From a bacterium (GTDB lineage Bacteria > Patescibacteriota > Minisyncoccia > Moranbacterales > UBA2206): a stretch of DNA of 64,000 bases. The translations under genes were made by a program, and so were the position numbers. Below, piece by piece: positions 1-64,000 of the stretch. The notes under the pieces were generated by a model. It was not told where the DNA came from and searched no databases. It saw only the letters and a list, made by a program, of their open reading frames with translations. The stretch covers positions 1,471 through 65,470 of the forward strand of contig JAYSLY010000007.1 in the NCBI GenBank assembly GCA_043725085.1, read 5' to 3'. Positions within the stretch are counted from its first letter, which is position 1. Each line of letters begins with the position of its first letter.

Positions 1-262
1 GTTTTTTCTGCAAATACTTCGCCAGCTCCTCATAATTTAAGCCCATTCTAATCGCATCAAAATCCAAATCTTCCGAAAACCGCTCAATGCCATAGGCAAA
101 GCGCAAACAAGTTCCGCCCAAAAACGCCAAGTGATTGCCATATTTGGAAGTATAGAGAATTTCCAAAATTTCTGATTGCAAATATTCCACCAAACAACGT
201 CTGGGATTATTGGGAATATTATTTCTTTTAATATAATCTTCCAAGAAATTTTTATCGAGCAT
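1..262 (-). CDS. AbiEii/AbiGii-family nucleotidyltransferase toxin, N-terminal part (gene runs off window start)
   Basis: Reverse strand from ATG (rc of cat at 260-262) reads MLDKNFLEDYIKRNNIP...HLAFLGGTCLRFAYGIERFSEDLDFD, the DUF1814/AbiEii N-terminal signature. Overlaps the upstream AbiEi gene by 11 nt. Confidence 0.65.
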   Translation of the reverse strand, partial: MLDKNFLEDYIKRNNIPNNPRRCLVEYLQSEILEILYTSKYGNHLAFLGGTCLRFAYGIERFSEDLDFDAIRMGLNYEELAKYLQKK

Positions 263-872
263 TTTTTTGATAGGCTAGCAAGCTTTCAATCAGCTTGGTC
301 ACTTTTTTGTCATTAAATAATTTTTTATACTCCCCAATTTTTTTCAAATCAAATTCAAACTCCTCATCAATCCGCAACTCCCGCCAAAAATTCTCCTGCG
401 CCACCAGCTTGTTTTTGTTGAGATAGAGATAATCCAAAATCGCCTTTTCCGGCGTGGCAATGTAAAAAGTCACATTTCTATCTTTTTGCATAACATACCC
501 GAAAAACAGACTACTTTTAATTTTTTGATAAGTAAAATTACCGAATTCATTTTCATAGGTAATGGTTTTTCTTGAAGTAACGGAAGTATAGGTGCCGGGA
601 ATATCGGGAATAATGCCATAATAGTTCAAAGCAAATTCCAAGCTCAAATAGGCCGGTGCATAGATTTTGGAAGCTAGTGACAATAAATTAATGTCATTTT
701 GAGCATTAGTCAAAAGATAGAGGCCTTTTCTAATTTTTTTGATATAGCCTTTCTTGGTCCAAAAAGCGATCTGAACAAGAATATTAGGCTCGGCAAAAAA
801 GATGTTTTTTGCTTCAATTGAGCTAAAAACAGGAAACCTAAGCATTTTTTTTTCGAACTCAAAAAATCGCAT
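252..872 (-). CDS. AbiEi-family type IV antitoxin (wHTH regulator)
   Basis: 206 aa. Contains ...KKGYIKKIRKGLYLL... and APAYLSLEFALNYYGIIPD, typical of AbiEi_4 antitoxins. Sits directly upstream of the AbiEii gene with overlap. Paralog of 10005-10577. Confidence 0.65.
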   Translation of the reverse strand: MRFFEFEKKMLRFPVFSSIEAKNIFFAEPNILVQIAFWTKKGYIKKIRKGLYLLTNAQNDINLLSLASKIYAPAYLSLEFALNYYGIIPDIPGTYTSVTSRKTITYENEFGNFTYQKIKSSLFFGYVMQKDRNVTFYIATPEKAILDYLYLNKNKLVAQENFWRELRIDEEFEFDLKKIGEYKKLFNDKKVTKLIESLLAYQKNAR

Positions 873-992
873 AGTTGTTTCTTTATATTAACATATATAA
901 TAATATCAAGAAACTTATATTTTGTCAACCCATTAACGTAATTCACCTATTTTGATGAATTATGTCATCAAATACAAAGCATGATAAAAAAA

Positions 993-1718
993 TTATTTTT
1001 TCTCCAACTCCACACTAATCCGCTTGGCGATAACTTCGCCGGCGTTGTTAGTGTAATTTCCCTCTTGAGAGATGTCTCGAAAGCCTAAGTTTTGGACAAT
1101 TTTGTGCGACGGCTTATCTTTTGGCACGTGCGCAATCAGCTTTTTGGCGCCAGAATTAATTTCTTCCGCCGTCACTTCTTGAAGAAAATTTTCTCCCACA
1201 TAGAATTTTTGGAGCAGCGGATCAATATTCATCGCGCCAAGATAGCGCTCGCCTTCCGACAAGGCCGCTCGCCCGTCAAATGTCGACGAGCGCACAAACC
1301 CGACCAGACTTCCGAGTGTTTTTTGCGACGCGCTGACATTTTCTTGGTCGAAATAGAGCAGATGAAATTTGGGATCATACGCTAGGTGTTTTTCAAAATC
1401 ACCGAGCAATCGCGCCAGATCTTCTTTAGATTTGTGCGCGTTAGCCGCCGCATACATCTCACGCAGTTTTTCTGTCAACGCCGAATCTTTTTTCAATTCT
1501 TCTTTTCCGACAGTCGTCAATTCCACACCCCCAATTTCTTCCAATTCTTGGACTTCACCGGCTTTTTTCGCCGCCACCAATAGCGAAGCCACCAAATCAA
1601 TTTCCGTGTGGCTCTTTTCCAAGTCAGTGAGAAGTTTTTGAATTTTATCTTCACTGGCTCGATCACCACTTTTCAACTCCGCGCTGAAATTGACAATAAT
1701 CTGATGTGCCCGCCGCAA
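993..1718 (-). CDS. hypothetical protein (241 aa) inside the TA islet
   Basis: Long ORF with coding-like composition. No motif recognised by eye. Confidence 0.45.
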   Translation of the reverse strand: MRRAHQIIVNFSAELKSGDRASEDKIQKLLTDLEKSHTEIDLVASLLVAAKKAGEVQELEEIGGVELTTVGKEELKKDSALTEKLREMYAAANAHKSKEDLARLLGDFEKHLAYDPKFHLLYFDQENVSASQKTLGSLVGFVRSSTFDGRAALSEGERYLGAMNIDPLLQKFYVGENFLQEVTAEEINSGAKKLIAHVPKDKPSHKIVQNLGFRDISQEGNYTNNAGEVIAKRISVELEKK

Positions 1719-1850
1719 TAGTTCCGTCCCTCCTGCCCGACTTATGCTTCGGGTCCGAGCGATTTTTGACCAGTATCATTGCTCGTAATGATTGACTGGC
1801 CGGAAAACTATTCCCAATGGACGAAGCGCTGATCCTTGGGGGTGATTTTT

Positions 1851-1869
1851 AATTCAACCGAAACAAAAG
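1851..1869. repeat. left arm of a 19-bp perfect inverted repeat flanking the MNT/HepT cassette
   Basis: aattcaaccgaaacaaaag. The exact reverse complement is at 2558-2576. Confidence 0.8.
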
Positions 1870-1921
1870 AAAAGCTATTTGGAAATTTGCTCTATAGGCA
1901 AATTTTTGCTATATTGAACTT

Positions 1922-2230
1922 ATGGATAAACTACTTGAAATCGAACAAAAACTAGTGGAAGCCATCCATAATGACCCGCACCGAGAAGATATGAAAAAAG
2001 TCTCTCTGTTCGGCTCCTATGTTTATGGCCAACCACGGGAAGATTCCGATGTGGATGTTTTGGTTGAATTTGAACCAAATGCGTCCATCGGGCTTTTTGA
2101 GTTTGTCAGAATTCAAAGAAGATTTTCCGAGTTTTCCGGAAAAAAAATTGACCTGCTCACGCCTTCCGCTCTGAGCAAATATTTTCGTGATGAAGTTCTT
2201 GCTAACGCCAAAACTATCTATGAAAAATGA
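1922..2230 (+). CDS. MNT-type minimal nucleotidyltransferase antitoxin
   Basis: 102 aa. LFGSYVYGQPREDSDVDVLVEF matches the GS...D.D nucleotidyltransferase motif. TTGCTC-17-TATATT promoter-like sequence at about 1885-1913. Confidence 0.75.
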   Translation: MDKLLEIEQKLVEAIHNDPHREDMKKVSLFGSYVYGQPREDSDVDVLVEFEPNASIGLFEFVRIQRRFSEFSGKKIDLLTPSALSKYFRDEVLANAKTIYEK

Positions 2231-2552
2231 CCAAGCTTTTCTCAAACATATTTAAGAATCCATCGAAGCCATAAATGAATCGCTTATTGGAATTTCTTAT
2301 GCGGAATTTTTAGAAAACAAACTACTCCTGAAAGCAATCGTGCGCGACTTGGAAATTATCGGCGAAGCGGCAAATAAAATCAGTTTGGAATTGCGCAACC
2401 TAAACCCGCAAATTCCTTGGCGAGATATGATTGATATGCGCAATGTCCTGATTCACGAATATTTTGGCGTCATTCCGGAAACAGTTTGGAAAACCTGTCA
2501 ACAAAATCTGCCTAAACTTAAGGAAGAAATTGACTTATTGCTCAGGCAATAA
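2220..2552 (+). pseudogene. HepT (DUF86/HEPN) toxin interrupted by an in-frame TAA at 2253-2255
   Basis: Frame from ATG 2220 reads MKNDQAFLKHI*ESIEAINESLIGISYAEFLENKLLLKAIVRDLEIIGEAANK...RNVLIHEY (Rx4HxY HEPN motif). The stop sits where Leu is expected (LKHI-L-ESIE), so a TTA to TAA change would account for it. The start overlaps the MNT stop by 11 nt. The ORF track shows only the GTG restart fragment 2340-2552. Confidence 0.6.
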
Positions 2553-2557
2553 TCCCC

Positions 2558-2576
2558 CTTTTGTTTCGGTTGAATT
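2558..2576. repeat. right arm of the 19-bp inverted repeat
   Basis: cttttgtttcggttgaatt is the exact reverse complement of 1851-1869. Confidence 0.8.
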
Positions 2577-2578
2577 GA

Positions 2579-2608
2579 CACTCGACTTTTTCAGTCGGGT
2601 GTTTTTTA
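2579..2608 (+). terminator. rho-independent terminator after HepT
   Basis: cactcgact-ttttc-agtcgggtg (9-bp stem, one mismatch) followed by tttttt. Confidence 0.55.
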
Positions 2609-3037
2609 ATTCCTATTTAATTGTCAATGAACTTTTTTGTGAATTAGCTCTTCTTTTCTAATTCACAAAAATGCCAGTGATACGGAGCATTCATGATGAA
2701 AGCTCCTTTTGATTTCCGAAGAAGAGAGATTTTGACGAAAAATCAACTTTTTTCTTATCACTAGCATTTTTCTAAAGATGATTGTTTTGAAATCATATTT
2801 AGCTCTCTTCTTCGACCACTGGAGCTTTCCGGTGATTTATCTTGACTGCGTAGTATATCATAATTTCACAGTTTTGTCTATATATCTTGTGCCATTTCTA
2901 GTGACATTGTCGTAAAACTCTTCAATTAAAACACTCTTTTGGCTTATATTCACTTGCATATTGTCATAATTAAAATTGACAATTATCTTATGGCGTGCTA
3001 GAATTAGGATATAAAACCTCTAAAAAACCAAAAAAAT

Positions 3038-3556
3038 ATGCCAAAAAATGAAAAACAAGCGCTAATTCCCGATGAGCGCATTATGAGCCGGATCTACTTT
3101 ATCCGCGGGGAAAAGGTAATGTTTGACCGAGATTTAGCCGAGCTTTATGGCGTGGAAACCAGAATACTTAAACAAGCAGTAAAAAGAAATTTGGACCGAT
3201 TTCCTTCAGATTTTATGTTTCAGCTGAATAAAAAAGAGCTTGAAATTTGGAGATCACAAATTGTGATGTCCAAAAGTGATAAGCAAGGATTGAGATGGCT
3301 ACCAATTGTTTTCACCGAACAAGGTGTCGCAATGCTTTCCGCTGTGCTCAAAAGCAAACGTGCTGTGGCAGTGAGCATTCAAATCGTGCGCACATTCGTG
3401 AAATTGCGCGAAATTTTGTCCACCCACACGAAACTACGCGAAAAAGTGGAACTGATGGAAGATAAATATGACAAGAGTTTCAAGGTGGTCTTTCAAATGA
3501 TCGCCAGACTGATGAAAGAAGACGCCCAGCCAAAAAAGCGCATTGGATTTTATTAG
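3038..3556 (+). CDS. ORF6N-domain protein (KilA-N-like, phage/defence-associated)
   Basis: SRIYFIRGEKVMFDRDLAELYGVETRILKQAVKRNLDRFPSDFMFQL is the characteristic ORF6N N-terminal block. Confidence 0.65.
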   Translation: MPKNEKQALIPDERIMSRIYFIRGEKVMFDRDLAELYGVETRILKQAVKRNLDRFPSDFMFQLNKKELEIWRSQIVMSKSDKQGLRWLPIVFTEQGVAMLSAVLKSKRAVAVSIQIVRTFVKLREILSTHTKLREKVELMEDKYDKSFKVVFQMIARLMKEDAQPKKRIGFY

Positions 3557-3563
3557 AACCCTT

Positions 3564-3598
3564 GGAGGCTCAACCTCCATAATGGAGGTTGAGCCTCC
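3564..3598 (+). terminator. perfect 17-bp palindrome 8 nt after the ORF6N stop (terminator or protein-binding site)
   Basis: ggaggctcaacctccat-a-atggaggttgagcctcc. Confidence 0.4.
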
Positions 3599-3625
3599 TT
3601 AAATAATTAGTTTTATACATTTACA

Positions 3626-4393
3626 ATGTTTATAGATCAGCTCCAAAAATTCGGCCTCACAAAAACCCAATCTGCTGTGCTGGATTGTCTGTTTGAACAT
3701 GGAGAAACCAAGGCCAGTGATGTGGCGAAAATCGCCAATCACCCTCGTGGAGTGGCCTACAAGGCTCTCGAGGAACTTCTAGCGTTTAACTTGGTGGAAA
3801 AAATCGAGAAAGAAAAAGAAGTGGCCAAATGGCGCGCCACCCATCCGCGTAATCTGGAAAAAATTTTGGAAAATAAAGAAGCCGAGCTCAGTCAAAACAA
3901 AAAAACGTTTGAAGACACGTTGCCCAGTCTCATTTCCAGCTACAACATTACACTCAATAAACCGGGCGTGAAATTCTATGAAGGCGCGGACGGAATGGAA
4001 AAAATTTTGGATGACACACTCAAAAGCCAAACGGAAATCTTGCTCTTCATCAACACCAATTCACTTGAAGCGGAGAGCTCCTTCAAGGAAATCAATGCGG
4101 AGTATAAGCGCAAGAGAAAATTCAAGGGTTTGAGAAAAAGAATTATCCGCACGGGAAAAAAGCCGGAAATAACTTTCGGAATATCTGATGATAAATATGA
4201 CGCGGTGACGGAAATCCGTTATTTGGAAAAAAATCTTTCCGCTTTCAAATCCAGCGTGCAAATTTATGACGGAAAAATTTCCTACCAAATTTTTGACCAA
4301 GGCAATGTCATTTCCATTCTGATTGAGGACAAAAATATCTATGAAATGAACAAGGCTTGGTTTGAGACGCTTTGGGAAATGGCGACTACATAA
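3626..4393 (+). CDS. TrmB-family HTH transcriptional regulator
   Basis: N-terminal LTKTQSAVLDCLFEHGETKASDVAKIANHPRGVAYKALEELL winged-HTH. C-terminal ...WFETLWEMA. Paralog of 8533-9267. Confidence 0.55.
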   Translation: MFIDQLQKFGLTKTQSAVLDCLFEHGETKASDVAKIANHPRGVAYKALEELLAFNLVEKIEKEKEVAKWRATHPRNLEKILENKEAELSQNKKTFEDTLPSLISSYNITLNKPGVKFYEGADGMEKILDDTLKSQTEILLFINTNSLEAESSFKEINAEYKRKRKFKGLRKRIIRTGKKPEITFGISDDKYDAVTEIRYLEKNLSAFKSSVQIYDGKISYQIFDQGNVISILIEDKNIYEMNKAWFETLWEMATT

Positions 4394-4443
4394 TTCTCTT
4401 TTTGTGCTATAATTAGCCTAATTTAAACCTTAAGTCAAACTTT

Positions 4444-7170
4444 ATGCCAGACACCAAGACCCAAAAACTAATTCTCATCGACGGCAATGCGATTATTCAT
4501 CGTTCCTATCACGCTCTCCCGCCGTTCACGACCAAAAAAGGCGAGCTGGTCAACGCTGTCTATGGCTTTGCTTCAACGGTGATTTCAATCATTGCCAAGT
4601 TTGAACCGGAATATATTATTGCAACTTTTGATCTCGCCGGGCCGACATTTCGTCATTTGGATTATGCCCAGTATAAGGCGACACGCGTCAAAGCCGATGA
4701 TGCGCTCTATGCGCAGATTCCTCGCGTCAAAGAAGTGGTGCGCGCTTTTGGTATTCCGATTTGCGAGGCCTCCGGTTTTGAAGCGGACGATGTGATTGGC
4801 ACGCTCGTCAAGAAAGTGGAAGAAAATAATCCTGAGTTGGAAATTATTATTGTAACGGGCGACATGGACACCTTGCAATTGGTGAGCGAAAAAACGAAAG
4901 TCTACACAATGCGCCGAGGGCTCACCGATTCCGCGCTCTATGGCAAAGCGGAAATATTTGAACGCTATTCGCTCGCACCGGAACAATTGATTGATTATAA
5001 GGGTCTGCGCGGTGATCCGTCGGACAACATTCCCGGCGTGAAAGGAATTGGCGAGAAAACCGCGATTGAACTTCTCAAAACCTATGGCACATTGGAAAAT
5101 GTTTATGCCCATTTAGGTGAGATTAAAAAAACATTGCAAGAAAAATTAGAGCACGATCGGATGATGGCTAAAAAAAGCAAAGAGCTCGCCACCATCTCGC
5201 GTGAGGCGCCGGTGGAGCTGGAGCTGGAAAAAGCCGTCACAAAAGATTATGACAAGCCAACACTTTTGGCTCTTTTTGACGAATTAAATTTCCACTCTCT
5301 CAAAAGAAGATTAGGACAGACGGAAAAAAATAATAGTGATCGCGATAAAAAAAATACTCCCAAAATTGATTCTGATGGGGTGAAAGATTTTAAATTTGAA
5401 ATTGCCGATGAAAAAAACAGTACGGAAATTTTGGAAGCAATTTCTGCGTCAAATGAAATTGCCATCAAATTGAAAACAGCCGGTGAGGCTAAGGAAAACA
5501 TAACGCTCCTTGGCGTGGCAGTTGCCTATAAAACCGGTCGCGTCGCCTATTTCGACCGCAATGACGCCGTTTTTGCCAAGCTAAAAACCATCCTGGAAGA
5601 TTCGCGAATTGCAAAGATCGGCTATGATTTGAAAAGTGATTTGAAAATTCTGTGGAAAAATGAAATAAATTTGACTGGCACATGTTTTGATATTCTCATT
5701 AGCAGCTATCTTTTGAACCCCGGTCGAAAAACCACCCTCCCTGAATTAGTCGCAGAATATCTAAACGAGGAACTTGCCGACGAGGCAAGAAAAGGTCAGT
5801 TGGGATTGGAAATTGAATCACTCGAAGAGATGGTTCAAAAAATTTCCGCCGTAGCTGACTATATTTTCAAACTGAAAAAAATCCACCAAACAGAAATCGA
5901 AAAAATCAGCGAAGCACAAATCAGGAATAATAATGAAAGCAAAAACACGCTTCGAGAGGTTTTTGCCAAACTGGAAATGCCGCTTGTGCCGGTCCTTGCC
6001 AAAATGGAAACTTTTGGAATCAAACTTGATACATTGATTTTCAGAGGAATTTCCAAAACGATCAGCGAACGAATTAAAAAACTAGAACAATCAATTTATA
6101 GCCTAAGCGGAGAAACTTTTAACATTGCCTCGCCCAAGCAACTGGCTAAAGTTTTGTTTGAAAAAATGCACATTCCCTCTGATGGAATTAAAAAAGGCAA
6201 GTCCGGCGTCATCTCCACCGCCTCAGCTGAGCTTGAAAAATTGAAAAATGAACACAAAATCGTGGAAAAAATTGAAGAGTTTCGCGAAATAACCAAGTTG
6301 AAAAATACCTATCTCGACACATTGCCGGAAATGGTCGACAAAGATTCTCGCCTCCACACCACGTTTAATCAAGCTATCGCTGCCACCGGCCGCCTTTCTT
6401 CATCTGATCCGAATTTGCAAAATATTCCCATTCGCACGGAACTCGGCCAACTCCTCCGTGTGGCTTTTGTCGCGCGTGGCGGCTGGAAACTGGTCAGCGC
6501 CGATTATTCCCAAATTGATTTGCGTGTCGTCGCTCATGTCAGTGGCGACAAAAAAATGATTGAACTGTTTGGCGCCGGCGAAGACATTCATCGCGCCACC
6601 GCCGCGGAGATTAACAAAATTCCCCTCTCGCAAGTTTCGCAAAAAATCCGGCGCACCGCCAAAGAACTCAATTTTGGCGTGATCTATGGCATGGGCACAT
6701 TCGGTTTTGCCTCACGCACCGGCATCTCCAGAGAAGACGCCAAAAAATTCATCGATGCCTATTTTGAACGCTTTCAAGGCGTGGCGAGCTATATGCAAAA
6801 AACCAAAGAATTTGCCAGAGAAAAAGGCTACGTCGAAACGGAAATCGGACGGCGAAGATATATCCCGGAAATTAATTCGCCCAATTTTCAAGTGCAAAGC
6901 GGCGCCGAACGAATGGCAATCAATATGCCGATTCAAGGTTTGTCATCAGACATCATGAAAATTGCCATGCTGCGAATCGACGAAGCGTTTGGAGCCGACT
7001 CGGAAGTGAAGATGCTCCTTCAAATCCATGACGAGATCATTTTGGAAGTCAAAGAAGAGCGCGCGAAAGTTGTGGCCGAAAAAATTAAAACCATTCTTGA
7101 GGATGCCTACACTTTGCGCGTCCCACTCGTCGCCAATGTGGAAATTGGAGATAATTGGGGGGAGATTTAG
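4444..7170 (+). CDS. polA: DNA polymerase I
   Basis: 908 aa. 5'-3' exonuclease N-terminus. Polymerase motifs RRTAKELNFGVIYGMGTFGFA and QIHDEIILEV. The central 3'-5' exo-like region lacks the canonical acidic motifs. Confidence 0.9.
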   Translation: MPDTKTQKLILIDGNAIIHRSYHALPPFTTKKGELVNAVYGFASTVISIIAKFEPEYIIATFDLAGPTFRHLDYAQYKATRVKADDALYAQIPRVKEVVRAFGIPICEASGFEADDVIGTLVKKVEENNPELEIIIVTGDMDTLQLVSEKTKVYTMRRGLTDSALYGKAEIFERYSLAPEQLIDYKGLRGDPSDNIPGVKGIGEKTAIELLKTYGTLENVYAHLGEIKKTLQEKLEHDRMMAKKSKELATISREAPVELELEKAVTKDYDKPTLLALFDELNFHSLKRRLGQTEKNNSDRDKKNTPKIDSDGVKDFKFEIADEKNSTEILEAISASNEIAIKLKTAGEAKENITLLGVAVAYKTGRVAYFDRNDAVFAKLKTILEDSRIAKIGYDLKSDLKILWKNEINLTGTCFDILISSYLLNPGRKTTLPELVAEYLNEELADEARKGQLGLEIESLEEMVQKISAVADYIFKLKKIHQTEIEKISEAQIRNNNESKNTLREVFAKLEMPLVPVLAKMETFGIKLDTLIFRGISKTISERIKKLEQSIYSLSGETFNIASPKQLAKVLFEKMHIPSDGIKKGKSGVISTASAELEKLKNEHKIVEKIEEFREITKLKNTYLDTLPEMVDKDSRLHTTFNQAIAATGRLSSSDPNLQNIPIRTELGQLLRVAFVARGGWKLVSADYSQIDLRVVAHVSGDKKMIELFGAGEDIHRATAAEINKIPLSQVSQKIRRTAKELNFGVIYGMGTFGFASRTGISREDAKKFIDAYFERFQGVASYMQKTKEFAREKGYVETEIGRRRYIPEINSPNFQVQSGAERMAINMPIQGLSSDIMKIAMLRIDEAFGADSEVKMLLQIHDEIILEVKEERAKVVAEKIKTILEDAYTLRVPLVANVEIGDNWGEI

Positions 7171-7196
7171 ATCTGTAAAAAAATAGTCATAGAAAA

Positions 7197-7233
7197 AAGG
7201 AGTTGTCGCATTGGACAGCTCCTTTTGAATTTT
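7197..7233 (+). terminator. rho-independent terminator after polA
   Basis: aaggagttgtc-gcattg-gacagctcctt (11-bp stem with a G-U pair) followed by ttgaatttt. Confidence 0.6.
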
Positions 7234-7251
7234 CCTACAAAAGAACTATTT

Positions 7252-7288
7252 GAGAGATAATCTTCCTCAAGGATTATCTCTTTTTATA
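7252..7288. terminator. second hairpin (10-bp stem) with T-tract, between the convergent polA and 7300 genes
   Basis: gagagataatc-ttcctcaag-gattatctct followed by ttttat. Confidence 0.45.
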
Positions 7289-7299
7289 TTGTCAACATT

Positions 7300-7599
7300 T
7301 TATCCTTCAAATTTTATTCCAAGATGAAAGATTCCCGCTTTTCCTGATTTTTGTTTTTCTATAAAAGTCACATAACCTTTCTTGATTTCATAGTTCCCCT
7401 TGGAAAGATTTACATTCTTTTTTAGAAAATAGAAGTGTCCCTCGTTTTTTTCGCAATATAATGATACTGATGGTTCTCTTGAATAGCCATCTTCAGAAAA
7501 TGGTTCAAAGCCGCCGAGCGCTTGCATAATAAAATGCGGTAAATGGCAAAATTGGGTAAATTGCCAATTTTCGGTAGCTGAACCAAAACTGATCCACAT
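7300..7599 (-). CDS. hypothetical protein (99 aa); may be the 3' part of a frameshifted gene that starts at 7769
   Basis: Overlaps 7422-7769 by 178 nt in another frame. Its sequence (WQFTQFCHLPHFIMQALGGFEPFSEDGY...) looks more globular than the overlapping tail. Confidence 0.35.
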   Translation of the reverse strand: MWISFGSATENWQFTQFCHLPHFIMQALGGFEPFSEDGYSREPSVSLYCEKNEGHFYFLKKNVNLSKGNYEIKKGYVTFIEKQKSGKAGIFHLGIKFEG

Positions 7600-7769
7600 A
7601 GAGATCCGTCATCCCCGATTTCAAGCTGACCAATTGCAGGATTGTCAAGATAAGCACAGGACAAAGTACCACAGACTTCGCTTTTATAAAAATCGGTTAG
7701 GGTAGTTCCCACAAAGCCGCTCAGATCAGCTGTTTGAAACACCACTCTTATCAAGTTGATTATTTTCAT
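7422..7769 (-). CDS. small hypothetical protein downstream of conserved 32-nt leader, copy 1 (possibly frameshifted into 7300-7599)
   Basis: aaggaga RBS then ATG at 7769. MKIINLIRVVFQTADLSGFVG... Confidence 0.4.
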   Translation of the reverse strand: MKIINLIRVVFQTADLSGFVGTTLTDFYKSEVCGTLSCAYLDNPAIGQLEIGDDGSLCGSVLVQLPKIGNLPNFAIYRILLCKRSAALNHFLKMAIQENHQYHYIAKKTRDTSIF

Positions 7770-7802
7770 ATCATTTCTCCTTTTTCAAAGTACCGTTTTT
7801 TT

Positions 7803-7834
7803 GTCTCCCCGAGAAACCGTTTTCTCAGCTTGAC
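7803..7834 (-). promoter_or_regulatory. conserved 32-nt leader/operator motif, copy 1
   Basis: Minus-strand reading: GTCAAGCTGAGAAAACGGTTTCTCGGGGAGAC. Contains the near-palindrome GAGAAAACGGTTTCTC. Identical to 8365-8396. Lies about 35 nt upstream of the ATG, followed by a shared cttt(g/a)aaaaaggagaa RBS region. Confidence 0.6.
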
Positions 7835-7938
7835 AATTTTTCCTCCATCTCAAGCCTCAAAACAATTCTGAAACTTGGGAAAAGGAGGCGAGCCGGATGC
7901 GATGATCATTGGTGGCTCGCCTTGAGACAAAGAATAAA

Positions 7939-8331
7939 TTAAGGAAAGATTTTGTACTTCTGATCAAACTTATGCGCAGCGTCAAGAAATCTTTTTTGTT
8001 CGCAGGATAATTCTTCATATCCAGAATCAAAGATTGATGATTTATCACGTTTTGTTTCTTCAAACCCCTTGAAATTAAAGGGATCCCCTTGCACTGTATA
8101 ACCTTCTTCTGTTATGACAAACATCCACAACGATTGAGATTTGTACAAAACACTGGATCCCGGGTCAAAAAGTTTAACTTTAACTTTTCGCCCTTCAGGA
8201 AGATCGTGATGTGAACCATTGGACACAAGCTCCTGACCCACAAATAATTCAAGTCCATTAAATCTTACTTTTAATAGACCGAAGCCTTCCTTTGACCTTT
8301 CGATTTCTTCAAAAGTATTTATTTCTTTCAT
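7939..8331 (-). CDS. small hypothetical protein (130 aa) downstream of conserved leader, copy 2
   Basis: aaaggagaa RBS then ATG at 8331. MKEINTFEEIERSKEGFGLLKV... No recognised domain. Confidence 0.5.
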   Translation of the reverse strand: MKEINTFEEIERSKEGFGLLKVRFNGLELFVGQELVSNGSHHDLPEGRKVKVKLFDPGSSVLYKSQSLWMFVITEEGYTVQGDPFNFKGFEETKRDKSSIFDSGYEELSCEQKRFLDAAHKFDQKYKIFP

Positions 8332-8364
8332 TTTCTATTCTCCTTTTTAAAGAACATTGTTTTC

Positions 8365-8396
8365 GTCTCCCCGAGAAACCGTTTTCTCAGCTTGAC
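8365..8396 (-). promoter_or_regulatory. conserved 32-nt leader/operator motif, copy 2
   Basis: Identical 32-mer to 7803-7834. Sits in the divergent region shared with the TrmB-like gene at 8533. Confidence 0.6.
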
Positions 8397-8449
8397 CCAA
8401 GAGTATAGCAGGTAAATTGTGTTTTGTCAACAGCAATCTTACGACAATA

Positions 8450-8478
8450 TTGACATCAGTCGAAAACTGCGCTATAAT
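8450..8478 (+). promoter_or_regulatory. sigma70-like promoter for the TrmB-like gene
   Basis: TTGACA (8450-8455), 17-nt spacer, TATAAT (8473-8478). Confidence 0.5.
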
Positions 8479-8532
8479 AGAGCCATAATAGTGGCTTTTA
8501 TCTACGATCGTAAGCCATAAACTGACAAAAAT

Positions 8533-9267
8533 ATGGAGCAAGAATTATCCCAACTCGGCCTCACACCCAACGAAATCAAGGTTTATCTCGTACTTTTGGA
8601 ATTGGGCGAAAATACGGTGGGACCACTGATCAAGAAACTCGGGATGCACCGCCAAGTCGCCTATGATGCGCTCGAAGGCCTCAAAGAGAGAAATATGGTG
8701 CTTAGTTCCACCAAAAACAACCGCCTGATCTTTCGCATCGCCAACCCGCAAAATATCCTGGACAATATTGAACAACAAAAAATGGTGGCCAATAATCTGA
8801 TGGGTGAAATCAATGACCGCTTGGCCGGACAGAAAAAGGGCCAAGAAATCCGGGTCTATGAAGGCGAAAAAGCCTATCGTGATTTCATCCGCCGGAGAAA
8901 TGACTTGCAACCGCCCAATACGACATACATGGTTATGAGCGGAATGAGTTTGATATATAAAGATATGATGACCAAAGGCAGAATCTATGAACGGATCAAT
9001 CGCATTCGCAAAAAAAACAATATCAACACAAAAATTTTGATGAATGACGCCCATAGAAATGAAGCGGAAAAACTTCAGCGCGTCAACTCAGAGATTCGCT
9101 TTCTGCCGGAAGGCTTCAATTCCCCCACTTCATTTGACATCTGGCATGATTCCATCTCGCTCATCTCACACGCCAACGGCGTCTTCTGCATCGAGATCAA
9201 GAACGACGATTTTCACCGGTCCTATTTGACCTATTTTGAGTTGCTTTGGCAGATGGCGAAAAAATAG
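8533..9267 (+). CDS. TrmB-family HTH transcriptional regulator
   Basis: LTPNEIKVYLVLLELGENTVGPLIKKLGMHRQVAYDALEGL wHTH. Ends ...YFELLWQMAKK. Its last 49 nt are duplicated at 10599-10647. Confidence 0.55.
   Translation: MEQELSQLGLTPNEIKVYLVLLELGENTVGPLIKKLGMHRQVAYDALEGLKERNMVLSSTKNNRLIFRIANPQNILDNIEQQKMVANNLMGEINDRLAGQKKGQEIRVYEGEKAYRDFIRRRNDLQPPNTTYMVMSGMSLIYKDMMTKGRIYERINRIRKKNNINTKILMNDAHRNEAEKLQRVNSEIRFLPEGFNSPTSFDIWHDSISLISHANGVFCIEIKNDDFHRSYLTYFELLWQMAKK
9219..9267 (+). repeat. direct repeat DR1 (49 bp), which is the 3' end of the TrmB-like gene
   Basis: gtcctatttgacctattttgagttgctttggcagatggcgaaaaaatag. Repeated with one mismatch at 10599-10647. Confidence 0.8.
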
Positions 9268-9337
9268 AGTTGACAACTTCCCTATTATATGATACGCTAT
9301 TATTATCAAATATGTTAATAATTAAGTATCATTAAAT

Positions 9338-10033
9338 ATGAACGAAACTCAACTAACCAACTACATCAAAGAATTCGGCATCGCGCGCGACCAGATTTTG
9401 CGCGAAGAAGCGGAGATGGAAATTTTATCCGAACTTTCCAAAAGCAAATTAAGCGCGAACTTGGTTTTTTATGGCGGAACGGCTTTGCGATTAGCTTATG
9501 GCTCCCCGCGCTTTTCCGAAGACCTTGATTTATTGGTGATAAAAAAAATTAGTTTTGCCGAATTTAAAAACTTTACCGCAAGTTTAATTAAAAATCACAC
9601 AAATTGGACACTGAAAGATCTCAAAGATAAGCGCCGGATGATATTCGCTCTGGTTAGTATTAATGATGAAAAATTAAAGCATGCGTTTTCCGTCAAAATC
9701 GAAGTACACAAGCCTGAGCGCAAACCAAAATTAGAAACTGAACTAGCACTCGTCAAAAGCCCACTAAGCATCGCCGAGCCATTACTTTTAGTTCCAACAC
9801 TTACGGAACTAAAACGACTGAAAGAATCTGCCTTGGCCGGAAGAAAAAAAGGTCGCGATATTTTTGACCTTTGGTATATCGCCAAAGCTCTGCGTGAAAA
9901 TTTCATTCTGCCAAAAAATTTACCAAAATATGGAAAAAAAGAATTTCAAAATGAACTGCAAGTATTTTTGCCAAAAAAATACTACCCGGTCATAACTCAA
10001 CTCTATGAACAATTTGGAAATAAAACTAAATAG
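9338..10033 (+). CDS. AbiEii/AbiGii-family nucleotidyltransferase toxin
   Basis: 231 aa. LVFYGGTALRLAYGSPRFSEDLDLLV nucleotidyltransferase signature. Confidence 0.7.
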   Translation: MNETQLTNYIKEFGIARDQILREEAEMEILSELSKSKLSANLVFYGGTALRLAYGSPRFSEDLDLLVIKKISFAEFKNFTASLIKNHTNWTLKDLKDKRRMIFALVSINDEKLKHAFSVKIEVHKPERKPKLETELALVKSPLSIAEPLLLVPTLTELKRLKESALAGRKKGRDIFDLWYIAKALRENFILPKNLPKYGKKEFQNELQVFLPKKYYPVITQLYEQFGNKTK

Positions 10034-10577
10034 AATCCCTAAAAGCTATTTTTCTTTTGCCGATGCCAGAAAAGTCGCCCGGTTGGATGATGCAAGTCTC
10101 CGTGTGGCAATCAGCCGCTTAGTTAAGGCTGGAAAAATAATCTCGCTAACCAAGGGCTATTATTGCCAAGATTTGGCCAAGCTAGATTTTCCCAGGCTAG
10201 CGCTGGAAATTTATGCGCCAAGTTATTTGTCCTTTGAATGGGTGCTTGGGCAAACCGGTATTTTGAGCCAAAAATCCTATGCCTTGACACTTGCAACCGC
10301 AAAACGCGCTCGTCAAATTGAAATCGCCGGCACAACTTTGATCTATCGCCATTTGCAAACAGATTTATTTTTTGGATATGAAATCAAAGATGGCTACCTA
10401 ATTGCGCAGCCGGAAAAAGCTTTTTTAGATCTCGCCTATCTGTCTCTCAACGGCTACGCGAAATTTGATGCGGAAGAAATGAACTTGACGCTACTTGATG
10501 AAAATAAAATAAAAAACTACTTGAAAAAGTTTGGGAGTAAACGATTGAATACATTGATAAACAACTTATTTGCATAG
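10005..10577 (+). CDS. AbiEi-family antitoxin, placed after the toxin (inverted order)
   Basis: 190 aa. LRVAISRLVKAGKIISLTKGYYC and LEIYAPSYLSFEWVLGQTGIL mirror 252-872. Overlaps AbiEii by 29 nt. Confidence 0.65.
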   Translation: MNNLEIKLNRIPKSYFSFADARKVARLDDASLRVAISRLVKAGKIISLTKGYYCQDLAKLDFPRLALEIYAPSYLSFEWVLGQTGILSQKSYALTLATAKRARQIEIAGTTLIYRHLQTDLFFGYEIKDGYLIAQPEKAFLDLAYLSLNGYAKFDAEEMNLTLLDENKIKNYLKKFGSKRLNTLINNLFA

Positions 10578-10598
10578 AAAAAACGCAAACTTTCGTAA

Positions 10599-10647
10599 GT
10601 CCTATCTGACCTATTTTGAGTTGCTTTGGCAGATGGCGAAAAAATAG
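10599..10647 (+). repeat. direct repeat DR2 (49 bp)
   Basis: gtcctatctgacctattttgagttgctttggcagatggcgaaaaaatag. One T/C mismatch versus DR1. Confidence 0.8.
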
Positions 10648-10783
10648 CTTTCAAACTAAACCTCGCTAATCACATCAAAGCCCTTGAAACTACCGGTAAT
10701 GGCCAGCCGATTACTTTTTTTGCCAAACCTCTTTCTTTAATCTTTCTGGCAATTTGGCAAGCCCCCCCCTGAATATCATCAAG

Positions 10784-10856
10784 TTGACAGTTTACTGTCA
10801 ACTGTCAACCAAATAGCAAGTATTGACAGGTGAGTCCTCACCAGTCAAGACTCACC
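10784..10856. promoter_or_regulatory. cluster of TTGACAG/CTGTCAA inverted repeats and a GGTGAGTC...GACTCACC palindrome about 150 bp upstream of mutM
   Basis: TTGACAGTttACTGTCAA CTGTCAA ... TTGACAGGTGAGTCctcaccagtcaaGACTCACC. Confidence 0.4.
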
Positions 10857-10985
10857 TCCACAATCCCGCCAACCCAATACATCAAACAAATATTCAACTG
10901 TCGACAAATTGTAAATAAAAGAAATAATAGTGCGAAAATTCTGTTTTTATGCTAGTCTTTTAAAAGCATTAACTTCATAAATATC

Positions 10986-11858
10986 ATGCCCGAACTACCC
11001 GAAGTCGAAACTATTGTCAGTGATTTGAACCGAAAAATCAAAGGCGCGCGCATTCTTTCTTTTTGGTCTGATTTTCCCAAAGCGATCAAAGGCATGGCAC
11101 TTCCGAAATTCAAGCGTGAAATGCAAGACAAAAAAATTATTCGCGCCGAGCGGGTGGGGAAAAATATTTTTCTCCATCTTTCCGGCGAAAAATCTTTGCA
11201 CATTCATTTGCGGATGACGGGGCATTTACTCATCAAAAAACAAGATACAAGATACAAAAAGCAAACAAAGGAAAATACAACTTTTTTTAACGAGAAAGTT
11301 AATCAATATATTCACCATGTTTGGCAATTGGATAAAGATCGCACTTTGGAATTTTCTGATTTGCGAAAGTTTGCAACGATGTGGCTAATGGATACTAAAA
11401 ATATTTCCGCCTATCTTGTTGACAAAAAAATCGGCATCGACGCGATGGATGAGAAGTTTACTTTGATCAAATTCAATGATTTACTTGACCTGAAGCCGGC
11501 CATGCCGATTGGCATATTCCTCCTTGATCAAAGCCTGATTTCGGGCATCGGCAACATCTATCGCAGTGAAATTTTATTTTCCGCCGGAGTTTTGCCTGAA
11601 CGCAAAAATGAAAGTCTCGACAAAAACGAACGCAAAAAAAATTTTCGTGAAATGAGAAGGATTCTAAAACTGGCCATCAAAATGCGCGGAACATCCGACA
11701 GCGATTACCGTGACTCAGCTGGCGCGCCGGGACATTTTCAAGAAGTTTTGAAAGTTTATCGTAAAACCGGAGCGCCTTGCCCAGATTGTTTTGGAAAAGT
11801 TCAGAGAAAAACTATGGCACAACGCAGTGTGTTTTTTTGCCCGAAGTGTCAGAAATAG
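10986..11858 (+). CDS. mutM: formamidopyrimidine-DNA glycosylase
   Basis: N-terminal MPELPEVE. C-terminal zinc finger CPDCFGKV...FFCPKCQK. Confidence 0.85.
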   Translation: MPELPEVETIVSDLNRKIKGARILSFWSDFPKAIKGMALPKFKREMQDKKIIRAERVGKNIFLHLSGEKSLHIHLRMTGHLLIKKQDTRYKKQTKENTTFFNEKVNQYIHHVWQLDKDRTLEFSDLRKFATMWLMDTKNISAYLVDKKIGIDAMDEKFTLIKFNDLLDLKPAMPIGIFLLDQSLISGIGNIYRSEILFSAGVLPERKNESLDKNERKKNFREMRRILKLAIKMRGTSDSDYRDSAGAPGHFQEVLKVYRKTGAPCPDCFGKVQRKTMAQRSVFFCPKCQK

Positions 11859-11966
11859 CCCCTTTTAGGAACATTCGGGAAATACAATATGGTCCTAATG
11901 TAATTAATTTAGATTATTTTTAGTAGTTCTATTCAATAGCATAAAAAGCTTTCGAGAAAAATAAGA

Positions 11967-11997
11967 GGCGGAAATTCTTGGTTCAAGAATTTCCGCC
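11967..11997 (-). terminator. terminator for the minus-strand Cys-rich operon
   Basis: ggcggaaattcttg-gttc-aagaatttccgcc (13-bp perfect stem). On the minus strand it is followed by tcttatttttctc. Confidence 0.55.
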
Positions 11998-12031
11998 CGA
12001 GATGATGATTTTGGCATAAGTCACCTCTCCG

Positions 12032-12205
12032 CTAATCCGAGGTAACTACAATCAAAAGAATCTCTTCTTTTTCTCCATACAACCGGCAATGCTCTGCCAG
12101 CTTTTTCGGGCTTTGAATGACAAACCCGTTGTACCGCGTACAAATGTTTTTGCCTAGATGTCTAGCAAAAATACTAAAACAACAATTGCTGCATGTTTTT
12201 TCCAT
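12032..12205 (-). CDS. small Cys-rich protein (57 aa), absent from the ORF track because it is under 60 aa
   Basis: aaggagg RBS then ATG. MEKTCSNCCFSIFARHLGKNICTRYNGFVIQSPKKLAEHCRLYGEKEEILLIVVTSD. Confidence 0.4.
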   Translation of the reverse strand: MEKTCSNCCFSIFARHLGKNICTRYNGFVIQSPKKLAEHCRLYGEKEEILLIVVTSD

Positions 12206-12246
12206 ACTATGCCCTATGCCTCCTTTTTTCTATGGCCATTGAAATG

Positions 12247-12444
12247 TTAGTTCTCGCCGTTCGCGCAAGAATGAACCTGTATTGCGACGGCTTTTTCTAC
12301 TCTCTCTCCAGCCTTCAAGCAATATACATCGCCACTGTTATTATCAGCATAGCAAAGCATATCGCAACACATACACTGAAGACAATTTTTTTCATCAAGA
12401 ATTGTTGCTCCCAAGAAATGCGCTACTTCAGCTGTCTTAATCAT
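12247..12444 (-). CDS. small Cys-rich protein (65 aa)
   Basis: gaggag RBS then ATG at 12444. MIKTAEVAHFLGATILDEKNCLQCMCCDMLCYADNNSGDVYCLKAGERVEKAVAIQVHSCANGEN. The ORF-track start at 12498 is an upstream extension. Confidence 0.5.
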   Translation of the reverse strand: MIKTAEVAHFLGATILDEKNCLQCMCCDMLCYADNNSGDVYCLKAGERVEKAVAIQVHSCANGEN

Positions 12445-12494
12445 TTTCTTCTCCTCTTTTAACAGGTTTAATAAGCTGGATTTTCTTTTTGCCG

Positions 12495-12899
12495 TCAATT
12501 GCTACAGCAAAAGACCTCTGCAACTTTGTCGATTTTCATTCTTTTGGAAGTAAAAGGACATTTGCCTTTATGCCCACAACTTTCACTTCCACACACTCTC
12601 TTAATAATTAAAAAACAGTTAGCAGATTTTCCGCAAATTGAACATAGCGCAACCCTATTTTCCTGTCTCCTACTTGGTGCATAAGTGAATACCCGCCGAG
12701 TTGGTTTTGGAGAATCACCAATGCTAATTTCTTGTTGTACGACATCCTCTTCGATTGGTTTTTTCCCCATTCTGCAGTGGGGATTTTTTTCAGATCCCAC
12801 CACAGTAACACCATACGTTTTGCATTGACCGTCCTTGTAATAGCGACAGTCGACACATCTTTCAACCACCTCTTCTTGGTTAAGAGAAATTTGTAGCAT
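12495..12899 (-). CDS. Cys-rich protein (134 aa) with multiple CxxC pairs, a putative metal-binding/zinc-ribbon protein
   Basis: aaggaggtgg RBS then ATG at 12899. CVDCRYYKDGQC, CSICGKSANC, CGSESCGHKGKC, FCC. Confidence 0.5.
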   Translation of the reverse strand: MLQISLNQEEVVERCVDCRYYKDGQCKTYGVTVVGSEKNPHCRMGKKPIEEDVVQQEISIGDSPKPTRRVFTYAPSRRQENRVALCSICGKSANCFLIIKRVCGSESCGHKGKCPFTSKRMKIDKVAEVFCCSN

Positions 12900-12965
12900 A
12901 TTTCCACCTCCTTTTGGCTGGGATAACATAAACTATTTGGATTAGAAACTACTAAATTGTTAAAG

Positions 12966-13004
12966 AAAAAACCGGCTCCCTTTCGAGACCGGCTTTGGTT
13001 TTTT
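12966..13004. other. imperfect hairpin with T-tract between the divergent Cys-rich operon and the DUF3048 gene
   Basis: aaaccggctc-cctttc-gagaccggcttt followed by ggtttttt. Confidence 0.3.
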
Positions 13005-13295
13005 AAAAATGATTTTTACTCGCGCTACATTATTTCATTTTCCAAAAACCAAAGCTGGCCAGGGGTAATCCCGGACAAATTAATGACGCGCTTGGTTGTT
13101 TTGAAAACAATATTATTCATGCGCTTAATATAGCACTTATCTAATTTTTGTCAATTATTCCCTTTCAAAAAAACGATTAATGCGCTCCGCCCTACTCCTT
13201 TCGGCATTGGGCTCATTTTGCATTAAAAGACTTCTCTTTCCCTATTTTTAATTTTTGATGTATAATGGGAAAGTAATTTTTAAACCTAAAACTCA

Positions 13296-14393
13296 ATGGA
13301 AAATAAGCGAAAAGTTATTATTGCTGTTATTGCAATAGTAATCATCATAGTCGGGGCCGTCGTCTGGTCCAAAAAGAAAGGTCAAGCATCAAAAAAACAA
13401 ATTGATATCAATCAAAAAATTGATACTTCCACTCCCAGAAACCCTGCCGATGTCAGCTATCTTTCCGGATTGCCTTGTGATGATAAAGCCAGAAGGGCTG
13501 TGGCAGTAATGCAACCGGCTGATGTCGCCGCTCGTCCCGCTTCCGGTTTTTCAGATGCTGATATGGTTTTTGAAATGCCTGTTATCACCGCTTCAATCAC
13601 TCGCCTTATGGGCGTTTACGTTTGCGGAAATCCTGAAGATGTCGGGTCAATGCGCAGTGCTCGTCATGATTTTCTCAACATTGCTGCCGGACTCGATGCC
13701 ATTTTTGTTCATTGGGGACGCTCCAATATCCAAAAATTCAGAGACGTCTTGGATGCAAAGACCTATGACGACATGAACTGCAACAATGACGGCGGTCGTT
13801 CTGCTGAACAATATTGCTATCGAAAAACCGGCATGGCCCGCGGAGTTGACACCGGCTATGCTAAATTTGCTACCCTTCTGGAAGGCGCCAAGGCTTTTGG
13901 GTATAACTTGCAAAATAAGTTTGTCGGCTACCCACACAAGGATGAAGCGCCGCTTGACCAAAGACCAAATGGCGGACATTTGCGTGTTGCTTTCGCAAAA
14001 CCCTATGACGCCACATATGACTATGACAAAGCCAGCAACTCCTATTTGCGTTCTTGGGGTGGAACAGCTGATACAGACAGGAATAATGGCAAGAGAATTG
14101 CCCCAAAGAATGTGGTAGTCCTAATTGCTCAATCTGATCAATTGGTTGAAGGAGAACAATATAATAATGTTCAGCTTGGTGATCCATGGTTTGATTCAGT
14201 TGATGCCGGCGAAGCGCATTACTATATGAACGGCACAGAGGCGACTGGCACTTGGAAAAAAGACAAATCTGATGCAAAAAACAAGCTTTTCTTCTATGAT
14301 GCTAGCGGACAAGAAGTGCAATTTGTTCCCGGACAAATCTGGGTAGAAATCCTTGAACCAGGCCAAAACCTAAAATGGGAAGTAGTTAACTAA
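13296..14393 (+). CDS. DUF3048-family membrane-anchored lipoprotein (YerB-like)
   Basis: N-terminal TM segment. SDADMVFEMPVITASITRLMGVY block typical of DUF3048. Confidence 0.55.
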   Translation: MENKRKVIIAVIAIVIIIVGAVVWSKKKGQASKKQIDINQKIDTSTPRNPADVSYLSGLPCDDKARRAVAVMQPADVAARPASGFSDADMVFEMPVITASITRLMGVYVCGNPEDVGSMRSARHDFLNIAAGLDAIFVHWGRSNIQKFRDVLDAKTYDDMNCNNDGGRSAEQYCYRKTGMARGVDTGYAKFATLLEGAKAFGYNLQNKFVGYPHKDEAPLDQRPNGGHLRVAFAKPYDATYDYDKASNSYLRSWGGTADTDRNNGKRIAPKNVVVLIAQSDQLVEGEQYNNVQLGDPWFDSVDAGEAHYYMNGTEATGTWKKDKSDAKNKLFFYDASGQEVQFVPGQIWVEILEPGQNLKWEVVN

Positions 14394-14426
14394 GCTCCCG
14401 CCTAAAGCAGTAACTGATGAAACTAT

Positions 14427-15401
14427 ATGCTTTTCTTTCTCTACGGCGAAGATAATTTCCAATCATACGAAAAAGTATTGGAGATAAAAAATAAGTTTTC
14501 TCTCAATGACAAATCCCGCGCGGGTTTGTCTTTGTTTGACGCAAAAGATTCAAAAGAAAGCGCACTAGAAAAAATCAAAGTCGCCCTTTCTGCTTCGGGA
14601 CTTTTTTCCTCAAAAAAATTAATTATCCTGCGACACGTCACTAGCGAATCGCCAAGCGATGAGCAGGCAAAAATCCTCAAATTCCTGAAGGAACGCACAG
14701 AAAAACTAAAAACCGACAATGATTCTGTTTTGATTTTTTGGGAAGCAGGGATTCCTCGAAAAAATAATGCGCTGTTTAAGTTTCTCTTGGAAAATTCAAA
14801 AAAACAAAATTTTGAAAAACTCGCCGGGCTAAAACTAAACCAATGGATTCTAAAAAAGCTTAAAGATATTGCGCCGGAAACGTCAATTTCCAACGATGCG
14901 CTGGAAAAATTAATCGCCTACGTGGGAAATGACACGGCACTGCTCACGCAAGAATTGAAAAAACTAACCAATTATTCCAACGCAGAAATAATTAGCGCCG
15001 AGACGGTTAATCTGCTCACAAAAGCCAATCTCGACAATAATATCTTTGAAACAATCGAGGCGCTCTCGGCTAATCAAAAGAAAAAAGCACTGGAACTCTT
15101 CCATCGCCATCTCGAAAATGGTGATGACCCATTCTACCTTTTCTCCATGTTCGTCTATCAATTTCGAAATCTCTTGCGCATTGCTTCACTCCAGGAAAAT
15201 GGAATTTTTAGTGAATTTGAAATTGCCAAACTCTCAAAACTCCATCCATTTGTCGTGAAAAAAAGTTTTCAACAAGCAAAAAATTTCGGTGAAAAAAAAC
15301 TGATCGCCATCCACAAAAAACTGGGCGCGCTAGACGCAAAAATCAAAACCGGGCAAGCGGAAATTAAACTAGCCTTGGATAAATTTATTGTGGAACTGTA
15401 G
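14427..15401 (+). CDS. holA: DNA polymerase III delta subunit
   Basis: MLFFLYGEDNF N-terminus. Length and helical C-terminal domain consistent with HolA. Confidence 0.7.
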   Translation: MLFFLYGEDNFQSYEKVLEIKNKFSLNDKSRAGLSLFDAKDSKESALEKIKVALSASGLFSSKKLIILRHVTSESPSDEQAKILKFLKERTEKLKTDNDSVLIFWEAGIPRKNNALFKFLLENSKKQNFEKLAGLKLNQWILKKLKDIAPETSISNDALEKLIAYVGNDTALLTQELKKLTNYSNAEIISAETVNLLTKANLDNNIFETIEALSANQKKKALELFHRHLENGDDPFYLFSMFVYQFRNLLRIASLQENGIFSEFEIAKLSKLHPFVVKKSFQQAKNFGEKKLIAIHKKLGALDAKIKTGQAEIKLALDKFIVEL

Positions 15402-15638
15402 CCACATACCCTCCTCTCCCCTCGGGAGAGGACCTGCCCGAAATGCAATCGTTGCAGGCGGGTGTCACGTACTCGTGACAGGTGAGGGAAAGGGCGTTTG
15501 ATGATTTGATAGTCGTTCTTATTTATACTAACCTCTATTTTATATCGCCCTTGCCCTCATCCGCCCTTCGGTTTTACCTTGCTGAAGCTTTAGCGTAAGC
15601 AGGCCACCTTCTCCCGAAGGGCGAAGGGGATATAGACA
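15402..15638. other. GC-rich structured intergenic segment (several hairpins plus a long imperfect helix); candidate small ncRNA or compound terminator
   Basis: Hairpins CCTCTCCCctcgGGAGAGG and GTCACGtactCGTGAC. Long-range pairing of tatatcgcccttgccctcatccgcccttcgg with ccgaagggcgaaggggatata. GC content clearly above the local background. Confidence 0.25.
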
Positions 15639-15672
15639 AAAACCATCCGAAGTTCTCGGATGGTTTTTTTAT
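15639..15672. terminator. bidirectional rho-independent terminator between convergent holA and rpsT
   Basis: ccatccga-agttc-tcggatgg flanked by aaaaa and ttttttt. Confidence 0.65.
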
Positions 15673-15690
15673 TTCAAAAAGTAAGTAAAA

Positions 15691-15963
15691 CTATTTCTTG
15701 GTTACCAGCGCTTTCACGGCCTTATTCAATCTGGATTTTCTTCGAGCAGCTGTGTTCTTGTGCAGCACATTTTTTTCTACTGCCTTGTCGAGAGCTTTGA
15801 TGGATTTCTTGAGATATTCTGTCGCTTTTTCTCCGTCGGCTTTCGCAAGAGCTTCCTTGGTATATTTTATTGCGCTTCTAAAGGCTCCTTTAATTTTACG
15901 GTTTTTCTCGGTCTTCCTTTCGGTCACCCGCATATACTTCTTAGCGGCTTTTTTGATTGGCAT
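15691..15963 (-). CDS. rpsT: 30S ribosomal protein S20
   Basis: 90 aa, basic. MPIKKAAKKYMRVTERKTEKNR... Confidence 0.85.
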   Translation of the reverse strand: MPIKKAAKKYMRVTERKTEKNRKIKGAFRSAIKYTKEALAKADGEKATEYLKKSIKALDKAVEKNVLHKNTAARRKSRLNKAVKALVTKK

Positions 15964-16005
15964 AAACTTTTTCTAAATTATTGATAAATTATGGTGCTGA
16001 GACAC

Positions 16006-16533
16006 TTAGATATTTTTAGCATGCTTTGGAGATTTTGGCAAGTTTTCCTCCTTTTTTACCAAAATAATCTTTCGCTTTTTCTCATCCATCCATTCAAATC
16101 CAAGCCAAATTGCCCGCCTTGGAATTATCTCTTTGATTTTATCCGCCCACTCAACAATGCAAATATTGCTTTCATCAGCAAGCATTTCTTCCCAGCCTAA
16201 ATTCAAAATGTCACCAGAACTAACCCGATACGCATCAAAGTGATATACTTTACGAATTCTACTATTCACCATTTTCTTATTATTGCTTGCCCCGTGTGAG
16301 CATAGCGATTTTACGGGGTCTCTTGTCTTGTACTCTTTCATCACCACAAAAGTCGGGCTAGTGTAGGGCTTTTGAGCTCCCAAACCTTCCAAAAGTCCTT
16401 GTGTGAAGGTGGTTTTTCCCGCACCAAGTTCGCCGGAAAGACAAATCACCTCACCGCCAGAAAGTTCCCGGGCAAGCAATTTCCCCAGCTTTTTTGTTTC
16501 AATGTGATTTTGCGTAATAAATTCTGTTTGCAT
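16006..16533 (-). CDS. tsaE: tRNA t6A37 threonylcarbamoyladenosine biosynthesis ATPase TsaE
   Basis: LSGELGAGKTTFTQGL P-loop in the YjeE-family context. Confidence 0.7.
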   Translation of the reverse strand: MQTEFITQNHIETKKLGKLLARELSGGEVICLSGELGAGKTTFTQGLLEGLGAQKPYTSPTFVVMKEYKTRDPVKSLCSHGASNNKKMVNSRIRKVYHFDAYRVSSGDILNLGWEEMLADESNICIVEWADKIKEIIPRRAIWLGFEWMDEKKRKIILVKKEENLPKSPKHAKNI

Positions 16534-16629
16534 TTTTCCAGTCTAGCGGATTTTTTTAATTTTGCAAAACCGTCTTTGTCGACTATAATAAAGCTACTAA
16601 AAATCGCTATGTTTTAATATTTTGTGCTT

Positions 16630-17331
16630 ATGAATATTGGTATTATCCTTGCTTCCGGCATCGGGAAAAGAATGGGAGCAGGAAAAAACAAGACGCTCGT
16701 GACGCTCGGAGGAAAACCGATTATTTTTTATGCCTTGTCAGTTTTTGAAAAATCAAAAGATATTGACGGCGTTGTACTAGTTGTTGGAGAAAAAGAAAAA
16801 AGCACCTTCCGGCAAATCGTTAAAAAATACAGATTTAGAAAAGTGCAAGGGATAATTTCTGGCGGGAAAGAGAGACAGGATTCAAGCTATGCCGGAATTG
16901 ATTTTATTGATAATTTCTTCGATAAGAAGAACAAAGGCGGAATGATCCTGCTCTTCCATAATGGTGCAAATCCTTTTGTGACCCCGGCAGAAATTAATCT
17001 TTGCATAGTCGAGACAAAAAAACGCGGAGCTTGTGCTGTCGCCCATAAAACCAAAGATACAATCCGAGAAGTTAATTCGCATGGACTTTCTGTTCAAGTG
17101 CTTGACAGATCAAAACTTTGGAATATGCAGACTCCACAAGCAATCCAATTAGCATTAGCAATAAGGGCGTTTCGAAAAGCCAGCATGGATAATTTTCTTG
17201 GAACAGATGATGTCAGTTTAGTGGAAAGATTGGGCAAAAAGGTGAAAATAGTCGAAGCTGCAAAAAATAATTTCAAACTGACCACACCACTGGACCTAGA
17301 ATTAGCAAAATTAATCTTAAAAAATACCTAA
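16630..17331 (+). CDS. ispD: 2-C-methyl-D-erythritol 4-phosphate cytidylyltransferase
   Basis: IILASGIGKRMG...K motif. An alternative GTG start lies at 16624. Confidence 0.8.
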   Translation: MNIGIILASGIGKRMGAGKNKTLVTLGGKPIIFYALSVFEKSKDIDGVVLVVGEKEKSTFRQIVKKYRFRKVQGIISGGKERQDSSYAGIDFIDNFFDKKNKGGMILLFHNGANPFVTPAEINLCIVETKKRGACAVAHKTKDTIREVNSHGLSVQVLDRSKLWNMQTPQAIQLALAIRAFRKASMDNFLGTDDVSLVERLGKKVKIVEAAKNNFKLTTPLDLELAKLILKNT

Positions 17332-17335
17332 TTAT

Positions 17336-17824
17336 ATGTTTAGAGTTGGATTAGGACAAGATTCTCATCGATTTTCTGATGATAAAAATAAAAAATTAGT
17401 TTTATGTGGAATAGAACTGGCAGGAGAATGTGGCCTGGAAGCTAATTCTGATGGAGACCTAGTCTTGCACGCTCTCTGCGCCGCAATCGAACAAGCGCTT
17501 GGCAGAGTTAATTTTTCAGTTTATGCTGATGAAATGTGCCAAAATGGTATCACCAATAGTCGGGAATACCTAAAAATAGCACTCTCTCATCTTAAGAAAG
17601 ATGGCTATATTATCAATAATTTAGGCGTATCGATCGAAGCCAAAAAACCCAAAATTTTGCCAATTGAAGATCGCCTAAGGACGAGCCTAGCTGAAATGCT
17701 TGGGCTGAAAAAAAACCGTATTGGAATCAATGCTACATCAGGAGAGGAGCTAACTGCGTTCGCTAGAGGCGAAGGGATTCAAGTTTTTGTAATTATTAGT
17801 CTGACCCGAAATGAAAAAAATTAG
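17336..17824 (+). CDS. ispF: 2-C-methyl-D-erythritol 2,4-cyclodiphosphate synthase
   Basis: FRVGLGQDSHRF metal-binding motif. Confidence 0.8.
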   Translation: MFRVGLGQDSHRFSDDKNKKLVLCGIELAGECGLEANSDGDLVLHALCAAIEQALGRVNFSVYADEMCQNGITNSREYLKIALSHLKKDGYIINNLGVSIEAKKPKILPIEDRLRTSLAEMLGLKKNRIGINATSGEELTAFARGEGIQVFVIISLTRNEKN

Positions 17825-18680
17825 AGCAAAATCGCCTGCCAAGCTAAATCTGACATTGGAAGTAACAGAAAGACTTTCCAACGGCTTCCACAAACTCCGC
17901 ACCATAGTGCTAAAAACAGAAAATCTATTCGATGAACTTGAATTCGTTTTTGATAAGAAAAAAACAGGGATCAAGATTACCTGTAATAATCCCGCCGTCC
18001 CAACAGATGAAAAAAATATCTGTTGGAAAATTACTGAACAATTTTTCCAAAAAACAGGAAAACGCATCGGGCTTGAGATACAAATTAAAAAAAATATTCC
18101 TCTGGCTTCCGGAATGGGCGGGGGCAGTTCGGATGGTGCGACAGTCCTCTTAGCGCTCAATCAATACTTTAAAAATTTATTACCCGAAAGAGAACTTATC
18201 GCACTGGCTGCAAAAGTGGGAAAAGACATTCCCTTGTTTTTTTCTAAAACGAGAGCAGTTAATATTACTGGCATGGGTGAAAAAATTAAACCACTAGAAA
18301 ATTTTCCGGGACTTAATATCCTAGTTATCAATCCGGCGGGAGAAATTTCTACTCCTTTGGCCTATAGCGAATTAGATCGGTCTTTGATTTTTATGAATGA
18401 CCCAAATAGAAAAAATATCTCTCAAAAATTTATCAAAAACAAATCAGACATTGAAAAAATGTGTTGTTATTTATATAATGATTTTTCTGTCATAGCAAAA
18501 AAGAAATATCCAGTCATAGAAACACTGGAAAAAACAATCATTTCCTTCGGAGCAATCGGGGCTTCTATTACAGGAAAGGGACCGACAGTTTTTGGAATTT
18601 TCCAAACAAAAAAAGCTGCACTGGAAACAAAAAAAATCCTCAAAAAATATTATCCAAAATTTTTCATCGAATTGGCTTAA
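17811..18680 (+). CDS. ispE: 4-diphosphocytidyl-2-C-methyl-D-erythritol kinase
   Basis: SPAKLNLTLEV...NGFHKL and GMGGGSSDGA GHMP-kinase motif. Overlaps ispF by 14 nt. Confidence 0.8.
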   Translation: MKKIRAKSPAKLNLTLEVTERLSNGFHKLRTIVLKTENLFDELEFVFDKKKTGIKITCNNPAVPTDEKNICWKITEQFFQKTGKRIGLEIQIKKNIPLASGMGGGSSDGATVLLALNQYFKNLLPERELIALAAKVGKDIPLFFSKTRAVNITGMGEKIKPLENFPGLNILVINPAGEISTPLAYSELDRSLIFMNDPNRKNISQKFIKNKSDIEKMCCYLYNDFSVIAKKKYPVIETLEKTIISFGAIGASITGKGPTVFGIFQTKKAALETKKILKKYYPKFFIELA

Positions 18681-18696
18681 ATTTTTAAAAAACTAT

Positions 18697-19749
18697 ATGC
18701 AAAAGTACAAATCCCGTGTCGTTAAAGTCGGTCCATATAAACTAGGCGGAAATAATCCGGTGCGTGTGCAATCAATGTGTAACACTGACACGCGCGATGT
18801 CGCATCGACAGTTACTCAAATTTTAGCATTGGAAAAGGCTGGTTGCGAAATTGTGCGCGTGGCCATTTTGGATATGGAAGCCGCGCAGGCTATTGGAAAA
18901 ATCAAAAAACAAATCCACATCCCACTGGTCGCTGACATTCACTTTGATCACAAGCTGGCGCTCGAAGTGATCGAGCAAGGGATTGATAAAGTACGCATCA
19001 ACCCGGGAAATATTGGCTCAGATGAAAATGTCCGTGCAGTTGTGACGGCTTGCAAGAAGAAAAAAATTCCGATCAGGATCGGCATCAACGGAGGATCATT
19101 GGAAAAAGAAATTTTGAAAAAATACAAAGGCAACGTAACAGCCCAAGGTATGGTCGAATCCGCTATGCGCCATATTAAAATTTTAGAAAAACATAAATTC
19201 AAAGATATTTTAGTTTCGCTGAAAGCCTCAGATATTGAACGAACGGTCGAAGCTTATCGCCTTTTGGCCAAAAAAGTTGACTATCCTCTGCACATCGGCG
19301 TCACAGAAGCTGGCACGATTTTCCGTGGCACAGTCATGTCATCCATTGGTCTCGGCATCTTGCTCTATGACGGCATCGGGGCAACACTACGCGTTTCGCT
19401 CACGGCCGATCCAATCGAAGAAATTCCAGTTGCCTGGGAAATTTTAAAATCACTAAAATTGAGAAAGAAAGGTGTTACCGTGACGAGTTGCCCGACTTGC
19501 GGACGCACGCAAATCGCACTCATTGACCTTGCCCAAAAAGTGGAGGCGGCAGTAAAAAATATCGATAAAGACATTCACATCGCTGTCATGGGTTGCGTGG
19601 TAAACGGTCCCGGCGAAGCACGCGAAGCAGACATCGGCGTGGCTGGTGGCAAAGGCATGGGCGCAATCTTTGCCAAAGGCAAAGTGATCAAATCAGTTAA
19701 AGAAAAAGATATTTTGAAAACGCTTTTGGAGGAAATTGATAAATTGTAA
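18697..19749 (+). CDS. ispG: 4-hydroxy-3-methylbut-2-enyl diphosphate synthase
   Basis: VGPYKLGGNNPVRVQSMCNTDTRD and CPTCGRT cluster ligands. Start chosen at ATG 18697, 17 nt after the ispE stop. The ORF-track start at 18592 overlaps ispE. Confidence 0.8.
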   Translation: MQKYKSRVVKVGPYKLGGNNPVRVQSMCNTDTRDVASTVTQILALEKAGCEIVRVAILDMEAAQAIGKIKKQIHIPLVADIHFDHKLALEVIEQGIDKVRINPGNIGSDENVRAVVTACKKKKIPIRIGINGGSLEKEILKKYKGNVTAQGMVESAMRHIKILEKHKFKDILVSLKASDIERTVEAYRLLAKKVDYPLHIGVTEAGTIFRGTVMSSIGLGILLYDGIGATLRVSLTADPIEEIPVAWEILKSLKLRKKGVTVTSCPTCGRTQIALIDLAQKVEAAVKNIDKDIHIAVMGCVVNGPGEAREADIGVAGGKGMGAIFAKGKVIKSVKEKDILKTLLEEIDKL

Positions 19750-19769
19750 TTATTATATTTTCTAACCCA

Positions 19770-19801
19770 CAAAAAGGCTCTCTTCAAATGGAGCTTTTTT
19801 T
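19770..19801 (+). terminator. weak hairpin with T-tract after ispG
   Basis: aaaaaggctc...gagcttttttt. Confidence 0.3.
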
Positions 19802-19914
19802 ATCTGGCCTAAAAAACCTAAAGTTGACCGATATTTGACACCCGCCAAAATCCTTGCTACCTTGGAATACTACCTGAAAACAAAAGTAGCTAAAACCTAA
19901 CTCTTTTTTTTCCT

Positions 19915-21042
19915 ATGAGCCTCATTCCGCAAGAACAATTCCGCAATTTCATCACTGATGCCAAAGATGTGCTCATTTTCATTCCCGAAAACCCGGGTTT
20001 TGACGCCATCGGCAGTGCTTTTGCACTGGCGTTTTTTTTGGAAAACAGACGCGTCTCCGCCACAATCGTTTCCGGGAAAAGATTAGCGGAAAATAAATTT
20101 GAATTCCTCCCCTGCCCGAAAAATATCGTTTCTGAAATTTCCGGCGCGCGCGAATTCGTCCTTTCTTTCGACACCAGTCGCAACAAAATTTCCGGCTTGC
20201 GCCAAGAAGTTATCGGCGACAAATTTAATGTCTATCTCACACCGGAAAAAGGTTCGATTGATCCGCGTGATTTTTCTTTTATTTTAGCTAAGTTCAAATA
20301 TGATTTAATTATTGTTTTGGATAGTCCTGATTTGGAATCCTTGGGACAAATCTACGTCAACAACTCTGATTTGTTTTTTGAAGTGCCGGTGATCAATATT
20401 GACCATCGCGGGAATAATGAAAATTTTGGTCAAATCAATCTGGTTGACATCACCGCTTCATCTTGCGCGGAAATCCTAAAACCGGTTTTGGAAAATATCG
20501 ACGTGACCAGTTTTGACAAAAACATTGCCACTTGCCTCATGGTAGGCATTATTGGTGCCACCGGAAATTTCCAAAAGAAAAATACCACCCCAAAATCCCT
20601 TTCAGCGGCGGCAGATTTGATGGACCGTGGCGCCGATCAGCAGGGCATCATTCGCTGGCTCTATAAAACACAGCCACTATCTATCTTAAAATTATTAGGT
20701 CGCGTGATGAGTAAACTTAGTTGGGAAGAAAAAAGCAAGCTTGTTTGGGCAAATTTGAGCCTAGAAGATTTCGTGCAAAGCCGCACAACGCCGGAAAACT
20801 TGCCTGTTATTTTGGAAAAGCTGCAAGAGAATTATAGCGATGGTCAAACGTTCATGATTCTCTATAACGACACACCCGGCAGCACTCTCGCGGTTTTGAA
20901 AACTGCCAATAATGAACTTTTGCAAAAAATCGCATTGCTTTTTGGAGCAGTTTCCAGTAATGATACATTGGAAATCAAAATTAACAGCAGTGATTTGATT
21001 TTGGCGGCGAAGACTATTCAAGGGAAAATCGAGAGCCTATAA
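19915..21042 (+). CDS. DHH-family phosphoesterase-like protein (NrnA-like) with a degenerate DHH motif (DHR)
   Basis: ENPGFDAIGSAFALAFFL (motif I with a single Asp), IIVLDSPD, NIDHRGNNENFG. Confidence 0.5.
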   Translation: MSLIPQEQFRNFITDAKDVLIFIPENPGFDAIGSAFALAFFLENRRVSATIVSGKRLAENKFEFLPCPKNIVSEISGAREFVLSFDTSRNKISGLRQEVIGDKFNVYLTPEKGSIDPRDFSFILAKFKYDLIIVLDSPDLESLGQIYVNNSDLFFEVPVINIDHRGNNENFGQINLVDITASSCAEILKPVLENIDVTSFDKNIATCLMVGIIGATGNFQKKNTTPKSLSAAADLMDRGADQQGIIRWLYKTQPLSILKLLGRVMSKLSWEEKSKLVWANLSLEDFVQSRTTPENLPVILEKLQENYSDGQTFMILYNDTPGSTLAVLKTANNELLQKIALLFGAVSSNDTLEIKINSSDLILAAKTIQGKIESL

Positions 21043-21063
21043 TAATTATCATCCTTTTTACAT

Positions 21064-21097
21064 AAACAGCTACACATTCGATAGCTGTTTTTTTGTT
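21064..21097 (+). terminator. rho-independent terminator after the DHH gene
   Basis: acagcta-cacattcga-tagctgt followed by ttttttt. Confidence 0.55.
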
Positions 21098-21160
21098 TTG
21101 GCTTTTTATGCTAGAATAGAGTCACAAAAATTAAAAGTTGCGCCCTAAATACAAAAAAAT

Positions 21161-24100
21161 ATGATCCAAATTACAAAGAAAACTGACGAGACAAAAAAAG
21201 AAACTGAGGCCATTTCCAGCAAATTAGTTTCCAAACTACAAAAGCAATCAGAAGAAGAACAAGTAGCTCAATTCGCGGCCAAGCTAGAGTTGCCCTATAT
21301 CGATACCAATATCGTCCCTGTTTCCATTGATAGTTTGAAATTAGTCGAGGAAAGCGACGCGCGAAAATTTAGCCTCGCTGTCATTCAAAAAAAGGCTAAA
21401 GTAGCTACCGTCGTAGTCACCGATCCAACCAGAGAGGATGTGCAGGAGTTTTTGAAGAATTTTTCCGAAAAATTTGGTTTCAAGGTAAAGCTTTTTGTTA
21501 TTTCCCCCTATAATCTTGAGCGGGTTTTGGAAAAATACAAAAAAATCGTCTTTACGGAAATCCTCGATCAACTAAGTCTCACAATTAAAGATGCGGAGCT
21601 TACTGATTTTAAATCAGCGCTTGAAAATTTACTCGTTCTCAAAGAAAGAATTAAAGAAATGCCGATCACGGAAGTGATGAATACGATTATGGCTGGAGCA
21701 TACACGCTTGGCGCTTCTGATGTGCACATTGAACCCGGAGAAAATGATTTTCGTTTGCGCTATCGTATTGACGGAGTTCTCCAAGATGTCGCTTTTTTTC
21801 CACTCAATATTCACAAGCGCATTGCCACTAGAATCAAAATGATGTCTGGCATGAAGCTTAATCTTGCAGACATGGCCCAAGATGGAACCTTTGAAATAAA
21901 CCTTGCCAACAAAACAATTGCTATCCGCGCTTCTTCCATTCCTGGCAATTATGGCGAATCGATTGTGATGCGGCTCCTTGATCCTGATTCCATTAATGTC
22001 AACATTGAAGAACTCGGTCTTCAGGGCCTAGCCTATGAAATTGTGCAAAAGCAAATTGAAGCGCCTAATGGCATGATTCTCACTACCGGACCAACCGGCT
22101 CGGGAAAAACCACAACACTCTATGCCATTATCAGCAAACTTAACACACCTGACAAAAAAATCATTACCATTGAAGACCCGATCGAATACCAACTTAAAGG
22201 CGTTTCCCAAACCCAAATCGAAAAAGCCCGCGGCTATACTTTTGCCACCGGCCTTCGCGCGATTGTTCGTCAGGACCCTGACATCATTTTGGTCGGTGAA
22301 ATCCGCGACGACGAGACAGCTGACATCGCCGTCAATTCCGCTCTCACAGGGCACCTCGTGCTTTCCACTTTTCACACCAACAGCGCCATAGCTTCAATTC
22401 CACGCCTCATTGAAATGGGCGTCAAACCTTCCTTTATCGCTCCGGCCGTAAATGCTATTATCGGTCAGCGTTTGGTGCGAAAACTTTGCTCTTGTCGAGA
22501 AGAATACGTCCCCGCCAGAGAAACAGTCGAGTCAATTAAAAAAATCCTTTCCATTATCTCCCCCCGCGCTAAGGTGGAAATTCCCAAAAATATCGACAAG
22601 CTCTATCGTCCAAAAGGTTGTCTCAAATGTGGAGGCACTGGCTACAAGGGTCGCATGGGCATCTTTGAGGTGCTCACGATCAGCCCGGAAACAGAAAAAA
22701 TGATTCTTGACCTCGCCGGTGAGACAGAAATCACCATGGCAGTGCTTGAAGAAGGCATGGTTACGATGCTTCAAGACGGAATTTTGAAAGCCGTGAGCGG
22801 CGTCACTTCCATTGATGAAGTGAAAAAAGTGACCGGGCAAGGAGAATTTTTGGAAGGTATCTATGAAAAGTTAATGGCTCAAACTCTCGGCAGCACGCTT
22901 CCGATTAAAAAAGAATTTTATGCTAAAACCTTGGGCAGCGTGGATGATTTTGCCAAAATGCAAACACTTCTCGCCGGGACGAAAATCGTTGACGCTATCA
23001 AAATTATTTTTTCCGCCGCGCAAATTTTAGGCGTAGGGGACATCCATATTGAACCGGAAAAAGAAGCAGTCAAAATCCGTTTTCGCATCGATGGAATCCT
23101 CCAAACTATTGCTTCACTTCCTCTCACAGAATACACAACCTTCCTCGGACAGATAAAAATGCTCAGTGGTGTCAAAACAGAAGCGCGCCAGGGCGTGATT
23201 GATAGTCGTTTTAGTATTACGTTTGACGACGAACTGACTGAACTCAAGGAAAAATCCGTTGATATTCGTGTTTCCATAATCTTGGGCGGCTTTGGCGAAA
23301 CAGTCGTGATGCGCCTTTTGAGCAAATCATCTGTCGAACTCAATTTGGATAAGCTGGGAATTCGCAAACAAAATTTGGAGAAAATCAAACATGAAATTTC
23401 AAAACCCAACGGCGTCGTGCTCAACACCGGACCAACCGGCTCAGGAAAAACCACCACGCTTTATGCAATTTTAAACCTGATCAAAAAGCCGGAAATTAAA
23501 ATCATCACAGTGGAAGATCCGATTGAATACCAAATGGAAGGCATTTTGCAAACTCCGGTCAGTGAAAAAGACGGCTATACTTTTTCCACCGCTCTGCGCG
23601 CCCTTCTGCGTCAAAATCCGGATATTATGATGATTGGTGAAATCCGTGACAATGAAACGGCGCAGATCGCCGTCCAAGCCGCGCTTACCGGGCATTTGGT
23701 ACTCTCAACACTTCATACAAACAACGCTTCTGGCGCCGTCGCCAGAATGCTCAATATGGGAGTCAAGCCGGAGGACATCGTTTCCGGCGTGAACGCCTTT
23801 ATCGCCCAACGCCTCGTGCGCACACTTTGCGAATGCAAAACTAAAGTTGCTCCGACTGAAGAAGAAAAACAAAAAATTGAAAAAGTCCTAAAAACTATCA
23901 GTCCAAAGGCCGGCGTAGAAATTCCGCAAATATCAGAAGTCTGCAAACCAAACGGCTGCAATAAATGTAACCACATTGGCTATAAAGGTCGCACAACCAT
24001 CAGTGAAATATTTTTGCTTTCCCGTGAAATCCAAGAAGCCGTCATGCACAATGCTGTCACATCAGAACTCAATCAAAAAGCCACTTCCGAAGGAATGATC

Positions 24101-24181
24101 TCAATGGCCCAAGACGGTGTTCTAAAAGTTTTGGAAGGCGAAACAACACTTGAGGAGGTGGAGCGGGTTACTGAAATATAG
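21161..24181 (+). CDS. tandem-duplicated PilB/GspE-family type II/IV secretion ATPase (two complete ATPase units in one 1006-aa polypeptide)
   Basis: Two Walker A sites TGPTGSGKTTTLYA, near nt 22090 and 23430. Two tetracysteine motifs (CSC...CLKCGG and CEC...CNKCNH). GspE N-terminal domain on the first unit only. Confidence 0.75.
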   Translation: MIQITKKTDETKKETEAISSKLVSKLQKQSEEEQVAQFAAKLELPYIDTNIVPVSIDSLKLVEESDARKFSLAVIQKKAKVATVVVTDPTREDVQEFLKNFSEKFGFKVKLFVISPYNLERVLEKYKKIVFTEILDQLSLTIKDAELTDFKSALENLLVLKERIKEMPITEVMNTIMAGAYTLGASDVHIEPGENDFRLRYRIDGVLQDVAFFPLNIHKRIATRIKMMSGMKLNLADMAQDGTFEINLANKTIAIRASSIPGNYGESIVMRLLDPDSINVNIEELGLQGLAYEIVQKQIEAPNGMILTTGPTGSGKTTTLYAIISKLNTPDKKIITIEDPIEYQLKGVSQTQIEKARGYTFATGLRAIVRQDPDIILVGEIRDDETADIAVNSALTGHLVLSTFHTNSAIASIPRLIEMGVKPSFIAPAVNAIIGQRLVRKLCSCREEYVPARETVESIKKILSIISPRAKVEIPKNIDKLYRPKGCLKCGGTGYKGRMGIFEVLTISPETEKMILDLAGETEITMAVLEEGMVTMLQDGILKAVSGVTSIDEVKKVTGQGEFLEGIYEKLMAQTLGSTLPIKKEFYAKTLGSVDDFAKMQTLLAGTKIVDAIKIIFSAAQILGVGDIHIEPEKEAVKIRFRIDGILQTIASLPLTEYTTFLGQIKMLSGVKTEARQGVIDSRFSITFDDELTELKEKSVDIRVSIILGGFGETVVMRLLSKSSVELNLDKLGIRKQNLEKIKHEISKPNGVVLNTGPTGSGKTTTLYAILNLIKKPEIKIITVEDPIEYQMEGILQTPVSEKDGYTFSTALRALLRQNPDIMMIGEIRDNETAQIAVQAALTGHLVLSTLHTNNASGAVARMLNMGVKPEDIVSGVNAFIAQRLVRTLCECKTKVAPTEEEKQKIEKVLKTISPKAGVEIPQISEVCKPNGCNKCNHIGYKGRTTISEIFLLSREIQEAVMHNAVTSELNQKATSEGMISMAQDGVLKVLEGETTLEEVERVTEI

Positions 24182-24391
24182 TAATAATCTGCAGGCAAAA
24201 ATCTCGAACTAGGAGCCCAAGAAAAGAAACAAAATCGAGGTATAGCGCAGATAATTTACTAAGAGCAAATTACCCACCCTACCCATATCTTGAAAGAAGT
24301 TTCCCATATTGATGACAAAAGATAGAAGCCACCAATTGCCTGCAATTTACTGCTTGCCAATGCCAATATATTAAAAAACATAAAAACACTG

Positions 24392-24425
24392 ACTCCCAAA
24401 TTTAGCACATCTTGGGAGTTTTGTC
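24392..24425 (+). terminator. rho-independent terminator after the PilB fusion
   Basis: actcccaa-12 nt-ttgggagt followed by tttt. Confidence 0.5.
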
Positions 24426-24448
24426 AAATAGGTGTATAATAGTGCTAT

Positions 24449-25447
24449 ATGATTACCAACTCTCACGAACAAACTGAAGATTTGAATCTGGACAACACCC
24501 TTCGTCCGCAAAGCTTTGCGGAATATGTCGGGCAGGAAAAAGTCAAAAAAAATCTCGATATTCTCATTCAAGCGGCCAAAAAACGCCAAGAGCAGATTGA
24601 GCATGTTTTGCTCTATGGCCCGGCGGGCCTCGGGAAAACAACGCTTGCCAACATTATCGCCAAAGAGTTGGGCGTGAGCATCAAAACCACGTCCGGCCCG
24701 GCGATTGAACGCGTGGGTGATTTTGGTTCCATCCTCACCAATTTGCAAGATGGCGATATTTTGTTTATCGATGAAATTCATCGCTTAAATAAATCTATTG
24801 AGGAAGTGCTTTACCCGGCAATGGAGGATTTTAAGCTTGATATTGTGATTGGCAAAGGCCCATCGGCACGCACCATCCAACTTGATTTGCCAAAATTTAC
24901 TCTAATTGGCGCAACAACCAAGCTTGGCTCCCTTTCCAATCCACTGCGCAATCGCTTTGGCGCCATCCATCGCCTGGAATTCTATGAAAATGGTGAGATT
25001 GAAAGAATCCTTCGCCGTTCCGGAAAAATTCTCGAAGTTCCAATGCAAGATGATGGACTGGCAGAAATTGCCAAATGTGCCCGTTGCACTCCGCGCGTGG
25101 CCAATCGACTTTTGAAACGCGTGCGGGATTTTTCACAAATCAAAAACTATCCGACAATTGATAGCGCGCGAGCCAGAGAAGCGCTTGAGATGATTGATGT
25201 GGATGAGCTTGGGCTTGAACCGGCCGACAAGCATATTTTGCGTACGATCATTGAAAAATTTGGTGGCGGCCCCGTGGGACTTTCCACTGTTGCTGCAGCC
25301 ACTAGCGAGGAAATCAAGACGATCGAAGATGTCTATGAGCCCTATCTCTTGCAAATCGGTTTTCTCACCCGTACTCCGCGTGGACGCGTTGCAACTGAAT
25401 CAGCCTACAAGCACTTAGGCATCAAATTTCCCGAAAAAACTAATTAA
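24449..25447 (+). CDS. ruvB: Holliday junction branch-migration helicase RuvB
   Basis: [31 protein letters not shown]. Confidence 0.9.
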
Positions 25448-25470
25448 GTTAATTATTTATCCGTTAAACT

Positions 25471-25710
25471 ATGCTTACTGTCATTTATGCGATCTATGCG
25501 TTGATTTTTTTGATGAACATTCTTTTTGCTTTTTTCATCATCTACCATCTAGTTGCCTATTCAATCAATTCCCACTTCAGCCATATTATGGTTGTTTTTT
25601 TTGGCATAATCTCCGCCATCCTGATTCTTTCTAATTTTTTTCTGTTTTTAGCTGTCGACTGGAAAACAATTCTTGCGAGTGTTTTTTCTAATAATTCTAA
25701 TCCTTTCTAA
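25471..25710 (+). CDS. small hydrophobic membrane protein (79 aa)
   Basis: Two predicted TM helices. Tightly packed between ruvB and the next gene. Confidence 0.4.
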   Translation: MLTVIYAIYALIFLMNILFAFFIIYHLVAYSINSHFSHIMVVFFGIISAILILSNFFLFLAVDWKTILASVFSNNSNPF

Positions 25711-25716
25711 AAAAAA

Positions 25717-26304
25717 ATGGAAAACTTCAATCAATTTCATTTCAAGGGCCAAAAACCGGGCGAAGAGATTTTGATGGTCATTCATCGTCATTGGTTTGAT
25801 ATTTTGACTCAATTTTTGATTATCCTCACTATGCTTTTGCTCCTTTTTAGCAGCCTCATCATCACACCCCTCATTTTTCCCGCGATGATAACCGGTGCCA
25901 ACTCAATGCTGCTTTCTTTTTTGCAAAATCTTTTTCTGCTCATCACCTGGATGCTTTTTTTTGTTATCTGGATCGATTATTACTTTGATGTTTGGATTGT
26001 CACCAATGAACGCATCGTTGATATTGATCAAAAGGGGCTTTTTTCGCGCGAAGTCAGTGAGCTGGAACTGGAAAAAATTCAAGATGTGTCCGTTGAAGTG
26101 CTGGGTATGCTTCCTACTTTTCTCAACTATGGAAATCTCTATGTCCAAACGGCCGGCGAAAAGGAGCGTTTCATTTTTATGCACGTGCCAAATCCCTATG
26201 CTATCAAAGATTTGGTGATGAACTTGCAAAAAACTTATGAAAAAAAGGAAGCGCAGGATTTGGGCGAAGTCATTCGCAAAGAAATTCATGAGGAACTGCA
26301 ATAG
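25717..26304 (+). CDS. membrane protein with a bacterial PH-like (YdbS/YdbT-type) domain
   Basis: FHFKGQKPGEEILMVIHRHWFDIL followed by two TM helices. Confidence 0.45.
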   Translation: MENFNQFHFKGQKPGEEILMVIHRHWFDILTQFLIILTMLLLLFSSLIITPLIFPAMITGANSMLLSFLQNLFLLITWMLFFVIWIDYYFDVWIVTNERIVDIDQKGLFSREVSELELEKIQDVSVEVLGMLPTFLNYGNLYVQTAGEKERFIFMHVPNPYAIKDLVMNLQKTYEKKEAQDLGEVIRKEIHEELQ

Positions 26305-26332
26305 TTTTTAGTTTTTCGATATAAAATGAAGG

Positions 26333-28399
26333 GTGAAAAATGAAAATATAAAAACAAAAATAAGTTTGTTTATATTCTTGCTTTTTTTAGCGGTGGCGTT
26401 TTTTTGTTTTGAGAAAAAATGTCTAGCCGAAAATAATGCCTTAGCCATCACAGAAATCATGTACTCCCCAACTGAAAATGAAGCTGGAGAAAAAGTAGAA
26501 TGGCTTGAATTATATGCCAATGCCGACAAAAATTTCATCTTGGGCTCAAACAAGCAACTAAAAAATTTTTATTTCTGCACAAAAAAAGGTTCCTCGGATA
26601 GCTCCTGTGCTGATAGTTCACATATTTTTGCAACATACGCTATCGATAGCAGTCTAGATATTAAAAAGGGTGATTTTATTATTGCAACAAAAAACCCGGA
26701 TGCTTTCAAAAATATCCCCGACGTCAAGATAATCAAAACATCTTCATCTTTCAATTTACTCTCTGATGAAAATGCCTTTATTGCTTACAGCGAAGACAAT
26801 AAAACCACTTGGAAAGAGCCGCTTAAATATGCTGAATTTTTTAGTAAAAAAGTTGCTGGATTTTCTTTAGAAAGAATTGATTTTAATAAAGATAATTCAA
26901 ACAGCAATTGGCAGGAAAGTTTTTGCCTTGGCGGATCCCTTGGTAAAGGAAGTACTCAACAAAAAGACTGCCCAAAAATTGAACCACTGCCACCCATTAA
27001 GCCGACAAGTAGCACCTATACTGGGAAGATAAAAATCAACGAAATTTTGCCGGCACCAAAAACCAAAAATGAGGAGAAAGAGTTTGTTGAACTGAAAAAT
27101 ATCTCGGATGAGAAGATTGATCTTTTTGGAATGTGGATTGAGGATGAAAAAAATCACAAAGTTTATTTCCCCGACGAAAAAATAGATCCCGGCAAACTCT
27201 ATTTTCTAGAAGGAAATTTCGAACTGAATAACACCACTCCCGACACAGCATTCCTCGTTGCCAAAAACGGCACCAAGGAAAAGCCAATTGATTCTGTACG
27301 CTATGAAAAACCCAAATATGACTACGCCTACGCCTGGAACGGCTCCGCTTGGCAATGGACAAGTAAAATTACCAAGGGAACAGAAAACGAATTTGATGAA
27401 ATACTTTCAGGAAAAATCAAAAAAGACAAAACAATCTATGCCGGAATATATGCCAACTTTGAAGTAAGGGCTGATGCTAAGGCTGAGCATTTCACTTGGG
27501 ATTTTGGCGACTCTCACAAGAGCTACCTCAAAAAAACTCGGCATAAATATGAAAAGGCCGGCACATATGATGCCACACTCAAAATCGCAGGGGAAGGTGA
27601 GGATAACTTACTCAGCTTTACCGTTGCAGTGGAAAAATATGGCAAAGCCAAGGTGCGCATCGTTTCACTCTCGCCCAATCCCAAAGGCCGTGACAGCGAA
27701 AACGAATGGATTGAAATTTTTAATAGCACCGAAAAGAAAATTAATCTCAAAAACTGGAGCGTTGCCACCGGCGCAAAAAATCTCTACAATCACCCGATCA
27801 CTAAAAATTTTATTTTCAAAGCCGGGGAGCAAAAAAAATTAACGCGCGATTTTTGCGCTTTTTCGCTGGGAAACAAACAAGCCAAAATTGAGTTGCGCTA
27901 TCCTAACGGAAAAGTGGCGGATAAAGTTAGATATGATCATGGAAATTCAATTTTAGAAGATGAACTGTATCAAAAAGAAGATAATATCTGGCAATGGACG
28001 GGAGGAACGCAAAAGACTCCAAAAGAAAATCAAACTGACACAGAGGCTGAAACACCAACTGAACCAGAAATCATCCTGGCAGATAGCGCACCAAAAAACG
28101 AGACCGATGAATCAAAAAAAGAGAATGTCGATTTTGATTTATCTGCTTTGGGGAAATATAGCGAGAATCCGACTTGGAGTGCCAAACAAAAAACACAAAC
28201 GATTTTACTTTTCGCCAACTCAAATATCAATCCCAAAAAATTTCTCGCAAAAAATCAAGGACAAGTTTTGGGGATTTTAACTGTGAAATATCCACAAACT
28301 GCCATGCCTTCAAAAAATTCTCGACAAGCATTGTTTTCATTGAAATATTTTTGGAAAATTATTAATCAAAAAATTAATTCATTTTTGAATAAATCATAA
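26333..28399 (+). CDS. secreted protein with three lamin-tail-domain (LTD) repeats and a PKD domain
   Basis: Signal peptide. ITEIMYSPTENEAGEKVEWLELYN, KINEILPAPKT...EFVELKN, SLSPNPKGRDSENEWIEIFN. PKD-like WDFGDSHKS...GTYDATL. Confidence 0.6.
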   Translation: MKNENIKTKISLFIFLLFLAVAFFCFEKKCLAENNALAITEIMYSPTENEAGEKVEWLELYANADKNFILGSNKQLKNFYFCTKKGSSDSSCADSSHIFATYAIDSSLDIKKGDFIIATKNPDAFKNIPDVKIIKTSSSFNLLSDENAFIAYSEDNKTTWKEPLKYAEFFSKKVAGFSLERIDFNKDNSNSNWQESFCLGGSLGKGSTQQKDCPKIEPLPPIKPTSSTYTGKIKINEILPAPKTKNEEKEFVELKNISDEKIDLFGMWIEDEKNHKVYFPDEKIDPGKLYFLEGNFELNNTTPDTAFLVAKNGTKEKPIDSVRYEKPKYDYAYAWNGSAWQWTSKITKGTENEFDEILSGKIKKDKTIYAGIYANFEVRADAKAEHFTWDFGDSHKSYLKKTRHKYEKAGTYDATLKIAGEGEDNLLSFTVAVEKYGKAKVRIVSLSPNPKGRDSENEWIEIFNSTEKKINLKNWSVATGAKNLYNHPITKNFIFKAGEQKKLTRDFCAFSLGNKQAKIELRYPNGKVADKVRYDHGNSILEDELYQKEDNIWQWTGGTQKTPKENQTDTEAETPTEPEIILADSAPKNETDESKKENVDFDLSALGKYSENPTWSAKQKTQTILLFANSNINPKKFLAKNQGQVLGILTVKYPQTAMPSKNSRQALFSLKYFWKIINQKINSFLNKS

Positions 28400-28510
28400 T
28401 CCACAGGGAACAAAGATAAAAATTATTTTTCCAAATAATTTTTTTCTTGAATTTCCCCCATCAAAGTGCTAAGCTTGCATTATACTAGATACTAAATACC
28501 ATATACTATT

Positions 28511-29224
28511 ATGTCAGGACACTCACACTGGGCAGGAATAAAGCAAAGAAAAGGCGTCAATGACGCTAAGCGCGGCAAAATTTTCACTAAATTTGGAAAA
28601 CTAGTGACCATTGCCGCAAGAGACGGCGGCGGAAAAATTGAAAGTAATTTTCAATTGCGTATGGCGGTTGACCGCGCGCGCGAGATGAATATGCCCAAGG
28701 AAAACATTGAACGAGCAATCAAGCGTGGCACAGGCGAGATCAAGGGCGCGATGATTGAAGAAGTACTCTATGAAGCGGTTGGACCAGGAGAGTTGATGAT
28801 CCTCATTTCTTGCACAACCGACAACAAAAACCGCACGGTTTCAGAAGTCAAAACCATTCTCACGAAAAATAATTCAAAGCTGGGAGAAAAAGGCAGCGCG
28901 ATGTGGAATTTTGAACAAGTTGGCAGCATCAGTGTTGATTTAGAAAATAAAGACGCGGACGAACTGGAAATGTTCGCCATTGAAGCTGGAGCCAAAGACA
29001 CGATCATCGAAGAAGGTTTGCTAAACATTATCACCGAAACAAAAGATTTTGCCCGTGTGCGTGAAAGCCTCTCAAAAGAAAATCTAAAAATTCTTGATTC
29101 GGGCCTGATTTATCTACCCAAAACAACCATCGCAACTGGCGAAAAAACCCGCGAAAGCTATGAAAATCTCATGGAACTGCTGGATGACCATGATGATGTG
29201 AGTGAAATTTATAGTAATCTATAA
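28511..29224 (+). CDS. yebC: YebC/PmpR-family transcriptional regulator
   Basis: MSGHSHWAGIKQRKG... Confidence 0.85.
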   Translation: MSGHSHWAGIKQRKGVNDAKRGKIFTKFGKLVTIAARDGGGKIESNFQLRMAVDRAREMNMPKENIERAIKRGTGEIKGAMIEEVLYEAVGPGELMILISCTTDNKNRTVSEVKTILTKNNSKLGEKGSAMWNFEQVGSISVDLENKDADELEMFAIEAGAKDTIIEEGLLNIITETKDFARVRESLSKENLKILDSGLIYLPKTTIATGEKTRESYENLMELLDDHDDVSEIYSNL

Positions 29225-29226
29225 TT

Positions 29227-29736
29227 ATGAAAATCCTCGGCATTGACCCTGGCACTGCCACCACTGGCTGGGCAATTATTGAAGTTAAAGGCGACAAACT
29301 CCTGCCTTTGGCTTATGGCCACATCAGCACGGAAAAAACCCATTCTGATGATGAGCGTATTTTGGAGATTTCGGATGATTTAGCAAAAATAATTCAAAAA
29401 CACAAACCGTCTGAAGCGGCAATTGAAAGCCTTTTTTTCTTCAAAAACCAAAAAACCGTCATCCAAGTGGCTCAATCTCGTGGCGCGATTCTCTTGACAT
29501 TAGGCCAAAATAGTGTTAAGGTGTTTAGTTATACTCCGCTCCAAGTCAAGCAAGCCCTCACAGGCTATGGCCGGGCGGAAAAAAAACAAATGCAACAGAT
29601 GATTAAGAGCGTTTTGCACCTAAGTTGCATCCCTAAGCCCGATGACACCGCTGACGCACTGGCTATTGCCGTGTGTCATGCCAATAGTCGTGCCATAATT
29701 AGCCTAAAATCAACTTCGCTCAACCTCCCCTGCTAA
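29227..29736 (+). CDS. ruvC: Holliday junction resolvase RuvC
   Basis: MKILGIDPGTATTGWAIIE. Confidence 0.85.
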   Translation: MKILGIDPGTATTGWAIIEVKGDKLLPLAYGHISTEKTHSDDERILEISDDLAKIIQKHKPSEAAIESLFFFKNQKTVIQVAQSRGAILLTLGQNSVKVFSYTPLQVKQALTGYGRAEKKQMQQMIKSVLHLSCIPKPDDTADALAIAVCHANSRAIISLKSTSLNLPC

Positions 29737-29779
29737 AGCTACGGCGGGTCAAGAGCTATGTCGTATCAAAGAAAAAATT

Positions 29780-30445
29780 ATGAATGAAATTAATTTTAGC
29801 GTTAGTCCTATTTTGACATTTTTTCTCAATGAAGGAGTGCCGTTTGAAACAATCAAGCTAATCCTCATACTTCCAATTATTGCTACGCTCATCGCCTTCT
29901 TGCGCCAAGTAGTTGGAATCAAGGCTTTTGGCATCTACACTCCACTCTTAGTCACCTTTGCCTTTTTGGCAACTGACGGTTTGAAGTACGGTCTTTTGAT
30001 TTTTGCAATGATTATTCTTATTGGCATGCTGATGCGTATTGCGCTCAAATCCTTCCGCCTGCTCTATCTTCCGCGTGTAGCCATCATGCTCACTGTCGTA
30101 GCGCTTTCTATTCTGGTGATTTTGGCAATTAGTGGCAGTCTCAAGAGAACAGGCCTTGCCTCTGTTTCCATCTTCCCTATTCTCATTATGATTACTCTCG
30201 TGGAAAAATTCATCGCAGTGCAAATTGAAAAAGGTGACCGCGCCGCGATACTTCTTGCCACAGAGACCTTGATTATTTCGATCTTAGGCTTTTACATCGC
30301 TAGTTGGGAAACACTCATCCATTTTATTGCTTTTTATCCTTGGATTATTCTTCTCACTATTCCTTTTAATATTCTTTTGGGCAAATGGACGGGACTTCGC
30401 CTGAGTGAATATTTGCGTTTTGGGGAGATTATAAAAAGAAGCTAA
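29780..30445 (+). CDS. 7-TM membrane protein (7TM module of the alpha-L-glutamate-ligase-related cassette, without a transglutaminase-like domain)
   Basis: Seven hydrophobic helices in 221 aa. Lies 3 nt upstream of the ligase gene. Confidence 0.45.
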   Translation: MNEINFSVSPILTFFLNEGVPFETIKLILILPIIATLIAFLRQVVGIKAFGIYTPLLVTFAFLATDGLKYGLLIFAMIILIGMLMRIALKSFRLLYLPRVAIMLTVVALSILVILAISGSLKRTGLASVSIFPILIMITLVEKFIAVQIEKGDRAAILLATETLIISILGFYIASWETLIHFIAFYPWIILLTIPFNILLGKWTGLRLSEYLRFGEIIKRS

Positions 30446-30448
30446 GTT

Positions 30449-31882
30449 ATGTTTGAATTTACTAAAAAAAAATTTGCCTATTTGCCCTCTAGGCAGGCAC
30501 GTGGAATTTTAGGGATGAACTCCAGAAATTTGGACTACATCCGTCCCTATAATCGTACTCGCGCCAAACGCCTTGCGGACAACAAGCTGCTTAGCAAGAG
30601 GATTCTTAAAAAAAATGATATTGCTGTTCCAGCGCTCATTTCTCAAATCAAAACCCTGGAAGATTTGGATAATTTTGATTGGCAAAAATTACCGGATAGT
30701 TTTGTTTTGAAACCTAATCGCGGTTTTGGCGGCGAAGGCATTATCGTTGTTTATGGCAGAAAAAAGCACCGAGACGATGCGTGGGTAAAAGCCGATGGAT
30801 CAATTATCACAATTGATGATCTCAAGAATCACACCAGAAATATCTTAGACGGTTCATATTCTTTGTCCGGCATTCCCGACACGGCTTTTTTTGAGGAACG
30901 CTTGAAACTTTTGAAACTTTTCAAACCATACGCCTTTAAGGGCATCCCCGATATTCGTATCATCGTTTTTAATAAGATGCCGATTATGGCGATGCTTCGA
31001 CTTCCCACCAGAGAATCAAATGGAAAGGCTAACCTCGCGCAAGGGGCAATTGGCGTGGGAATCGACCTCGCCTCCGGCGTTACCACAACGGCGGTTTTGG
31101 GCAAACAAAAAATCATCGAATATCTTCCCGGCACAAGACTCTTACTCTCCGGTATTAAAATTCCCTATTGGCTGGATATCTTAAATTTAGCTGTTCGCTC
31201 ACAAGAAATTTCCGGTCTGGGGTTTCTTGGTGTAGACGTAGCAATCGATAAAGAGCGTGGGCCGGTCATCCTAGAGCTCAATGCTCGCCCGGGCTTGGCT
31301 ATTCAAATCGCCAATCTCGACGGGCTGAAATGGCGACTCAAGAAAGCCGCTGGCATTAAAATTAAAACGGCAAAAAAGGGCATCCGCGTCGGCATGGATC
31401 TTTTCGGAGGAGAAATCGAAGAAGAATTGGAGGAAATTTCCGGAAAAAAAGTGATCGGCACCGTCGAAAAAGTGAAGCTGCTTGGCAAAGACGGAAAAGA
31501 AATTGAAGTGGAGGCGAGAATCGATACCGGTGCAGGAATCTCGGCAATAGATAAGAAGCTAGCTCAAGAACTGGGCTTTAGTGAAGCAGTTAAACTATGG
31601 GAAGACCTTCATCTTGACAAAGTCTTTGACGAAGAAGAAATCAAAACGCTTAGCCAAAATGAAACATGGAAAAAGCTGGAAAAACACCCGGATATTGTCG
31701 GGGTAGCTAAAACTTTTTCTTCTCATGGCGCTACTTATCGGATTGAAATCAAGCTTTCAATAATTTTAGATAATCAAGAGATTGCTTCCAAACTTTCCAT
31801 TGCTAATCGTGAAGGATTAACTTATCCGGTTTTGGTTGGAAGGCGCGACTTAAGAAAATATTTAATTGATACAAGCAAATGA
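30449..31882 (+). CDS. alpha-L-glutamate-ligase-related ATP-grasp enzyme fused to a C-terminal retropepsin-like (RimB / 'putative ATP-dependent zinc protease' family) domain
   Basis: N-terminal ILGMNSRNLDYIRPYNRTRAKRLADNKLLSK. C-terminal domain with IDTGAGISAI (D-T-G-A). Confidence 0.55.
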   Translation: MFEFTKKKFAYLPSRQARGILGMNSRNLDYIRPYNRTRAKRLADNKLLSKRILKKNDIAVPALISQIKTLEDLDNFDWQKLPDSFVLKPNRGFGGEGIIVVYGRKKHRDDAWVKADGSIITIDDLKNHTRNILDGSYSLSGIPDTAFFEERLKLLKLFKPYAFKGIPDIRIIVFNKMPIMAMLRLPTRESNGKANLAQGAIGVGIDLASGVTTTAVLGKQKIIEYLPGTRLLLSGIKIPYWLDILNLAVRSQEISGLGFLGVDVAIDKERGPVILELNARPGLAIQIANLDGLKWRLKKAAGIKIKTAKKGIRVGMDLFGGEIEEELEEISGKKVIGTVEKVKLLGKDGKEIEVEARIDTGAGISAIDKKLAQELGFSEAVKLWEDLHLDKVFDEEEIKTLSQNETWKKLEKHPDIVGVAKTFSSHGATYRIEIKLSIILDNQEIASKLSIANREGLTYPVLVGRRDLRKYLIDTSK

Positions 31883-32787
31883 AAACGATTTTAACCCTAT
31901 ACAGTCAACCGTTTCCGCAAACAATGCTCAAAGTTTCAGAAGATTTTTATGCTTACGCAAATAAAAATGGACTAATAATTTGCCGGGGTTTTATCATAGA
32001 CTTTGACCCTAAAAAGGGCGCCTTCAAAAAGGCGCTGTTCTTTGAGAATAAAAAATGGATTTGGGAAAAAAACATTAAACCGGATTTCATCCACGATCGT
32101 TCATTACATTACCAAAAAGAGCCAAATCTTTCTTTAAAAAAAATCATTGAAGCAACTTTTCCTTTTTTCAATCACATCGAACTAAGCGAGATAATGACTA
32201 ATAAATGGAGTACCTATAAAAACTTTAAAAAATATTCTCCCAAATTAGTCAAAATTGAAAAAGAATCCGACCTAAAAAAACTCGCCCTACTTTCTTCAAA
32301 CAGAATTATTCTCAAGCCCATTCACGGCTCTGGCGGAATGGGCATTAAAATAGTTGCAAAAAATAGTCCGACAGAAATGCCATATCCCTTTCTTGCCCAA
32401 GAATTAATTGAAACTAATGGCTACAAGAACTGGGCTTTGGGAGCTCACGACTTTCGAGTCATGGTAATTAATGAACGCCCCTTCCACTCATTCTTAAGAA
32501 TCCCTCCTCAAGGTAAACTAATCGCCAATCTTGCTCAAGGAGGCAAAATAAAACTAATTAATCTAAAAGAGCTGCCAGACAGCATTCATACTATTTTAAA
32601 GTACGCTTCTAAAAAATTTGCTAGATTCGAAAAAAAAATGTATGCGATTGACTTCATCTTTGACAAAAATGAACGCCCATGGATAATTGAACTAAACTCT
32701 CGTCCAGGAATCGCACTGGAAAAAGAAGAATTGCCTGTTCGAATCGATTATTATAATAATTTGATAAATTTTTATCTAAGCTTATGA
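31879..32787 (+). CDS. ATP-grasp family ligase
   Basis: KPIHGSGGMGI, DFRVMVINERP, RIPPQGKLIANLAQGG. ATGA overlap with the upstream gene. Confidence 0.5.
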   Translation: MKTILTLYSQPFPQTMLKVSEDFYAYANKNGLIICRGFIIDFDPKKGAFKKALFFENKKWIWEKNIKPDFIHDRSLHYQKEPNLSLKKIIEATFPFFNHIELSEIMTNKWSTYKNFKKYSPKLVKIEKESDLKKLALLSSNRIILKPIHGSGGMGIKIVAKNSPTEMPYPFLAQELIETNGYKNWALGAHDFRVMVINERPFHSFLRIPPQGKLIANLAQGGKIKLINLKELPDSIHTILKYASKKFARFEKKMYAIDFIFDKNERPWIIELNSRPGIALEKEELPVRIDYYNNLINFYLSL

Positions 32788-33695
32788 AAATCTGCGTAAT
32801 ATCTTCTCATTTTGGCTTGCATGCGCCGACGAGAATAATAGAGGAGGGCAAAAAACGAGGGCACGAAATGCACCTAACAACCTGGGAAGACTTACGCATT
32901 GACATTTCAAACGATCATTTTTATCTTGGAGATGAACAAAAATCCCTAAGCGAATTTGATGCTATCATTCCTCGTAGTGACCGCTATAACCTACGATTAT
33001 CCCCGCAAAAAAGAGTAACGAAAAATATGAATACGCTCTTTAGATTGACACTCGAATATGCCAGAAAAAATAATATTTTCTTTCTAAATAGTGTTTATTT
33101 TTCTTCTTACCAGAGTCTAGATAAGATGGCGCAACAGTTTTTTTTCTTCCAAAACAATTTGCCCGGGATCAACACGTCTTACTTTTCTTCTCCTGAAAAT
33201 TTTGAAAAGAAATTAAAAACTTTCCCCATTGTTGCCAAGGTCGCTGAAGGTAGTACTGGCACTAGCGTGTTCAAATTAAATAACCCGACTGAACTGGCAT
33301 CCTTCATTGATGATCGCAATACTGATGGAAGTTTTTTCATTTTTCAAAAATTCCACAAAATAAAAAATGACTACCGCGTACTAGTTGTCGGAAAAAAAGT
33401 CTTAGGCATAATGAAGCGCTTGCCAAAAAATGGAGAATGGCGAACCAATTTTTCCCTGGGAGGAGATGTATTAGCAGAAAAAAATGATCCGGAAATGATA
33501 AAGCTATCCTTAGATATAGCAAAAAAAATGGGTTTTGATTATGTTGGCATTGATCTGCTTAAAGACGGCGGTCGTTTGCACATTATTGAGACCAACTCAC
33601 TGCCCCAATTTAAGGGCTTCGAGAAAGCCTTCCCAAAAATTAACGTTGCCCAAGAATTAATTAAATTGGTTGAAAAAAACGCAACTAAAAAATAA
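32784..33695 (+). CDS. RimK-type ATP-grasp ligase
   Basis: DYRVLVVGKKVLGIMKRLPKNGEWRTNFSLGG matches the RimK motif. ATGA overlap with the upstream gene. Confidence 0.55.
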   Translation: MKICVISSHFGLHAPTRIIEEGKKRGHEMHLTTWEDLRIDISNDHFYLGDEQKSLSEFDAIIPRSDRYNLRLSPQKRVTKNMNTLFRLTLEYARKNNIFFLNSVYFSSYQSLDKMAQQFFFFQNNLPGINTSYFSSPENFEKKLKTFPIVAKVAEGSTGTSVFKLNNPTELASFIDDRNTDGSFFIFQKFHKIKNDYRVLVVGKKVLGIMKRLPKNGEWRTNFSLGGDVLAEKNDPEMIKLSLDIAKKMGFDYVGIDLLKDGGRLHIIETNSLPQFKGFEKAFPKINVAQELIKLVEKNATKK

Positions 33696-33787
33696 ACTGC
33701 CGATCAATATCTCCTTGATACTTCACCCAAAAAATGCTAAACTGCATACTAGCTTTAGTTTAGGCCTAATTAGTCTAATCTTATTTT

Positions 33788-36370
33788 ATGCAAAATATTT
33801 TTTCTCCCAAACTGCCCAAAACTTTCGCTCCACACAAATCACACTGGTGGAGACGAAAATGGAATTGGAAATTTCTTTTTAAGCTTTTTGGCATTGGGGC
33901 TAGTATTGTTCTTCTTTTAATCATTGGCGTTTTTGCCTATTTTTTCAAAGACCTGCCGGATCCTGGCAAAATCAATAACCGCTTCATTCCTGAATCAACC
34001 AAGATCTATGACCGAACAGGCACGCATCTGCTCTATGACGTTCATGGCGAAGAAAAAAGAACCCAGATTGATTTTACCCAGATGCCCGATGTCTTGAAAT
34101 ATGCCACGATCAGCCTGGAAGACCAAGACTTCTACAGCCATCACGGCATCAAGCTTACCTCCATTATCCGCTCGGTGCTAAATGACATTATCCACCTCGG
34201 CAAAGCACAAGGAGGATCAACCATTACCCAGCAGTTTGTTAAAAACTCCCTTCTTTCTAATGAAAAAACCTTAATCAGAAAGGTCAAGGAAGTAATTCTT
34301 TCCCTCGAATTGGAGACAAAGTTTTCCAAAAATGAGATCCTGGCGATGTACCTCAATGAAATTCCCTATGGCTCCAACGCCTATGGAGTTGAAGCGGCGG
34401 CTCAGACATTTTTTGGAAAATCCGCCAAAGACCTCACCCTTGATGAAGCAGCCACCATCGCCGCTCTTCCTCAAGCCACAACATACTACTCCCCTTATGG
34501 CTCGCACACTGACGCTCTCATCGGAAGAAGGGATTACGCGCTAAAAACCATGGCAAAACTTGGATATATCACACAAGATCAAGCCACTGAAGCGATAAAC
34601 ACCCCGACTCTCGCCAAAATAAACCCCCAAAAAGACATAATCGCCGCGCCACATTTTGTGATGTATATCAAAGATTATCTGCAACAAAAATATGGCGACC
34701 AAGCCGTGGAACAGGGTGGTCTTAAGGTTTATACCACCCTCGATTGGGACAAACAGCAGCTAGCGGAAAAAGTTGTGAAAGATGGCGCAACAAAAAATAC
34801 CACCACCTACAAAGCTGCCAATGCCGGACTTGTGGCAATGGACCCTAAAACCGGACAAGTTTTGGCGATGGTTGGTTCTAAGGACTATTTTGCCCCAAGC
34901 GAACCAGCTGGCTGCATTCCGGGGAAAAGCTGCGTTTTCGAGCCAAATGTTAATGTTGCTACCTCGCTCCTTCAGCCAGGTTCCTCTTTTAAGCCCTATG
35001 TCTATCTGACAGCTTTTGAAAAAGGCTTCACTCCGGAAACAAACATTTGGGATGTTGACACAAACTTTAGCACTGATGATGGCAAAACCTATGACCCTAA
35101 AAATTATGACGGAAAAAATTCCGGCCTCATGCAGATGAAAGATGCCCTCGCCAGATCGCTTAACGTTCCAGCCGTAAAAACGCTCTATTTAGCCGGGGTA
35201 AAAGAATCAATCAACACCGCAAAAAGCATGGGCATCACCACTCTCAATGATCCCAATCGTTACGGGCTATCGCTTGTGCTTGGCGGCGGCGAAGTAAAAC
35301 TCCTTGATCATGTTAATGCCTTTTCTACCTTTGCCACTGACGGAATTCACCACCCAACAACAGCAATCTTGCGCATTGAAGATAGCAAAGGAACTGTTTT
35401 GGAAAAATACAACGATAACCCGGGAGAAAAAGTGATTGATGAAAAATATATCGCCATGATTGATTACATCATGTCCACCAATAGCCTGCGTGCACCGGTT
35501 TTTGGCGACAAAAACCCTCTGAGCTTTGATGACCGCTCTGTCGCTGCCAAAACTGGAACGACAAATGATTGGCGTGATGGTTGGACAATGGGCTATACTC
35601 CGTCACTCGCGGTCGGTGTTTGGGCAGGCAACAATGACCATTCTACTATGAAGCAAGGAGCGGATGGAATTTTCGTGGCTGCTCCAATTTGGCGCGCCTT
35701 TATGGATGAAGCCCTAAAAAACACCAACAAAGAATCTTTCCCTGAATACAAACAAGAAGACACAGGGAAAGACGTGCTTGACGGAAAATTAAGCATGAAA
35801 CAAGAATTAAAGGTTTGTAAAATTCCCGGGGGGAATAAATACTGCTTAGCTAGCTCAGCTTGTCCAGACAAAGAAGTGGATAAGAAAAAGTTCTCTGATG
35901 TTCATAGTATTCTCTATTATGTGAATAAAGATGATCCCCGTGGTGACGCCCCATCGGACCCCAAAAGCGATCCGCAATTTTCCAATTGGGAGACTGGAGT
36001 CAAAAATTGGCTAAAAGACAACGGCTATTCCTCAGATGGCGCCCCTCAAGATGAATGCAAGGAAAAAGATTTTTCAAAATACAAACTTAGTATTGATAGT
36101 ATTTCCCCAACTGATGGCACAACCATCACATCCTCTTCCTTTTCCATTTCAACCAAACTCTCCGCCCCTTATGGTGTCAAAAAAGTAACAATTAGTGTTA
36201 ATGGTAACGAAATTGCCTCTGGTGGCAACGATTCATTGAGCACAACTTACACAATTCCAAGCGATAAATATAGCTCCAGCTTAGAAATCAAAGTTGACGC
36301 CACAGATAACAATGGCAATTCTGATTCAAAAAGCATCAACGTAAACACAAATATTTCTGCGACGCCGTAA
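33788..36370 (+). CDS. class A penicillin-binding protein (glycosyltransferase + transpeptidase) with a C-terminal Ig-like extension
   Basis: EDQDFYSHHGI, GGSTITQQ, SSFKP, KTGT. Confidence 0.85.
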   Translation: MQNIFSPKLPKTFAPHKSHWWRRKWNWKFLFKLFGIGASIVLLLIIGVFAYFFKDLPDPGKINNRFIPESTKIYDRTGTHLLYDVHGEEKRTQIDFTQMPDVLKYATISLEDQDFYSHHGIKLTSIIRSVLNDIIHLGKAQGGSTITQQFVKNSLLSNEKTLIRKVKEVILSLELETKFSKNEILAMYLNEIPYGSNAYGVEAAAQTFFGKSAKDLTLDEAATIAALPQATTYYSPYGSHTDALIGRRDYALKTMAKLGYITQDQATEAINTPTLAKINPQKDIIAAPHFVMYIKDYLQQKYGDQAVEQGGLKVYTTLDWDKQQLAEKVVKDGATKNTTTYKAANAGLVAMDPKTGQVLAMVGSKDYFAPSEPAGCIPGKSCVFEPNVNVATSLLQPGSSFKPYVYLTAFEKGFTPETNIWDVDTNFSTDDGKTYDPKNYDGKNSGLMQMKDALARSLNVPAVKTLYLAGVKESINTAKSMGITTLNDPNRYGLSLVLGGGEVKLLDHVNAFSTFATDGIHHPTTAILRIEDSKGTVLEKYNDNPGEKVIDEKYIAMIDYIMSTNSLRAPVFGDKNPLSFDDRSVAAKTGTTNDWRDGWTMGYTPSLAVGVWAGNNDHSTMKQGADGIFVAAPIWRAFMDEALKNTNKESFPEYKQEDTGKDVLDGKLSMKQELKVCKIPGGNKYCLASSACPDKEVDKKKFSDVHSILYYVNKDDPRGDAPSDPKSDPQFSNWETGVKNWLKDNGYSSDGAPQDECKEKDFSKYKLSIDSISPTDGTTITSSSFSISTKLSAPYGVKKVTISVNGNEIASGGNDSLSTTYTIPSDKYSSSLEIKVDATDNNGNSDSKSINVNTNISATP

Positions 36371-36372
36371 GA

Positions 36373-36654
36373 TTATTTCATTTTAATATTCTCCACCCCA
36401 TCTTCCCCAAGCTCTTCGTTTATTTTCTGAATAATTCGCGCTTTATTTGTCCAAAGTTCGGCCGACCAAGCGCTGTTTTGAGCCCTGACAAATAAGATTC
36501 GCTTGGCAAAATAGTCTGGAGTAAATTTAGATTTACCAATTTGGCCAAATTCTTCTTCAATCACCTTTTTGAACACAAAAAAAACAGTCTTGTCATCAAG
36601 GATCTGTTTTTTTTGTAATTTCCTGCCACTTAAAATATCTCCAAGCGCCTTCAT
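36373..36654 (-). CDS. DUF721 (DciA-like) protein
   Basis: LFVRAQNSAWSAELWTNKARIIQKINEELG. Position immediately downstream of dnaN. Confidence 0.55.
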   Translation of the reverse strand: MKALGDILSGRKLQKKQILDDKTVFFVFKKVIEEEFGQIGKSKFTPDYFAKRILFVRAQNSAWSAELWTNKARIIQKINEELGEDGVENIKMK

Positions 36655-36665
36655 ATTTTTAACCT

Positions 36666-37826
36666 CTAATTCTTTATTGGCATAATAATATAGGTAAAAT
36701 CAGCCAAAACCTCTTTTGTGCCCTCAGAAAATTCGCGAATTGCCACTGGAGAGGAATCACTATTGGCCAGCAATGCTAATTTATTTGTCGTCACCACATT
36801 AATCCCGTCCACTAAATATTTCAAGTTAAAAACAATTTCTTGAGACTCACCTTGAACCTCAAAATTGATTTGTGTGGAGTTTTCACCCACCTCTGCACTC
36901 TTAGTGTCAACCAAGATATTTTTTCCTTCTGCGTCAATTTTTAAAACAACTTCGCTGGATTTATTATTCACAAAAACCCCGGCAATTTTTAGAGCATTTT
37001 GCAGGACTTTTCTATCCCCAATAATAGTTGTTTTATAACTCTCCGGCATAATGTGTTTATATTCCGGATATTTCCCATTAATAAGCCGTGAAACTATTTT
37101 TATTCCATCCAACTCAAAAAAAATCTGACCCTCTTCAATAAATACTTTCACCGTATTATCTTCTGAATTATTAGAAATAATGCGATTTAACTCAGAAAGT
37201 GTGCTGATTGGCACGATAATATTTTTAGTTTTTTCCCTAAACTCCAAATATTTTTCACTATTCACCTCATTTTCCCCTATTTTTAAAATATATTCAGAAA
37301 GTCTAAAACCATCTGTCGCCGCAAAAAATAACTCCTTTTCTCCAAAAACAATATTCATTCCGGTCAATTCTTGTCTTGCTTCATTATGCGCAACAGCAAT
37401 AAGAATTTTAGAGAAAATATCTTTCAACTTACTAATTCCAATATTTAGGATAAATTCAGTGTTTTTTTGTGGAATTAAAGGAAAATCTTCCGCAGAAAAA
37501 CCCTTAATCATCGCTTTTGTAGAGCCATTTTTTATCTTTAGGTTTTGATCTATTACCTCAATATCCATATTTTCCCCTTCAGTTAAATTAGCAGAGAAAC
37601 TACTTAAAAGCCTCGCAGGAATCGTAATTCTCCCCTCCTCTTCCACTTTCGCGCCAATTTTCACTTCAATTCCAATTTCCAAGTTTGTGGCAGATATTTT
37701 CAAATAACCCTTATTCGCTTCTAAGAGGATGTTGTTTAAAATTGGCAATGTATTTTGCTTAGAAACAATTCTTTCTGAATTGATAATCGCTTTTTTAAAG
37801 TTATCCTGAGTGCAAATTAATTTCAT
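36666..37826 (-). CDS. dnaN: DNA polymerase III beta sliding clamp
   Basis: MKLICTQDNFKKAIINSERIVSKQNTLPILNNILLEA. Confidence 0.9.
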   Translation of the reverse strand: MKLICTQDNFKKAIINSERIVSKQNTLPILNNILLEANKGYLKISATNLEIGIEVKIGAKVEEEGRITIPARLLSSFSANLTEGENMDIEVIDQNLKIKNGSTKAMIKGFSAEDFPLIPQKNTEFILNIGISKLKDIFSKILIAVAHNEARQELTGMNIVFGEKELFFAATDGFRLSEYILKIGENEVNSEKYLEFREKTKNIIVPISTLSELNRIISNNSEDNTVKVFIEEGQIFFELDGIKIVSRLINGKYPEYKHIMPESYKTTIIGDRKVLQNALKIAGVFVNNKSSEVVLKIDAEGKNILVDTKSAEVGENSTQINFEVQGESQEIVFNLKYLVDGINVVTTNKLALLANSDSSPVAIREFSEGTKEVLADFTYIIMPIKN

Positions 37827-38104
37827 AGTATTATTATTTTATTAATTAATTATAAAGAAACTTATTACTATTATTATAAATTAAACTTTTGTGGATAATT
37901 GAGATATAGAGCTAAGATGAGGGATAAATAGTGGAGATAATCTGTGGATAACCCTCATCTGAGTTGCTGGATAAACCATTAGTGTTATTGGGTTGGTGAG
38001 GAAAAGCTTTTGGCTTACTAAGATAATAAACAGGAAAAACTTATAATTAAGCAGGGTTTTTAGCCTCTTTACAACACCTTATCCACAACTTATACGCATT
38101 TAAC
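37827..38104. other. candidate oriC: an AT-rich unwinding region plus three perfect and several degenerate DnaA boxes between dnaA and dnaN
   Basis: TGTGGATAA at 37890-37898 and 37943-37951. TTATCCACA at 38079-38087. Degenerate TGGAGATAA and TGGATAAAC. AT tract 37827-37885. Confidence 0.6.
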
Positions 38105-39490
38105 CTAATCTATCTTATATAATTGTTCGCGAATCTGGCTAATTTCTTCTGATAATTTCTCATCGCTCATAAGACTTTTGGAAATTTTTTCAAAAGCATG
38201 GATGGCGGTGGTGTGATCGCGACCACCTAATTTCTCTCCTATTCCAGGGTAAGAAAATTGAAGCTCGCTGCGCATAAGGTACATAGCAACTTGTCGAGGC
38301 CGTACAACTTCTTTTTTGCGATTTTTTAGAACTAAATCCTCGAGGGTGATGTCATAGAATGAAGAAATAGCTTTTAATATTTGCTTGTACGTGATACCTT
38401 TCTTTTTTCCGCTGGAAATTAATTCAGAGAGTTGGTTTCTAGTAAAATCAAGCGTAATCTCCTTTTTAGTGAGTTGGGCTGAAACAATTAGTCGGTTAAG
38501 CGCACCTTCTAGTTCGCGAATATTGTTTTTGATGTTTGCGGCAATAAAATTAAGCGCTTCTTGGCTGATTTCCAGATTTTCATCGGCGACTTTCTTTTGG
38601 AGGATGGCAATTCTTGTTTCAAGATCGGGTTTAGAAACATCAGCAATCATCCCACCCTCAAAACGTGAGCGCAATCTTTCTTCAAGGATTTGGATTGCTT
38701 TTGGCGGGCGATCACTACTAAGCACGATTTGTTTATTGAGTTGATAGAGGTAGTTGAAAATATGGAAAAATTCTTCTTGGGTTTTTTCTTTGCCGGAAAT
38801 AAACTGGATATCATCGATAATTAGGATGTCAATTTTTTGATAGTATTCCTTAAATTCATTGATTTTTTGTTCCTGGAGGGAGTTGATTAGCTCCGTGGTA
38901 AACCTTTCTGAGGTGATGTATTTTACCTTGTAATTAGGATCTTTGCGCAAGATTTCATTGCCAATAGATTGGATTAGGTGGGTTTTCCCAAGACCAACTC
39001 CACCATAAATGAAGAGGGGGTTGTAGATTTTACCTAAATTTTGAGAAACAGCCACGCAGGCCGCATGAGCAAGCTCATTATTTCCACCAACAATGAAATT
39101 TTCAAAAACGTATTTGGGGTTAAGATTATTTTCGAGGTTTACTGTGAAAGTTTTCCTTTCTTGGTTTTTTGGATTATTATAATTTTGCGGGGCAACAATT
39201 GCGTCTACCATCGGCTCTCTCCTCAACGGCCTAAGTGGTTCTTTTGGCGTGGCAATCACACAAGAAACTGTTTTTATATTCGAATCAATGTTTTTAAGTG
39301 CTTTTAGGATATAGGCGTTGTATTTGTTTTCCAGCCATTCTTTAGCAAAGCCATTGGGCACACTAATAATAATAACCCCGTCAATATTAGAAATAATCTC
39401 GGTATTTTTAAACCAAGTGATAAAATTCGCCTTAGAAATGAAAAGCTCTATTTCACTGAGGGCTGTTTGCCAAAGTTCTTCGCTCTGCAT
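38105..39490 (-). CDS. dnaA: chromosomal replication initiator DnaA
   Basis: NPLFIYGGVGLGKTHLIQSIGNE plus a C-terminal HTH. Confidence 0.9.
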   Translation of the reverse strand: MQSEELWQTALSEIELFISKANFITWFKNTEIISNIDGVIIISVPNGFAKEWLENKYNAYILKALKNIDSNIKTVSCVIATPKEPLRPLRREPMVDAIVAPQNYNNPKNQERKTFTVNLENNLNPKYVFENFIVGGNNELAHAACVAVSQNLGKIYNPLFIYGGVGLGKTHLIQSIGNEILRKDPNYKVKYITSERFTTELINSLQEQKINEFKEYYQKIDILIIDDIQFISGKEKTQEEFFHIFNYLYQLNKQIVLSSDRPPKAIQILEERLRSRFEGGMIADVSKPDLETRIAILQKKVADENLEISQEALNFIAANIKNNIRELEGALNRLIVSAQLTKKEITLDFTRNQLSELISSGKKKGITYKQILKAISSFYDITLEDLVLKNRKKEVVRPRQVAMYLMRSELQFSYPGIGEKLGGRDHTTAIHAFEKISKSLMSDEKLSEEISQIREQLYKID

Positions 39491-39850
39491 TTTTTTAATA
39501 ATAAAAAAGGGTTAATAAGAGATTATTTTCTTAAAATAATCTAAAAACAATTTTTTGTTTTTGTATATTGAGAAAAGTATAGCACGGGAGAAGGCGGCGG
39601 AACATTGCAAAAAAGAGAGTAACTTGTTGATAAACTGTGAATATGCTTTAAAGCTAATACAAAAACCCTAAAAAAGCAAGTGCTGGGCGCGGTGTGTTTG
39701 GGCAAAAGTGAGCAATGAGGGACTTGTATTTCGGGTTTTTTTGAGAGGCTTATGCGCAAGTCTTACAAAAAGGCTTTTTAATTGACTTTTTCTTGAATAA
39801 TTGATAAGCTTTCAATTGGTTAGTTATAAATAGTTTAACTTGCAAAATAA

Positions 39851-39988
39851 ATGAGCGTAACATATAAACCCAAGAGTATTAAAAGAAAAAGAAGCCACGG
39901 ATTTATTGAAAGAAACAGCACTGCTTCAGGCCGAAATGTGCTAAAAGCCAGAAGAAGAAAGGGTCGCGCTAAGTTGACAACTGTTTAA
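39851..39988 (+). CDS. rpmH: 50S ribosomal protein L34 (45 aa, absent from the ORF track)
   Basis: [45 protein letters not shown]. Confidence 0.8.
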
Positions 39989-40011
39989 GTTTTAATCTTT
40001 CAAAACTGACA

Positions 40012-40374
40012 ATGTTGCCAAAAAAGAACAGGATTAGAAAAAATGCTGATTTTGGGGTAATTTGTCGCTATGGCAAGACACTTTCTTGTGGTAAAATTAG
40101 TTTGAAGCTTAAAAAGAATGATTTGGGCCTAATAAGGCTTGGGATATCGGTGGGTGTGAAGTTTTCCCCTCGGGCAGTGGATCGGAATCGAATAAAGCGC
40201 CAAATCAGAGAGTTTTTTCGCCTAAACCTGGAAAGAATGGAAACGGGCTGGGATATTGTGGTGATTGTGCAAAAAGGTGCGAATGAAGCGGGAAATTTTC
40301 TAGTAGAATTAGAAAAGGGTCTCGCAAGAAGCGGTGTAATTAACAACTTATCCCCAACTGCAAAAAACAGCTAG
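40012..40374 (+). CDS. rnpA: RNase P protein component
   Basis: RNRIKRQIRE motif. Confidence 0.8.
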   Translation: MLPKKNRIRKNADFGVICRYGKTLSCGKISLKLKKNDLGLIRLGISVGVKFSPRAVDRNRIKRQIREFFRLNLERMETGWDIVVIVQKGANEAGNFLVELEKGLARSGVINNLSPTAKNS

Positions 40375-40385
40375 GGCAAACAAAA

Positions 40386-41183
40386 ATGGCATTTTTATTC
40401 AATGAATTTGTGTATCAGCCAATTTATAATTTGCTGATTTTTACCTACAACATTATTCCCTTGCATGATTTTGGTATAGCGATTATTCTGGTTACTGTGC
40501 TGATAAAACTGCTTCTCATTCCGCTTAGCCGCAAACAAATTGAATCACAAAAGAAAATGCAGGAATTGCAGCCAAAAATAAAGGCAATTCAGGATAAATA
40601 TAAAAACGACAAAGAAAAACAGAGCCGAGCGCTCATGGAGTTTTATAAGGAAAATAAGGCCAATCCTTTCTCGGGATGTCTGCCAATGGTTTTCCAATTA
40701 ATTTTTTTGATTGCAATCTATCGGGTACTCTTTAATATTTCCAAAAACGGTCTCATAGTGAGTGGTAGTGATTTATATTTATTCATGCATAATCCCGGCC
40801 AAATTAACCACCTTTTTTTGGGACTGATTGATCTTTCGAGTATCGTAGATTTTAAAAATTTTAGCGCGGGAAATATCGCGCATATCGTCCTTGTGGTGAT
40901 GGCCGCCGGAGCGCAGTATGTTCAAACAAAGATGCTTATGGCGACGAAAAGCCGCAAAGATGGGGAAGCTAAGTCAAGCAAGGAAGGAAAAGAACAAGAT
41001 TTTGCACAAATTATGTCAAAGCAAATGCTCTATCTTGCGCCCATTATGACACTATTTATTGGAATTAAGTTTCCTGCCGGACTCGCGCTCTATTGGTTGG
41101 TTTCGACTCTGTTTATGATTGCGCAGCAAGACTATCTGGAAAAGCTGAAAAACACTACTGTTGTTACAGTGCCTAAATTGTAA
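40386..41183 (+). CDS. yidC: membrane protein insertase YidC
   Basis: GCLPMVFQLIFLIAIY and the conserved rpmH-rnpA-yidC-jag order. Confidence 0.8.
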   Translation: MAFLFNEFVYQPIYNLLIFTYNIIPLHDFGIAIILVTVLIKLLLIPLSRKQIESQKKMQELQPKIKAIQDKYKNDKEKQSRALMEFYKENKANPFSGCLPMVFQLIFLIAIYRVLFNISKNGLIVSGSDLYLFMHNPGQINHLFLGLIDLSSIVDFKNFSAGNIAHIVLVVMAAGAQYVQTKMLMATKSRKDGEAKSSKEGKEQDFAQIMSKQMLYLAPIMTLFIGIKFPAGLALYWLVSTLFMIAQQDYLEKLKNTTVVTVPKL

Positions 41184-41239
41184 ATTTTAAATAAAACCCG
41201 CGTGTTAGCGCTAGGCATAGAAAGTTAGTTAGCGGACAG

Positions 41240-41731
41240 ATGGGTGAATTAAATCAGATGGAAAGAGAAATGTTGGAAAAAGAAATTACAACAATCGTCG
41301 AAGAGTTGCTTGTGAAAATGGGCTTTGCTGCCACAATTGAAATTAAAGATGGCCAGGAAGAGGGCAAGGATGCGATTATTTATAATATTAAAACCGAGGA
41401 CTCTAATTTTTTAATCGGGCAATATGGAATGAATCTGCAATCATTGCAGCATATTGTACGGGTGATTATTCGAAAGCGCCTTCTTGAGCCGGTTAATTTT
41501 ATCCTGGATGTCAACTCCTATCGTCAAGAAAAAAATGATTCAATTGTGCGTTTGGCGAAAAACTTAGCTCAAGAGGCGGTTATGGAAAAGAGAGACGTTG
41601 TGATGCGACCAATGACTGCCTATGAACGGAGAATCGTGCACATGGAACTTTCCAAAGACGATCGTATTAAAACAGAAAGTATTGGCGAGGGCGAAAATCG
41701 CCGAATTATGATAAAGCCATTAGAGCAATAA
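41240..41731 (+). CDS. jag: Jag/KhpB KH+R3H RNA-binding protein
   Basis: Jag_N, then a KH domain, then the R3H motif PMTAYERRIVHMEL. Confidence 0.75.
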   Translation: MGELNQMEREMLEKEITTIVEELLVKMGFAATIEIKDGQEEGKDAIIYNIKTEDSNFLIGQYGMNLQSLQHIVRVIIRKRLLEPVNFILDVNSYRQEKNDSIVRLAKNLAQEAVMEKRDVVMRPMTAYERRIVHMELSKDDRIKTESIGEGENRRIMIKPLEQ

Positions 41732-41732
41732 T

Positions 41733-41752
41733 TTCAAATTTCAAATTTATTT
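41733..41752. repeat. AT-rich palindromic repeat family (copy A)
   Basis: tttcaaatttcaaattta. Related to the repeats at 55010, 56900, 58070 and 58508. Confidence 0.4.
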
Positions 41753-41755
41753 CTT

Positions 41756-43207
41756 ATGGTTATTGCCAGAAAAATAGCCTACAACGTGCTTGTTAGCAGT
41801 ATTTCCAAGATACTTTCTACTGCGCTTGCACTTGCCGCAATTGGCTTTATCACCCGCTATTTAGGCAAGGGAGGTTTTGGTGATTATGCGACAGTTCTGG
41901 CTTTTCTTTCTTTTTTCTCTGCTGTTTCCGATTTTGGTCTTTATCAATTCTCAACGCGCGAGATTTCCCGTCCTGGGGCGGATGAAGAGGAAATCATGGC
42001 AAACGCCTTTTCAATGCGGATCATTTCCTCCCTGGCAATCTTTCTCCTTTCTTTCCTTATAATCATCTTTTTGCCCTATTCGCAGGAAGTGAAATATGGA
42101 ATCATAATTATTGCCGCGTCCCTCATCTTTTCTTCCAGTTATCAGATCCTAAACGGGGTTTTTCAAAAAAACCTTGCGATGGACAAAGTGGCCATTTCAG
42201 AGCTTTTGGGGAAAGTCGTTCAATTGGCAATTGTGATTCTAGCGGTCAAGTTGAGGCTAAGTTTTGCTTGGATTATTACCTCGTTGCTTTTTAATATGCT
42301 AGTTAGTTTTTTTCTGGTTTATTTTTGGTCTAAGAAATATATCAAGGTGCGACTAGCCTTTAATTTCTCCTATTGGAAAAAGTTCCTTTTAGAATCCTAT
42401 CCGATTGGAATTATGTCGATTGTGGTTTTTGTTTATTTCAAGGTTGATACAATCCTTTTGTCTATTATGAAAAGCAATGCTGATGTGGGGATTTATAATG
42501 TTGCCTATAAGGTGTTGGAAAACATTTCCTTTTTCCCTTCTATGATTGTGGGGCTAATCTTTCCGATTATTTCACAACATATTTTTAGCGATGAAAAACG
42601 GTTTTTTGATATTTCCAATAAAACTTTCAAGGTTTTTGTGCTTCTTGCGGTGCCGCTTGTTGTTGGCACACTTTTTCTTTCCAATGGCCTTATCTATCTG
42701 ATTGGTGGCGCGGGATTTGGCGAATCAGCTCTTGTTCTTCGCATTCTTGTTTTTGCAATGGCGGCGATATTTTTCAGTAATCTTTTTAATGCCATCTTGA
42801 TTGCAGGAAATTTGCAAAAAAAATTAATGTATGTGTTGTCGGCGGCGGCAATTTTTAATGTGCTGGCGAACTTGGCCCTAATCCCCCTCTTTTCCTATGT
42901 GGCAGCCGCGGCAACCTCATTTGTTACCGAGGCTTTTGTGGCAATCGCGGCGGGCTATCTCGTTTTCAAGCGATTAAACTATTTCCCGCGAGTGGAGAAG
43001 GTCACAAGGATTTTGCTTTCCGGAGTGGTGATGGCGGGATTTTTGTTTGTTTTTCGTGCGAGCAACTTCTATCTCTTAGGCTTTGGCAGCGTTTGTGTCT
43101 ATATTTTGGCGCTGTGGGCATTTCAAGCAGTGGAAGCCGCTGAAATAACCACTATAATTAGCAAAAAAGGCGTGGAAGAATATGAAAAGCCAATTTCCGA
43201 AAGTTAA
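41756..43207 (+). CDS. polysaccharide/oligosaccharide flippase (Wzx/MOP-family polytopic membrane protein)
   Basis: 483 aa with about 12-14 TM helices. Confidence 0.6.
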   Translation: MVIARKIAYNVLVSSISKILSTALALAAIGFITRYLGKGGFGDYATVLAFLSFFSAVSDFGLYQFSTREISRPGADEEEIMANAFSMRIISSLAIFLLSFLIIIFLPYSQEVKYGIIIIAASLIFSSSYQILNGVFQKNLAMDKVAISELLGKVVQLAIVILAVKLRLSFAWIITSLLFNMLVSFFLVYFWSKKYIKVRLAFNFSYWKKFLLESYPIGIMSIVVFVYFKVDTILLSIMKSNADVGIYNVAYKVLENISFFPSMIVGLIFPIISQHIFSDEKRFFDISNKTFKVFVLLAVPLVVGTLFLSNGLIYLIGGAGFGESALVLRILVFAMAAIFFSNLFNAILIAGNLQKKLMYVLSAAAIFNVLANLALIPLFSYVAAAATSFVTEAFVAIAAGYLVFKRLNYFPRVEKVTRILLSGVVMAGFLFVFRASNFYLLGFGSVCVYILALWAFQAVEAAEITTIISKKGVEEYEKPISES

Positions 43208-44054
43208 TATTGTTGTTCTGAATTATAATGGTCGGGATTGTCTAAAAAAATGCCTAACCAGTCTTTTTTGTTTGGACTATCCTAACTTTGAGGTGGTTGT
43301 GGTGGATAATAATTCACAAGACGGCTCGCTTGAACTGGCAAAGCTTAATTTTTCTCGCGCCACTTTCATCAAAAATGAGCAAAACCTGGGATTTTCGGCG
43401 GGAAACAATGTGGGGATAAAATATTCCCTGGAAAAGATGGCGGATTTCGTGCTTCTCCTAAACAACGATACGGAGGTAGAAAAAGATTTTCTAAGCCAGC
43501 TCATTAGGAGCGCGCAAGCGAATGAGCGGGTGGGGATTTTGAGCCCGCTGGTTTTTGGGGGTAATGGGAAGCACGTTTGGTTTTCTGGCGGAAAAATTGA
43601 TTGGTTGCGCATGAAAACCGAACATACGCAAAAACTGATCGAAAGTGATTTTGCGGAGAGTGATTTTATTTCTGGTTGCGCGATGCTAGTGCGCGCGGAA
43701 GTGTTTGCCAAGGCGGGTCTCTTGGATGAAGACTTTTTTCTATATTGGGAGGATGTGGATTTTAGTGTTAGGGCGAAAAAAGCCGGCTTCTCTCTTTTAG
43801 TTGTGGCTGGTTCTCACGTGCGCCACTTTGAAAAAAGTGAAAATATGCAGAAAAACAAGGTTTATTGGCTGGTGCTTTCCGGGCTGATTTTTTTTGATAA
43901 AAACGCTTCAGGAATGTGGCGCTGGTGGATTTTTGCCTTTGTGCTTTTGCGTAAGCTAAAAAATTGGAGAGATGTCCGAACAAGAGGGACTGAAATAGAT
44001 TTGTCCGTAAAAAAAGCGTATGGTGATTTTAAAAAACTAAAATGCGAGAAATAA
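43182..44054 (+). CDS. family-2 glycosyltransferase
   Basis: VNIVVLNYNGRDCLKKCL...VDNNSQDGS. Confidence 0.7.
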   Translation: MKSQFPKVNIVVLNYNGRDCLKKCLTSLFCLDYPNFEVVVVDNNSQDGSLELAKLNFSRATFIKNEQNLGFSAGNNVGIKYSLEKMADFVLLLNNDTEVEKDFLSQLIRSAQANERVGILSPLVFGGNGKHVWFSGGKIDWLRMKTEHTQKLIESDFAESDFISGCAMLVRAEVFAKAGLLDEDFFLYWEDVDFSVRAKKAGFSLLVVAGSHVRHFEKSENMQKNKVYWLVLSGLIFFDKNASGMWRWWIFAFVLLRKLKNWRDVRTRGTEIDLSVKKAYGDFKKLKCEK

Positions 44055-44830
44055 AGCTTTCGATAATTATTGTAAATTATGAAAGCCGAGATTATTTGGA
44101 AAAATGCTTGGCTTCTATTTTCGCGAAAATTGACCCTAGTGTACCGTTTGAGGTGATTGTAGTCAATAACAGTGCGAAAGAAACATTGAATGGGCTAGTG
44201 AGTCTTTTTGAAGGAATAAAGATTGTTCAAAACCCGCGCAACAGTGGTTTTGGCAGCGCGAATAACATGGGCGCAAAAGTGGCCAGTGGCGAGATTCTTT
44301 TTTTTCTCAACCCTGACACGGAAATTATTTCTCAAAACATCACTCAGGTGCTTAGGGAGTTTGAAAATAATCCAACCTTAGGAATTTTGGGTAGCAGGCT
44401 TATGGAGTCAAGCGAAAAGGTTCAAAAATGGAGCGCTGGAGAGCGAATTTCTCTTTGGAGCATTTTGAGAAATAATATGCGAAAAACCAAAGAGGAAAAA
44501 TCTTGGCAAAGTCTGGCAAGGGCGGAGGTGTTTTGGGTGGCGGGAACGGCCTTGTTTATTCGTCGAGCACTATTTTCGCGACTGAAGGGCTTTGATGAAA
44601 TTTTTTTTACTTATTTTGAAGATGTGGATCTTTGCAATCGCGCACACACGCTTAGCCAAAAAGTGGTCTATTTTCCCGAATTTTCTGTTTTGCATCATGG
44701 TGGGAGGAGTTTTCTGGAAAAAAAAGAACAAAAGAAAAGATATTATGCGTCCCAAGACTATTATTTTGAGAAACATTTTAATTGTTTTTGGGCAACAGCT
44801 TTAAAAATATTGCGATTTTTTAGTTTTTAA
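44042..44830 (+). CDS. family-2 glycosyltransferase
   Basis: LSIIIVNYESRDYLEKCL...VNNSAKE. Confidence 0.7.
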   Translation: MREIKLSIIIVNYESRDYLEKCLASIFAKIDPSVPFEVIVVNNSAKETLNGLVSLFEGIKIVQNPRNSGFGSANNMGAKVASGEILFFLNPDTEIISQNITQVLREFENNPTLGILGSRLMESSEKVQKWSAGERISLWSILRNNMRKTKEEKSWQSLARAEVFWVAGTALFIRRALFSRLKGFDEIFFTYFEDVDLCNRAHTLSQKVVYFPEFSVLHHGGRSFLEKKEQKKRYYASQDYYFEKHFNCFWATALKILRFFSF

Positions 44831-44833
44831 TAA

Positions 44834-46081
44834 ATGTTATTCAAGTTAATTTTAATTTTTTGTGCCTATCTGCCTTTTCAGATTGCACTTAACCCAGGTG
44901 CGGGAGTAGATTTGGCGAGCTCGCGGGTTTTTATCCTGCTTGCATTTTTTGCGTGGTTAGTGGGTAGTTTGAAAAGGAAAAAGCTAAGTATCCAAAATAG
45001 CAGAACGAATTTTTTTCTGGCGAGTTTTCTTTTTTTGAGTCTTTTCTCTGTGGTGGTTTCCAAAAACAGTGATTGGTCGATAAGAAAACTGTTATTTTTA
45101 TTTTCTGTTTTTCCGCTATATTTCGTGATAGCGGATCTTGTTTCTACGAAAGAAAGAATGTTGAAATTGGTTAAGTATTTGGTTTGGGGCGGGTTTTTTG
45201 TGGCGGCTCTTGGCATAGTTCAATTTGCCTCTCAGTTTATTTTTGGTCTTGAGAGGACATATCAATTTTGGGCCAATTATGTTTCTCCGCTTTTCTTGGG
45301 CCAAAATGTGACCCAAGCCGTGCTTAAAAACCCCAGCTGGCTTGTTAATATTTCCGGATCAACATATCTTCGCTCTATTGCGACATTTCCTGACCCGCAT
45401 ATGCTATCGTTTTTTTTGGGTATGCTTTTGCCGTTTGCCTTGGGATTGTTCCTTGTCTCAAAAAAGAAAATCTACCTATTTGTGTCTTTTGTGATATTAT
45501 TGGCGGATTTGCTGACTTTTTCACGTGGGGGATATTTAGGATTGTTTTCCGGTGGACTGGTCGCGCTAATATTACTTTTAGGTAAAATGAAAAAAAGGCA
45601 TAAGCTGGGCGTGGTTGCCTTTGCTTTTGTTTTGACCGGACTTTTGTTGGTTCCTGGGCCAATCTCTCAGCGGTTTTTCTCTAGCTTTAATTGGAAAGAG
45701 GGCTCTAATCAAGGCCGAATTGAAACTTGGAAAAAAGCCAGTGAAGTTATTTTGAAGCATCCATTGCTCGGAGTCGGTATTGGCAACTACCCGCTTGAAA
45801 TTAGCGCAACAGCAGATTATCGTGATCCAATTTATGCGCATAGTAATTATTTGGACATTGCGGCGGAAACTGGTATTCTCAGTCTTTTGGCTTGGTTAGG
45901 TTTTTTGGGCTCTCTGTTTTTCACGTTTATCAAAAGAAAGGATTTTATGTTTTTTTGTGCCGCGATAAGCATCGTTATCTTTTCTGCTCATTCCTTGGTG
46001 GAAACATCGATTTATTCTCCGGTAGTTTTGGCGCTATTTCTAATCATTGCCGGATTTGTTCGTTTGGCGAAAAACAGATGA
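44834..46081 (+). CDS. O-antigen ligase/polymerase (Wzy-like) membrane protein
   Basis: Polytopic. FSRGGYLG region typical of the Wzy_C family. Confidence 0.5.
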   Translation: MLFKLILIFCAYLPFQIALNPGAGVDLASSRVFILLAFFAWLVGSLKRKKLSIQNSRTNFFLASFLFLSLFSVVVSKNSDWSIRKLLFLFSVFPLYFVIADLVSTKERMLKLVKYLVWGGFFVAALGIVQFASQFIFGLERTYQFWANYVSPLFLGQNVTQAVLKNPSWLVNISGSTYLRSIATFPDPHMLSFFLGMLLPFALGLFLVSKKKIYLFVSFVILLADLLTFSRGGYLGLFSGGLVALILLLGKMKKRHKLGVVAFAFVLTGLLLVPGPISQRFFSSFNWKEGSNQGRIETWKKASEVILKHPLLGVGIGNYPLEISATADYRDPIYAHSNYLDIAAETGILSLLAWLGFLGSLFFTFIKRKDFMFFCAAISIVIFSAHSLVETSIYSPVVLALFLIIAGFVRLAKNR

Positions 46082-47223
46082 AAAAAATATTTAGACTGGA
46101 AAACTTAATCTATCTGACTATTTTTGCACTGCCAGTGTATCTTTGGCGGTTTAGTTTTTTCAACATGCTGGATATTTTGCTGGGCGGGTGTATTATTGGC
46201 GGACTACTCATTTATCATAAAAAATTTTCCCCTAAGACATTTTTTGATAAATATAGGGCGATCATTTTTTCTGCCGGGCTTATTCTTGCGGGTTTGGTTA
46301 TTTCGGTTCTTTGGAATAAGAATTATGCGGTAGGTTTCGGGATAGTTAAAAGCTGGTTTCTATTGCCAGTCCTTTTTTCTATGGTTGTTGGCGGTGTGAT
46401 TGAAAAAGAGAGGCTTAGGAATATTTTTTTCGCCTACTATTTGAGCGCTTTTTTGGTGGCATTGATTTCTTTGGCCTATTATTTTTCAGGAATGGTGACT
46501 TTCGATTTGCGGCTTCAAGGTTTTTTCAATTCGCCAAACTATTTGGCAATGTATTTGGCGCCGGCAATTTTTATCGGCTGGTCTTTGTTTCAAGAGACTG
46601 CGTTAAAAAGAAAACCACTATTTGTTTTTTTGGCGCTAGTGATTTTTCTTGCGCTTTATCTGACCCGTTCTTATGCCACTTGGCTGGCTCTTTTTGGCGC
46701 GCTTGTTTTTGTTTTCGTGTTGGAAAAAAAGCTGAATTGGAAAAAAGCGCTCGCTACGTTGCTTTTTTTGTGCGCACTGTTTTTTTCGCAGATGGGGGAA
46801 AAGAAATTAACTGATCTTTTAAGTTTTAATGAACGCTCTTCCTTGGAATCTCGCATAATGATTTGGCGTTCAGCGGAAAAGATGCTGGAGAATAGCTGGC
46901 TTTTGGGAATTGGCGCTGGTAATTTTCAAACAAAATATTTGGAAAATCAGAAATATTTTTCGCCATATCTAGAGTGGGCTGTTGCGCATCCGCACAATCT
47001 CTATCTGACTTTTTGGCTTTATGGAGGAATTTTTGGTGCGGCTGGCTTTTTTGCGCTTATCTATTTTTGGTTTTTGGGCATTTTGCGCACACAAAAAAAT
47101 TCCCAACTCAGATTCATCGGGCTGGGAATTATGGGCTATATCTTGCTTTGTGGACTAGTAGACACAACTTATTTCAAAAACGATTTGGCAGTCGTGTTTT
47201 GGCTCTTATTTGTACTTCTTTAA
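46078..47223 (+). CDS. second Wzy-like O-antigen ligase-family membrane protein
   Basis: Start ATG 46078 overlaps the upstream stop (ATGA). MKKIFRLENLIYLTIFALPVYLW. The ORF-track start at 45892 is an overlapping extension. Confidence 0.5.
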   Translation: MKKIFRLENLIYLTIFALPVYLWRFSFFNMLDILLGGCIIGGLLIYHKKFSPKTFFDKYRAIIFSAGLILAGLVISVLWNKNYAVGFGIVKSWFLLPVLFSMVVGGVIEKERLRNIFFAYYLSAFLVALISLAYYFSGMVTFDLRLQGFFNSPNYLAMYLAPAIFIGWSLFQETALKRKPLFVFLALVIFLALYLTRSYATWLALFGALVFVFVLEKKLNWKKALATLLFLCALFFSQMGEKKLTDLLSFNERSSLESRIMIWRSAEKMLENSWLLGIGAGNFQTKYLENQKYFSPYLEWAVAHPHNLYLTFWLYGGIFGAAGFFALIYFWFLGILRTQKNSQLRFIGLGIMGYILLCGLVDTTYFKNDLAVVFWLLFVLL

Positions 47224-47245
47224 AAGATCCCGGGAGTGATTAGGC

Positions 47246-48394
47246 TTAGAGGGTTATGCGATAGAGTTTTCCGTCTATTCTGTTTGTGAAAAACAAAATA
47301 CTTTCGTTAATGTCCAGAAAGGGATTTGCCGCGTCATATTTTTCGGTGATTTTATTTAAATCAATGATGCGATTTTTTTCTCCGGTGGTTGTGTTAATTT
47401 TCCAAAATGTATCGGTAGTGTGGAATTTTTCTTGGTCGTAGTCATTTGGCATGATGGCAGACGCGGGGACTTCTCCGGGCATTGCGCAATAAACAGTCAC
47501 ATTATCCTTGGCCCATGTGCATTTGGAGGTAAGTGAGGGAAAATCGAGATTCTTAAATTCACCGCCATTGGAATTGATCGTGGCAAGTTGGATTTTTGTG
47601 GAGCCTTTAGTGTCGGAATAGCTGACAAGAGCCATTGTTCCATCTTTATTCCAAAGATAGTCTGCTCCGAAAATGCCTTTTAGAAGGCTTTTTTCTTCCC
47701 CGCCAATTAGGGGAACTGATTTTAGGGTGGTTTCAAAGAAAGAATCGGGCTTGTTCCAAAAAGAAACTAAGCTACTTTTCGGGATTTGCGCAATCGAAAC
47801 ATTGCGAAAATCGATATCAGCCAATTTTGTCCAATTGGTTCCGTCCGGATCAGAGATGTTTAGGGTTCTTTTTTTGGTGGCAGCGTCGTAGTATTTGTAG
47901 AAAATACGGTTACTGCTATTTTGCCAGGCGATTTCGTCTACATTTTTCTTAAGCGGTGTGCTTTGTAGCGTGGTGTAGTCGTAGGAATAAAACTTTGTCG
48001 CTCCGGCACTCATAAATTTTGTGATTACTTTATTTTTGTCCGGTGACCACGAAACATCAGAAATCCCAATTAGCTCTTTGTCGGAAAAGGTTCTTTTGTT
48101 GTTGCCATCAAAATCAATCTGGTAGACTCGCCCGCTATTTTTGGAATAATATTTGATAGCATCACTGCCGCTGGCAAGTGTCGGGGAAAGCACGGCTTCA
48201 TCGGAAATGGCGGTTATGGGGTCGGTGCTGACCTTTGGTGGAATCTGGGGAGCGACAATTGTCGGAGCTTTTATTTCCGGGGCCTGAGCGACTTCCGTTG
48301 GTTTTCTAAACGCTAAATTATAGACACCAAAAAACAGCAGTGCAACGCAAAAAAGCGCAAGAGAAATAAAAAAGATTTTTTTGTTGAGAGGCAT
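47246..48394 (-). CDS. membrane-anchored beta-propeller (TolB-like) repeat protein
   Basis: N-terminal TM helix. Repeated D..G.....F motifs. Confidence 0.4.
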   Translation of the reverse strand: MPLNKKIFFISLALFCVALLFFGVYNLAFRKPTEVAQAPEIKAPTIVAPQIPPKVSTDPITAISDEAVLSPTLASGSDAIKYYSKNSGRVYQIDFDGNNKRTFSDKELIGISDVSWSPDKNKVITKFMSAGATKFYSYDYTTLQSTPLKKNVDEIAWQNSSNRIFYKYYDAATKKRTLNISDPDGTNWTKLADIDFRNVSIAQIPKSSLVSFWNKPDSFFETTLKSVPLIGGEEKSLLKGIFGADYLWNKDGTMALVSYSDTKGSTKIQLATINSNGGEFKNLDFPSLTSKCTWAKDNVTVYCAMPGEVPASAIMPNDYDQEKFHTTDTFWKINTTTGEKNRIIDLNKITEKYDAANPFLDINESILFFTNRIDGKLYRITL

Positions 48395-48412
48395 GGATTA
48401 GATTAGTTTAAT

Positions 48413-49279
48413 TTAATATCCTCGTTGACAATTATTGGTGCTGACATGCACATGATTTGCTTCACTTGACTCATCTTTGATGGATTTGTCTGATATGCCA
48501 CATTCTTTGGCAGCAGTCGTTATGTTTCCGACAGTTAAGCCTGTTGTGGTGGAAATGTCGACTGCTTCTGATTTTCCTCCGGCCACACCTCCATAATGGC
48601 AAGAACCTTTTTCGTGAGCACATGGCGGTTTGGCGTAGCCGGTGCCGCTGCACTTATCTAGTCCAGCGCTATCTGAAATGGAATTGATGGTCATTTTTGA
48701 TCCGAGCTTGTTTCTCAGACAAACAATGAGTGTTTGCAAAGAAGAAGACGCATCGCCCATTTGAGAATCAATGCCTGATTGAAATTTGAAATTTTCTTTG
48801 GAATAGCCGGATATTGGCGCTTCAGTGGAGGGAGTCAGGGAGCCAACGGATGAGCTGGTGGTTGAGCAAGAAAAGCTGGTCCAGCTTTTTCCTTCAATGC
48901 CAAAGGCACCTTTATCGCCTTCTTTTTTAGCGGAAAATACCCAAAAAACAGTGTTGATAATGAGCCAGGCACCAAGCATTAAGGAAAATCCAATCACAAC
49001 ACTTTGGATAAAACCTTTGGCTTTTGTGGCAAAAGTAGGGTCACCGGAGGAAACGACATACATGATGCCGGCGATGGATATGCCGGTTATGGAAATGGTT
49101 ACAATTATTTTCATTCCCCAATTGATGAGACCTTGAATTCCGATGAGAAAATGACAAAGCGTGCATGGGTCGGTTGCGCCAAGGCCGCAAGGAACGAGTC
49201 CACTGGCGGCATTAGCTTGAGAAAAGGTAAGAAGGAAAAGAGAGAAGCTGAAAAATAGAAAGAGGATTTTTTTTAGCAT
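48413..49279 (-). CDS. secreted protein with pilin-like topology (signal peptide + two hydrophobic helices) fused to a LAS-type (M15/M23-like) metallopeptidase-like C-terminal domain
   Basis: N-terminal LVPCGLGATDPCTLCHFLIGIQGLINWGMKIIVTISITGISIAGIMYVV. C-terminal SCHYGGVA...AVDI and ANHVHVS (SxHxxGxA..D and HxH). Confidence 0.4.
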   Translation of the reverse strand: MLKKILFLFFSFSLFLLTFSQANAASGLVPCGLGATDPCTLCHFLIGIQGLINWGMKIIVTISITGISIAGIMYVVSSGDPTFATKAKGFIQSVVIGFSLMLGAWLIINTVFWVFSAKKEGDKGAFGIEGKSWTSFSCSTTSSSVGSLTPSTEAPISGYSKENFKFQSGIDSQMGDASSSLQTLIVCLRNKLGSKMTINSISDSAGLDKCSGTGYAKPPCAHEKGSCHYGGVAGGKSEAVDISTTTGLTVGNITTAAKECGISDKSIKDESSEANHVHVSTNNCQRGY

Positions 49280-49291
49280 AAAATTTTTTAA

Positions 49292-49741
49292 TTATCTGGG
49301 AAAAGCTTTTCCGTTGGGGCAAAAGCTGAGACCAAATTCTTGCCCGGCTAAATTATCATTGGCGAAACTGGAAACACGCAGGGAAACATTTAGTGAGCAG
49401 GCTTGGTTTTGGGTTATGTTGAGTAATTGCAAGAAAGCCGCTTCCGCCTTTATTCTGGCTGATGTAATATCTGCGCCTTTAATGTCAATCAGAAAACTTC
49501 TATCTTTGGTGCCAAAATCAAAATAGACGATATCATAGTCGGAAGTGCTTTGCGCTAGTGTATCTTGCGGAGACAATTTTTTCGCTTCAGGTGTCGTTTT
49601 TATGTTGTTGATTGGAAGGCTGCCCTGGGTGGTTTGGACTGAAATAGTTGCTCCTTCCTTGGGAAAAAACACAGAATAAAGCCAATAAGAGGCAATAATA
49701 ATTAGCACGATACCAACAATGACGTAGATATTTTTTTTCAT
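49292..49741 (-). CDS. small membrane-anchored secreted protein (149 aa)
   Basis: Single N-terminal TM helix. Confidence 0.4.
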   Translation of the reverse strand: MKKNIYVIVGIVLIIIASYWLYSVFFPKEGATISVQTTQGSLPINNIKTTPEAKKLSPQDTLAQSTSDYDIVYFDFGTKDRSFLIDIKGADITSARIKAEAAFLQLLNITQNQACSLNVSLRVSSFANDNLAGQEFGLSFCPNGKAFPR

Positions 49742-49771
49742 AGCAGTAAGGTTATAATTTAATTTTTTTGT

Positions 49772-50869
49772 TTATAGCCCGCATTTATTGGCTGTGTTTA
49801 CCCAAGGGCTTGTATTGGAACCATTAGAGCCACTACTTGGCAAGTTGCAAGCGGCTGTGATGTTCATTTGACCATTTTTCAGTTTATTAAGACATTCTGT
49901 GTATTTTGCCATGTCCTTAACTTCGCAATCGCGCTTTTTGCAATAGGATAATCCGCTAGAATTAGTGACTGTTTCCAGGCAGGTGCCTTGAGGTCCACTA
50001 CCATTTACAGTGAAAATATCAGATCCTTTGCATCCGATAGATCCAGCGCTCGTGATCATATTTATTTGAAATAAGCCAATTGAAAATGCGTTTCCATCTT
50101 TGCATCTGTCAGTGCAATTGTCTGTGGTACTCGCGCATTTATTTGGGTTTCCATTCGATTCGACACTGCAAATTTTTGACATTTTTTCAGCATTTGATCC
50201 AAAGCAACCAGTTTGCAGATTAGTTATGGTGCAATCTCCCCCGGGTACTGGTGTGCAAGTTCCTGTACTGGTTCCGTTATTGCCAGTATTGCTACTACTA
50301 TTACTACCAGTAGTGTCATAGTTATTACCGCCGATTTGCACTAGAGCGGGGTTGATTGTATAGAGAAGGATGTATGACGTGAGAGCGAGGATTACTCCGG
50401 CAATCGCATCAACGATGTAGCCCTTGGCAGTGCCCATTGTGCTGGTATTTCCGCCACTTGTGATATACATGAAAGCACCGATAGAGATCATAAGCATAGC
50501 GGCGATGCCAACGGTCCAGAGGCCAAACTGATAAAGTTGCAAAATATATGCGGTACTATCCCCGGTTTTAGGGAATCCGGGAATTGCTTCCATGGGGACA
50601 TAGGGGAAGGCTTGTTGTGGTTGGTTTTGTGTTGTAGTTGCTGGCTTCTGGTATTGTTTGCATCCAGAGATAGTGGCACATGTCCCTGTTGTTTTTGAGC
50701 TATACCCAGATTGGCAACCAGTGGAAGAATTGCTATCAATGCAAACATCTCCAGTGCTAGGAACGCAACACCAGGGAGTGCTTGATTCTGCATAAGCATT
50801 TTTGACTAGAAAAAAATCAAAAAGTAAAACCGCAGCCAGGATTAAGGATAATTTTAGGTTATTTTTCAT
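49772..50869 (-). CDS. secreted protein with pilin-like two-helix segment fused to a lytic transglycosylase (SLT/VirB1-like) domain
   Basis: Signal peptide and a Cys-rich region. Hydrophobic pair AYILQLYQFGLWTVGIAAMLMISIGAFMYI...GVILALTSYILLY. SLT motifs CSVESNGNPN and AFSIGLFQINMITSAG. Confidence 0.5.
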   Translation of the reverse strand: MKNNLKLSLILAAVLLFDFFLVKNAYAESSTPWCCVPSTGDVCIDSNSSTGCQSGYSSKTTGTCATISGCKQYQKPATTTQNQPQQAFPYVPMEAIPGFPKTGDSTAYILQLYQFGLWTVGIAAMLMISIGAFMYITSGGNTSTMGTAKGYIVDAIAGVILALTSYILLYTINPALVQIGGNNYDTTGSNSSSNTGNNGTSTGTCTPVPGGDCTITNLQTGCFGSNAEKMSKICSVESNGNPNKCASTTDNCTDRCKDGNAFSIGLFQINMITSAGSIGCKGSDIFTVNGSGPQGTCLETVTNSSGLSYCKKRDCEVKDMAKYTECLNKLKNGQMNITAACNLPSSGSNGSNTSPWVNTANKCGL

Positions 50870-50884
50870 TTATATATCTCTGTT

Positions 50885-53761
50885 TTAAAATTCATCGAAC
50901 GTTCTTTTTGGTAGCACGAAAAAAATGATTTTTATGGCGAGAATGATAGCGAGTCCGGAAAGGGCCATGCGGAAAAGAAAGGCGAAATAGCTGGGGATGC
51001 CGGAAGAAACAGTCGCAAGAACTTTTCCGGGTGAAGTTTCTTTTTGAGAAAGCGTTGTGTCATTGCTTACCATTTCAATTTCAATGTTATGCGTCAATTT
51101 CTTCTCATAGAATTCATTATAGGTGACATCCCAATATTTGTTAAGCATTTGGCGCATCGAGTTGGTGGGTGTGAAGGTGGTGGAGAGAGAGATGATATAT
51201 TTTTCACCAACATTTTTTGGCGGAAGGGTTAATCTTCCAAAGTGCGCCGTGTCAATCATGTATCCATAGTTCCTGGCATTGTCGGCGTTGATAGTTGTGC
51301 CATCAATATTCCATTGATAGGGACAATTTGATGATTGACCGGCAGTGTCATTGAAATTTTCTGTTCCAACTGTTCCGGAAAAGACAGGTGTTAGCACTAT
51401 ATTATTTCCCGTTCGTGCCTGAAAACTTGTGTCGCTGTGATCAGGATAGGACGTGTTGTTGAAATCTTTATATTCCCCCAAAACTAAACCGAGACAAGTT
51501 GGCTTGCCCGAAGTGTCCTGGTTATCCTTTCCTTCCGGCACAATTTTTACGTCCGGCGATGAGATTTTGAAAACTTTGCTTAGATCGATTCTTTTTCCGG
51601 TTGTTTTGTTGAGTGCGGACAGGCTGATATTATATTGATCACCAATGTTTTTTAGGACAGGAAAATAGATGGTAGTTCCTGTTTTGCCACTAGCATCAAA
51701 ACAGTCTTTGAAATGTTCGTCAGCGCAAGTCAATGGCGCTCCGTCAACTGTCCAAAGAAAATCAGTGTAGGTTGGGTTTGCTGCAGTTCCATTGTCAATT
51801 TTCATTCCAATCAGTTCATCTTTTGCTACTTCGCAGACTGCTGCTGGCACCGGGCTAGTTGTTATTGAGCCATCGGATTTTTTTTCCGGTATGTCTGCAA
51901 GGCATCTTTCATCACTGGTTCCGCTGGCGTTAATTTCTGCGGTAGGCGTTGCATCGGATTGATTGAGGTAGACAAGGCCTGCTGTATAAACCTTAATATA
52001 TTCTCCGGAGGAAGAAATTGGCGTGGTGATGTCGGCGTGACCTTCTCTTTCCGCTCCTCCTCCGGCGAGAGTTTCTTTTACAGTCACTTTTACTTTGAGA
52101 TATTTTTTCGGGCTTGGGAAATTTAAATTGAATTTAAGTGTATTAATCCCCAATCCGGAGGTTTGCGTGGATCCATCTAGGGCAGTTTTTGGAAGTGGAT
52201 TTCCCCAGTCGTCCGGATTTGCTTCATCGCTGGCATAAACTTCCCATGTGTAGCTGAGGTAGGCGGCGTTGTTGGCGTTAGGAACTGAAGCGGTGAGGCT
52301 GAGCGTATCACCGTTTTTACTGGAAGAGGTATCGTTGATTGGATTTTCCGGTAAATATTTGAGTGAAACGTCAAGTTTTTCTTTCGCGCCTCCTCCCTCG
52401 GTGGGTGTTACGAGATTTTCATAAAGACAATCATTCAAGTTATTAATATCAAAATTAGTCATTTTGATTGACTTGTATTCATCGGCTCCTGAGCAGCCGG
52501 TAGTGCCACTTTCCAGTTCGCTCGGAGAGCAGGTGTGGCTTGTGATTGTTTCATTCAGTTGAGTCTCGCTCAGTAATTGTGGGTCTGTACCGACATAGGT
52601 CACGACAGTGTGGATGGTGGTAGTTGTTCTGATTGTGGCATTGTCATTAACTTGGTTTGTGTTAGGAGCAATATCCTCAACTGTTTTTGTGGAAATGGTT
52701 GTGGTGTAGTCTGTGGCGGCGGGAGGCGGAACGCTTGTGCTTCCGGAAATTGCTTTTGTGTTTGGGTAGGTCGTGGTGGTGTCTTCGGTTGTTTTTGGAT
52801 AATCGGAATTACCTGTGCCTGCTTTGATATTATTTTTGTCGCCACATGTATTTTTAGTGAATGCCCACATAGTTTCATAGGATGAGTCAGATATTTGGGT
52901 TGGTTGAATTGAAACGCCTTCTACGGCAACGCCGACCTGATCTCCTGCCGAATAGGAAAAGGAAAAAACATTTTCACCTAAGCCAACAATATTGGCTTCA
53001 TCGGGATGGCCTGTTCCGGCCGTGTCTTTATTTTTTGGATTAGTGTGCCAAAATTTTTCCTCGTTAGCGTCAAATTCATTATCACCGGTTGTATGTCCGG
53101 GAGCGTTGGGGAAAAGATGGTGGCACGCTATTTCATTGTCATCGCCACTTTTAACATCATGCACGAAGCAGTGTTCTTTTTTACCTCGTTGGTCATCTCC
53201 GCCAAAAGGGGCACTGTATCCATCATTGTCAGTGTCACTGGAGTAATCGGCGTTTTGCCAGTCGAAATCATTACTAGCCAGTATTCGCATAGCTTTCATT
53301 TTGTAGTCTTCGATATCAACCTCACCGTCTCCATTGAGATCACAGGCCTTAAAATCATCACTTTTTTTGTAGTCAGAAGTGTATTTGTCGTGGTCTAGTT
53401 TGTCATCAAAGCATCTGGCGCTTTTGATATACCACGTGAAATAGAGGTTTTCCGGCATATTCATGAAGTAGGATGGCGTGGTGGTGACAGTCACTTTTTC
53501 CCCCGGCACTGGGTCGACCGGATCAAAGGTGAGTGAAACAGTGGGGGGCGTGACTTTTTTTCTGGCAACATTGACTGATTTCATCGTGTTTTGTATCTCG
53601 TCTTTGTTGACACCAAAAGCGCCCATGACGGTGTCCATAAGCGCCATTGGATTACCCAAGGCAACGCCCAATAGATCGGCGTGAGCCGGCGCGGCGGTCA
53701 GTGAAAAAATATTGATGATAACCAAAAAAGTGATTATGGCTTTTTTAATTCTTGTTTTCAT
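50885..53761 (-). CDS. large (~958 aa) surface protein with a signal peptide, acidic Ca-binding-like repeats and a C-terminal TM anchor
   Basis: Start at the ATG giving MKTRIKKAIITFLVIINIFSLTAAPAHA. DLNGDGEVDIEDY and DTDNDGYSAPFGGDD repeats. C-terminal LSGLAIILAIKIIFFVL. The ORF-track start at 53899 is an upstream extension. Confidence 0.5.
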   Translation of the reverse strand: MKTRIKKAIITFLVIINIFSLTAAPAHADLLGVALGNPMALMDTVMGAFGVNKDEIQNTMKSVNVARKKVTPPTVSLTFDPVDPVPGEKVTVTTTPSYFMNMPENLYFTWYIKSARCFDDKLDHDKYTSDYKKSDDFKACDLNGDGEVDIEDYKMKAMRILASNDFDWQNADYSSDTDNDGYSAPFGGDDQRGKKEHCFVHDVKSGDDNEIACHHLFPNAPGHTTGDNEFDANEEKFWHTNPKNKDTAGTGHPDEANIVGLGENVFSFSYSAGDQVGVAVEGVSIQPTQISDSSYETMWAFTKNTCGDKNNIKAGTGNSDYPKTTEDTTTTYPNTKAISGSTSVPPPAATDYTTTISTKTVEDIAPNTNQVNDNATIRTTTTIHTVVTYVGTDPQLLSETQLNETITSHTCSPSELESGTTGCSGADEYKSIKMTNFDINNLNDCLYENLVTPTEGGGAKEKLDVSLKYLPENPINDTSSSKNGDTLSLTASVPNANNAAYLSYTWEVYASDEANPDDWGNPLPKTALDGSTQTSGLGINTLKFNLNFPSPKKYLKVKVTVKETLAGGGAEREGHADITTPISSSGEYIKVYTAGLVYLNQSDATPTAEINASGTSDERCLADIPEKKSDGSITTSPVPAAVCEVAKDELIGMKIDNGTAANPTYTDFLWTVDGAPLTCADEHFKDCFDASGKTGTTIYFPVLKNIGDQYNISLSALNKTTGKRIDLSKVFKISSPDVKIVPEGKDNQDTSGKPTCLGLVLGEYKDFNNTSYPDHSDTSFQARTGNNIVLTPVFSGTVGTENFNDTAGQSSNCPYQWNIDGTTINADNARNYGYMIDTAHFGRLTLPPKNVGEKYIISLSTTFTPTNSMRQMLNKYWDVTYNEFYEKKLTHNIEIEMVSNDTTLSQKETSPGKVLATVSSGIPSYFAFLFRMALSGLAIILAIKIIFFVLPKRTFDEF

Positions 53762-54420
53762 TTCGTAAGATAAATAATATACGCGTCTAGGAATATTATA
53801 ACAAAAATACTCATAAAATACGAATAGAAAAATGATTTTGTTTTGTAGGCAAGAAATCCTGCGGTGACTGAGAGTAGGACAAGTGAGGCTGATTGCCAAG
53901 AAAGGGCTTTAGTAAAAAAAAGTAGCGTGAAAAATAGAATTGCTTGCACAGCAATTGCCCAATGTTTGAATTTTTTTTGCAAAACAGAAAGGAGAAAGCC
54001 TTGGAAGAAAAAACTGGAAGCAAAAACTGTGAAATTGACGATTAATAATTCATAGGCTAAAAATAGCCAAAAATTGTTTTTTATGTAATCTGATAATGTG
54101 TAGTTAGCCTTAAATTGGGTGTAATTTAGCATTAAATACAGTAAAAAAAGTGTAAAAAGTGCGGTGATTGCTCCCCAAGCCAGAGAAGTTATTGGATTTT
54201 TCAGATTGCAGCCAAAATCGGCGAGATCTTTTTTCAGAATAATTTTTACATAAGCAATCGGGAGAAGAATGAGAAAAAATAAGTTTTTTGTGATAGTTTG
54301 TACGGAGTTTTGGGTGGGAAAAACAGCGCTGGAGAAAAGACAAATGAGCGCCAGACCAAAACCGACCAGCAGTTCTTGGTTATCTTTCAAAAAATTTCGT
54401 GGTGTTTTTTGGCGGTACAT
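53758..54420 (-). CDS. polytopic membrane protein, possibly a CPBP/Abi-family-like intramembrane protease with degenerate motifs
   Basis: Six to seven TM helices. YELLIVN...FQGFLL and FKHWAIAVQ. Confidence 0.3.
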   Translation of the reverse strand: MYRQKTPRNFLKDNQELLVGFGLALICLFSSAVFPTQNSVQTITKNLFFLILLPIAYVKIILKKDLADFGCNLKNPITSLAWGAITALFTLFLLYLMLNYTQFKANYTLSDYIKNNFWLFLAYELLIVNFTVFASSFFFQGFLLSVLQKKFKHWAIAVQAILFFTLLFFTKALSWQSASLVLLSVTAGFLAYKTKSFFYSYFMSIFVIIFLDAYIIYLTK

Positions 54421-54436
54421 ATAAGTTAATGCTGCG

Positions 54437-55006
54437 CTAGTCTTGGTAGGCGTAGGCAGCTGTCATTCGGGCGGCTTCTCTTTGTTCTTCTGCGGCGGCT
54501 TCTCTTCTGTTTTTTAGGATTAAAATAAAAATAACAAATGTCGTGATTGTTTCCAGGGGAAGAAAGTCTATGATAGGCAGCATTTCAAGAACGGTGCCGG
54601 CAATGAGAACTTTCCATTTATCAGGAGTAAAAATACTTTTTATCATGGATCTTTTCTTGCTTTGGCGCAACCCGGCACCGCAAAGAAGCATAGCCGCCCA
54701 GGTAATAATTCCGGCCATAAAGGCTGTAACTACGCCAAGAAGCTGTAGGCCAGGAACGGCATTTGCGACAAAATCGACAATGTCTTTCAGGAGAGAGCTC
54801 ATTATGGCAATGGCAAAAAAGAAATCTGTGAGCTGGATAAATTTTCTAAGATGTTCGGTGTCGGTAACTTCGGCTTCTCTGGCGATTTCATTGGCTAGTT
54901 TTCCTAGACTCTTTTTTTGCTTATTAACTTCAAGCTCTCTCTTTTTTTCTGCATCAGCCGCTCTTTGCGCCTCTAGGCGTTGTTGGTTTTCTTCTTCTTT
55001 TGACAT
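54437..55006 (-). CDS. membrane protein with a charged coiled-coil N-terminus (possible T4SS accessory component)
   Basis: N-terminal EENQQRLEAQRAADAEKKRELE, then three TM helices. Confidence 0.35.
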   Translation of the reverse strand: MSKEEENQQRLEAQRAADAEKKRELEVNKQKKSLGKLANEIAREAEVTDTEHLRKFIQLTDFFFAIAIMSSLLKDIVDFVANAVPGLQLLGVVTAFMAGIITWAAMLLCGAGLRQSKKRSMIKSIFTPDKWKVLIAGTVLEMLPIIDFLPLETITTFVIFILILKNRREAAAEEQREAARMTAAYAYQD

Positions 55007-55009
55007 ATC

Positions 55010-55045
55010 GCATAATTTGAAATTTCAAATTTCAAATTTAAAATT
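55010..55045. repeat. AT-rich palindromic repeat (copy B)
   Basis: aatttgaaatttcaaatttcaaatttaaaatt immediately upstream of the ATG at 55006. Confidence 0.45.
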
Positions 55046-55052
55046 ATGGAGC

Positions 55053-56897
55053 TTATTCTTCCTCGCTAAATTCCTTCTTTGCCCTTTCGATGTCTAGCAG
55101 TTGCGACGGGTCGGTAGTGATGATTTGATCTTCAGAATAGGACGCAACGACTTTGATGGCGACGTGATTTGTGCCGGCAAAAAAGATGCCCTCTCCCACG
55201 TTGCTTTCGAGGAGCAAGAATTTTTCTTGATCAGTGAGATAGAATGTGTCAGAAATCACATCAATTCCGGCCGGCGATTGCTTGAGCAGGAGCTGCAAAG
55301 ACGAGTTGGTCACAATCGCTTTGCCATAGCGAGAAGAAAGAAAGTCGTTCACATCTTGTGTGATGGTGGTGAGTCCGGTGAAATATTTTCGGCAGCGCTT
55401 GGCGATACCAAAAAGGAAAGAAGCGGCGTCTTCATATTTCATCATTACCCAAGCTTCATCAACCAAAACTAGGCGCTTTTTCATGTTGGTGCGCATTTCA
55501 TTCCAGATAAATTGCAAGATGGTGTACATAGCAACCGGACGCAATTCCTCTTCCATATCGCGGATATTAAACACCACCAGCTGATTATCAACTTTAATGT
55601 TAGTGGCGTGATTGAGAAATCCGGCGAAAATTCCTTCGGTGTATTTTTCCAGGCGAACAGCCAAAACCTCTCCGCCGTCCAGGCTGCGCAAGACTTGATA
55701 GAGGTCGGACATTGTTGGGAAAGAATCTTTGCTTAAAGCATTTAAATCCGCTTCCGCAGTGATGTCTCTAATTGAATAAGTTTCGTGGATTGCTCGATCC
55801 AAAACAGAATCTTCTTCCGGAGTGATTGATCCGAGCATGATGTGGAGTAGTCCCAGGAGATTGGCAATGTTATTGCGCAAAATATCTTCCGGGTCATCAT
55901 CTTCTCCGACATGCGGCAGGTCAAAAGGATTGAGATGGTTGGTCGAATTGAGGGAAATCTTGATGAAAGTTCCTTCAACAGTGTCGCAGAGGTGACGGTA
56001 TTCATTTTCCGGGTCGATAATGATGACATCAGTGCCTACCATCATCGAACGCAAAACTTCCAACTTGACGGTATAACTTTTTCCCGCTCCAGACTTGGCA
56101 AAAACTACCATGTTAGCATTTTCCATTCCAAAACGGTCGAAAATAATCAAGCTGTTATTGTGGCGGTTAATGCCATAGAGGATTCCTGTATTAGATGAAA
56201 GAGTGGAAGAGACAAAAGGAAAGGTGGTGGAAAGCGGTGAGCTATTCATGTTTGTTCCCACGTCTAACTCGTCGTTGGCAAGGGGTAACGATGAGTTGAA
56301 GCCTTGTTCTGATTTGAAAACAGCCGGTTTGACATAGACTAATTGGGCTTCCAAAATAGCCTCAATGCTTTTTATGTTTTTCGTAACCGCTTCTTCGCTA
56401 TCGCCATAGGCGGTGATGTAGAGGGAAAAACGAAAAAATTTTTCTGTGCCTTGTTGCAGCTTATCTCTGAGTTCATCAATATCTTGTTGAGCGGTTTCCA
56501 GAGCGGGGTCTCTGATGAGGCCTTTGGTTTGTTCGATTTGAATCTGTGATTCAACTTGAGTGGCGCTTTTTTTCAAAGTTTTCAAAATATCATAGGTATC
56601 GACCGGATGAATAAACATGGAGATGTCAATCGGCATATCGATATTTATAATGGGAGAAAACCAATTACTGTGCAAATAGCGCGGATAGGCGATGATGAAG
56701 ATGGTTTGCGCAATCGTTTCTCCGATGCGAATCGATTTCGGCATAATTCTGATTGCGGCGGGAGCGATGATGTCGTTGAGCTTGGCCAGCCCTTCTTGAT
56801 AATATTTTTCCGATTCCAAAACCTCGTCTTGCGGTTTTGCGACTTTTTTTGCGGGAGCGGTTAGGCCCTCATCTTTTTTAGCGAATAAATTTAGCAT
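55053..56897 (-). CDS. virB4: VirB4/TraE-family type IV secretion ATPase (ATPase portion)
   Basis: AYPRYLHSNWFSPIINIDMPID. Walker A VVFAKSGAGKSYTV. Walker B region LVLVDEAW. Confidence 0.8.
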   Translation of the reverse strand: MLNLFAKKDEGLTAPAKKVAKPQDEVLESEKYYQEGLAKLNDIIAPAAIRIMPKSIRIGETIAQTIFIIAYPRYLHSNWFSPIINIDMPIDISMFIHPVDTYDILKTLKKSATQVESQIQIEQTKGLIRDPALETAQQDIDELRDKLQQGTEKFFRFSLYITAYGDSEEAVTKNIKSIEAILEAQLVYVKPAVFKSEQGFNSSLPLANDELDVGTNMNSSPLSTTFPFVSSTLSSNTGILYGINRHNNSLIIFDRFGMENANMVVFAKSGAGKSYTVKLEVLRSMMVGTDVIIIDPENEYRHLCDTVEGTFIKISLNSTNHLNPFDLPHVGEDDDPEDILRNNIANLLGLLHIMLGSITPEEDSVLDRAIHETYSIRDITAEADLNALSKDSFPTMSDLYQVLRSLDGGEVLAVRLEKYTEGIFAGFLNHATNIKVDNQLVVFNIRDMEEELRPVAMYTILQFIWNEMRTNMKKRLVLVDEAWVMMKYEDAASFLFGIAKRCRKYFTGLTTITQDVNDFLSSRYGKAIVTNSSLQLLLKQSPAGIDVISDTFYLTDQEKFLLLESNVGEGIFFAGTNHVAIKVVASYSEDQIITTDPSQLLDIERAKKEFSEEE

Positions 56898-56899
56898 GT

Positions 56900-56972
56900 A
56901 ATTGTGAATTTGAAATTTGAAGTTTTAAATTTAAAATGAAATCGAAATTACTAAATTTTAAATTGAAAATTT
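56900..56972. repeat. AT-rich palindromic repeat (copy C) forming the 75-nt gap that splits VirB4
   Basis: gaatttgaaatttgaagttttaaatttaaaatgaaatcgaaattactaaattttaaattgaaaatt. Confidence 0.45.
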
Positions 56973-57659
56973 TCATTTGAGTTCCATCTTCTCCGTATCG
57001 ATATAGCCTTTAGTGTCGAAGATGGTCGGATTGTAGGCATTAAACAGCAGTTCAATCAGCTCGGGGGTTTTCAGGGGAATGATTTTGACGCCAATGCCGG
57101 AAAGTCCGGCGGTGAGGTGATCGACTCTTTGATAAAGTTGGCTTTTGTATGTTTCAAATGTTTCTCTTTTTTCCAGGATGCTTCTTTTGGGATTCAGCAT
57201 GTTGGAAAGATTGCTCAGAAAACTTCTGTCTTGATTTTCCATGGGAGAAAATGGCACGACTATGTAGAAAGTTTTGTCCATAATGTCAGACATGGAGACC
57301 AATTGGGTGATAAAATTTTTATATTCTGAAATTTGCAAACGCATCAGTTCAGTTTTTTGTTGTTTTTCTTTGGTAGTTAGAAAATCAATATAGGTGTCGA
57401 TGTTCAATTTCCGTGAGCTAATAAGAACTTGCATCGGAAAGTCAACTGAGTTGAGGAAATTTTGATATTGGCTGATGATAGCTTCTTGTTCATCGGTGGC
57501 CTTGAGTTCAAAATTGATCGCGGAAACAGCTAAAACTGCCCTCATCGAGCCGTTTTTAAGCACAATCACATCTTCTTTGACTTCTGCCACATCAAGATAT
57601 TGCTGGGTCGGCGAAGCGGCGGATTGTTTGGCGAGCTTTTGAGAATATAGTTTTTCCAT
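56973..57659 (-). CDS. VirB4 N-terminal domain (CagE/TrbE/VirB family) encoded as a separate ORF
   Basis: QYLDVAEVKEDVIVLKNGSMRAVLAVSAINFELKATDEQEAIISQYQNFLNSV aligns with the canonical VirB4 N-terminus (IVLLEDGSIMSIARIDGVAFELEEIEMRNARCRAFNTLMRNI). Confidence 0.6.
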   Translation of the reverse strand: MEKLYSQKLAKQSAASPTQQYLDVAEVKEDVIVLKNGSMRAVLAVSAINFELKATDEQEAIISQYQNFLNSVDFPMQVLISSRKLNIDTYIDFLTTKEKQQKTELMRLQISEYKNFITQLVSMSDIMDKTFYIVVPFSPMENQDRSFLSNLSNMLNPKRSILEKRETFETYKSQLYQRVDHLTAGLSGIGVKIIPLKTPELIELLFNAYNPTIFDTKGYIDTEKMELK

Positions 57660-57665
57660 TGATTT

Positions 57666-58067
57666 TTATTTTTTCCTTATGTCTAATAATTGCGAAATAT
57701 CAGCGACTTTTTGAGCGTCAAATTTCTTTTTTGTAACGACTGAAGCCGCATTTTCTTTTTTGTCGATGGTGGTTTTTTGAATTTTTTCCGTGACGCGGCG
57801 CCAGATATACATTTTTGGACGAGTAGCAAAAAGGACTGAGGAAAGAATGAATTTAATCAGCGGTTGGTTGTAGGGGCGATAAAAGGCCAATGCTCCAAAA
57901 ATGACGGCGATGATAATGGCGGAAAGAATGAAAGCGGATTGGTCGAGTGTTCCATAGCAAATCAAAAGCACAACTCCTCCGGCGGCTAACCAGCCAAGTT
58001 GTCTGGCGGTCAGCGGACCGACGATTTTGTCTTCAATATCGATAAATTGGGGGACGTTGAAAATCAT
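57666..58067 (-). CDS. PrgI-family (VirB3-like) small membrane protein
   Basis: NVPQFIDIEDKIVGPLTARQLGWLAAGGVV followed by two TM helices. Confidence 0.55.
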   Translation of the reverse strand: MIFNVPQFIDIEDKIVGPLTARQLGWLAAGGVVLLICYGTLDQSAFILSAIIIAVIFGALAFYRPYNQPLIKFILSSVLFATRPKMYIWRRVTEKIQKTTIDKKENAASVVTKKKFDAQKVADISQLLDIRKK

Positions 58068-58069
58068 GA

Positions 58070-58128
58070 ATTTGAAATTTAAAATTAGAAATTTGAAATG
58101 AAATTTTAATTTCTAAATTTAAAACTGT
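58070..58128. repeat. AT-rich palindromic repeat (copy D)
   Basis: gaatttgaaatttaaaattagaaatttgaaatgaaattttaatttctaaatttaaaa. Confidence 0.45.
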
Positions 58129-58130
58129 GT

Positions 58131-58505
58131 CTATTGGGTTTCTTTGTTTTCTTTCAGTGTCAGGGCTATTTTTGAAAATATCAATGTTAGTTCTTGTGCT
58201 TCTTTCCAGAGTTTTCTGCCTTCTTCTTTGTGTTCAGGATTGGATTTTGCAAGGAGTTCTAGCCAATATTTTGTTTCTTTGCACTCCTTTTTGCAGATAT
58301 AGATCTTATTGTGGAAATCCTTTTTTGAGCTTGCTCCGTTAGCTTCGCAGTAATTCGCGCCTATGCTGGTCGCAGAACGAACCAGTTGGCTCATCAGTGG
58401 AGTGTTTGTGATGTCTCTGCTTAATTTTTTAATAAAAACAATTACCTCTTCACTAAACTTCAGAGTTCTGGACTCTAAATCATACTTTTCCGAATTTTTT
58501 GTCAT
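58131..58505 (-). CDS. four-helix-bundle protein (TIGR02436-type, formerly '23S rRNA intervening-sequence protein')
   Basis: SATSIGANYCEANGASSKKDFHNKIYICKKECKETKYWLELL. Confidence 0.6.
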   Translation of the reverse strand: MTKNSEKYDLESRTLKFSEEVIVFIKKLSRDITNTPLMSQLVRSATSIGANYCEANGASSKKDFHNKIYICKKECKETKYWLELLAKSNPEHKEEGRKLWKEAQELTLIFSKIALTLKENKETQ

Positions 58506-58507
58506 TT

Positions 58508-58545
58508 AATAATTTAAATTTTGATATTGATTTAAAATTTCAAAT
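58508..58545. repeat. AT-rich palindromic repeat (copy E)
   Basis: aatttaaattttgatattgatttaaaatttcaaatttaaaatt. Confidence 0.4.
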
Positions 58546-59718
58546 TTAAAATTGGTCATTGTTCTTTAAGTCTACCACATTTTTTGGCATTGGTCTTGGG
58601 GTGGAATAATTAATTCTGGCAATTGGCGTGGGAGCGGGATAATTTTTTTGAAGCGGCTTTGGAATTTCCGGTGATTTTTCCGTGGAGAATGTTTGGGGTG
58701 ATGAAAATTTAATATTCTCTGCCGTGTTTCCATTTCTCAAGGCTTCTTTTTGGGGCAAATCTCTTCTCCAGGCGGCAATTCTTTCCTCGTCAGTTTGAAA
58801 TCTTTGCTGGCCTCCCGAAATGGTTTGTCTTGTTGGGTAGTTTCCTTGGCCTCTTTGGATTTCTGCCGGCTCGAAATTATTGCGAGTGGCACCTGGATTC
58901 ATTGTTGGTCTTTGCGGAATTTCTCTTTTTTCCGGTGCGGCAAAAACAACTTGCTTGGTGTTACCGTTGATTGAGATTGGTGTTTTTTCTTCAAATGATT
59001 TGAGAATGGCAGTTAGTTTTTCGCGGTCTTGACTGGAAAGCGGTCGGCCATTTTCACTTTTGAAAAGATAGTTTCCGCGTACAATCGGATCATGATTGCT
59101 GATGCCAACGGTGAAAGTGTAGTCAGAAAGCCAGTTTTTGATTGACGGACGCACCGGTTCGGGGAAAACCTTGAGTTTGATGTGATTTGAAGTGATGAGC
59201 TGCTCGCCTAGTTCAGGATATTTTTCTAAGGCAAGTTCGATTGGCATATTTTCCAATTGAGATTGCTGTTTTCTTATTATTTCATCTTCTGCTCTTTTTT
59301 CTTTTATTTTCTCTCTTTCTTCTTCTAAAATCCATGGCTCTAGCTCTAAAACTTTTTTCCAGGCCTCGCTTTCGGAAATCAGTGGGTTGGATTTCTTGTT
59401 GGACCATTCTTCCAGTAAGCTTAGTGAATCTTTGAAAAAATCAGGAAAACGGGCAAAAATTCGTTGGTTTATTTCATAGGCAATGCCAAAAATAACCTGT
59501 TCTGGTTGTTTTAGATCCTTGGCGATTATCGCAGGGTAATCCTTTAGTTTTAATTCGCCGATAAAAATGAGTGCGATTGGGTAGGATAATGTTTTTATTA
59601 CTTCTTCGCTTAATCCATAGATAAAACAGGTCTTTTCAATTTCATATCGTGGCGCATCAGATATAATAAATTCTCTCAGTGTATTTGGTAATTTATTTCT
59701 TTTTTCTAAATAGCTCAT
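58546..59718 (-). CDS. hypothetical protein with a Pro/Gln-rich C-terminal tail (390 aa)
   Basis: Long ORF with no recognised domain. Embedded in the T4SS-like cluster. Confidence 0.45.
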   Translation of the reverse strand: MSYLEKRNKLPNTLREFIISDAPRYEIEKTCFIYGLSEEVIKTLSYPIALIFIGELKLKDYPAIIAKDLKQPEQVIFGIAYEINQRIFARFPDFFKDSLSLLEEWSNKKSNPLISESEAWKKVLELEPWILEEEREKIKEKRAEDEIIRKQQSQLENMPIELALEKYPELGEQLITSNHIKLKVFPEPVRPSIKNWLSDYTFTVGISNHDPIVRGNYLFKSENGRPLSSQDREKLTAILKSFEEKTPISINGNTKQVVFAAPEKREIPQRPTMNPGATRNNFEPAEIQRGQGNYPTRQTISGGQQRFQTDEERIAAWRRDLPQKEALRNGNTAENIKFSSPQTFSTEKSPEIPKPLQKNYPAPTPIARINYSTPRPMPKNVVDLKNNDQF

Positions 59719-59732
59719 AACAAAGGGTGCTT

Positions 59733-61658
59733 TTAATTGTGAATATGCATTAGATCATGGTCTCTGCCTGCTAGGCGAGAAATATTTTGTGCTGTTGGAC
59801 TATTTTGTTGCGTGTTTTGCATTTGATGATTTAACTCTCTTTGTGCGGCTTCATCATCCATGTTTAAGACAATATTTTTGTATCTGTTCGTTCTTATGTT
59901 ATTGGCAATATCATCAGCGTAGTTTGTTATTGTGTTTGTGCTCATTCTTTTTGCCGTATCCTTGTCTAAGCGACTTATTATTTGTGTTCTCGAATCTTGG
60001 TCACCAGTTATTGATCCGTGGAATCCGCCAATTTGGGCAAAATGGGCCATTTGGACATTTCTATTTATTCTAAGTTGTTCAGGAGAGAGATTTGGATCAG
60101 CTGCATTAAGATTGGCAAAATTTCCAGCAATAGCTGCTAGAGAGGCGTCAATATTGTTTCCATGTGCAACGCTTTTGCCTCTAAGATCTTCAAGATCTTT
60201 GTTTGAAATAGCTTGTTCTTGAAAGGCCATTTGCATAAAATTTGTGTTTCCTAGTGTGTTGGCACTGAGTTTTTTTGCGTCGAATTGGTTACTCCTCATA
60301 TGACTTTGCATCATTTCTTGCCAGCGCGCAGGGTCTGTTATGTGAGAAAAAGCCGCAACTGGATCGTAGGTCTTGACTTTATTGACTAATTGCATAAACA
60401 CCTGGCTAGTTTCTCCAAAAGCAGCTCTAACGTTATTTAAATCATTTTGTGTGGTCGCTCCAAGCTCAGCTAAGCGCTGAATGGCAGCTGCTCTTTCGTA
60501 TTGCGTTCCATTTGCTGCGATTCTTCTTAAATCAGCCTCAGAAGTATTATCAATATTAAGTCTTTCTTTTGTCTCCTTGATTCTTTTTAGTTGAGTCTGG
60601 TCAATGACATTTGGCACTGCGAATGGACCACTTCCGGCAATACGAGCTTCTCTTTCAGCTTGTCTGTCTGATCCAAGCAGTCCACTTTTTTTCCAATTAG
60701 TCCATTTTTGCTGGATTCCTCCTGGTACGCCAGTTTTTTTAGCGGCCCACCAAGCAGTCCTATGCGGTGCATTTCCAACCCACTTCATCATCTTTGTTCC
60801 CTGCCCCACTACCATACTGGCTCCGGCGATGCCGGAGCTTTGGGCTCTTTCGATGCCGATCCAAAGGATAACCAGCGGGAGAACAAAAAAAGAAATGGAT
60901 GAAACTGAGCTGCTCAAGGTGCCTCCATCGGCGGATAGTTTCAGGCCACCGGCGGAATCGGCTACGGCTATCATCATGCGATTAGCCAAAACCAGCATAA
61001 AAATCATAATCGGTCCGGCAAAACAATATTTCATAAATTCTTTCCACCAGCCACTGGCGGCGTTTGCCAGGTCTGTGCCGGGTAGAGTTGAGCCCAAAAA
61101 AGCAATCGGAGAGAAGATGATGAAAATAGTCAGGGCGATTGTTCTAATCACCAAAAGAACGGCAATTGTGAGCATGGTGATGGCAAACATGAAGGTGAAG
61201 ATAACAGCGGCGAGGAGAAAATAGGAGTCTGCTGTTTTCCCTTCGGCTCCATTGATTATGCCAAGTATGCCACTTTTTTCAACAATATTCCAAAATGAGC
61301 CATCTCCGCCAAGTTGATTGAGAAAGCCATACATGAAAATGTTGGACATGTCGATGATGAAACGGGCAATGGGGTAACTGAAATTGACCAAAAGAGCCAT
61401 AATAATCAGATTGATCAAGACCTTTTTATAGTTATAGTTCGTGCTGGCTTGAAAAATTGTGGCAAAAGCGGAAAACAGCAAAATCATGATAAGAGTTGTG
61501 TTGAAAAAATCACGCACAAAACGCCACATCGTGTAGACGGTCGGGTTGTCCATGACAGCGGTCATGTGTGATGGCACGATAATCCATTTGAAAAGGTTAT
61601 CGGCTGAGTAAAGTAGCGCACCGTCAAGTTTTAGAATAAGTCGAAGTATGTCGTCCAT
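59733..61658 (-). CDS. VirB6/TrbL-like polytopic T4SS membrane protein with a C-terminal soluble domain
   Basis: Six to seven TM helices in the N-terminal 400 aa, then a hydrophilic ~250-aa tail. Confidence 0.5.
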   Translation of the reverse strand: MDDILRLILKLDGALLYSADNLFKWIIVPSHMTAVMDNPTVYTMWRFVRDFFNTTLIMILLFSAFATIFQASTNYNYKKVLINLIIMALLVNFSYPIARFIIDMSNIFMYGFLNQLGGDGSFWNIVEKSGILGIINGAEGKTADSYFLLAAVIFTFMFAITMLTIAVLLVIRTIALTIFIIFSPIAFLGSTLPGTDLANAASGWWKEFMKYCFAGPIMIFMLVLANRMMIAVADSAGGLKLSADGGTLSSSVSSISFFVLPLVILWIGIERAQSSGIAGASMVVGQGTKMMKWVGNAPHRTAWWAAKKTGVPGGIQQKWTNWKKSGLLGSDRQAEREARIAGSGPFAVPNVIDQTQLKRIKETKERLNIDNTSEADLRRIAANGTQYERAAAIQRLAELGATTQNDLNNVRAAFGETSQVFMQLVNKVKTYDPVAAFSHITDPARWQEMMQSHMRSNQFDAKKLSANTLGNTNFMQMAFQEQAISNKDLEDLRGKSVAHGNNIDASLAAIAGNFANLNAADPNLSPEQLRINRNVQMAHFAQIGGFHGSITGDQDSRTQIISRLDKDTAKRMSTNTITNYADDIANNIRTNRYKNIVLNMDDEAAQRELNHQMQNTQQNSPTAQNISRLAGRDHDLMHIHN

Positions 61659-62707
61659 TATTTTTTATACAATGCTCCCGGGCCGTAGGCATTAACCTTT
61701 TTATTGACTTGTTGAACCGCTTTGTCGGTAACCTTGTTTACCTCGCGGTTCACCGCATTTTCCACTCCGGAAACAGTTTTACTTATTGCGCCGGAAATTG
61801 CCTTAGAAACAGTAGCGGCGACTAGCTCTCCAATACTTGTTGCGCTAGACATTGCCAAATTAGGCAAGTTATCAACATTCGCTTGCATTTGTTCAAAAAG
61901 GATGCCCGGTTTTTCCACTATCCCATTGACCTTTTCACTAATAAAGCCCGAATTGGAAGTAGCTTCTGTGGTGGCAACAGTTTGTTCTTGCTTTAGATTA
62001 TCTTGGTATATTTGGTCAACTTTCTCTTTAACAGCGGTTGGCTCTCCGTTGTCTATGTAGTCCGCGTAATTATTTATCATGGCAACAGTCGGACTGGTTA
62101 GTCCTTCGGGGAGTGTGAACAGTTCGCCTGGATCACCAGCGTAGGCTTGCCATTCCGGCGGATCGATGACTTTGATTTGGAGCATGTCACTGAGTCTTTG
62201 TTGGTAGCTTGATTCATCGGCATAAAGATCGGTTGCGTCTCCCAAAACCGCTTCTTTGCCAAAACCTTCTCCGGCAACCGTGCTGGCGCCCAAAACTGAA
62301 TTGGAGGCTTTTTTGTAGCTCGCACTGCCACGCCCGGACATTGCTCGACTGATGTAGTCATTGGCATAGCGTTGAGCATTTCTGGTTGGGTTGTCAATCA
62401 GATAGTCTTGCCAGTTAGTGATGAATCTGGCGCCATTTGAGGTTGTGCCGGAAATAAACCTGTCCATTTGTTTGGAAAGCATTTTGATGGCCGCTTGTTT
62501 CAAGGAACCCATAATCATGCCTTTAATTTGAGCGGAAATTTCTTCCATGCCTTGCTTCATTACTGCCGCCATCGGCTCTAGCCAGGCGTTTGCCGGTTTT
62601 GTGAAAATTGGAAAGCAGGAAAAAGATAGTGCAAAAAGTAGGACAAAAAAAATTTTTTTGCAAAAAGAAAATTTTTGTTTTTTTGGATTTTCTGGCATGG
62701 GTTTCAT
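61658..62707 (-). CDS. secreted hypothetical protein (signal peptide; possible T4SS periplasmic/surface component)
   Basis: N-terminal hydrophobic leader. Ala/Ser/Thr-rich. Confidence 0.4.
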   Translation of the reverse strand: MKPMPENPKKQKFSFCKKIFFVLLFALSFSCFPIFTKPANAWLEPMAAVMKQGMEEISAQIKGMIMGSLKQAAIKMLSKQMDRFISGTTSNGARFITNWQDYLIDNPTRNAQRYANDYISRAMSGRGSASYKKASNSVLGASTVAGEGFGKEAVLGDATDLYADESSYQQRLSDMLQIKVIDPPEWQAYAGDPGELFTLPEGLTSPTVAMINNYADYIDNGEPTAVKEKVDQIYQDNLKQEQTVATTEATSNSGFISEKVNGIVEKPGILFEQMQANVDNLPNLAMSSATSIGELVAATVSKAISGAISKTVSGVENAVNREVNKVTDKAVQQVNKKVNAYGPGALYKK

Positions 62708-62715
62708 GTTTTTTG

Positions 62716-62796
62716 TAGAGGCGAGGCATTGCCTCGACTAGAAAATAATGAACAAGGTGTAAACCAACGATACCTAGACGAGGCACTGCCTCGTCT
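62716..62796. promoter_or_regulatory. two near-identical GC-rich palindromes (CGAGGCAyTGCCTCG cores) about 52 bp apart in the intergenic region
   Basis: gtagaggcgaggcattgcctcgactag (62715-62741) and tagacgaggcactgcctcgtcta (62775-62797). Confidence 0.5.
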
Positions 62797-63900
62797 CTAC
62801 GGATTTGTTGTCGTGTCAGTTGTTGCGCTTGTTGTGGTAGTAGCGGCATTTAGCAAAGAGTTCAATTCATCTGAACTTTTTGGCGCGTCAATGCCGAAAC
62901 CCTCCAGTTTTTTCTGGACCGTTGCATCGTAGGTTAGGCCATATTCGGAAATTTTACTTTCAGCTTCAATGGAAAAATCAGAAAGAGCGGTGATAAATCC
63001 TTGTATTTTTGAAAGATTGGCGATTGAGCCCATCGGATCTTCTGGGTTAGATTGCAAAAGATTGCCCAAGTTTTCGGAATACATGGAAAAACGCAGAGCT
63101 TTAATGTGGATGGAAACCAGATCCTGGGGCACTTCAACCGCACGCAACTGCTCGACCACTTTCTTTTGACCGGTCATCAGGTCTTGCAAACCGGAAGCGC
63201 TCTGTGTTGTTATGGCGGTGGTGATTGTGCTTGTGAGCGTGGAAAACAGCTTGGTCGCGTCGGGGATTTTTGTGATTGGTTGGGGAGAATTGCTGGTGAG
63301 GATGTAGGCCATGGCGGAGAGATAGTCGAGGCAATCTTCTTTTTTCTTAGCCTTAGCTTTGTCGGCACTGAGATTTCCGTAATTTTGTTTTTTTATCTTG
63401 ATATCTTTTTCATTAACCTCAGGAAGATCATTGTCAGAAATGGTGCTCGGGGTCATTGTCTGATCAACTAATGTTTGCACGTCATCAAGAGAGACTTGCT
63501 TGTTGTCCGTAGTTGATTTTACGGCGAGGTCATTTATTTTTTGAGCAATATCGGTGGTGAGATTTTTTTGTGAAGCGTCGCCGAGCACTGCGCTATTTGG
63601 ATCGCTTGTCGTTCTTGTTCCGGTAAATCCCGGCAACTTGTCTCCCGGCGCTTTTTTCAAGGGGTCATAGCCACTCCTCACTTCGGCTCCATCGGAATAG
63701 CCATCGCCGTCTGTGTCAGGATTGTGCGGATCCGTACCATAAATTTTTTCTTCTTCATCGGAAAGGCCGTCTTGGTCGCTGTCCAAAAAAATGCTCTTAG
63801 TTCCAGCGGAAGTATTTTCGGCGCGCACATAAAAAGCGAAACTCAAAACAAGTAAGCTCGCGAGAACGAAAAAAGAGAGGCTAATATTTTTTATTTTCAT
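62797..63900 (-). CDS. secreted protein with thrombospondin-type-3-like Ca-binding repeats
   Basis: Signal peptide. DSDQDGLSDEEE, DPHNPDTDGDGYSDGAEV. Confidence 0.45.
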   Translation of the reverse strand: MKIKNISLSFFVLASLLVLSFAFYVRAENTSAGTKSIFLDSDQDGLSDEEEKIYGTDPHNPDTDGDGYSDGAEVRSGYDPLKKAPGDKLPGFTGTRTTSDPNSAVLGDASQKNLTTDIAQKINDLAVKSTTDNKQVSLDDVQTLVDQTMTPSTISDNDLPEVNEKDIKIKKQNYGNLSADKAKAKKKEDCLDYLSAMAYILTSNSPQPITKIPDATKLFSTLTSTITTAITTQSASGLQDLMTGQKKVVEQLRAVEVPQDLVSIHIKALRFSMYSENLGNLLQSNPEDPMGSIANLSKIQGFITALSDFSIEAESKISEYGLTYDATVQKKLEGFGIDAPKSSDELNSLLNAATTTTSATTDTTTNP

Positions 63901-64000
63901 ACAATAAAATTATACCATAATAACTATCAATCTGTGAAGGACTTGCGACTTTATTTTTTTTGTTTGGTTTGGTATGCTTAGGCTATGAAGAAAATGACAA

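What the first reader, a model, noticed from the sequence alone, without database searches (positions are those of the whole stretch)
1851..2612. MNT/HepT toxin-antitoxin cassette bracketed by 19-bp perfect inverted repeats, with HepT disrupted by a single nonsense codon
aattcaaccgaaacaaaag (1851-1869) and its exact reverse complement (2558-2576) flank the two-gene module, so it looks like a discrete inserted cassette.

The HepT frame starting at ATG 2220 overlaps the MNT stop by 11 nt. It has an in-frame TAA at 2253-2255, at the Leu position of the conserved LKHIL-ESIE block.

A one-base TTA to TAA change would inactivate the toxin while leaving the antitoxin intact. The Rx4HxY motif survives only in a GTG-restart fragment.
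Basis: seen in the sequence. Interest (0 to 1): 0.55.

Follow-up and report, generated by a model that had tools for sequence, protein, structure and literature searches.

The report
Old toxin-antitoxin cassette with dead toxin
This is an ordinary MntA/HepT toxin-antitoxin gene pair on the chromosome of a Moranbacteria-like bacterium. Its toxin gene was recently killed by one stop codon, and it carries an unusually well-conserved pair of inverted 16-19-bp sites whose job is still unknown.

Summary
A perfect 19-bp inverted repeat lies at 1851-1869 and 2558-2576. It flanks an MNT gene (1922-2230) and a HepT frame (2220-2552) with an in-frame TAA at 2253-2255.

- **Stop codon:** the closest intact relative has CAA (Gln) there, so the change is most simply CAA to TAA, not TTA to TAA. 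The position is variable among homologues. An independent Logan assembly carries the same TAA.
- **Discrete unit:** two related genomes keep both flanks but lack the module. The indel is 1851-2613. Its left edge is the first base of the left arm; its right edge lies 37 bp beyond the right arm, after the terminator.
- **Age:** the module is old and looks vertically inherited. I found no target-site duplication and no extra copies.
- **Repeat conservation:** the repeat occurs in only three lineages. Both arms are sequence-invariant although synonymous sites are saturated, apart from one complementary double change. The adjacent terminator stem has turned over completely.
- **Transcription:** the left arm sits upstream of a leaderless-type promoter, so it is probably not in the main mRNA.

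My best guess is a paired protein-recognition (operator-like) site, not transposon ends. The repeat's function is unproven.

The parts
1851..2613 (+). The whole toxin-antitoxin cassette as an indel unit (763 bp): left arm, promoter, mntA, hepT pseudogene, right arm, terminator.
   Evidence: L223 matches window 1775-1850 and 2614-2812 but has an unrelated 127-bp filler in between. L221 has the same neighbourhood without the module.
1806..1850 (+). Left flank, outside the cassette: hairpin followed by a T-run (terminator-like).
   Evidence: Conserved in L223, which lacks the cassette. Folds at -13.4 kcal/mol with a modest z-score of -1.9.
1840..1855 (+). Left copy of the direct repeat GGGTGATTTTTAATTC. 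It straddles the left edge of the cassette.
   Evidence: family D3, 15 of 16 identical to 2597-2612. L002 has a shorter TTTCTATTC at both equivalent places.
1851..1869 (+). Left arm of the 19-bp perfect inverted repeat. It lies at about -71 to -53 relative to the inferred transcription start.
   Evidence: The 16-nt core TCAACYGAAACAAAAG is conserved in L002 and L215.
1854..1879 (+). Conserved 26-nt left block: TCAACYGAAACAAAAG, 5 variable nt, then YTATT.
   Evidence: It is the best-conserved non-coding stretch upstream in the three lineages. The same bipartite pattern appears in the right copy.
1884..1905 (+). Palindrome AAATTTGC-N6-GCAAATTT across the -35/spacer region. It is specific to the window: L002 lacks 8 nt here.
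   Evidence: Read from the sequence and the alignments.
1887..1915 (+). Promoter: -35 TTGCTC (1887-1892), 17-nt spacer, extended -10 TGCTATATT (1907-1915). The -10 ends 6 nt before the ATG, which implies a leaderless mRNA starting near 1922.
   Evidence: TGCTAnnnT followed by 6 nt and the ATG is conserved in every related module, including those without the repeat. The same extended -10 type is seen upstream of other genes in the window. Only 6 of 57 genes have a Shine-Dalgarno-like motif.
1922..2230 (+). mntA antitoxin gene (minimal nucleotidyltransferase, 102 aa), intact, with the GSX10DXD motif (GSYVYGQPREDSDVD).
   Evidence: Pfam. PDB 1WOT at 1.3e-07. Motif definition from PMC7641770.
2220..2552 (+). 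hepT toxin gene, now a pseudogene. It is a 110-codon frame overlapping mntA by 11 nt.
   Evidence: Pfam HepT-like 2.9e-27 when repaired. 89% identical to the intact P0001.
2253..2255 (+). Premature TAA at codon 12. Relatives have CAA (L002) or CTT (L215).
   Evidence: The same TAA is in the Logan contig L001.
2340..2552 (+). GTG-restart ORF (70 aa) that keeps the Rx4HxY motif (RNVLIHEY) but lacks the first 40 residues.
   Evidence: A gene caller annotated it as a 70-aa HepT-like protein in L001 (P0012).
2548..2573 (+). Conserved right block: AATAA, 5 variable nt, then CTTTTGTTTCRGTTGA. It mirrors the left block. AATAA overlaps the hepT stop codon.
   Evidence: In L215 the TAATAA is kept even though hepT ends 14 nt earlier there.
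2558..2576 (+). Right arm of the inverted repeat, in the 3' untranslated region between the hepT stop and the terminator.
   Evidence: Its inner half, CTTTTGTTT, is also present after the stop codon in related modules that lack a left arm.
2577..2607 (+). Intrinsic terminator: 11-bp stem, 5-nt loop, T-run.
   Evidence: -14.9 kcal/mol, z -5.8. L002 and L215 have a hairpin plus U-run at the same place, with entirely different stem sequences.
2597..2612 (+). Right copy of the direct repeat, GGGTGTTTTTTAATTC (terminator tail).

Best explanation
This is a self-contained, chromosomal type VII (MntA/HepT) toxin-antitoxin cassette of 763 bp (1851-2613). It consists of a conserved upstream site, a leaderless-type promoter, mntA, hepT overlapping it by 11 nt, a second copy of the site in inverted orientation in the 3' untranslated region, and an intrinsic terminator.

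It sits in a variable intergenic slot between a hairpin plus T-run and the ORF6N-TrmB-PolA genes of a Moranbacteria-like (CPR) chromosome. It appears to have been there since before three lineages diverged, and it is missing in other relatives.

In the window's lineage the toxin gene was recently inactivated by a C to T change (CAA to TAA, codon 12). The antitoxin gene and all cis elements remain intact.

The inverted repeat is not a pair of transposon ends. It is a pair of sequence-specific cis sites, TCAACYGAAACAAAAG-N5-YTATT, under strong purifying selection. I infer, without proof, that they are operator-like sites bound by one factor. The most economical candidate is cassette-encoded MntA or the MntA-HepT complex. 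One site would abut the promoter and the other lie at the operon's 3' end, allowing a repression loop.

**Shown:** anatomy, homology, the nonsense codon, the indel boundaries, and conservation of the arms.
**Inferred:** leaderless start, loss of toxin function, protein binding and looping.

The confidence of 0.5 covers the statement as a whole. The identity, pseudogene and ancient-discrete-cassette parts I put at about 0.85. The operator-site reading of the repeat I put at about 0.35-0.4.
For: **Identity**
- Pfam MNT and HepT hits.
- Both motifs that define the family are present: RX4HXY and GSX10DXD (definitions in PMC7641770).
- A profile match to Shewanella oneidensis HepT structures 5YEP and 6M6U.

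**Nonsense codon**
- Present in two assemblies.
- Relatives have CAA or CTT at that codon.
- There is no other lesion. First and second codon positions are 94% identical to L002 against 67% for third positions.
- Lineage-specific amino-acid changes are balanced: 4 in the window, 5 in L002. This points to a recent event.

**Discrete unit, ancient**
- Empty or differently filled sites in L221 and L223, with breakpoints at 1850/1851 and 2613/2614.
- The same site and orientation in the window, L002-L004 and L215.
- Cassette divergence is in the same range as that of TrmB and ORF6N.

**Arms under selection for sequence**
- Four-fold degenerate sites are only 36-53% identical between the three lineages.
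- All 20 paired positions of the bipartite element are kept in all six copies. The single difference is a complementary C:G versus T:A change.
- The neighbouring terminator keeps its structure but not its sequence.

**Left arm not in the main mRNA**
- TGCTAnnnT lies exactly 6 nt before the ATG in all related modules.
- It is the usual promoter type in this genome, which almost lacks Shine-Dalgarno motifs.

**Precedent**
- S. oneidensis MntA binds and represses its own promoter (PMC4621449).

**Not a repeat family**
- Only two copies in the window.
- About 65 analysable distant MNT/HepT loci, plus seven nearer modules without the repeat, show nothing above chance.
Against: - No binding data exist.
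- The 16-nt core has no internal dyad or clear direct-repeat symmetry, which is unusual for bacterial operators.
- MNT proteins of closely related modules (about 70-80% identical) function without these sites. If MntA is the binder, the sites are a lineage-specific addition.
- A complementary double change is what base pairing or recombination between the arms would predict. A protein-site model has to treat it as coincidence, for which I estimate odds of roughly 2-3%.
- The formal covariation test has no power with three sequences (174 of 500 shuffles reach the observed score).
- Loss of toxin activity is inferred from the truncation, not measured.
- Reads were not inspected.
Confidence: 0.5

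Rival explanations
1. RNA model. The two arms pair within one transcript, 5' region with 3' untranslated region. This closes the mRNA into a 16-19-bp (plus 4-bp) stem that controls stability or translation, as the fbi/tac pairing does in hok mRNA or the 5'-3' UTR pairing in icaR mRNA.
For: - Watson-Crick pairing is perfect in all three lineages, and the only change is compensatory.
- A G:U intermediate would be tolerated on the + strand.
- The right arm is certainly transcribed, since it lies between the stop codon and the terminator.
- A further 4-bp helix, UAUU:AAUA, follows a 5-nt gap in all six copies.
Against: - The conserved extended -10 lies 6 nt before the ATG, which places the start near 1922, downstream of the left arm.
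- The left arm sits directly after a hairpin plus T-run on the + strand, so read-through from upstream should be low.
- No convincing promoter was found upstream of 1851 (and inspection).
- At this divergence a purely structural helix should show many compensatory changes, as the terminator does. Instead 19 of the 20 paired positions (15 of 16 in the core) never vary.
Confidence: 0.17
2. Recombination model. The arms are recognition sites for a site-specific recombinase or transposase encoded elsewhere. The enzyme would invert the 688-bp segment or mobilise the cassette. In a circular form the arms would come within about 45 nt of each other, around the terminator hairpin.
For: - The sites are sequence-specific, inverted and asymmetric, and the left arm starts exactly at the indel boundary.
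- A 16-bp direct repeat flanks the unit.
- The cassette is present or absent at one chromosomal site among relatives.
- Homologous modules sit at other loci in other genomes, after PolA or next to RuvA.
- A matched change in both sites is expected if the position lies in a crossover region.
Against: - All contigs of all three lineages show the same orientation.
- No recombinase or transposase gene lies within about 15 kb.
- The core has no dyad symmetry of the kind dif, lox or hix sites have (inspection).
- There is no target-site duplication next to the arms.
- The right arm is 37 bp inside the right boundary.
- The modules that did change locus lack the repeat.
- Cassette divergence is in the same range as host-gene divergence.
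Confidence: 0.13
3. MITE or IS-derived cassette. The 19-bp repeats are terminal inverted repeats of a non-autonomous transposon that recently carried the toxin-antitoxin pair into this site.
For: The 19-bp repeat is perfect, the unit is a discrete indel, and the region is a variable island rich in toxin-antitoxin genes.
Against: - No target-site duplication abuts the arms: the flanks are GATTTTT and GACACTC in the window, TTTCTA and CCCGCC in L002.
- There are only two copies in 64 kb.
- The right arm is not at the indel edge.
- The same site is occupied in lineages with saturated synonymous sites, so the insertion is not recent.
- Scans of 185,579 species genomes and 2.9 million viral contigs gave only scattered single matches consistent with chance.
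Confidence: 0.05
4. The TAA is not a real loss of function. It could be a consensus or sequencing error, a minority allele, or be bypassed by read-through or re-initiation, leaving active HepT.
For: - The rest of the gene is flawless and still looks constrained.
- Only consensus assemblies were seen.
- This organism barely uses Shine-Dalgarno motifs, so start-site rules may be loose.
Against: - Two assemblies, reported from two samples, agree base for base.
- TAA is the commonest genuine stop in this window: 27 of 43 long ORFs end in it.
- The nearest in-frame canonical start after the stop is GTG 2340, which removes 40 residues of a roughly 110-residue helical bundle.
Confidence: 0.08
5. Neutral relic. 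The left arm is a leftover of an inverted duplication of the 3' untranslated region element and has no function. The matched change is chance or gene conversion.
For: The inner half of the right arm (CTTTTGTTT) is ancestral to the whole module family, including members without a left arm. The left arm therefore looks like a derived copy.
Against: Thirty-two positions stay identical across lineages whose four-fold degenerate sites are 36-53% identical. This cannot be neutral.
Confidence: 0.03

Closest known systems
Type VII HepT/MntA (HEPN/MNT) toxin-antitoxin systems, for example Shewanella oneidensis SO_3166/SO_3165 (PDB 5YEP, 6M6U, 7BXO; PMC7641770, PMC4621449)
   Same: - Gene order, with mntA first and hepT overlapping it.
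- Small sizes (102 and 110 aa).
- The RX4HXY motif in HepT and the GSX10DXD motif in MntA.
- Pfam families.
- A precedent for MntA binding its own promoter.
   Different: - The toxin carries a premature stop at codon 12.
- Sequence similarity to the solved proteins is only detectable at profile level (1e-06).
- The promoter is of a leaderless type.
- A conserved inverted site pair spans the whole operon. Such a pair is absent from the about 65 analysable distant MNT/HepT loci plus seven nearer modules examined.
Acinetobacter dif modules: gene modules, often toxin-antitoxin pairs, flanked by inversely oriented pdif XerC/XerD sites (PMC6449649, PMC13141974)
   Same: A small toxin-antitoxin module between two inverted copies of one short site, with presence or absence varying between related replicons.
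   Different: - pdif sites are 28 bp with two 11-bp arms of partial dyad symmetry around a 6-bp spacer. The 16-19-mer here has no such symmetry.
- The sites here are not both at the module edges.
- This module is chromosomal and single-copy.
- No shuffling between replicons was seen.
Integron gene cassettes carrying toxin-antitoxin genes
   Same: A compact unit of promoter, toxin-antitoxin genes and 3' hairpin. The arms happen to contain RYYYAAC (ATTCAAC) and GTTRRRY (GTTGAAT).
   Different: - The two boxes are 700 bp apart and in the wrong relative order for an attC site.
- The 3' hairpin is an ordinary terminator.
- There is no cassette array.
- No integrase was seen: none among the families listed for the window (one search shows only 25 of 78) and none in the genes scanned one by one.
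MITEs and IS terminal inverted repeats
   Same: A perfect 19-bp inverted repeat around about 700 bp, with asymmetric arms.
   Different: No target-site duplication, no other copies, a sub-terminal right arm, and long-term residence at one site with the arms under selection.
Long-range 5'-3' mRNA pairing (hok mRNA fbi/tac; Staphylococcus aureus icaR UTR pairing); from my own knowledge
   Same: Complementarity between sequence upstream of a toxin-antitoxin operon and its 3' untranslated region, with one compensatory change.
   Different: The upstream partner appears to lie outside the transcript.
Invertons (DNA segments inverted between short inverted repeats by invertases, as in fimS, hin and Bacteroides promoters); from my own knowledge
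   Same: Short inverted repeats flanking a segment of less than 1 kb.
   Different: The segment holds a whole operon with its own promoter. No orientation variants were seen and no nearby invertase was found.

Membership tests
HepT/MntA (type VII HEPN/MNT) toxin-antitoxin | HEPN toxin with the RX4HXY motif | tested here: met
   RNVLIHEY at residues 74-81. Pfam HepT-like 2.9e-27. R74, H79 and Y81 are invariant in 21 homologues.
HepT/MntA (type VII HEPN/MNT) toxin-antitoxin | MNT antitoxin with the GSX10DXD nucleotidyltransferase motif | tested here: met
   GSYVYGQPREDSDVD in the 102-aa product. Pfam NTP_transf_2 and Polbeta. PDB 1WOT. Motif definition from PMC7641770.
HepT/MntA (type VII HEPN/MNT) toxin-antitoxin | Two-gene operon with the antitoxin upstream and the genes overlapping | tested here: met
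   11-nt overlap, ATGAAAAATGA. The same arrangement is seen in all relatives.
HepT/MntA (type VII HEPN/MNT) toxin-antitoxin | Intact, translatable toxin gene | tested here: not met
   TAA at codon 12 in two assemblies. It is therefore a member by descent with a pseudogenised toxin.
HepT/MntA (type VII HEPN/MNT) toxin-antitoxin | RNase toxicity neutralised by AMPylation of the motif tyrosine | not testable with these tools
   Needs expression and biochemistry.
MITE / IS-type transposable element | Terminal inverted repeats at both ends of the inserted unit | tested here: not met
   The left arm starts at the indel edge (1851). The right arm ends at 2576, whereas the indel ends at 2613.
MITE / IS-type transposable element | Target-site duplication directly flanking the repeats | tested here: not met
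   Flanks are GATTTTT and GACACTC in the window, TTTCTA and CCCGCC in L002. The 16-bp direct repeat is offset from the right arm by 20 bp.
MITE / IS-type transposable element | Multiple copies in the genome or in related genomes | tested here: inconclusive
   Only the two arms occur in 64 kb, even allowing 3 mismatches. Collection scans gave only single matches consistent with chance. The rest of this genome was not available.
dif (Xer) module | 28-bp sites with two partly symmetric 11-bp arms around a 6-bp spacer, in inverse orientation at both module edges | tested here: not met
   The shared core is 16 nt, with no dyad symmetry and no conserved extension shared by both copies.
Integron gene cassette | attC site (R''-L''...L'-R' within 57-141 bp) at the 3' end, with an integrase and cassette array nearby | tested here: not met
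   The RYYYAAC and GTTRRRY matches are 700 bp apart and in reversed order. The 3' hairpin is a plain terminator. No integrase appeared among the 25 of 78 families listed for the window or in the genes scanned one by one.
Inverton (invertible segment) | Both orientations observable, with an invertase gene | tested here: inconclusive
   About ten contigs from three lineages all show one orientation. No recombinase lies within about 15 kb. Reads were not available.
Structured RNA helix (5'-3' UTR pairing) | Both partners transcribed on one RNA, with covariation supporting pairing | tested here: inconclusive
   60 of 60 cells are paired, with one double-sided change. The shuffle control reaches the observed score 174 of 500 times with n=3. 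The promoter position argues that the left arm is not transcribed.

The most novel reading that the evidence does not exclude
The 16-nt inverted sites could be recognition sites of an undescribed cassette-handling system in CPR bacteria. That might be site-specific insertion and excision at terminator tails, with the two arms flanking the joint in a circular intermediate. Alternatively, it might be a new mode of type VII toxin-antitoxin autoregulation, in which the MntA-HepT complex bridges an upstream site and a 3'-end site to loop out its own operon.
Probability: 0.15. Interest if true: 0.6.

Novelty: new variant of a known kind. Interest (0 to 1): 0.33.

Why it matters
The toxin-antitoxin pair and its decay are routine. 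Chromosomal modules of this kind are often lost or pseudogenised, and here the same slot is intact in two lineages, toxin-dead in one and empty in two.

The part worth noting is the inverted site pair. It is among the most strongly conserved non-coding sequence in the cassette, it is lineage-specific, and it spans the entire operon. That arrangement has not been described for HepT/MntA systems.

If it proves to be an operator pair or a recombination site pair, it would add a regulatory or mobility mechanism to the most abundant predicted toxin-antitoxin family. The host is a group of bacteria (CPR) that cannot yet be grown for genetics.

The locus also gives a clean natural example of a leaderless, Shine-Dalgarno-free operon design.

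Tried and rejected
- **Is a flanking repeat general to MNT/HepT modules?** No. Among 80 metagenomic loci, about 65 of them analysable, and seven nearer modules without the repeat, the best 5'/3' complementarity was 5-10 nt, at chance level.
- **Is the 16/17-mer a repeat family?** Scans of genome contigs and viral contigs gave only single scattered matches in unrelated taxa, with no MNT/HepT nearby.
- **Is the L223 filler a remnant of the cassette?** Local alignments were no better than shuffles.
- **Known RNA families or tRNA targets?** None in the window. The weak mir-153 match is a generic hairpin.
- **Alternative genetic code?** Rejected. TAA ends 27 of 43 long ORFs, and TGA and TAG also act as stops.
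- **Other MNT or HepT copies in the window that the orphan antitoxin might serve?** None.
- **Right arm as a relic of an MNT 'DVLVEF' coding stretch?** It is 14 of 15 identical to 2056-2070 (D4/I4), but this is not kept in L002, so it was treated as chance.
- **Left block as a sigma-70 promoter (TTCAAC-N17-TATTnn) mirrored by an antisense promoter at the right arm?** The spacing fits in all six copies, but the key final T of the -10 is missing in five of six. Kept only as a remote idea.
- **Integron attC and Xer dif architectures?** Considered and not met (see the membership table).
- **Structure prediction and the large representative-protein search?** Not run, because they would not bear on the open question.
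Full report
**1. Checking the observation**

The 19-mer AATTCAACCGAAACAAAAG is at 1851-1869 and its exact reverse complement is at 2558-2576. Allowing three mismatches, these are the only two copies in the 64-kb window, and no dinucleotide-preserving shuffle gave two matches.

ORF 1922-2230 encodes a 102-aa minimal nucleotidyltransferase (Pfam Polbeta and NTP_transf_2). It carries the GSX10DXD motif. The frame from ATG 2220 overlaps its stop by 11 nt and reads MKNDQAFLKHI*ESIEAI..., with TAA at 2253-2255. With that codon repaired, it matches Pfam HepT-like at 2.9e-27 and has the RX4HXY motif (RNVLIHEY). The motif definitions come from PMC7641770.

The 70-aa GTG-restart ORF 2340-2552 keeps the motif. 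An independent Logan assembly (L001, SRR22198310, reported from two samples) is identical to window 1-3569, including the TAA.

**2. The nonsense codon**

The closest intact homologue is P0001 (89% aa), found in GCA_027351145.1 and GCA_021833485.1 (loci L002-L005). It reads CATATT-CAA-GAATCC where the window reads CATATT-TAA-GAATCC. A third lineage, L215, has CTT. The simplest history is therefore a C to T transition in a Gln codon, not TTA to TAA.

Residue 12 is variable among homologues: Q, R, L, K, C and others. It lies at the very start of the Pfam domain.

Nothing else is wrong with the gene:
- Against L002, codon positions 1 and 2 are 94% identical and position 3 is 67% identical.
- Polarised amino-acid changes are balanced, with 4 derived in the window and 5 in L002. 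One of the window's changes is F58L, at a site that is F in all eight outgroups.

The inactivation therefore looks recent.

TAA is the commonest genuine stop in the window (27 of 43 long ORFs). The next canonical in-frame start is 85 nt downstream and would remove the first 40 residues of a roughly 110-residue helical domain. Loss of toxin function is thus a reasonable inference, but it has not been measured.

**3. Genomic setting**

The window is chromosomal DNA of a CPR bacterium. Its relatives are labelled Candidatus Moranbacteria. It carries DnaA, DnaN, YidC, RuvB, RuvC, IspD/F/G, PolA, Fpg and HolA.

The module lies in an island rich in toxin-antitoxin genes: RuvA, AbiEii, a 206-aa gene, a gene fragment, MNT-HepT, ORF6N, TrmB, PolA.

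**4. Is the module a discrete unit?**

Yes. A search with the neighbouring TrmB protein led to two informative relatives.

- **L221** (a 179.8-kb contig) has the neighbourhood RuvA, AbiEii, a 206-aa gene, an intact 746-aa gene, a 90-aa ORF, then ORF6N, TrmB and PolA, with no MNT/HepT.
- **L223** matches window 1775-1850 (80.5%) and 2614-2812 (84.9%). Between them it has 127 bp with no significant similarity to the cassette.

The indel is therefore 1851-2613. Its left edge is the first base of the left arm. Its right edge comes after the terminator, 37 bp beyond the right arm. A 16-bp direct repeat, GGGTGWTTTTTAATTC (1840-1855 and 2597-2612), straddles the edges, and L002 has a shorter equivalent. 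The left flank is a hairpin plus T-run that L223 also has.

**5. Old, not recently inserted**

The module occupies the same site, in the same orientation, in three lineages:
- the window and L001;
- L002-L004;
- L215 (P0006, 68-69% aa).

Four-fold degenerate sites are only 48-53% identical between the window and L002, and 36-44% identical to L215.

The MNT/HepT identity between the window and L002 (87-89%) is in the same range as that of TrmB (82%) and ORF6N (80%). On TrmB identity, L003, L221 and L223 are closer to one another (84-88%) than any is to the window (82%). Ancestral presence with two losses is therefore the more economical reading. Repeated site-specific gain is not excluded.

More distant homologous modules (69-75% aa) sit elsewhere: directly after PolA (L086, L214), next to RuvA (L091), or in unrelated contexts (L089, L213). 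The unit of shared sequence there runs from the promoter to the terminator, and these modules have no left arm.

**6. The inverted repeat**

It is not a general feature of MNT/HepT modules. Among 80 metagenomic loci, about 65 of them analysable, plus seven nearer modules without the repeat, only the three lineages above have it. The shared element is bipartite, TCAACYGAAACAAAAG-N5-YTATT, and appears in all six copies.

All 20 complementary positions are kept in all three lineages. The only difference is C:G in the window against T:A in L002 and L215, changed in both arms. With three sequences the shuffle control is uninformative (174 of 500). My own rough estimate is that a matched change by coincidence has odds of about 2-3%.

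The stronger argument is conservation. Thirty-two core positions are invariant, although neutral sites are saturated. By contrast, the terminator next to the right arm keeps its hairpin and U-run in all three lineages but shares no stem sequence. Selection therefore acts on the sequence of the arms, not merely on their ability to pair. This points to recognition by a protein or other trans-acting factor.

The inner half of the right arm (CTTTTGTTT) also follows the stop codon in the modules that lack a left arm. The left arm therefore looks like a derived inverted copy of an ancestral 3' untranslated region element.

**7. Where the arms lie relative to transcription**

Every related module has TGCTAnnnT exactly 6 nt before the mntA ATG. 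The same extended -10 type precedes other genes in the window (PolA, ORF6N, Fpg). Only 6 of 57 genes have a Shine-Dalgarno-like motif.

This implies a leaderless mRNA starting near 1922. The left arm would then sit at about -71 to -53, directly after a + strand hairpin and T-run, and so outside the main transcript. The right arm is in the 3' untranslated region, just before the terminator. This weakens the 5'-3' RNA-pairing idea without excluding a minor upstream start.

**8. What the repeat most likely is**

I favour a pair of operator-like sites for one factor, with MntA or the MntA-HepT complex as the simplest candidate. There are two reasons. The cassette is otherwise self-contained, and S. 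oneidensis MntA binds and represses its own promoter (PMC4621449).

Weaknesses of this view:
- the core has no symmetry;
- similar MNT proteins in sister modules do without such sites;
- the matched change would have to be coincidence.

The rivals are set out with their evidence in the separate fields: RNA pairing, recombinase or transposase sites (inversion, or a cassette joint in a circular form), a MITE, and a neutral relic. A MITE is poorly supported, because there is no target-site duplication, no other copies, a sub-terminal right arm, and an ancient fixed position. dif-module and integron architectures were tested and not met.

**9. Verdict**

This is a known kind of system with a routine pseudogenisation, plus one unexplained, strongly conserved cis feature. 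The proposed mutation path and the MITE-like reading were not.

Interest is modest. It would rise if the site pair proved to be a new regulatory loop or a cassette recombination site in CPR bacteria.

Noticed in passing
window 993-1718 (- strand), breakpoint about 1727-1745: The 241-aa ORF is the C-terminal third of a larger gene. It matches residues 437-681 of a 680-aa protein in L002 (60% identity) and the 746-aa gene of L221. Similarity stops abruptly and a stop codon lies just upstream. It is probably a 5'-truncated remnant left by a rearrangement beside the toxin-antitoxin cassette.
   Followed up: partly
window 2614-2850: A non-coding block between the cassette and the ORF6N gene is more conserved than coding DNA (about 85-97% to L002 and L223) and is absent from L221. 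It folds into several long hairpins (z -5.3 on the + strand, -6.4 on the - strand) and matches no Rfam family. It could be a structured RNA or a separate non-coding insertion unit. Its first hairpin loop (2642-2657) is 88% complementary to 1865-1880, next to the left arm.
   Followed up: partly
whole window (57 gene starts): Only 6 of 57 genes have a Shine-Dalgarno-like motif. Many genes have an extended -10 of the form TGCTAnnnT 25-35 nt upstream. A few (1922, 16533, 63900) have a -10-like hexamer (with the extended TG at 1922 and 63900) ending 6-8 nt before the ATG, which suggests leaderless mRNAs.
   Followed up: partly
window 1-872 (- strand), and 8533-10577 (+ strand): There are two further AbiE-type modules. 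One is the 3' end of an AbiEii gene plus a 206-aa partner at the window start (complete in L001 and L221). The other is a TrmB-like gene, an AbiEii gene and a 190-aa ORF after PolA. The same trio occurs in L086.
   Followed up: partly
window about 41720-41755 and 54400-58560, intergenic: A recurring AT-rich motif of the form AAATTTCAAATTTCAAATT lies just upstream of several genes (41756, 54437, 55053, 57666, 58131). These include a TraG/VirB4-like ATPase and a PrgI-like protein. It may be a shared regulatory or repeat element.
   Followed up: no
window 1884-1905: A perfect 8-bp palindrome, AAATTTGC-N6-GCAAATTT, spans the -35/spacer of the mntA promoter. It is present only in the window's lineage, because L002 has an 8-nt deletion there. 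It could be a lineage-specific operator.
   Followed up: no
L002 5580-5636: A 25-nt-arm hairpin (88% complementary, 7-nt loop) of about 55 nt is inserted between the left-flank hairpin and the left arm in L002 only. It looks like a small palindromic insertion.
   Followed up: no
L223 5812-5938: The 127-bp filler that replaces the cassette in L223 contains two perfect 8-bp-stem hairpins (ATCCTGAA/TTCAGGAT and ATTCCGGA/TCCGGAAT). Its origin is unknown.
   Followed up: partly

Follow-up and report, generated by a model that had tools for sequence, protein, structure and literature searches.

Why should two unrelated small genes carry, ahead of their start codons, one and the same 32-nt sequence? 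In the window, that is, the whole 64,000-nt (64-kb) stretch of DNA analysed here, an exact search located GTCAAGCTGAGAAAACGGTTTCTCGGGGAGAC precisely twice, on the minus strand at 7803-7834 and 8365-8396, as the initial annotation had reported, and no third copy was present at up to 3 mismatches, shuffles (n=100) predicting 0 copies. Likewise, a covariance model run unfiltered over the entire 64 kb returned the two copies at 48.3 bits, the next match scoring 11.6 bits. The features surrounding the two copies are the following.

7300..7769, minus strand: cargo gene 1, ~157 aa, an orphan whose coding region is divided between two frames (7422-7769 and 7300-7599)
7770..7802, minus strand: leader tail of copy 1, of the same design as the tail of copy 2
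7803..7834, minus strand: hairpin copy 1, leader of gene 1, in the post-terminator ('T') context, identical in sequence to copy 2
7842..7921, minus strand: T-block between the cargo genes, a terminator-like stem (7887-7921) and then a 47-nt hairpin (7842-7888)
7939..8331, minus strand: cargo gene 2, 130 aa, without a Pfam or NCBIfam family
8332..8364, minus strand: leader tail of copy 2, consisting of an A-rich linker, UUCUUU, AAAAAGGAGAA (the Shine-Dalgarno sequence, SD), 7 nt and AUG
8365..8396, minus strand: hairpin copy 2, in the promoter context, recognised by exact match, fold, position 5 nt past the -10 and covariation

The distance from each copy to its ATG (7769 and 8331), estimated earlier at about 35 nt, was measured as 33 nt, and a similar ribosome-binding region follows both: an A-run, then CTTT, then AAAAAGGAGAA. 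These leader tails are alike, not identical, with 22 of 33 positions matching when written in register, while the identity of the two copies stops at the edges of the 32 nt, upstream of which the flanks are unlike. The products of the two genes had been described as dissimilar, and their coding regions are indeed unrelated (best BLASTP E = 2.9). With identity confined to the 32 nt and unrelated coding regions behind it, a larger segmental duplication that includes both genes is ruled out. One correction concerns the gene at 7769, which is split over two frames. In 5.8 billion proteins gene 2 has only two homologues (contigs L001 and L002), and the protein search with gene 1 returned no match except gene 1 itself, its only relative being a split gene in L011.

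Folded as gene-sense RNA, each copy adopts the arrangement GUC / AAG / CUGAGAAA-ACGG-UUUCUCGG / GGA / GAC, in which 3 bp form the outer stem and 8 bp the inner one, with a symmetric 3x3 internal loop of purines between them and a tetraloop at the tip; for copy 2 the minimum free energy (MFE) is -12.2 kcal/mol over +1..+36 (z = -3.4). The palindrome pointed out earlier is therefore present, and the hairpin extends further than had been noted, since the outer GUC/GAC stem and the internal loop flank CUGAGAAA/UUUCUCGG. For comparison we assembled L001 and L002, which hold the gene 2 homologues, L003 (Candidatus Moraniibacteriota), identified by a degenerate motif scan, seven metagenome loci found via the TrmB-like protein encoded next to the array, and contigs of further TrmB-like homologues. 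Fourteen distinct variants from these related contigs of Parcubacteria and of Moranbacteria, which are ultra-small CPR bacteria, were aligned by hand and share the family fold GUC / AAR / 6-8 bp stem / NNGG loop / GGA / GAC. In this alignment standard pairs occupy 141 of 144 cells (120 Watson-Crick and 21 G·U), the rest being 2 A·C and 1 other; G·U is spread over 8 pair positions, A·C over 2.

A model-based alignment of the 11 distinct close variants gave standard pairs in 93.6% of cells and double-sided changes at 5 of 10 pairs; their pairing and covariation values were reached in 2-7 of 500 shuffles, the covariation score in 2 of 500, and pairing fell to 43-60% when, as a control, the partner was slid by 1-3 columns. 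An independent RNAalifold run on whole leaders recovered the identical hairpin with 7/10 pairs compensated. The covariation check that had been proposed for the motif thus shows compensated pairs in the model alignment and in RNAalifold, and secondary structure rather than stem sequence is under selection (93.6-97.9% standard pairs, 5-7/10 pairs compensated). Changes of this kind are visible even within single genomes, where the substitutions U-A to C-G, U·G to C-G and G-C to G·U separate the paired copies L003a/b and L006a/b, the compensatory U-A to C-G distinguishing L003a from L003b. The outer stem covaries as well (G-C to A-U in L002), and must therefore be transcribed. Moreover, the sense strand folds more stably than its complement in 14/16 variants, and the excess of G·U over A·C (21 vs 2) places the constraint on the gene-sense RNA and not on a DNA palindrome. 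Among the roles suggested earlier, a cis-regulatory RNA element is thus supported, the hairpin being maintained through compensatory and G·U changes that are peculiar to the transcribed strand, and the target of selection is very probably an RNA hairpin within the transcripts of the cargo genes.

Where this hairpin lies within the transcripts depends on the promoters between gene 2 and the regulator gene, for which three further features are needed.

8402..8430, minus strand: sigma-70-type promoter TTGACA-17-(TG)cTATACT for hairpin, leader and gene 2, 11/12 consensus, with extended -10
8450..8478, plus strand: divergent promoter TTGACA-17-TATAAT of the TrmB-like gene, 12/12 consensus
8533..9267, plus strand: TrmB-like regulator with a winged helix-turn-helix (wHTH), a coiled coil and a C-terminal PLD-like domain (Pfam PF01978, E = 6e-13)

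Copy 2 begins 5 nt past the -10 of the gene 2 promoter, and the same 5-nt gap between the -10 and the hairpin, or the hairpin-bearing leader, is shared by 13 loci or promoter contexts (the window, L001, L002, L003, L006, L008, L009, L011, L012, L017, L014, L020 and L027). The recurrence of this spacing predicts that the hairpin is the 5' end of the mRNA, and the fixed gap, a purine as first hairpin base in all promoter contexts and the covarying outer stem together suggest a start at the first paired base. From promoter geometry, then, copy 2 is predicted to form the first 32 nt of the gene-2 mRNA. Most other consensus promoters in the window have no comparable 5' hairpin. A look-alike hairpin occurs at 24427 on the minus strand, with no gene downstream.

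Copy 1 stands in a different setting. It has no recognisable promoter, no conserved sigma-70 promoter was found when one was sought in the T-block, and it lies 7 nt 3' of the 47-nt T-block hairpin, which in the predicted fold absorbs the U-tract. This T context recurs at L003 4078 and L006 787, and the T-block 47-mer itself has near-identical counterparts in L003 (twice), L006 and L007 and variant forms in L009 and L027. A mini-ORF spanning the boundary of T-block and hairpin (ATGGAGGAAAAATTGTCAAGCTGA) was considered and discarded, as its frame and length are not kept in L003b, L006b and L002.

Each related locus has the motif once or twice, without exception within the array of genes next to the TrmB-like gene and in one of the same two contexts, either 5 nt past the -10 of the divergent promoter or just after an inter-gene T-block. 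The degenerate motif scan of 185,579 species genomes, which do not include the source genome, hit one contig, L003, of a Moraniibacteriota metagenome-assembled genome (MAG), the scan of viral contigs gave 0 matches, and no phage or plasmid matched the T-block plus hairpin in blastn. The hairpin is missing or altered at some positions: T-block junctions in L002, L003 (4881) and L007 lack it and keep the rest of the leader, in L025/L026 it is reduced to a weak 4-bp palindrome, and L014 and L020 have, at the same +1 place, a hairpin that is unrelated in sequence.

The confinement of the motif to arrays beside one regulator brings up the suggestion that it is an operator of the adjacent TrmB-like protein. 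The AF2 model of this protein (pLDDT 91) matches, over the full length, TrmBL2 (5bpi/5bpd, 6e-13) and TrmB (3qph), its C-terminal domain matching NucT (PLD/NucT-like fold); by this model the regulator's architecture is TrmBL2-type, and proteins of that type, here assigned by fold match only, are multimeric DNA binders. Such a protein could bind the 32-bp imperfect palindrome over +1 and so repress the cargo promoter: the motif overlaps the +1 of the divergent promoter, and its initial GTCAA echoes the TGTCAA/TTGACA of the promoter core. TrmB-family operators include the Thermococcales TGM palindrome TATCAC-N5-GTGATA, and the likeness is that of a palindrome overlapping a promoter next to a TrmB-family wHTH gene; here, however, the arms vary while the recognition helix does not, the mismatches are asymmetric in G·U, and the conserved DNA lies upstream, in the core. 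The helix HRQV.YDAL (H39 R40 Q41 V42. Y44 D45 A46 L47) is invariant among homologues of 50-100% identity, whereas the hairpin arms change freely and the hairpin sequence is replaced (L014, L020, L024) or reduced (L025/L026). Recognition of a duplex leaves the departures from palindromy, 21 G·U vs 2 A·C on one strand, unexplained, the conserved bases (TCAA ... GG ... GGAG) are asymmetric, and the T-context copies have no promoter to regulate.

The DNA that is better conserved is the bidirectional promoter core TGTCAA-n3-TTGTC(G/A)-n12-TTGACAA (TTGTCG in the window), which comprises 8402-8449 plus the regulator promoter and is kept in homologues with as little as 50% protein identity, together with the spacer of the promoter that serves the regulator. 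Given an invariant recognition helix, changing hairpin sequence and conserved DNA in the core, the hairpin is probably not the operator, and judging from sequence conservation the core is more plausibly its location. The link that had been drawn between motif and regulator is thus real as shared residence in one type of locus and not supported as an operator role, for which binding to the 32-mer is quite unlikely.

The reading we tentatively prefer, short of holding it with confidence, is that of a portable 5'-leader hairpin that would shield the mRNA from 5'-end-dependent decay and set high expression. Promoter, hairpin, A-rich linker and Shine-Dalgarno sequence would together form a portable expression module, able to drive any cargo gene that adjoins the TrmBL2-like regulator in Moranbacteria/Parcubacteria, with the regulator itself probably acting on the conserved promoter core. 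A hairpin at the predicted +1 would leave the transcript without a single-stranded 5' end, and the entry of RppH-type pyrophosphohydrolase, RNase J or RNase E may thereby be blocked. Precedent exists in the 5'-terminal stem-loops that stabilise the ompA, papA and aprE mRNAs, and in the requirement of B. subtilis RppH for at least 2 unpaired 5' nucleotides (PMC3997798). As in ompA and papA of E. coli and aprE of B. subtilis, the hairpin is predicted to start at +1, which would leave no unpaired 5' nucleotides, and precedes a strong SD; it is also portable between unrelated genes and conserved in structure, not in stem sequence. It differs from them in having no sequence relation, in its purine 3x3 internal loop and GG-ending terminal loop, in occurring internally after a terminator-like block, in its restriction to one locus, and in that stabilisation here is putative, by analogy. 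The unrelated hairpins kept at +1 in L014 and L020 are as a structural role predicts.

Another class of 5' stabilisers, the STAB-SD type, relies on an SD-like sequence near the 5' end, as in cryIIIA of B. thuringiensis. A comparable purine run, GGGGAG/GGAG, lies in the 3' half of the element in 11/14 variants, ~30 nt 5' of the true SD; in contrast to that class, it is partly base-paired here, and it is missing in L009b, L012 and L017. A CsrA-type binding site has one GGA in the loop of a hairpin and another at the SD; here the trinucleotide GGA recurs in the 3' internal loop (11/14 variants) and in the SD, and in the terminal loop only in L006.

End protection is challenged by the T-context copies (window 7803, L003b, L006b), which are promoterless and inside a presumed read-through transcript; because they are internal, protection there requires a processing step, which we infer. 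Cutting of the read-through RNA in or near the ~20-bp T-block hairpin would give the downstream message the same protection. Further points against it are that the element is confined to one locus and unused by other strong promoters, and that some junctions or homologous loci (L002, L003 4881, L007, L025/L026) do without it.

A further difficulty is that conservation is higher in the unpaired bases than in the stems, which hints at a specific reader that a merely protective hairpin does not require. Within the close family this applies to A4, A5, the loop GG, G28 and A29; in 11-12 close variants the loop bases are invariant or nearly so, while 7/11 pair positions change. The hairpin could accordingly be an RNA operator on which a sequence-specific RNA-binding protein or other trans factor docks to control translation or decay of the cargo mRNAs, with a recognition surface formed by the purines of the internal loop and the terminal-loop GG. 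The internal loop stays purine-only even in the distant L012 and L017 (GAA/AAA and AGG/AAA), the two window copies are identical at 32/32 positions despite differing flanks, and a binding site would tolerate the promoter-proximal and internal contexts better than end protection does. Nevertheless, the only constant candidate binder nearby is the TrmB-like protein, a DNA-binding protein, the loop sequence is not kept in L012, L017, L014 and L020, curated RNA families offer no match, and with close variants that come from related genomes the loop conservation may partly be shared ancestry. We regard an RNA operator as a possibility of some weight, though on balance an improbable one.

Known RNA families were compared by searching Rfam 15 with the window region and the related loci; there was no match at gathering thresholds and only noise at permissive ones. 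The best, RF03084 (DUF2815 RNA), scored 20.0-20.1 bits vs a gathering threshold of 41.2 (E about 0.9). Both copies align to the unpaired GGGUAGAC ... AAAAAGGA ... AUG framework of that model, but its hairpin is skipped in the alignment and the genes downstream here are unrelated to DUF2815; with a chance-level score, membership was rejected. Also set aside was an intrinsic terminator or attenuator, since an A-run, not a U-tract, follows the hairpin in nearly all variants and the terminator scan made no call. An anti-SD/SD switch, with the 3' arm (UUUCUC) pairing to GGAGAA of the SD, was rejected too, the arm not being SD-complementary in L008, L014, L017 and L020 and the alternative helix being unsupported by the alignment fold.

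A riboswitch with a very small aptamer, in which the internal loop would be the ligand pocket and the SD region downstream the target of control, would account for the conservation of that loop within a covarying stem 33 nt 5' of the start codon, and a weak SD-sequestering helix (possible CUUU/AAGG) does appear in the MFE fold of the copy 2 leader, but the alignment fold gives it no support. The ACGG loop of the window recalls guanidine-II (mini-ykkC) riboswitches, whose two hairpins bear ACGR tetraloops; here there is a single hairpin, its loop varies (CGG, UGG, AGGG, AUGG or AUGGA in other variants), and that family was rejected, there being no Rfam match. Chance-level ones aside, no Rfam match appears even at E <= 10, and the cargo is functionally unrelated and mostly orphan, unlike riboswitch regulons. 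An aptamer is the reading to which we give least credence, and we consider it most improbable. What the comparisons leave is a candidate leader-RNA motif of Moranbacteria/Parcubacteria, undescribed so far, and thus a candidate new RNA family, although a conserved leader hairpin is by itself a familiar type of element.

The cassette-like array and the T-block are more unusual features than the hairpin. At least 8 unrelated cargo families stand behind the hairpin and leader, among them the gene-2 family, a 170-230-aa family, several orphans, a SLOG/LOG-like protein, a methyltransferase and receiver-like proteins. Gene order also shifts: in the window and L001 gene 2 lies next to the promoter, in L002 it comes second; gene X opens the array of L002 and follows a T-block in L003; and the gene-1 relative is promoter-proximal in L011, where the hairpin precedes an extra structured leader block. 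The locus is a cassette-like array of swappable genes, although the earlier suggestion that the motif is a cassette-recombination site finds no support in that form.

For the hairpin to be the crossover for such cassettes, the copies flanking gene 2 and the T-block would be an insertion footprint, and identical 32-nt direct repeats do bracket a 530-nt gene-plus-T-block unit; the changes of place and order between genomes, and the clean presence or absence of the hairpin at otherwise homologous junctions, are also in keeping with it. Against it, neither an integrase, a recombinase nor a Y1 transposase is found among the called neighbours of the related loci (a tyrosine recombinase or integron integrase was sought among the called genes of the fetched flanks), the only such genes being unrelated IS110 and DDE genes in L014 and L020. 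The ~70-90 nt repeats of leader and T-block suffice for ordinary homologous recombination, some junctions lack the hairpin, and its strand-specific G·U conservation, exact +1 placement and position inside a transcribed leader point to RNA. An integron attC site (R''/L''-L'/R', R' = GTTRRRY, 57-141 bp, 3' of cassettes) was rejected as an identity for the element, which has 32 nt and no GTTRRRY box and lies 5' of genes. A recombination site is accordingly very unlikely.

With integrons and CALIN arrays the locus nonetheless shares small, mostly orphan, promoter-less genes after one strong promoter, repeated structured separators and a gene content that differs between close relatives, while it departs from them in having no IntI gene and no R/L boxes, in placing a transcribed 32-nt element 5' of the genes, and in that the inter-gene repeat is the T-block, which is terminator-plus-hairpin-like. 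REP/BIME-type repeats are intercistronic hairpin repeats, and it is the T-block, not the 32-mer, that resembles them, being likewise structured, highly conserved and repeated between the genes of a transcription unit; it differs in occurring only in this locus, in the absence of sequence similarity and in carrying a terminator-like stem and then a leader.

Almost nothing is known of gene regulation in Patescibacteria/CPR (PMC11665869). The locus offers a compact, clearly bounded expression module, which combines a bidirectional promoter close to consensus, the TrmBL2-like regulator, a 5' hairpin with covarying pairs and a strong SD, and which evolution has reused before a wide variety of unrelated genes. 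Should the hairpin stabilise mRNA or recruit a factor, it would be a ready-made part for the CPR expression tools under construction. The variable cargo array marks a gene-exchange hotspot, whose products may matter for the epibiotic lifestyle.

A broader and unlikely proposal would make hairpin and T-block the punctuation of an undescribed integrase-less CPR cassette array, in which one TrmBL2-like regulator and a single strong promoter would express rapidly exchanged orphan cargo, the hairpin acting as a sequence-specific RNA operator or as a processing and recombination signal, read by a factor of its own and copied before new cassettes. Neighbours of the locus are PolA, the TrmB-like regulator, AbiE, HepT/MNT, a DUF4143 ATPase and Fpg. 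The orphan cargo to which this punctuation would apply includes SLOG-like and receiver-like proteins, a methyltransferase and many proteins of unknown kind.

Consecutive cargo genes, the swappable and unrelated genes beside the TrmB-like regulator gene, are separated by a T-block. In this block a terminator-like stem, variable in its loop, precedes a 47-nt hairpin (CCTCCTTTTCCCAAGTTTCAAAATTGTTTTGAGGCTTGAGATGGAGG) into which the U-tract is absorbed. The 32-nt hairpin of the cargo-gene leaders may be present or absent behind this block, whose positions in the window and in related Moranbacteria/Parcubacteria loci (L-numbers) are as follows.

T-blocks between cargo genes
Window, 7842-7921 (-), one T-block
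L003, 3985-4070 and 4845-4927, two copies
L006, ~827-915, T-block
L007, ~3715-3800, T-block
L009, ~5038-5125, T-block
L027, ~2610-2700, T-block

The 47-mer displays 46-47/47 identity between genomes whose TrmB-like proteins are just 65-77% identical, with compensatory changes in the variants of L009 and L027. Since the duplex is approximately of RNase III length, the T-block could constitute a candidate processing site; it could also act as a homology patch serving cassette shuffling.

The bidirectional promoter core between the cargo genes and the regulator gene (8400-8480 in the window, with its counterpart in every related locus) is kept down to 50% regulator identity. Its two -35 boxes stand back to back at a distance of 20 nt and have TTGTC(G/A)TAA between them. 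The spacer within the regulator's own promoter is also conserved across related loci, and the core is likely an autoregulatory operator region. The 'TrmB-like' protein itself (window 8533-9267, +) displays the architecture of TrmBL2, a type described as a chromatin protein of archaea, namely a wHTH, a coiled coil and a PLD/NucT-like C-terminal domain, without the sugar-binding subdomain. Its homologues are frequent in Parcubacteria, and two paralogues are found on some contigs (L011, L009).

The locus lies within a variable island bounded by polA and fpg, which also contains AbiEii/AbiEi, HepT/MNT toxin-antitoxin pairs and a DUF4143 AAA ATPase. In several genomes an insertion of the ATPase gene separates the promoter core from the TrmB-like gene.

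Variable-island regions
Window, 9338-10577 (+)
L001, 3729-4356
L011, 3839-4466
L002, 2287-3417
L003, 1435-2571

Two leaders of L011 share an extra structured block, aaggcNcggtcc-[variable hairpin]-gatggtcgNgagctacactggctg, with no match in Rfam, which may represent a further uncatalogued leader RNA; its position here is downstream of the 32-nt hairpin.

Extra leader block in L011
5075-5165 (-), copy 1
~8640-8740 (-), copy 2, upstream of the second TrmB paralogue

In L025 (~3830-3850, -) and L026 (~2760-2780, -), loci at 61% identity, a short perfect palindrome replaces the hairpin, being TTACGTAA in one locus and TTGCGCAA in the other; the difference is a symmetric change, which would be compatible with a DNA half-site pair as well as with a tiny hairpin. 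Elsewhere in the window, on the minus strand at 24386-24427, lies a consensus-like promoter (TTGACA-17-TAAATT); 5 nt further on come GTCAG... and a stable hairpin (z = -4.5). This look-alike has no gene downstream on the same strand, only intergenic space between the pilus ATPase gene and ruvB, and is probably due to chance.

Cargo gene 1 (window 7300-7769, -) is split into two reading frames, with the break near 7560-7600. Its sole detectable relative, promoter-proximal in L011 (4614-5050, -), is likewise split, though at another position. Decay could explain both splits, as could assembly errors or a recoding site.

Follow-up and report, generated by a model that had tools for sequence, protein, structure and literature searches.

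The window (the whole stretch of DNA that was analysed, 64,000 nt in length), from a Parcubacteria (candidate phyla radiation, CPR) genome, carries at positions 9270-10577 of the plus strand an AbiE toxin-antitoxin cassette that is complete in itself and horizontally mobile, and that has the toxin gene before that of the antitoxin. Comparison with relatives has established the anatomy of the locus, the limits of the cassette, its mobility between genomic contexts, the mosaic nature of the repeat beside it, and the recurrence of flanking duplications around its counterparts. We favor, with a probability of roughly 55%, arrival of the cassette by recombination, in a Campbell-type insertion-duplication into the variable PolA-Fpg island, and not by transposition.

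The AbiE genes and their promoter

The first gene (9338-10033, plus strand) encodes AbiEii, a DUF1814 nucleotidyltransferase toxin of 231 aa. It matches Pfam PF08843 with E = 2.9e-19 and 70.4 bits against a cut-off of 22.5, and PADLOC AbiEii with E = 4e-21; relatives in the PDB are 4o8s and 4ok0. The blocks GGT..R..SPRFSED and R.K.RD.FDLWY are invariant across 32 homologues. The second gene (10005-10577, plus strand) encodes AbiEi, a winged-helix antitoxin and regulator of 190 aa. PADLOC recognizes this protein over residues 21-188, nearly its full length, with E = 6e-31. Other models score it below their cut-offs (17.5 bits against 25 for Pfam AbiEi_4, 24 bits against 150 for NCBIfam), and a sequence-profile search of the PDB with AbiEi returned no match. 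An AlphaFold model of AbiEi has a pLDDT of 94, and in a Foldseek search with this model the first-ranked match was Streptococcus agalactiae AbiEi (6Y8Q, E = 4.7e-5), with Rv2827c (1ZEL) ranked third. As modelled, AbiEi is a two-domain antitoxin with an N-terminal winged helix and a C-terminal domain. Both family assignments had been proposed in a sequence-only reading of this DNA and both stand, that of AbiEi by virtue of the PADLOC and structural matches, despite the low Pfam and NCBIfam scores.

The two genes overlap by 29 nt (10005-10033) in different frames, exactly as that reading had reported, and the overlap suggests that their translation is coupled. A second AbiE pair in canonical order had been placed on the minus strand at the start of the window, and this too is confirmed. 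The pair (2-872) is antitoxin-first, with AbiEi at 872-252 (PADLOC, E = 3.7e-52) and the N-terminus of AbiEii at 262-2, the latter being cut by the window edge after its first 87 codons (PF08843, E = 7e-11). The AbiEi proteins of the two pairs are 31% identical.

The promoter of the cassette lies at 9270-9298 on the plus strand, with a -35 box TTGACA (9270-9275), a 17-nt spacer and the -10 element TG-n-TACGCT ending at 9298 (9290-9298). It starts 2 nt past the stop codon of the upstream gene, a TrmB-like regulator that we call TrmB1, and this is the left edge of the mobile cassette. TTGAC and the core ATGATAC are kept in six to seven of seven loci, relatives having TACACT or TACAAT. An imperfect palindrome (9283-9338, plus strand; 26-nt arms, 77% complementary, 4-nt center) extends over the -10 box and the 5′ leader, and its arms are the best-conserved stretch of the seven-locus alignment. 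The AbiEi protein of S. agalactiae binds inverted repeats in the abiE promoter (PMC3985639), and by analogy the palindrome is presumed to be the AbiEi operator. Most likely, a single promoter (TTGACA, 17 nt, TGnTACNNT) would drive both genes, and AbiEi, translated from the second, overlapping frame, would repress it via the palindrome across the -10 box. AbiEi would also neutralize AbiEii, whose homologues stop translation by adding nucleotides to the 3′ end of tRNA, the likely target here as well; both tRNA 3′-end nucleotidylation and antitoxin-induced autophosphorylation have been described (bioRxiv 10.64898/2026.01.19.700257).

The sequence-only reading described the gene order as reversed. 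The toxin gene does come first, but this is no local peculiarity. Toxin-first order occurs in all eight of the independent relatives' contexts examined, with an overlap of 20-29 nt in seven of them; the eighth (L030) has the same order without an overlap, and its AbiEi call is truncated. A toxin-first AbiE pair is also present on the RefSeq Ammonifex plasmid pADEG01, where it adjoins a tyrosine recombinase gene. The order is a trait of a large subfamily extending across the Patescibacteria (CPR), and no local inversion. A total of 1490 AbiEii homologues were found; viral contigs yielded one distant AbiEii locus only. A mycoplasma AbiE pair was considered as a toxin-first precedent and discarded, its paper placing the antitoxin gene upstream.

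The cassette is a variant of a known system. It shares with the abortive-infection system AbiE of S. agalactiae and Lactococcus, and with mycobacterial MenAT, the DUF1814 toxin with its conserved catalytic blocks and, as judged from the model, the two-domain antitoxin fold (6Y8Q, 1ZEL). In AbiE there are likewise two overlapping genes and one promoter with a long inverted repeat (PMC3985639). However, the founding description puts the regulator gene before that of the nucleotidyltransferase (PMC3985639), the reverse of the order here, and where AbiE has an overlap of 4 nt, the present one is 29 nt. The toxin here is also short, at 231 aa, and the antitoxin departs from AbiE in lying below the cut-offs of the Pfam and NCBIfam AbiEi models. 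The higBA and hicAB systems are toxin-first too. The protein families of these two, and of mqsRA, are unrelated to those of the cassette. In mqsRA the toxin lies upstream of the antitoxin in one unit (PMC6918082), as in the cassette, and antitoxin promoters are situated inside the toxin gene; by contrast, a consensus scan detected no antitoxin promoter inside the toxin gene of the cassette.

Limits of the cassette and its genomic contexts

By blastn, homology to relatives begins at the -35 box (9270, in L015 and L032; numbers of this kind denote the loci compared) and stops at or just before the AbiEi stop codon (10580 for L013). Beyond these limits no sequence is held in common with the relatives. 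The ends of the cassette are its promoter and its stop codon; there are no terminal inverted repeats, and comparison of the cassettes revealed no conserved end sequence beyond these two elements. Scanning positions 1-21000 of the window turned up no integrase, no transposase and no tRNA gene.

The same unit is found in other Parcubacteria in surroundings that are unrelated to one another. It follows TrmB1 in the window and in L013, and lies directly after PolA in L015. In L017 it adjoins an AP-endonuclease gene, in L020-L029 a DedA/VTT gene and glyS are its neighbors on either side, and in L037-L046 it is within a liv ABC-transporter operon. The left junction is nearly alike in the window and L013, comprising the stop codon, 0-2 nt, and then TTGACAACTTC. 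Identity to L013 and L015 is 83-86% for the toxin and antitoxin proteins, against only 65-76% for PolA, Fpg and TrmB1 in the flanks; purifying selection could account for part of this excess of about 10 points over the housekeeping genes.

TrmB1 itself (8533-9267, plus strand) is an intact protein of 244 aa with a TrmB winged helix (Pfam PF01978, E = 6e-13). Its orthologues in Parcubacteria and Moranbacteria are 62-91% identical, the closest, at 91%, being on a contig of just 975 nt, and synteny is kept in L001, L003 and L013; L006 stops 27 nt past the TrmB1 stop codon. A scan of genome contigs with TrmB1 gave distant relatives only (23-37% identity). The insertion site is a hypervariable island of toxin-antitoxin and defence-type genes between PolA and Fpg, in which TrmB1 is a conserved anchor. 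The cargo 3′ of its stop codon is diverse among L001, L002, L003 and L013, and the AbiE cassette is absent from the TrmB1 neighborhood of the first three. A second TrmB-like gene (TrmB2) lies between the cargo and fpg in L002, L003 and L013. We also compared the 144-aa genes of the window and L013, whose homology would have implied a rearrangement; they are not homologous.

Between the cassette region and fpg lies a non-coding segment (10648-10985), with a hairpin GGTGAGTCCTCACC..GTCAAGACTCACC at 10829-10861. The counterpart of this hairpin in L015 is located 13 nt 3′ of the TrmB1 stop codon, and the segment is probably the original DNA downstream of TrmB1. An Rfam scan of 7100-11100 gave sub-threshold noise only, with no known RNA.

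A mosaic repeat and the recurrence of flanking duplications

The sequence-only reading noted that the last 49 nt of TrmB1 are repeated after the AbiE pair with one mismatch. This is correct: 9219-9267 and 10599-10647 match at 48 of 49 positions, the sole mismatch being T9226 against C10606, and the two copies start 1380 nt apart. The repeat 48-mer has exactly two matches in the 64-kb window with up to three mismatches allowed, with none expected from 100 shuffles, and this disposes of a REP-like or otherwise dispersed element.

A weaker likeness reaches 21 nt further upstream, to 9199 and 10579 (69 nt, 86%). The likeness is in frame, with KNDDFHRSYLTYFELLWQMAKK against KNANFRKSYLTYFELLWQMAKK, each ending in a stop. 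The left copy (9198-9267, plus strand; near-identical core 9219-9267) is the genuine 3′ end of TrmB1 including its stop codon. The right copy (10578-10647, plus strand) begins 1 nt past the AbiEi stop codon and is an orphan 70-nt fragment of the TrmB1-type 3′ end, as assessed by blastn, in-register counts and a Fisher test. In blastn it matches TrmB1 ends only, with 85.7% identity over 70 nt to L001 and further matches to L003 and L015.

The right copy is a mosaic. Its first 21 nt have 9 mismatches to the resident gene, against 1 in the 49 nt of the core (Fisher p = 3.7e-5). Compared in register, these 21 nt match L013 at 17 positions and L001 and L003 at 15, and the resident TrmB1 at only 11-12; the chance rates for such a comparison are 1.3e-4 for 15 or more matches and 3e-5 for 16 or more. 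The foreign type extends over 10578-10606, and the remaining 41 nt (10607-10647) are identical to the resident TrmB1 end. Thus 41 identical nucleotides adjoin 29 nt holding 10 differences, that is, the 9 in the first 21 nt plus C10606. In the last 41 nt the two copies have in common codons GAG and CAG that are absent from six orthologues. Because the first 21 nt of the right copy are closer to TrmB of other lineages than to the resident gene, the two copies have separate histories. The nucleotide conservation of the TrmB1 3′ end is mildly higher than that of the rest of the gene (0.79 vs 0.72).

At the right-hand joint, the final AbiEi codons contain TTTGCAT (10569-10575, plus strand), identified by inspection; blastn alignments to L003 and L015 reach back to 10569 and 10554, respectively. 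The same 7-mer occurs just 5′ of the duplicated segment in TrmB1 orthologues (TTTTGCATCGA, FCIEI codons). It is a speculative candidate for a microhomology at this joint, and fits only with a 4-nt gap. The window and L013 also have in common the 10-nt AAATAGCTTT downstream of the cassette, perhaps the remnant of a lost repeat or else a coincidence.

Does the cassette carry flanking repeats elsewhere? Direct duplications of the target flank it in three of eight contexts, a small sample that is possibly unrepresentative, and there are none in the other five, including L013 at TrmB1. The duplications differ in length and origin: 49-70 nt of the TrmB1 3′ end in the window; 128 nt at 80% identity in L017, from the 3′ region of the AP-endonuclease gene (an internal gene fragment); and 84-99 nt in L020, from the glyS leader and first codons. 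The right copy begins 0-4 nt from the AbiEi stop codon in L017 and L020, as does the 70-nt fragment of the window, its 49-nt near-identical core beginning 21 nt past the stop. Among 338 size-matched control positions, only one had such a repeat (E ≤ 1e-8). Analogous structures were found in at least eight (L020 type) and two (L017 type) independent assemblies.

Possible routes of insertion and their implications

The variable length of the repeats and the internal fragment in L017 match the pattern of single-crossover insertion-duplication. In our preferred reading, a segment of about 1.38 kb, holding the last ~70-79 nt of a donor TrmB1 plus the cassette, would leave a donor with the TrmB1-cassette order seen in L013. 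The segment would circularize, perhaps at the 7-nt TTTGCAT present at both ends, and the putative circle would then be inserted through one homologous crossover, located in the final ~41 nt of the resident TrmB1. TrmB1 would thereby remain intact, followed by the cassette and then by an orphan TrmB1 tail of which the 5′ part is donor-type. The joining would be done by the homologous recombination of the host, perhaps after DNA uptake. As in Campbell insertion-duplication, and in gene ends duplicated at the attL/attR of integrative islands, the insert is bracketed by target repeats and the target gene is intact; one repeat is of donor type, and the size of the fragment carried determines repeat length, which is hence variable. 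Here, however, the insert consists of just a promoter and two genes, and neither a plasmid nor a phage, an integrase or an island is present. Integron toxin-antitoxin cassettes are likewise small, mobile, one- or two-gene units bounded by repeats, but the present repeats copy the local target gene instead of being attC palindromes; the cassette is also equipped with a promoter of its own, and there is no integron integrase. A literature search did not find flanking insertion-duplication described for Patescibacteria toxin-antitoxin cassettes.

Some observations sit uneasily with the Campbell route. Diverged partners predict differences on both sides of the crossover and the last 41 nt are instead identical, so that the donor must have been identical there, or heteroduplex repair must have intervened. 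The model gives no account of the first arrival of the cassette at a new target such as glyS, and the five contexts without flanking repeats have been counted against it. Nor did the relatives' sequences that were retrieved yield an empty site.

A rather unlikely alternative is one-sided homologous recombination, in which a linear fragment from a relative was anchored in TrmB1 or fpg and its other side joined illegitimately at TTTGCAT, a process defined as homology-facilitated illegitimate recombination (PMC3240628). The orphan tail would be the old TrmB1 end of the recipient or incoming DNA, and later gene conversion would have equalized the last 41 nt. The mosaic repeat, the TTTGCAT at the right-hand joint, the variation of cargo between conserved flanks among relatives, and the lack of a recombinase nearby all fit; yet the 41 identical nucleotides beside 10 differences in 29 make gene conversion an extra necessary step, and repeats abutting both ends of the cassette in three unrelated targets are not naturally produced in this way. 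It also counts against one-sided joining that homology-facilitated illegitimate recombination usually yields deletions, not duplications. We give little credence to site-specific integration, in which the TrmB1 3′ end would serve as attB and a small integrase-less element, formed by the cassette together with the foreign 21-29 nt, would be mobilized in trans, its attP duplicating that gene end. Insertion at a gene 3′ end with the reading frame restored, an identical core adjoining a foreign arm, the diverse cargo after the TrmB1 stop in L001, L002, L003 and L013, and the tyrosine recombinase gene beside the Ammonifex pADEG01 pair are all in its favor. Nevertheless, positions 1-21000 hold no integrase, other copies duplicate unrelated targets (the glyS 5′ end, an internal part of the AP-endonuclease gene), the cassette ends lack conserved sequence beyond promoter and stop codon, and nucleotide conservation rises only mildly toward the 3′ end of TrmB1.

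The sequence-only reading inferred insertion of the toxin-antitoxin module at the 3′ end of the regulator gene and took the repeat for a target-duplication scar. The insertion survives, as a discrete mobile unit bracketed by TrmB 3′-end sequence; the scar does not, given the mosaic repeat, and given that L013, from the Moranbacteria, has the order TrmB-AbiEii-AbiEi and an equivalent left junction but lacks the repeat, a finding that the sequence-only reading had itself named as refuting. Target-site duplication, with staggered cuts ~49 nt apart in a transposition-like event and repair copying the TrmB1 end on both sides, is accordingly very improbable. Direct repeats here and in two other contexts, strongly enriched over controls, are what it would produce, but lengths of 49-70, 84-99 and 128 nt show no fixed stagger, the copies differ block-wise with 21 extra nucleotides of foreign TrmB, and there are neither terminal inverted repeats nor a transposase. 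Least credible of all, to the point where we attach almost no weight to it, is that the repeat is no insertion scar but the remnant of a TrmB2 gene that was deleted, a copy of some dispersed element, or a chimera of metagenome assembly. Relatives do carry a second TrmB-like gene between cargo and fpg, and the window is from a metagenome-assembled contig. Against this, the TrmB2 3′ end of L013 is unrelated to the fragment, which matches TrmB1 ends only and is present in two copies in 64 kb; the 7 nt common to TrmB1 and the end of AbiEi are not enough to mislead an assembler; and like structures recur in the independent assemblies of L020 and L017 type (at least eight and two, respectively).

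For the locus itself the consequence of the insertion is modest, TrmB1 being intact and the cassette one more item of the island. The toxin-first subfamily, with well over a thousand members, provides a natural contrast to antitoxin-first systems, and allows the effects of gene order and long overlap on the toxin-to-antitoxin ratio to be tested. Annotation tools that assume an antitoxin-first order may miss or mislabel such pairs, and the Pfam and NCBIfam models already fail on the antitoxin. A recombinase-free cassette with flanking duplications of 49-128 nt from the host gene end (three of eight contexts against one of 338 controls) points to gene gain by recombination alone in reduced genomes that have few classical mobile elements. 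A broader proposal, which we regard as unlikely, is that enzyme-less AbiE cassettes spread in the Patescibacteria via circles containing the cassette and 50-130 nt of a host gene end, integrating by homologous recombination beside gene ends; in a more radical version, AbiEi or AbiEii may itself act in insertion. If the proposal is true, the cassette would be a minimal mobile element relying on host recombination alone, perhaps tied to a DNA-uptake lifestyle.

Gene order of the AbiE pair

The gene at 8533-9267 encodes a TrmB-type winged-helix protein (Pfam, 6e-13; hereafter TrmB1). It is followed by the toxin gene AbiEii (9338-10033), a nucleotidyltransferase recognized by Pfam (2.9e-19) and PADLOC (4e-21) with PDB relatives 4o8s and 4ok0, and by the antitoxin gene AbiEi (10005-10577), matched across nearly the whole protein by the PADLOC AbiEi model (6e-31), although it falls short of the cut-offs of the curated Pfam and NCBIfam models. 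The AlphaFold model of AbiEi is confident (pLDDT 94), and its best solved matches are S. agalactiae AbiEi (6Y8Q) and Rv2827c (1ZEL). The gene assignments of the sequence-only reading are thus upheld by Pfam, PADLOC and structure matches. The 29-nt overlap between the two genes is confirmed, and so is the presence of a second pair at the start of the window. The latter is real, antitoxin-first and on the minus strand (AbiEi 872-252; AbiEii N-terminus 262-2). The window's two AbiEi proteins are 31% identical, and both gene orders likewise occur in L032, one of the loci from other genomes (L numbers) compared with the window.

In the founding description of AbiE the regulator gene precedes the nucleotidyltransferase gene, and abiEi and abiEii overlap by 4 nt (PMC3985639). 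Here AbiEii comes first. In every relative examined, AbiEii (about 231 aa) precedes AbiEi (188-194 aa); these relatives represent eight independent contexts, among them Moranbacteria, other Parcubacteria and groundwater lineages. The overlap is 20-29 nt in seven of the eight; in the exception, L030, a truncated 163-aa AbiEi call starts 49 nt past the AbiEii stop. The inverted order noticed earlier is therefore genuine, but it is not a local inversion. The toxin search gave 1490 homologues, whose source names span several groups of the candidate phyla radiation (CPR). The order is also found, with a 41-nt overlap, on the RefSeq plasmid pADEG01 of Ammonifex degensii (L048; NC_013386.1 24630-26932), a cultured Firmicute, where the pair runs convergently to a tyrosine recombinase gene and overlaps it, with a PIN/Phd pair alongside. 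Plasmids of Runella and Aliarcobacter have the canonical order, and a mycoplasma AbiE pair was rejected as a toxin-first precedent, being antitoxin-first. A literature search found no paper on reversed AbiE order. The locus is a toxin-first AbiE variant and not a plain member, because its proteins are of the AbiE family but one defining operon feature, the gene order, fails.

The cassette and its neighborhood

The cassette is a discrete unit. In blastn comparisons of the window with the fetched loci, similarity to L015 and L032 starts exactly at 9270, the first position of the -35 TTGACA and 2 nt past the TrmB1 stop, and similarity to L013 stops at 10580, 3 nt after the AbiEi stop. Outside 9270-10580 no sequence was common to the compared loci. 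The promoter consists of TTGACA, 17 nt and TG-n-TACGCT (TACACT or TACAAT in relatives). Nothing else in the cassette is as well conserved across seven loci as an imperfect palindrome whose 26-nt arms lie at 9283-9308 and 9313-9338. Identity is 83-86% for the cassette against 65-76% for housekeeping genes, a moderate excess. In a groundwater lineage (L037-L046) the cassette lies within a liv-type ABC transporter operon (e.g., L037 1598-2844), between the binding-protein and permease genes, with 6 nt separating its end from the permease start. The cassette promoter there has a different palindrome, ATAGATG...CATCTAT.

Judging from TrmB1 homologues and source names, the window belongs to Parcubacteria/Moranbacteria of the CPR. 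Window 1-11900 was compared with L001, L002, L003, L013 and L015. Relatives with 72-79% identical PolA share a frame of PolA ... TrmB1 ... Fpg ... DUF3048, with varying content between. L001 has TrmB1, a 299-aa unknown protein and Fpg; L002 has TrmB1, HD and Fic genes and a second TrmB; L003 has TrmB1, Bro-N and receiver-domain genes, a second TrmB and Fpg; L013 has TrmB1, AbiEii, AbiEi, two small genes, a second TrmB and Fpg; and L015 has PolA, AbiEii and AbiEi, with TrmB1 4 kb off. On this variable content between conserved frame genes, the cassette therefore sits in a hypervariable island of toxin-antitoxin and defence-type genes, running from upstream of PolA to Fpg. MNT-HepT, ORF6N/Bro-N, Fic, HD, DUF4143 ATPases and methyltransferases, and also the window's two AbiE pairs, are gained or lost among relatives. 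Searches of window 1-21000 turned up no integrase, transposase or tRNA gene.

One or two TrmB-like genes recur as anchors beside variable cargo; those in the window (3626-4393 and 8533-9267) are 27% identical. Toxin-first cassettes lie within 1-2 kb of opposite-strand TrmB-like genes in three further genomes (L017, 3323-4129 and 7141-7869; L030, 1346-2116 and 5875-6615; L032, 1248-2060), an association that may come from the structure of the island or simply from how common the regulator family is in CPR genomes. The MNT antitoxin gene is intact (1922-2230), and its HepT partner appears frameshifted, leaving a 70-aa C-terminal fragment (2340-2552); HepT in L001 and L013 is 108-110 aa.

Non-coding blocks at 7188-7285, 7775-7834, 7835-7923 and 8314-8499 have counterparts in L001-L006 and L013 at 78-90% identity, exceeding the conservation of neighboring proteins, and some are present twice in L003 and L005. 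The blocks within 7188-8499 had no Rfam match. Block 7835-7923, just downstream of a 130-aa minus-strand gene, has a CCTCC...GGAGG pairing and a GGCGAGC...GCTCGCC hairpin, and may be a terminator or small-RNA family. In the gap before fpg, 10785-10861 holds the palindrome TTGACAGTTTACTGTCAACTGTCAA and a hairpin GGTGAGTCCTCACC..GTCAAGACTCACC; the hairpin motif is seen again 13 nt past the TrmB1 stop in L015 (10286-10320).

Flanking duplications and the probable route of insertion

The 49-nt repeat of the sequence-only reading holds: 9219-9267, the 3′ end of TrmB1, recurs at 10599-10647 with one mismatch (T9226 versus C10606). With up to three mismatches allowed, the 64-kb window contains exactly two copies, and 100 shuffles contain none. 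This shows that the repeat is real and rules out a dispersed REP-like element.

The right, orphan copy is longer than 49 nt. A 70-nt segment (10578-10647) beginning 1 nt past the AbiEi stop, 21 nt ahead of the near-identical core, aligns with the TrmB1 3′ ends of L001 (85.7% over 70 nt), L003 and L015. Counted in register from the stop codon, its positions -70 to -50 match L013 at 17 of 21 and L001 and L003 at 15 of 21, but resident TrmB1 at only 11 (12 in an alternative register); by chance, 15 or more matches would occur at a rate of 1.3e-4 and 16 or more at 3e-5. The two copies differ at 9/21 positions in this upstream block versus 1/49 in the core (Fisher p = 3.7e-5). Their last 41 nt are identical, and the codons GAG and CAG are common to both and absent from six orthologues. 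The copies are therefore not an evenly decayed duplicate pair. Judged by these matches, the orphan is a chimera, with foreign TrmB1 sequence 5′, resident-type sequence 3′ and a breakpoint near 10606. Origin from the second TrmB gene of relatives was rejected, since the 3′ end of that gene is unrelated. Nucleotide conservation at the TrmB1 3′ end is only mildly above the gene average (0.79 versus 0.72), so that a dedicated DNA site is not strongly indicated. In L013 the 10-mer AAATAGCTTT comes after the AbiEi stop (6241-6260). The window has it at 10641-10650, across the boundary between the orphan TrmB1 tail and the DNA beyond. It is either what remains of a right-hand repeat since lost from L013 or a chance match.

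Comparing the 800 nt upstream of each cassette with downstream sequence revealed direct duplications of target sequence in three of the eight contexts. In the window 49-70 nt of the TrmB1 3′ end are duplicated; in L017/L018, 128 nt (80% identity) of the 3′ region of a convergent AP-endonuclease gene; and in L020-L029, 84-99 nt of the glyS leader and first ~9 codons, a structure present in at least eight assemblies. The functional AP-endonuclease gene of L017 now ends within cassette sequence, the left copy being an orphan with the original stop. In L017 and L020, 0-4 nt separate the AbiEi stop from the right copy. The 70-nt fragment of the window lies equally close (1 nt), its 49-nt core starting 21 nt past the stop. 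Left copies end 2-45 nt before the -35 box. By the same comparison L013, L015, L030, L032 and L037 have no flanking duplication. The association of cassette and duplication is real, since only 1 of 338 same-sized control positions (window and eleven loci) had a flanking repeat at E ≤ 1e-8. The duplications vary in length and their targets are mutually unrelated.

The earlier interpretation of a repeat-flanked, inserted toxin-antitoxin pair stands, but its reading of the repeat as a target-duplication-like scar does not. The variable repeat lengths and unrelated targets, the internal gene fragment duplicated in L017, the donor-type arm of the window's orphan copy, and the lack of a recombinase gene or terminal repeats all speak against a transposase or a single site-specific system. 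These features match insertion-duplication, and recombination in one form or another is a probable explanation. Its Campbell form, to which we give a probability of roughly 0.55, would involve a small circle of cassette plus a piece of host gene, integrated by a single homologous crossover. The donor for the window would have carried the cassette directly after TrmB1, as in L013; the two left junctions barely differ (stop codon, 0-2 nt, then TTGACAACTTC). The 7-mer TTTGCAT occurs at the AbiEi end (10569-10575) and, in TrmB1 orthologues, shortly before the part that is duplicated; illegitimate joining there could, speculatively, have made a 1380-nt circle, given a 4-nt gap. The main rival, in which homology guides one side only and the second joint is illegitimate (PMC3240628), would need a later conversion step to account for the 41 identical bases. 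No empty site was found among the relatives' loci examined. As an insertion scar, the repeat resembles classical Campbell duplications and the gene-end copies at island attL/attR, but the insert here is a promoter and two genes only. A literature search found no description of such a scar, either around toxin-antitoxin cassettes or in Patescibacteria. As a case, the locus is instructive but not extraordinary.

A working model of the module

How the module would work is drawn as a whole from homology. A single promoter would drive AbiEii and then AbiEi. In S. agalactiae, AbiEi binds inverted repeats and thereby represses its own promoter (PMC3985639), and the obvious expectation is that AbiEi would repress the cassette promoter at the palindrome. 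AbiEii would add nucleotides to tRNA 3′ ends and so block translation (bioRxiv 10.64898/2026.01.19.700257). AbiEi would neutralize it by binding the toxin and causing it to autophosphorylate, a mechanism reported for S. agalactiae AbiE and proposed for MenAT (bioRxiv 10.64898/2026.01.19.700257). AbiEi has no obvious ribosome-binding site, which together with the out-of-frame 29-nt overlap suggests that its translation is coupled to that of the toxin. If so, antitoxin supply would be tied to toxin supply.
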